Source of the DNA: Oligoflexus sp.
Lineage (GTDB): Bacteria > Bdellovibrionota_B > Oligoflexia > Oligoflexales > Oligoflexaceae
Assembly (NCBI GenBank): GCA_041736305.1
Contig: JBGSTX010000335.1
Coordinates: forward strand, 1-12,831
Length of the DNA: 12,831 nucleotides
Direction: 5' to 3'
Shown here piece after piece: positions 1 to 12,831 of this stretch (position 1 is its first letter; each line of letters begins with the position of its first letter). The translations under genes and the position numbers were made by a program. The notes under the pieces were generated by a model. The model searched no databases. It had not been told where the DNA came from and saw only the letters and a program-made list of their open reading frames with translations.

Positions 1-224
1 GGTTCTGCAGCGCACTGTTCAGCGGTTAGTTCAGCTAGGCTGAGGTCTTCCGGCCAGATATCTGAACTGATGCAAACACCACTTTTTTCGGGAGCTCGAG
101 CGACTGTGACTTCGAGCCACTGATCGAGAGTGGCAGCCAAGCAGCGCCCACCTGATAATACAGCGTACTCGCCAGCTAACATGACTTTAGCAGGAACTCG
201 CGCTGTCACAGGCACGTGCTTCAA
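1..224 (-). CDS. GHMP-family kinase, probably phosphomevalonate kinase (N-terminal 74 codons; runs off the window edge)
   Basis: Not in the ORF track. Manual translation from TTG at 224 gives MKHVPVTARVPAKVMLAGEYAVLSGGRCLAATLDQWLEVTV..., open to position 1. PAKVMLAGEYAV matches the GHMP N-terminal motif P-G/A-K-x-x-L-x-G-E-[HY]-A-V. EYAV is more typical of bacterial phosphomevalonate kinase and EHAV of mevalonate kinase. TTGA overlap with the HMG-CoA reductase stop and an AGGGAG SD just upstream. Confidence 0.85.
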   Translation of the reverse strand, partial: MKHVPVTARVPAKVMLAGEYAVLSGGRCLAATLDQWLEVTVARAPEKSGVCISSDIWPEDLSLAELTAEQCAAE

Positions 225-1468
225 TGCTGATGCTCTCCCTTTTTCGCTGCTAAAGCGATATTGCCTTGATGGAGACTCATGTGTCCCCGCTGGATGCCTT
301 CAGAGGCTAGGGCGCGCAGCGCTGAAAGATTCTGAGCGAGTCCAACCGCAACGATAATTTCGGCGAGCCCCTGAGCTGCCGGTTGACCCAGCAAACGAAG
401 CGCCGCCTGGGCTGCAGGATGCAGCGTTGTTACCCCACCGACTGTGCCGACCGCGATCGGCAGTTCGATCTCTCCTTCGAGATCTCCCGTCTCATTCTTC
501 CACCAGCGGGTCATCGGTTGGTAAATTCCGGTTCGGCAAGCATAGGCATGAGCACCAGCTTCAACGGCTCGCCAATCATTGCCGGTAGCGATCACAACGG
601 GATCGATGCCGTTCATCACACCCTTATTGTGCGTCGTCGCTCGGTAGACATCGTGGGCCGCAAAAAGATAGGCTGCCTCGATCCGATCGACAACTTCAGG
701 ACCGCTAAATTCGCGATTGCTCAGACTCTCTTTAGGGACGCGGCAGTGAGCGCGGGCTAGGCGTTTGTCGCAGAGATTGGTGAGGATGCGCAGACCCATT
801 TCGCAGGGAATCAGCTCCTGGATACGCTTCGCAAGCTTTTCGCACATCGTGTTGATCATGTTCGCACCCATCGCATCCCGGGTGTCGACATCGAGATAAA
901 GTACGAGGGAACGGATGGGTTCGATATAGCGCCAGCTGAGATTGTTAGCGCCACCGCCGCGATTCAGGAGTCGATCCTGACCTTCGTTGGCAAAGGCGAT
1001 GAGACGGGAACGTTCCGCGTTGAGTACGCTTTCAAAGTCGAAGCCGAGTCTTGGATAAAGCTGGATTTGACCGGTTCCCACTGGTGCGGTACTGCTGGTC
1101 TGAAATCCGCCGCCGGCTCTCGCAAGCTTGGCTCCGTGACTGGCTGCAGCCAGTACACTGGTTTCTTCTACCGCCATCGGTATGAGAAGATCCTGGCCAT
1201 TGATTTGAAAGTTGGTCGCAATGCCGAGCGGCAAGGCAAAGGTCCCGACGCCGTTTTCAATGAATACGTTGACCAGCTCAGCACTCAAGCTGCTGAAGTC
1301 GCCGAACTCGGGTGCTTCTGCTTCGGCCTGTTCGTTCAAACTGAGGCCGCGGATAATTTCGCGACGCTGGCCGATAGGCAGCTCATAAAAACCAGGGAGA
1401 CGAGACGAAAGGCGCCCGCGCTGGGCCTGTATCCGATTTTGGAAATGGAAACTTGTCTCACGCGTCAT
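221..1468 (-). CDS. mvaA: Hydroxymethylglutaryl-CoA reductase, class II
   Basis: 415 aa with motifs IENGVG, PMAVEETSV, DAMGANM, RATTHNKG, GNDWRAVEAG, GTVGG and EGIQRGHM (catalytic His). Flanked by other mevalonate-pathway genes. Confidence 0.97.
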   Translation of the reverse strand: MTRETSFHFQNRIQAQRGRLSSRLPGFYELPIGQRREIIRGLSLNEQAEAEAPEFGDFSSLSAELVNVFIENGVGTFALPLGIATNFQINGQDLLIPMAVEETSVLAAASHGAKLARAGGGFQTSSTAPVGTGQIQLYPRLGFDFESVLNAERSRLIAFANEGQDRLLNRGGGANNLSWRYIEPIRSLVLYLDVDTRDAMGANMINTMCEKLAKRIQELIPCEMGLRILTNLCDKRLARAHCRVPKESLSNREFSGPEVVDRIEAAYLFAAHDVYRATTHNKGVMNGIDPVVIATGNDWRAVEAGAHAYACRTGIYQPMTRWWKNETGDLEGEIELPIAVGTVGGVTTLHPAAQAALRLLGQPAAQGLAEIIVAVGLAQNLSALRALASEGIQRGHMSLHQGNIALAAKKGEHQH

Positions 1469-1517
1469 GTTCTTACCAATAGCTTCGGGTGTTTGCTTTT
1501 AAACCGACAGCGTTGAC

Positions 1518-1558
1518 AGAATGCACGAAAGCCGGGGTCAGTTCAAGTTTTCTTGAAC
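1518..1558 (-). promoter_or_regulatory. Possible internal sigma70-like promoter for mvaA overlapped by a perfect 7-bp inverted repeat
   Basis: Minus strand reads TTGAAC (1546-1541), 17 bp, CATTCT (1523-1518). The inverted repeat GTTCAAG-N4-CTTGAAC at 1541-1558 covers the -35 element. Confidence 0.4.
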
Positions 1559-1651
1559 CAGGTGCCTACTTAAAGTGACAGCGACGAATGGTCTCGTGTC
1601 ATAGGCTACATCGTCTATAAGACTCGGCGAAAAAGCTTAGTTCACGATATG

Positions 1652-2986
1652 TTAAAAAGTCCGTGGGGACGCAGCAAAAAACTCTCTTTCGAGCGGCCGA
1701 CCAAAGAGCAGTCTCTCTGGAAGATCTTGTAAGGTCCTGGCACCACTCGCGAGCATCGCAATCTCCAGAGCGCGTTTAAATCCTGCTAGCACTTCGAGAG
1801 GAGCTTCTTCGCTCTGCAAGGCCGCCCGCAGCAAGGGCAGACCTATGCCTGCGCACTGAGCGCCGAGGGCCACAGCTTTGGCAACTGTCACACCATTGCG
1901 GATCCCGCCCGTAGCTATGAGCGGTACATGCGGCAGACTACGGCGGACGGCGGCGAGACTGTATGCGGTTGGAATTCCCCAGTTGCGAAACGCTTGCCCC
2001 AGTTCCTGGACGAGCGGTGAACGGCTTCTCAGACCTTCGATATGAGCCCAGGAAGTACCGCCGCTGCCGCCGACATCGATGGCTGAAACGCCTAGTTCTA
2101 CAAGGCGACGCGCGCTGCCGGGACTGATTCCAGCACCCACTTCTTTAATCATGACAGGCACGCGCAGATGTCGGCAGATCCGCTCAAGCTGCTGCATAAA
2201 GCCTGTAAAATGGCGGTCACCTTCAACCTGGACGCTCTCTTGAACGAGATTGAGATGAATGGCCAAAGCATCGGCCTCTATCATGTCGACAGCGCGCTGA
2301 CAGCGATCCAGCGCTTCGGCATTGGTAAGTTGAGCCATCCCGATGTTGCCGATCAGAAAAAGTTGCGGCGCGAAATTCTTGACCTTGAAAATAGCGGCAT
2401 ATTCCGGATTATCAAGTGCAATACGCTGCGAGCCGACCCCCATGGGAATACCGTAGCGCGATGCAGCCAAGGCCAGACGACGATTGATTTCACTGCCCTC
2501 ATGAATGCCACCTGTCATGCCGGTTATCAGCAGCGGCAAATCAAAAGTACGTCCAAATATAGATGTTTTGGTGTCAAGTTGACTTGATTCAATCAGAGGT
2601 AGAGCTTCGGGCATGAGACTGATCTGATCGAAGCCAGTGAAGCGATCACTGGCTTCAACATCGCTGTCACGACAGATCCCGATATGCTGGCCTTTGCGCA
2701 GTTGGCCAAGTAGGCGCTCAAGCTCTTCGCGCGGAGCGGCTGCAGAGAGTAAGAGGAGCCAGGAAATAGAGTCGGAATGACGCTGCCACTGACCTTCGAA
2801 GTGGAAGGTCTGACGTTCATCGAGGCGTACAGCCACGGATTGGGGAAGAGGCTTTTCGAAGGTGGAATCGCCGAATTGCAGGAGTACGCTCTCCTTGCCG
2901 AGGCCTACTACCCAGCCGCTAAGACCCGACTGGGAGATCCATGGCAGGGGGCGATCGAGTTTGATAAGATCCATCGTTCCGGTCAA
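1652..2986 (-). CDS. fni: Type 2 (FMN-dependent) isopentenyl-diphosphate delta-isomerase with an extra N-terminal domain
   Basis: IDI-2 motifs RKGQHI, ITGMTGG, GVGSQR, IGNIG, HLNLVQESVQVEGD, KEVG, GSGGTSW, WGIPT and TGGIR. Start moved from 3082 to TTG 2986 because AAGGAGGT (2998-2991) lies just upstream and the longer ORF would overlap the divergent gene at 3061. ATG 2974 is an alternative start. Confidence 0.95.
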   Translation of the reverse strand: MTGTMDLIKLDRPLPWISQSGLSGWVVGLGKESVLLQFGDSTFEKPLPQSVAVRLDERQTFHFEGQWQRHSDSISWLLLLSAAAPREELERLLGQLRKGQHIGICRDSDVEASDRFTGFDQISLMPEALPLIESSQLDTKTSIFGRTFDLPLLITGMTGGIHEGSEINRRLALAASRYGIPMGVGSQRIALDNPEYAAIFKVKNFAPQLFLIGNIGMAQLTNAEALDRCQRAVDMIEADALAIHLNLVQESVQVEGDRHFTGFMQQLERICRHLRVPVMIKEVGAGISPGSARRLVELGVSAIDVGGSGGTSWAHIEGLRSRSPLVQELGQAFRNWGIPTAYSLAAVRRSLPHVPLIATGGIRNGVTVAKAVALGAQCAGIGLPLLRAALQSEEAPLEVLAGFKRALEIAMLASGARTLQDLPERLLFGRPLEREFFAASPRTF

Positions 2987-3060
2987 GCAGACCTCCTTCT
3001 CTGATCCCGGAGGATGTACCACAGAAGTGGCTCGCAAAGCGAGCTGATAGGAGATCCACG

Positions 3061-3384
3061 ATGCTACGCATAATCTTTGCAAGCTTCTGCTGCATACTGG
3101 CTTCCAACGCCTGGTCAGCGACGAGCACGAATAAGACGGAAATCGTCGAAGAAGCGGATAAGACGGAAGTCAAAATCTTCTGCTCGAAGAGCTCCGAACG
3201 GGAAGCCTTGGCCCTCTGTGAGAAGTGGCTAGGGCAGCAGGAAAAAAGGTTAGGACAGCGTCTCTTGACCAGCTATTGCAGCAGTGGGGAGCTCTCGTCC
3301 AATCCAAGTTGTCTCTATAAGAGCAGCGGCGAGTTAAAGTACGTACTTCGCAAGTATCGCACGGAAACGGAGAGGGTTTTTTGA
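3061..3384 (+). CDS. Small exported hypothetical protein (signal peptide, 4 Cys in the mature part)
   Basis: AGGAG SD before the ATG. MLRIIFASFCCILASNAWS/A looks like a Sec signal peptide with an A-W-S cleavage site. Its stop overlaps the next start (TGATG). Confidence 0.8.
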   Translation: MLRIIFASFCCILASNAWSATSTNKTEIVEEADKTEVKIFCSKSSEREALALCEKWLGQQEKRLGQRLLTSYCSSGELSSNPSCLYKSSGELKYVLRKYRTETERVF

Positions 3385-4244
3385 TGCAAGCCTCAGTTCT
3401 CATCGCGGGTGCTGGATACGTGGGTGGAGCTCTGGCTAAGGAGCTGCTCGACGCGGGCTCCGAGGTGCATGTTTTACGGCGTAGGGCTGAGCATCCTCCG
3501 GGTAGCAAGCTGTTTCAGGCTGATCTCTTGAAACCCGAGACTTTGCAAGGACTGCCGCGTTGCACGCATCTTGTATACGCGGCGGCAGCGGATGGTGGGA
3601 GTGAAGAAGCTTATCGGGGCATCTACCGAGATGGGCTCATGCATCTGCTTACGGCGCTGAAAAAGCAGGGGCAGAATCCTCGGATCATCTACACATCGAG
3701 TACTTCGGTCTATGCGGAACGAGAGGGAGCTTGGGTCAGTGAAGAGGGAGCGGCGCTGACGAAGGACGGGTCCAGTCGCTTCATGGTCGAGGGCGAAAGA
3801 CTCCTTATCGAAGGAGGCTGGTCAGGCGGCATTGTGCGCTTCGGTGGTATCTACGGGCCGGGTAGAACTTACTTTGTGCGCCGGGTAAAAGAAGGGCAGG
3901 AAGTGATCCTGGAGGGATCTCAGCAGTTTACTAATCGAATTCACCGCGATGATTGTGTAGGCATCATTAAACATCTGCTTTCACCGGTGCAGACTAGGGA
4001 AGGGATGCAAATATTCAATGGAGTCGATTCTGAAAGTGCAGATCGGAATGAGGTGATAATGTGGCTAGCTGAGCAACTTGGATTGAATCCTCATGACATT
4101 CCACGAACTGAAGATACTGCTCGGGTGCAGCATCGCGGTAATAAGCGCGTGAGCAACGCGAAGATACTGGCCCATGCTTATAGCTTCCGTTATCCGAGTT
4201 ATCGGGAAGGCTATGCGACTCTGCTCGGGGAGTTCGGTGCTTGA
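3384..4244 (+). CDS. NAD(P)-dependent epimerase/dehydratase family protein, atypical SDR (YeeZ-like)
   Basis: Rossmann motif IAGAGYVG, plus YTSSTSVY, RFGGIYGPGR, NRIHRDD, KRVSNAK and YPSYREG, all typical of this subgroup. ATG 3384 (TGATG coupling) preferred over TTG 3381. Confidence 0.92.
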   Translation: MQASVLIAGAGYVGGALAKELLDAGSEVHVLRRRAEHPPGSKLFQADLLKPETLQGLPRCTHLVYAAAADGGSEEAYRGIYRDGLMHLLTALKKQGQNPRIIYTSSTSVYAEREGAWVSEEGAALTKDGSSRFMVEGERLLIEGGWSGGIVRFGGIYGPGRTYFVRRVKEGQEVILEGSQQFTNRIHRDDCVGIIKHLLSPVQTREGMQIFNGVDSESADRNEVIMWLAEQLGLNPHDIPRTEDTARVQHRGNKRVSNAKILAHAYSFRYPSYREGYATLLGEFGA

Positions 4245-4258
4245 TCTTAGAGACGGCT

Positions 4259-4771
4259 TTAGCTCTTAAGATTACAAGCCATACGATCAGGAGGAGGCGA
4301 CGAGCAAGCACTTCCTTCACTCTCACTAGTACTATCAAAGGGACAAAGTTTCCCTATCTTACTGATCTCTCCATAGTCCGACTTAAAGCGGATAATGCGG
4401 CAGCAGCTCTTGTTTTCTGCCACCAATCCATCGTTTTGATAAACCTCAATTTCAGCATTGTACCAGGCATTCGGCGTTATCCCGATAGCGGTATCCACCG
4501 TGTAATCAGCATAGGATTTCGCGCTGATCGACTTGCCACAGACATCCAGCAGGCGCAATGTCAATTTGACTTTGTTGAAGGATTTTGGCTTGGGGTCTAG
4601 CTTGCTGATCCTAAGGTTGCTTTGCATCGAGACCTTGTTCGGATCGTCGCTAGTATTCGGCTTAGAAACACTCGGCGCCAAAATTTCCACCTCTTCGCGA
4701 GGCGTCCGACAAGACAGTGCCAAGCTCATAATAAAGCTGCCTAGTAGCAGGATGCGGAGGTCGCCCAACAT
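4259..4771 (-). CDS. Hypothetical lipoprotein, Cys-rich
   Basis: Hydrophobic N-terminus ending in the lipobox-like LALS/C, then a Pro/Ser linker and six further Cys. GAAGGGA SD. Lies 12 bp downstream of the co-oriented lipoprotein gene. Confidence 0.72.
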   Translation of the reverse strand: MLGDLRILLLGSFIMSLALSCRTPREEVEILAPSVSKPNTSDDPNKVSMQSNLRISKLDPKPKSFNKVKLTLRLLDVCGKSISAKSYADYTVDTAIGITPNAWYNAEIEVYQNDGLVAENKSCCRIIRFKSDYGEISKIGKLCPFDSTSESEGSACSSPPPDRMACNLKS

Positions 4772-4783
4772 CGACTGTTCCCT

Positions 4784-5308
4784 TCAGGGATAAGTGCACT
4801 TTTGGTTGGCAATTTTCATTAGCTCTTCAGCCGTCTCATTTTTTATAGCATTCTCATCCGTTGGACGACGATACTTCGCCATAGAATAAGACTCGAAGAC
4901 CAGTATCTCTTGGCCCTCATTGTAAGCAAAGATTTGAATCGAGGGAACCGTGGCCCTGAAATGATAGGCCTCGACGATAGGGGCTTTCGCGACCTCGCCA
5001 ATCCACTTTTTCACTTGATCAGCTTGAGCGACGTCCGCGCTCGTCACCACGCACTCATAGTGCTGAGCCTTCGGATCTTCCTTGGACAATGCTCCCACGA
5101 CTTTCTTCAGTAGTAGTTCGCTACTGGTGGCTACTGCAGACGCGTCTGCGGTTTTTCCCTGCTCCACGGGGCTACCCTCCGAATCGGCCAAGGCTTGATT
5201 TTGAGTGGGCGCTGCTCCCTGGTCCGCGGGACCCGGTGAAGGCGTCTTTCGTACCGTTTTACAGCAGCTGAGAGCAAGAGCAGCGATGAAAAGGACTTGG
5301 GTTCTCAT
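4784..5308 (-). CDS. Hypothetical lipoprotein
   Basis: MRTQVLFIAALALS/CC lipobox, an Ala/Pro/Gln-rich tether, then a ~110-aa domain with two Cys. GAGG SD upstream. Confidence 0.82.
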   Translation of the reverse strand: MRTQVLFIAALALSCCKTVRKTPSPGPADQGAAPTQNQALADSEGSPVEQGKTADASAVATSSELLLKKVVGALSKEDPKAQHYECVVTSADVAQADQVKKWIGEVAKAPIVEAYHFRATVPSIQIFAYNEGQEILVFESYSMAKYRRPTDENAIKNETAEELMKIANQKCTYP

Positions 5309-5424
5309 AAAATCCTCGATGCAATACCTGACGCAAACCGAATTTTAATATTCTAACAGAGAAAGATGTCACTGGCTGGCAAAAAGGGGGAAAGCTAGTT
5401 TGGGGGCCAGGAAGAGGAGGATTT

Positions 5425-5811
5425 ATGCAAATTTGGCTCCAATGGGGATTTCTTGCTTTTTGGCTAGGCCTGGAGTTGAAGGCCTGGGCAACCTGGGAAA
5501 ACCTCAGCCTCCACCTCAGACAGATCTGGGAAGAGGACTATCAGCAATTAGCCTGTGGACAGCTCGCAGCCCTGGAGAAAAATCTCGAAACAGGACGGGA
5601 CTTTCTAGTCCGCCGTCACCCACGCGCCGCCTATGAAATGCATTTAAAAGAGCTTGAAGAAGAGGCCCTTGCGGGCTGGCAGGAAGCCCTCTCGTCCACC
5701 TGTTTGGAAAGGCCCTCGAAGGGCTTCGAGCTCTACCGGCAAGTTAATCCTGAACTGGCTGCGGACTATCCCAACTGGTGGGTGCATTGGCGCGTTCCCG
5801 CACATGAATAA
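5425..5811 (+). CDS. Membrane-anchored hypothetical protein, possible divergent Tad pseudopilin
   Basis: Strong GAGGAGG SD. N-terminal hydrophobic segment followed by LGLELKAW, and two Cys. First gene of an overlapping run that ends in a secretin. The ORF is well supported, but the function is inferred from context. Confidence 0.6.
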   Translation: MQIWLQWGFLAFWLGLELKAWATWENLSLHLRQIWEEDYQQLACGQLAALEKNLETGRDFLVRRHPRAAYEMHLKELEEEALAGWQEALSSTCLERPSKGFELYRQVNPELAADYPNWWVHWRVPAHE

Positions 5812-6139
5812 GTTGCACGCACGCGCTCCAGAAGAAGGGCACATTGCAGCGTGCCTCTTGCTCGTATTCACTCTCAGCTTGGAGCTGACCCATTATCTAG
5901 TCTCCCGCAGCGTTCTTAAGCAGTGGGAAGCTAGCTACCAGAGTCTGAATCAAAAAAGCCAAGACCTAGACCAGGAACTCCCGGGAAACTTCGAAGCCTG
6001 GGGTCAAGAATGGCCCGAGCTGCCCCCTCGCATCGACTTCGGGGCTTTTACAAAACGTGAGGGAGAAGCTGAAGCACTATGTTTTTATCTCAGATCCGCG
6101 CCGCCCGAAAATGGTGGCAGAACTTATCTTTGCAATTGA
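5804..6139 (+). CDS. Putative TadE/TadG-like pseudopilin
   Basis: Start moved from 5654 to ATG 5804 (ATGAATAA overlap with the previous stop). MNKLHARAPEEG/HIAACLLLVFTLSLEL has a short hydrophilic leader ending in Gly followed by a hydrophobic helix, as in prepilin-peptidase substrates. Glu+5 is absent. Confidence 0.55.
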   Translation: MNKLHARAPEEGHIAACLLLVFTLSLELTHYLVSRSVLKQWEASYQSLNQKSQDLDQELPGNFEAWGQEWPELPPRIDFGAFTKREGEAEALCFYLRSAPPENGGRTYLCN

Positions 6140-6543
6140 GCTGGAAGCAACTGCCACCGCTGACGAGCCACAGCATTGCATTTCTCGCAGGCACCCTCCT
6201 CTTGCGGCCACAGCCCAACGTCGACTCAGCCTTTCCACAGAAAGGCACCAAACTGCTCGTTCCCGCCGAGCGTATCTTAGCGCGGAGTAAATTGAAGTTC
6301 GACCTCTTTAAAAGCCCTCTTTTCACCCTCGTTAGAAGTGAAGGCCAAGGGGGCTGCCGCCTGAGTCCGGAGGACTATAAGATTTGGGCTTCTCCTGGGG
6401 TAAAGCCCCAGTATTTTTTGCAGATACCTCATGAGAAGGCCGCTATCGGGGTTCTACGCGTCCTCCTCGAAGATAAGCAGTTAATCTTGAAGCCCTCTTC
6501 AAGCAAACTTCAGCCCTGTACCGCTGAGGTGTTCTATGACTAG
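6079..6543 (+). CDS. Hypothetical membrane-anchored protein, possible degenerate CpaB/RcpC
   Basis: Hydrophobic stretch SIAFLAGTLLL, then SAFPQKGTKLLVP, loosely resembling the 'iP-x-G-x-r-a-v' start of RcpC domains. Sits immediately before the secretin, the usual cpaB position. Alternative start at TTG 6136 (TTGA overlap). Confidence 0.5.
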   Translation: MFLSQIRAARKWWQNLSLQLSWKQLPPLTSHSIAFLAGTLLLRPQPNVDSAFPQKGTKLLVPAERILARSKLKFDLFKSPLFTLVRSEGQGGCRLSPEDYKIWASPGVKPQYFLQIPHEKAAIGVLRVLLEDKQLILKPSSSKLQPCTAEVFYD

Positions 6544-7894
6544 GCTTCGCTTGTTTACATTCATGCTGCAGCTCTGCTGTTTTTCCCGGGGCTCGTTCGC
6601 CGAAAATACCATTAAAAAAGACATTCCCCACGAGAAAATTCTGCTCCAGTTAGGTAGTAGCCAGGAGATTCAGTTAGCTCCCGAGAGTTCTCTCCGTCTC
6701 AGTCAGAAGAAAATAGTAGAAATAGAAACGCTGAGCCCAGAGCGCTTTCGGCTCCTGGCGGTACGCAAGGGTATCGTCTACCTACGAGCGCTCAGTGCCG
6801 AAGGACTTCTCCTTCGCAGCTGGCTGCTGGAAGTCGAAGCTCCCTCTCCTCAGGAGCTAAAAGCCGAAGAAAATGAGGAGGAATGGTATGCGGCCTTCTG
6901 TCTAGAAAAAGGTGTCAGCTGCGTGAGAACAAGTCGAACTGTAAGGGGTGAAACCGAGTCCCTTTCCTGGTTGCACCGCATGCGGAAACGCTGTGAAAAA
7001 GAGCCGCCTTGCCGCTTTGAAGTTCAGCTGAGCGCCGCCGCTCAGGATCGATGGCGAGACACTCTCGAGCAGGAGTGGGGGCAGGGGCCGCTCGAGCTTG
7101 CTGCGGATGGTTTCGTTATCAGCCGCAGCTCTTGCAAAAAAGACGATACAGCGAGCCTCAAGACCGCCGTTGAAAGCTTTAGAAATCTCTTGGCAACAAG
7201 GTACGGAGCACCCTTCATCCAGCCTTGTCGCCGACAGGAACAGGAGGCCTACGTTCTGGATATCGTAGCCCTTGCCCAAAGAAGCGACGGTGCCCAGCGC
7301 GACAATCCTCTCGACTGGCAGGGTCTTGCCTTGCCTCCTGAACTGCCGTTTAAAGCGCTTATTCGTGGTCTTTCCGAATCGGGTCGCGCACATATCTTGG
7401 CCCAGCCTTTGGTGCAGCTGAGCGAAGGGGGGGAAGTTCTTATCTCTGATGGTTTTGAAATCCAGACTCTAGCCTATGCGGACGGCAGAAGCGAAAGTGC
7501 TTGGAAAGCTGTGGGCTTCACCCTCCGCTGTGCCTATCTCGAACAGAGGGAAGACAAGGCTCACGTGAAGATCGAACTCCAGCTGAGTCGGCCCCGCTCG
7601 GGGAACCTCGACATGAGCCGTCTCGAGACCGAGACCTGGCTGAAACTCCAGCAATGGCAGCTCGTAGGCCGGATTCAAGCTCGTACGGACGGTGAAGAAC
7701 ATTCCGCGCTCCCTTGGTTCGTGTCGATCCCTTTTCTGGGACCTCTTTTTCGCTGGAGCGTCGATCAAAAAGCGACGAGTGAGGTATCGCTCTTTGTCAG
7801 AATGCGCAGCCTGAACGCCGAGTTCGATCAAAGTCAGACAAAAATCGACGAGCTGGGCCAGATTCGCCTTAAAGCGGAGTCTGCTGCCCCTTGA
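6536..7894 (+). CDS. Secretin, CpaC/RcpA (Tad) type, divergent
   Basis: Signal peptide ending in SFA. The N-domain ILLQLGSSQEIQL...IVEIETLSPERFRLLAVRKGIVYL resembles the pilus-formation N-terminal domain of CpaC/RcpA. The C-terminus has secretin signatures LSESGRAHILAQPLVQLSEGGE, GFEI, VGFTL, LPWFVSIPFLGPLFR and SEVSLFV. Confidence 0.85.
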   Translation: MTRLRLFTFMLQLCCFSRGSFAENTIKKDIPHEKILLQLGSSQEIQLAPESSLRLSQKKIVEIETLSPERFRLLAVRKGIVYLRALSAEGLLLRSWLLEVEAPSPQELKAEENEEEWYAAFCLEKGVSCVRTSRTVRGETESLSWLHRMRKRCEKEPPCRFEVQLSAAAQDRWRDTLEQEWGQGPLELAADGFVISRSSCKKDDTASLKTAVESFRNLLATRYGAPFIQPCRRQEQEAYVLDIVALAQRSDGAQRDNPLDWQGLALPPELPFKALIRGLSESGRAHILAQPLVQLSEGGEVLISDGFEIQTLAYADGRSESAWKAVGFTLRCAYLEQREDKAHVKIELQLSRPRSGNLDMSRLETETWLKLQQWQLVGRIQARTDGEEHSALPWFVSIPFLGPLFRWSVDQKATSEVSLFVRMRSLNAEFDQSQTKIDELGQIRLKAESAAP

Positions 7895-8876
7895 GCTCAT
7901 GATAAGGTTGATTCCAACGGAAGGGGATCACGTGATCGAGCGATGAGTGCCCGAGAAGGAGGGCCAGCAAGCGATCGAAACCTAGAGCATTGCCGCAGGA
8001 AGATGGCAAACCTTTAGCTAAAGCCGCATAGAAATCCAGGTCATCAGGTACAGCAGCTAAACCCAAAGCTCTTCGCTGCTCATGACTCTTTTGAATGCGC
8101 TCGACGTTGATCTGTGGATCGGTCAGTTCGTCAAAGGCATTGCAGAGTTCCACACCCTTCAAATAAAGCTCAAAGCGCTGCGCCCTTTGATCCAGAACCC
8201 GCGCCAAGGCACACTGGGAAGCTGGGTAATCGTAGAGGAAGACCGCGTCGAGCTTTCTAAGCTCCGGTTCGATGACATCGATAAGGATCTTAAAATAAGC
8301 ATCTTCAAAGCTGTCGTCTTCCCGAATCGAGCCATAGCCGAGCGCTCGACCTTTGGCGGCTAGATTCTGGTCACCGTCCACGAGGTCGATGCGTGCCCAG
8401 CGCGTGAAAGCTTCGAAGATAGAAATGCGAGAAATTTCAGCGGGAGGTATCCAGGTGTCGGCATAGAAACGCTTCAAGGTCTGCGCTACTTCAGAAACCA
8501 TCTCTTGGGTAAGGTCCATAAATTTCGGCAGAGAAATGCCTGCTTCATACCATTCGAGCATAGTGAACTCGGGATGGTGCCAGGGGCTCAGCTCACCCCC
8601 GTTTCTAAAGCATTTACCGAGCTGATAGACCCGGCCGAGTCCTTGGGCTAGAGCCTGCTTCAGATGAAGTTCGGGACTTGAGCGAAGAAAGAGTGGATGC
8701 TTTTTTCCGGCAAAATCCACCCAGTCGCTCGCAAAGTAGCGAAGATGAACTTCTGTTCCTGGGCTCAGAACGGCGATAGGGGTATCGATGGAAAGATACC
8801 CCCTTGCCCTGAGAAAACTATGTATAGCGTCCTGAAGGAGCTGGCGCGCTTCAAGGACGCTTCGAAGAGTTTGCAT
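7869..8876 (-). CDS. epmA: EF-P lysine aminoacylase (EpmA/GenX/PoxA)
   Basis: Class II LysRS-like catalytic domain with no anticodon-binding domain: LRSSPELHLK, FRNGGELSPWHHPEFTMLEWY, YDYPASQCALA, RFELY, ELCNAFDELTD, GNALGFDRL. Start moved to ATG 8876 (GAGGA SD, 13 bp after the upstream stop), giving 335 aa. Confidence 0.95.
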   Translation of the reverse strand: MQTLRSVLEARQLLQDAIHSFLRARGYLSIDTPIAVLSPGTEVHLRYFASDWVDFAGKKHPLFLRSSPELHLKQALAQGLGRVYQLGKCFRNGGELSPWHHPEFTMLEWYEAGISLPKFMDLTQEMVSEVAQTLKRFYADTWIPPAEISRISIFEAFTRWARIDLVDGDQNLAAKGRALGYGSIREDDSFEDAYFKILIDVIEPELRKLDAVFLYDYPASQCALARVLDQRAQRFELYLKGVELCNAFDELTDPQINVERIQKSHEQRRALGLAAVPDDLDFYAALAKGLPSSCGNALGFDRLLALLLGHSSLDHVIPFRWNQPYHELKGQQTPL

Positions 8877-8889
8877 CGCGTCCTCAATC

Positions 8890-11391
8890 TCAGTCGTGCT
8901 CGACGGATTTGACCTTGTCGAGCCAACGAACAATCTTGTCCAGAGCGCTGCCCTTAGCAATTTTGTCGTTTTTATGAACGTCTTTGATGCCGAGAGGAGT
9001 CCCTGTCGCTATCTCAAAGGCTTCGGAAATATGCCGCACAGGTACGACCTTGAGGCGACCCGCCGCCACCGCTTCCCTAGCTTTTTTATGCAGCATGAGA
9101 TTCTGGACGTTGGCATGCGGAATGATGACCGTATAGTCCTTGCTCTTACCAATCAGCTCGCAGATCTTGTAGAAACCTTCGATCTTTTCGTTCACACCAC
9201 CGATGGTCTGCACGTCACCGAACTGGTTCATTGAACCCGTAATTGCCAGGTTTTGCTTGATTGGAATGTGGGAAAGCGAACTCAAAATAGCCAAAACCTC
9301 GGCAAGAGTCGCGCTGTCCCCATCGATCGGACCGTAGCTCTGCTCAAAAGCCACGCTGGCGCCGAAGCTATAGACCCGCTCGCGCGGCAGCAGCACTTTG
9401 AAGAAGCCGCCGATGATCATGACAGCCTTGCCGTGCAGCTTGCCCGACATCCGCGCTTCACGCTCGATGTTCATGATCCCGCGTTTGCTGGGCCAGGTGG
9501 TGCAGGTGATCCGGCTGATCTTGCCGAAGGAATAGTCCGCGTAGTCGTAAACAGCCAGACCATTGATCTGACCCACGCGCAGTCCATCGACGCTGATGAG
9601 GATGTCCTGCTGTTTGATCAGACGAAAGAGATATTCTTCCTGCAAATTGAGTCGATAGTACTTGAGGTCCAGCGCCTGCTCAACATCCTCGCGCTTGACG
9701 ACGGTATGCCCCTGCTCTTTGGCGATGAAGTCGGCTTCGATCGTCAAGTCCTTGATTTCGCCGAACTGGGTTGAGAGCAGATTCTGATCTTCGATCAAGC
9801 GCGAGCCATATTCAACGATCGCTGCCACGCCCGAGCGGTCGAAGGGCAAGAGCTCCTCAAGATGCGCGCGGGTTGCGATGAAGGAGACGTAGGCGTGAAC
9901 GTTCTCGGGAGAGCGCTCCATTTTGAAGTCAAAATCAGCTTTGATCTTGAATATCTTTTGGAACTCTTCGTCTTCTTGATAGAGGACGTGGTAGATCTCG
10001 TCAGTCCCGATCAGGATAACCTTAAGTTCGAGCGGCACCGGATCAGGCCGTAGACCAGAGGTCGGCAGCAGCGAATACTGCTCGCCCATATCTTCGATGA
10101 AACCCTTGCGATTGCGCAGGATGCGCTTCAACGATTCCCAGATATTGCCAGTCCGAAAAATATCGATAGCGTTGAGGACGAGGTAGCCACCGTTGGCCTT
10201 GTGGATCGATCCTGCTTTGATCATCGTAAAGTCGGTGAGATACATGCCATGTTCGACGTTTTTTTCGATCTTGCCGAAGAGGTTGTAGTAGGTGGGATTG
10301 TTTTCGATGATGACCGGAGCTTTTTCGGTTTTGCTGTTATCGACGAATACGTTGATCTTGTATTTGGTGAACTTATCTTTGTCTTCAATACTGTAAAGAG
10401 CGTCTTCGGCAGTGGCGCTGCCACTGTCCTCTTCGACGAACTCGAGGAGGTTTTCCTTAACGTCTTCCGTAACTTGATCCAGATATTCGAGAATATCCGA
10501 AAATTCCGCATATTCTTCGGCCAGCGGCTGGATGAGAGCCTTGATGATCTGCTCGCCGATGGAGTTGCGCAGATTCTCCAGCTGTTCGCTCATATCCTTG
10601 TCGATAGCCCGGACCTTGCGGGCGAAGTCGAGCACTTCGGGCTCGAGTTCTGATCGTCTGCCTTCGATTTCCTGACGCTCGTCTTCGTTGAGCTTGGAAT
10701 AATCCCGCTCCGTCAGAGGCCTGCCGTCCATAACCGGGATGGTTTCGATACCGACGCGGGTCGACTTGATGACGAAATCATTGGTCTTGGCCGATTTCTC
10801 TAGATCACTGAAGAGCTTTGACTTGATGTCGTTAGCTGAGGATATGTAGGTATTGACGGCATTTTCGTAGTCTTCACTCTGGAGAGCGACCGGAATTTCG
10901 GAACGCAGAGCTTTGACCAGCAGCTCCATGTTCTTTTTGAGTTTGCGGCCTTCACCACGCGGTAGCTTGATGATCTTCGGCACTTCAGTATCGGCGAAGT
11001 TGTAGATGTAGATCCAGTCGCTAGGTTGCTGAGAATGCGCTGACCAGCGTTCGAGGAACTGCCTGATGACACTGGTCTTGCCAGTGCCCTCAATTCCTGC
11101 AACGTATATATTATAGCCTGGCCGCTGGATCGACAGCCCCATGTTGATCGCTCGGATAGCTCGATCCTGCGCAATGATGTCATGCGAAGGTTCAAGCGCC
11201 TGAGTCGTCTTAAACTGAAAATTGTCGCTCGCACAGTTGGCATATACCTGGCTGGCATCAAGCGGTTCCGCCGGATACTGGATAGGGTTTTCCGGGTAGG
11301 ACTGGCTTACTTGCTTGGGAAGAGATGTAGCGACTTTCGAAGTGCGGGACTTGGAACTGGGTTTTGATTTTTTTTGGGGGGAGCGGCTCAA
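8890..11391 (-). CDS. Lon-like protease, LonC/YcbZ type (AAA-like module with helical insertions plus S16 protease domain)
   Basis: AQDRA, Walker A GIEGTGKT, DWIYIYNF, NPTYYNLFGKIE, GSIHKANGGYLVL, VGQINGL, FEQSYGPIDGDSA (catalytic Ser) and GGVNEKIEGF with the Lys exactly 43 residues after the Ser. TTG start with GGAG upstream. Confidence 0.93.
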   Translation of the reverse strand: MSRSPQKKSKPSSKSRTSKVATSLPKQVSQSYPENPIQYPAEPLDASQVYANCASDNFQFKTTQALEPSHDIIAQDRAIRAINMGLSIQRPGYNIYVAGIEGTGKTSVIRQFLERWSAHSQQPSDWIYIYNFADTEVPKIIKLPRGEGRKLKKNMELLVKALRSEIPVALQSEDYENAVNTYISSANDIKSKLFSDLEKSAKTNDFVIKSTRVGIETIPVMDGRPLTERDYSKLNEDERQEIEGRRSELEPEVLDFARKVRAIDKDMSEQLENLRNSIGEQIIKALIQPLAEEYAEFSDILEYLDQVTEDVKENLLEFVEEDSGSATAEDALYSIEDKDKFTKYKINVFVDNSKTEKAPVIIENNPTYYNLFGKIEKNVEHGMYLTDFTMIKAGSIHKANGGYLVLNAIDIFRTGNIWESLKRILRNRKGFIEDMGEQYSLLPTSGLRPDPVPLELKVILIGTDEIYHVLYQEDEEFQKIFKIKADFDFKMERSPENVHAYVSFIATRAHLEELLPFDRSGVAAIVEYGSRLIEDQNLLSTQFGEIKDLTIEADFIAKEQGHTVVKREDVEQALDLKYYRLNLQEEYLFRLIKQQDILISVDGLRVGQINGLAVYDYADYSFGKISRITCTTWPSKRGIMNIEREARMSGKLHGKAVMIIGGFFKVLLPRERVYSFGASVAFEQSYGPIDGDSATLAEVLAILSSLSHIPIKQNLAITGSMNQFGDVQTIGGVNEKIEGFYKICELIGKSKDYTVIIPHANVQNLMLHKKAREAVAAGRLKVVPVRHISEAFEIATGTPLGIKDVHKNDKIAKGSALDKIVRWLDKVKSVEHD

Positions 11392-11453
11392 GTTCGATAC
11401 TTCTCCGAGTTACGACCTGAAGCCGGTCCCTATCTTGGGGCTCAGCTCAGGTC

Positions 11454-12164
11454 TTAAACAAATACATCCATGACTTCGGTGAGTCTGAAGTCTCCTGCCA
11501 CTTCATTAAGCTTAGGAGACAAGTCGAACTCCATGGCCGCAGGCTTCAATCTCAGCAAAAGGTTGGTTAGAAATTTCTCACCTTTGCCATTTGCTTCCGT
11601 GAGAAAATAGTCTCCATAGGCATCAAGAAAGTCAAGCGCGTCTTCTACTGATTCTCGACTAGGTGAGTCCATGAGGTGTTGAATACCCCTTTGTAACCAC
11701 TGCGAGAGTTCTTGGAAATTGATGCGCTCCTTGATGCCAATCCGCAGGCAGTCATTGCAGATACGGCTTTTAATGTCGCAAGGGAGCAACTTGATATAGT
11801 TCCCGTAGGTATAATTCAAGGTGCGGTAAGCGCCCCGACGATTTTTGGACATCTCCATGCTACGGACTTTATCCATCACCTGCTCGTAAGCACCGATAGC
11901 TGCCACGATAGCCTTACGCTCGCGTTCCTGCAACGCTTCAAGCGCAGCTTTGTGGCGATCGCGGAGAACCATATAAGCTTTGTGGACTTCGTTATAGCTC
12001 AAAGGATCGTGGACATCTGGATTTTTGCTGATAGCCTCTGTCAGAACCTCCACTACGTGGGGCACTTTAGTGCTCGTTTGTTCAGCGATTTGGACCAAGC
12101 TCCATTTGACCCCATCTGGCCAAATTCTGAGCGCGCGTTCCAAATCCAAAATAAAATCCAGCAT
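11454..12164 (-). CDS. Hypothetical all-alpha cytoplasmic protein
   Basis: 236-aa ORF with AAGGGGG SD before TTG-ATG (ATG 12164 preferred) and a good promoter upstream. No signal peptide. Co-oriented with the Lon-like gene. Confidence 0.85.
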   Translation of the reverse strand: MLDFILDLERALRIWPDGVKWSLVQIAEQTSTKVPHVVEVLTEAISKNPDVHDPLSYNEVHKAYMVLRDRHKAALEALQERERKAIVAAIGAYEQVMDKVRSMEMSKNRRGAYRTLNYTYGNYIKLLPCDIKSRICNDCLRIGIKERINFQELSQWLQRGIQHLMDSPSRESVEDALDFLDAYGDYFLTEANGKGEKFLTNLLLRLKPAAMEFDLSPKLNEVAGDFRLTEVMDVFV

Positions 12165-12238
12165 CAACGCCCCCTTAGAAAAAAAGGAAATAAGCGAGAA
12201 CTAAGCTCTTAGAAATTCTTAATTTTGCTCTTTGAAAT

Positions 12239-12267
12239 AGCTTACTGAGGAGCGGTTGGAATTGCAA
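12239..12267 (-). promoter_or_regulatory. Sigma70-like promoter for the hypothetical-lonC-epmA run
   Basis: Minus strand reads TTGCAA (12267-12262), 17 bp, TAAGCT (12244-12239), with A-rich sequence upstream of the -35. Confidence 0.6.
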
Positions 12268-12449
12268 AGATTTTGGAATAGATTGGCGCAGCCGGAGTGA
12301 GGTAGGTTGCGGCATCTCTGTGGAAGCTGAACAGTAAATGATCCTTCCTTGGTTTTCTGCAAGTTGAACTTTTTTTTTAAAGGGTGGAGTCGCGAAGCCT
12401 TTGGGCTATCGATATTTGCTAGAAGAGGAGAAAAAGATGGGGATGGAGG

Positions 12450-12494
12450 CCAGAGAGAAACAGAGGCGGAACTCCACTGAAGTGAGAACCGCTC
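12450..12494 (-). terminator. Possible intrinsic terminator of the small basic ORF transcript
   Basis: Minus-strand imperfect hairpin GAGCGGTTCTCAC-TTCA-GTGGAGTTCCGCCTC followed by the pyrimidine run TGTTTCTCTCT. The U tract is imperfect. Confidence 0.4.
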
Positions 12495-12499
12495 GTAGT

Positions 12500-12556
12500 G
12501 ACTGTCTCACGAACAATAAATGAAACAGTCGACAGAGGGGTCTTGCAACTCCCTCT
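12500..12556 (-). other. Two adjacent stem-loops in the 3' UTR of the small basic ORF
   Basis: AGAGGG-A-GTT-GCAA-GAC-CCCTCT (12556-12534, GNRA tetraloop) and GACTGTTTCA-N11-TGAGACAGTC (12530-12500, 10-bp stem). Each has a G-U pair that forms only on the minus-strand RNA. Confidence 0.6.
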
Positions 12557-12570
12557 CAACTTATCGTCAC

Positions 12571-12675
12571 TTATTTCGAGCGCAATGCCCGACGCTGACG
12601 CATCATGCGACGCTTCTTGCGACCGACCTTACGACGACCTTTGGGATGCTTTCTTTTATGTCTTGAGCCGTGCAA
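12571..12675 (-). CDS. 34-aa highly basic small protein, MHGSRHKRKHPKGRRKVGRKKRRMMRQRRALRSK
   Basis: Below the ORF-track length cutoff. TTG start with GGAG SD 6 nt upstream and a TAA stop. 11 Arg, 7 Lys, 3 His, no Asp/Glu. Eight of 11 Arg codons are CGT/CGC. Has its own promoter and 3' hairpins. Confidence 0.8.
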   Translation of the reverse strand: MHGSRHKRKHPKGRRKVGRKKRRMMRQRRALRSK

Positions 12676-12715
12676 TGTTCACTCCACACGCTAAAGGTTA
12701 GTGACGAGAGGCAGG

Positions 12716-12744
12716 AGCCTACCCAGTCGTTTCTCAAAAGGCAA
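12716..12744 (-). promoter_or_regulatory. Sigma70-like promoter of the small basic ORF
   Basis: Minus strand reads TTGCCT (12744-12739), 17 bp, TAGGCT (12721-12716). An A tract (CAACAAAAATC) lies upstream and GC-rich CCTGCC follows the -10. Confidence 0.6.
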
Positions 12745-12831
12745 GATTTTTGTTGCTCCTGAGAACCTTCCCAGGGCACACTGTCAATATAACTTTATCA
12801 CTAGTTACTATGCTAGGCGCACGATTCGAGC

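Follow-up and report, generated by a model that had tools for sequence, protein, structure and literature searches.

Very small basic ribosomal proteins act by filling rRNA pockets. To our knowledge, characterized proteins that have the size and charge of the peptide described here are ribosomal. The closest comparison is offered by bS22 (mycobacteria, Bacteroidota and Borrelia; eukaryotic analogues mS38/Cox24 and eL41), a peptide of about 30-33 aa with a pI above 12 and more than half K/R, which is described as a bent helix and which available accounts place in a 30S pocket of h2, h27, h44 and h45. According to PMC10618245, the bS22 of Borrelia is unannotated, starts with GUG, consists of K/R to 61% and differs by a single substitution within the genus, and its authors predict more genes of this kind. 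The bS22 of Flavobacterium, as given in PMC7797042, has 30 aa and a pI of 12.7 and is a structural rather than a clear sequence homologue of the mycobacterial one. PMC10081302 ties bS22-type peptides to the decoding center and to aminoglycoside susceptibility, and reports that bS22 is dispensable in M. smegmatis.

A gene of comparable design lies at the right end of the window, the whole stretch of DNA analyzed here, which is a complete contig of 12,831 bases from a genome of 5.02 Mb (92.7% complete). Because the window is the whole contig, only 156 nt are present upstream of the start codon. The product of the minus-strand ORF at 12571-12675 is MHGSRHKRKHPKGRRKVGRKKRRMMRQRRALRSK, a peptide of ~4.3 kDa with 18 K/R among 34 residues, 3 His and zero Asp/Glu; its computed pI of 12.0 is the ceiling of the method, so the pI is at least 12. 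A preliminary description of this DNA had written the peptide exactly so (34 aa, minus strand, 18/34 K/R, no acidic residues) and had placed before it an A tract, TTGCCT-17-TAGGCT, a C/G-rich stretch and a GGAG Shine-Dalgarno (SD) sequence. All of these elements were located, and the start codon is TTG, not ATG. The features of the locus are as follows.

11454-12164, minus strand: gene of a 236-residue all-alpha protein; 51 of 55 distinct loci have it downstream of the peptide gene in the same orientation
12239-12267, minus strand: promoter-like site of this next gene (TTGCAA, 17 nt, TAAGCT), conserved in genus and family loci
12500-12556, minus strand: two 3' hairpins (about 12534-12556 and 12500-12530) in the RNA fold, without a U tract
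12571-12675, minus strand: coding sequence of the 34-residue basic protein, from the ORF list (TTG start 12673-12675, TAA stop 12571-12573)
12682-12685, minus strand: Shine-Dalgarno GGAG, read from the sequence, 6 nt before the start codon
12686-12715, minus strand: stretch between the -10 hexamer and the SD with a C/G-rich start, CCTGCCTCTCG, from 12715; probable 5' UTR, a role assigned by inference
12716-12721, minus strand: -10-like hexamer TAGGCT, with a 17-nt spacer from TTGCCT and a TA(G/A)nnT footprint
12736-12751, minus strand: A tract and -35 region, TCTTGCCTTTT (A tract 12747-12751; core TTGCCT 12739-12744)
12775-12787, strand unassigned: genus-conserved box TTGACAGTGTGCC, ~30 nt upstream of the -35 region and invariant in 9 same-genus loci

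Scanning the whole 5.02-Mb genome for hyper-basic ORFs (22-48 aa, at least 45% K/R and at most one acidic residue) returned 30 start/ORF combinations, and a well-placed GGAG together with a clean frame was present only here. A translated search of 41 genomes, comprising the own genome and relatives, found the peptide in 39 (E ≤ 1e-9, 73-97% identity), in each case uninterrupted by a stop. In the phylum-level clade of Oligoflexia, 125 of 131 genomes contain exactly one match at E ≤ 1e-3 without internal stops or frameshifts, and among the clade genomes that are at least 90% complete the peptide gene is present in 79 of 83. It was undetected, also with the profile, in three good clade genomes, G130 (98% complete, 9 contigs), G041 (94%) and G042 (96%), suggesting that it is dispensable or replaced in some lineages. 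The reported dispensability of bS22 in M. smegmatis would fit this apparent absence.

The 19 distinct peptides of alignment A1 have a mean column identity of 90%, with 23 of 34 positions invariant, including His2, Gly3, Ser4, His6, His10, Pro11, Gly13, Gly18, Met24 and Met25; the N-terminal arm of residues 2-18 is nearly invariant. At the nucleotide level, 36 distinct coding sequences compared over codons 2-32 in 630 pairs gave a mean pS of 0.716 and a mean pN of 0.099, a ratio of 0.14, and the variable columns at codon positions 1, 2 and 3 numbered 17, 6 and 28 of 31. Thus, the HPKGRRKVGRKKRR core singled out in the preliminary description is kept in relatives with substitutions biased to synonymous ones, and neither stops, frameshifts nor a dN/dS near 1 were seen in the 125 genomes (pN/pS 0.14). 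As judged from these patterns, the ORF is a real protein gene under purifying selection.

The signals before the gene are conserved as well. In 15 aligned upstream regions (9 same-genus and 6 same-family loci), AAAA-TCTTGCnTTTT is almost invariant, and TA(G/A)nnT is found at the same place in all of these genus and family loci, with a spacer to the -35 region that varies freely. This alignment indicates that the -35 and -10 elements are a phylogenetically footprinted promoter, the one noted in the preliminary description. A consensus promoter scanner did not call TTGCCT-17-TAGGCT, because TAGGCT agrees with TATAAT at only 3 of 6 positions. Members of the genus share the C/G-rich stretch CCTGCCTCTCG, which is just loosely kept across the family; that it marks stringent control, as the preliminary description proposed for its GC-rich discriminator, is a conjecture. 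The pattern A3+/TCTTGCnTTT/13-17/TAnnnT has one match in the genome, the peptide locus itself, and therefore no regulon is definable. Further upstream, the frame that runs through the TTGACAGTGTGCC box differs between two close relatives, so that the box is probably not coding; it is possibly a candidate promoter or operator of a divergent gene for a small HAMP-domain membrane protein, which accompanies the peptide gene in 49 of 55 distinct loci and is cut by the contig end in the window. Translation signals were compared in the same 55 distinct loci, which are the 65 loci fetched minus 10 duplicates of the same place. An SD core (GGAG, GAGG or AGGA) lies 5-8 nt upstream of the start in 51 of the 55, within 16 nt searched, and the position of the start is fixed while its codon is variable (GTG 33, TTG 18, ATG 4). 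If the peptide were a ribosomal protein family of its own, the rarity of ATG starts and the invariant His-rich N-terminal arm (H2, H6, H10) would suggest that its synthesis is regulated or autoregulated.

The sequence beyond the stop codon is unconserved, and the spacer to the next gene varies in length and sequence among relatives. The preliminary description had counted 3' hairpins as part of the unit; both are present in the fold, but neither is conserved and neither is a canonical terminator. A scanner for intrinsic terminators called none on the minus strand past the ORF, and the 408-nt 3' stretch folds no better than shuffled sequences (z = -1.1). By a hairpin-plus-T-run rule, a terminator-like site lies within 220 nt past the stop in 26 of 65 loci compared with 18 of 65 on the opposite strand, and the window has none. 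Further on, CTTTGCAnTTC ... AGTAAGCT is kept in genus and family loci ~75-90 nt before the ATG of the next gene. With this conserved promoter in front of it, the next gene forms a unit separate from the peptide gene. Taken together, the footprints and the reading frame argue for an independently transcribed and translated gene.

Contigs of three sequencing runs touch the locus; stretches that they leave uncovered carry no information. A 151-nt contig of the RNA (metatranscriptome) library X2 covers 12532-12682 at a depth of 2, from a library that may contain DNA, and has one difference, at 12628, read as a synonymous third-position change; we take this contig as weak evidence of peptide-gene transcription. 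Contigs of run X3, the library kind of which is unknown, span the whole stretch at ~99% identity and may stem from the source sample, and a contig of run X1, the library kind of which was guessed, covers 12632-12820.

The gene is confined to one lineage. Scanning 185,579 species genomes yielded 29 loci in Oligoflexaceae, Oligoflexales, Oligoflexus, Pseudobacteriovorax, Silvanigrellales and Silvanigrella, and two peptide patterns run over the same 185,579 genomes found no group beyond those named. A few MAG labels among the peptide loci deviate (Polynucleobacter, Bdellovibrio sp. and Deltaproteobacteria). Among ~15 billion collected proteins, neither the exact peptide of the window nor those of 5 relatives occur. 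A profile search of 1.84 billion representatives returned 7 matches, all of the same family and none distant; in 5 of the 7, this frame was called with a spurious extension at the N terminus, and all 7 are either unnamed or listed as "hypothetical protein". In the publications consulted on bS22, on ribosomal proteins of Oligoflexia and on Silvanigrella ribosomes, we found no description of the peptide. The gene is essentially unannotated and unnamed. Conservation across the clade and near-absence from the databases thus bear out the earlier view of a self-contained, lineage-restricted gene overlooked by annotation.

That no named family could be assigned to the peptide also held when Pfam, NCBIfam, Rfam and PDB chains were searched. 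Pfam and NCBIfam gave 0 families at E ≤ 10, and hmmsearch of PDB chains with the 19-sequence profile gave 0 matches at the same threshold. Using phmmer against all PDB chain sequences, only one chance match was obtained, a His-tagged Get2 fragment (E = 1.1). For bS22 itself, the profile PF08213 (bS22/mS38/COX24_C) had 0 matches at E ≤ 10 in the whole own genome. In 5 complete relatives it was silent at the peptide locus, and its best match (E = 0.03) lay antisense inside a 596-aa gene. No PF08213-type bS22 was thus found elsewhere in the own genome or the 5 relatives, and therefore no rival occupant of the role was found. As a control, PF08213 scored above its cut-off in 1 of 14 named genomes and missed the Bacteroides control; it may therefore miss bS22 of the Bacteroidota and Borrelia types, and the test of bS22 is incomplete to that extent.

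The peptide resembles bS22 in its 34 aa, 18 K/R, pI at the method ceiling of 12.0 and near-invariance within its clade. In addition, both are encoded by stand-alone, often unannotated genes, and the non-ATG start recalls the GUG of Borrelia. In contrast, the peptide sequence has no detectable relation to bS22, with PF08213 silent at E ≤ 10 and no solved chain matching. Moreover, its N-terminal arm, MHGSRH.RKHPKGRRK.G, contains Pro and Gly and is predicted to be non-helical, and the invariant Pro11, Gly13 and Gly18 in the N-terminal half do not readily fit a bent helix of the bS22 kind.

Other tiny ribosomal proteins were compared in the same way. bL34 (RpmH, PF00468) is likewise a tiny, Arg-rich, rRNA-embedded protein, and the local motif HG[FS]R-x5-P-x-GR is common to residues 2-14 of the peptide and residues 16-28 of bL34 from the same genome. 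Derivation of the peptide from bL34 as a paralogue was nevertheless rejected, with an hhalign probability of 1.9% and P = 0.026, and with 67 of 1000 composition-preserving shuffles scoring equally. A PF00468 search of the own genome found the canonical rpmH on contig C155 (79 bits) and did not list the peptide locus at E ≤ 1, and profile comparison of the peptide with bL36, used as a control, gave nothing. bL36, bS21, bL37 and bTHX are like the peptide in size class and charge, bL37 and bTHX having been set against it by the Pfam scan only. Canonical bL34, bL36 and bS21 genes were located elsewhere in all 5 genomes checked, and therefore the peptide does not replace one of these proteins. Membership in eL41 (PF05162) was also rejected, since no Pfam match appeared at E ≤ 10 and the protein-language-model similarity of 0.86 is below the lead threshold of 0.9. 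In the same language-model comparison, a 31-aa cluster (26% PF08213) was a neighbor of the peptide at 0.88. The AF2 model of the peptide (pLDDT 86) has helix 5-9, loop 10-18 and helix 19-33. With this model, Foldseek found no match, and a wide VIA-align search gave 22 chains at Z 2.0-2.8, all of them unrelated helices. The language-model neighbors and the AF2 model serve as leads only for a ribosomal function.

Conservation and codon use bring the peptide close to known ribosomal proteins. Between the window and the genomes G025 and G125, the peptide is 91% and 76% identical; bL34 reaches 73% and 66-71%, and bL36 reaches 86% and 89%. Its synonymous codons fit the S10-spc-alpha cluster better than the genome as a whole, with a mean log-ratio per codon of 0.107; genome-wide usage would give this value with P = 0.0018, whereas it is unremarkable for ribosomal-protein genes. 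The test rests on 33 codons. Because of its size, its charge, a conservation on par with bL34 and bL36 and its ribosomal-cluster-like codon use, and also because the genome has no other well-formed hyper-basic mini-gene, we see about an even chance that the peptide is embedded in the rRNA as a constitutive, Oligoflexia-specific part of the ribosome, in the class of bS22/eL41/mS38, bL34, bL36 and bL37. Against this stand the lack of a sequence link to any ribosomal family, the predicted non-helical N-terminal arm and the genomes G130, G041 and G042 that miss the gene. The preliminary description had proposed either a lineage-specific ribosomal protein or a protamine-like one. Its lineage-specific hyper-basic gene is real, and the ribosomal half is the candidate role favored by conservation, codon use and the parallels with bS22.

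If so, a promoter of the sigma-70 type, preceded by the A tract, would drive expression of the peptide, and its translation would start at a weak TTG or GTG codon paired with a strong SD. The C-terminal basic helix (residues ~19-33) and the Pro/Gly-containing basic N-terminal arm (2-18) would then neutralize rRNA helices and lock them in a pocket. RNA binding, ribosome association and the pocket occupied by the peptide are thus what we infer, and the bS22 site is a candidate placement only. The peptide represents a new family of tiny hyper-basic, probably ribosomal peptides. More tentatively, and at somewhat lower odds than an even chance, it could stand for a family of ribosomal proteins not described before, found in Oligoflexia (Oligoflexales and Silvanigrellales) only and unrelated in sequence to bS22, which would either have converged on the h44/h45 pocket used by bS22, eL41 and mS38 or fill a different rRNA pocket.

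The peptide could also bind polyanions outside the ribosome, compacting the nucleoid like a protamine or histone, acting as a general RNA chaperone, or attaching to polyphosphate or membranes. Its composition fits (18 K/R and 3 His of 34, no acidic residue), and so do the stand-alone gene, which in most loci has no translation-gene operon context, the three good clade genomes in which it was not found, and the lack of a match to any ribosomal family. Protamines and bacterial histone-like proteins share the extreme Arg/Lys content and the lack of acidic residues, but conservation of the peptide is position-specific and very high, and no DNA-binding family matches it. Proteins that bind through charge tend to preserve their composition, not their sequence. 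In the peptide, 23 invariant positions of 34 and a pN/pS of 0.14 point to a fixed, shaped binding site. Moreover, the conservation equals that of bL34 and bL36, and the codon use is like that of the ribosomal-protein cluster. We therefore consider a non-ribosomal polyanion binder unlikely, though clearly worth keeping in mind.

A role tied to the neighboring genes is improbable in our judgment. In Oligoflexales, the peptide might serve as a bound ligand or adaptor, as a substrate, or as a regulator resembling a degradation tag, for the 236-residue protein or of a LonB/LonC-like protease, the genes of which are next to it in 51 of 55 loci and nearby in 41 of 55 distinct loci, respectively. The 236-residue protein has no Pfam or NCBIfam match; its 60 homologues are nearly all of 236 aa and unnamed. 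It is mildly acidic (pI 4.9-6.3), and its AF2 model (pLDDT 93) is all-alpha and helical-repeat-like. Helical-repeat folds often hold peptides. Foldseek with this model gave a best E of 0.013 (designed, TPR-, 14-3-3- or SNAP-like repeats), with none significant, and co-folding of the peptide with the 236-residue protein, run without controls, scored 0.01 compared with a mark of 0.32, which counts neither for nor against an interaction. Against such a role, each of the two genes has a conserved promoter of its own, and the spacer between them is variable.

The arrangement in Silvanigrellales argues in the same direction. There, the peptide gene stands by itself, flanked by one convergent and one divergent gene unrelated to it, and has an ATG or GTG start and an AGGAGG SD. 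One Silvanigrellales genus has it tail-to-tail with rpsI, and in another an Rsm22-like methyltransferase gene is 1 kb away. In G125, it lies ~170 kb from the sole weak match to the 236-residue protein (E = 5.8e-4), yet the peptide is still 76% identical. Conversely, two clade families without the peptide keep weak matches to the 236-residue protein. Since the synteny seen in Oligoflexales is not kept in Silvanigrellales, the function of the peptide is autonomous.

A regulatory leader peptide, or upstream ORF, controlling the next gene has next to no chance. The short ORF does precede a conserved gene on the same strand in Oligoflexales, it has hairpins past its stop and its start codons are weak. 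However, it is the amino-acid sequence, not merely the frame, that is kept across the class. The spacer of ~240-400 nt is unconserved and is followed by a separate conserved promoter, and in Silvanigrellales no same-strand cistron follows the peptide gene. A leader peptide or attenuator ORF was rejected on these grounds, and this context already largely refutes it.

Less credible still is that the ORF arose by chance or that the conserved element is non-coding, in favor of which the absence from gene calls, the lack of the exact peptides among ~15 billion proteins and the mere 7 matches among 1.84 billion representatives could be cited, but against which stand the codon-position variation (17, 6 and 28 of 31 columns), the pN/pS of 0.14, the 125 genomes without stops or frameshifts, the conserved SD and start position, the 5 of 7 database representatives in which this frame was called, if with a spurious N-terminal addition, and the lack of an Rfam match, a search of 11300-12831 at E ≤ 1 having given nothing. 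Even taken jointly, the leader-peptide and non-gene explanations are very improbable.

If the peptide is ribosomal, the bacterial ribosome gains another lineage-specific protein that gene callers systematically miss, and the list of tiny rRNA-pocket peptides (bS22, bL37, bL38 and bTHX) grows by a family without a detectable sequence link. Such a result would bear on how frequently pockets have been filled independently in evolution, and a separate ribosomal family would merit a new bS/bL number. As a single-copy 34-codon gene in 125 of 131 Oligoflexia genomes, it is worth adding to annotation pipelines. Cultivated Oligoflexia exist, so its function is directly testable. Some Silvanigrellaceae, according to available accounts, have been isolated from human infections.

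A 13-nt box, TTGACAGTGTGCC, is located about 30 nt upstream of the -35 element of the peptide gene and is invariant in nine loci of the same genus. Because its reading frame differs between two close relatives, the box is probably a non-coding site, and it may serve the divergent gene for a small HAMP-domain membrane protein as promoter or operator. The box and the genes discussed below are located in the window as follows.

Box and protein-coding features of the window
221-1468, minus strand, HMG-CoA reductase
1652-3082, minus strand, adjoining 476-residue FMN-dependent dehydrogenase-like protein
6536-7894, plus strand, secretin-family protein (weak Pfam match, 29.7 bits)
7869-8960, minus strand, EpmA/GenX-like EF-P lysine aminoacylase
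8890-11391, minus strand, 833-residue LonB/LonC-like protease with AAA_32, LonB lid, LonC helical and Lon_C domains
11454-12164, minus strand, 236-residue protein
12775-12787, 13-nt box

The gene encoding the 236-residue protein adjoins the peptide gene, an arrangement conserved in Oligoflexales. The protein matched no family in Pfam or NCBIfam, and of the approximately 60 homologues found, nearly all are unnamed and exactly 236 residues long. Its AlphaFold2 model (pLDDT 93) predicts an all-alpha fold with a TPR/14-3-3/SNAP-like repeat and had no significant match in the PDB. The LonB/LonC-like protease scores far below the equivalog cut-offs. Its gene is followed by that of the EpmA/GenX-like protein, whose 283.6 bits fall short of the 286.9-bit cut-off, and in the present gene calls the ORFs of the two share 71 nt. 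Farther away, several ORFs without any family (4259-6139) precede the secretin-family gene, and HMG-CoA reductase and its FMN-dependent neighbour, possibly a type 2 IPP isomerase-like enzyme, may form a mevalonate-pathway pair.

The genome bin of the window (G000) has a stated contamination of 2.66% and contains two copies of the secY-adk-rpmJ-rpoA stretch, on contigs C385 (16709-16819) and C158 (2056-2166), with slightly different protein sequences, suggesting strain heterogeneity or contamination of the bin. MAGs named Polynucleobacter sp. and Bdellovibrio sp. ZAP7 (loci L047, L048 and L063) also encode the peptide in its Oligoflexales-type form, together with the neighbours it usually has; these labels probably reflect mis-assignments or mis-binned contigs.

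Even a profile search did not find the peptide gene in G130, G041 and G042, three clade members whose genomes are of good quality (completeness 94-98%); in the genus of G130, 12 of the 13 genomes carry it. In one Silvanigrellales genus (locus L078), rpsI (uS9; 4224-4616, plus strand) and the peptide gene (4946-5056, minus strand) are tail-to-tail, and in another (locus L076), a gene for an Rsm22-like small-subunit methyltransferase (2880-3863, minus strand) lies 1 kb from the peptide gene. Both proximities are suggestive, but each is a single observation.
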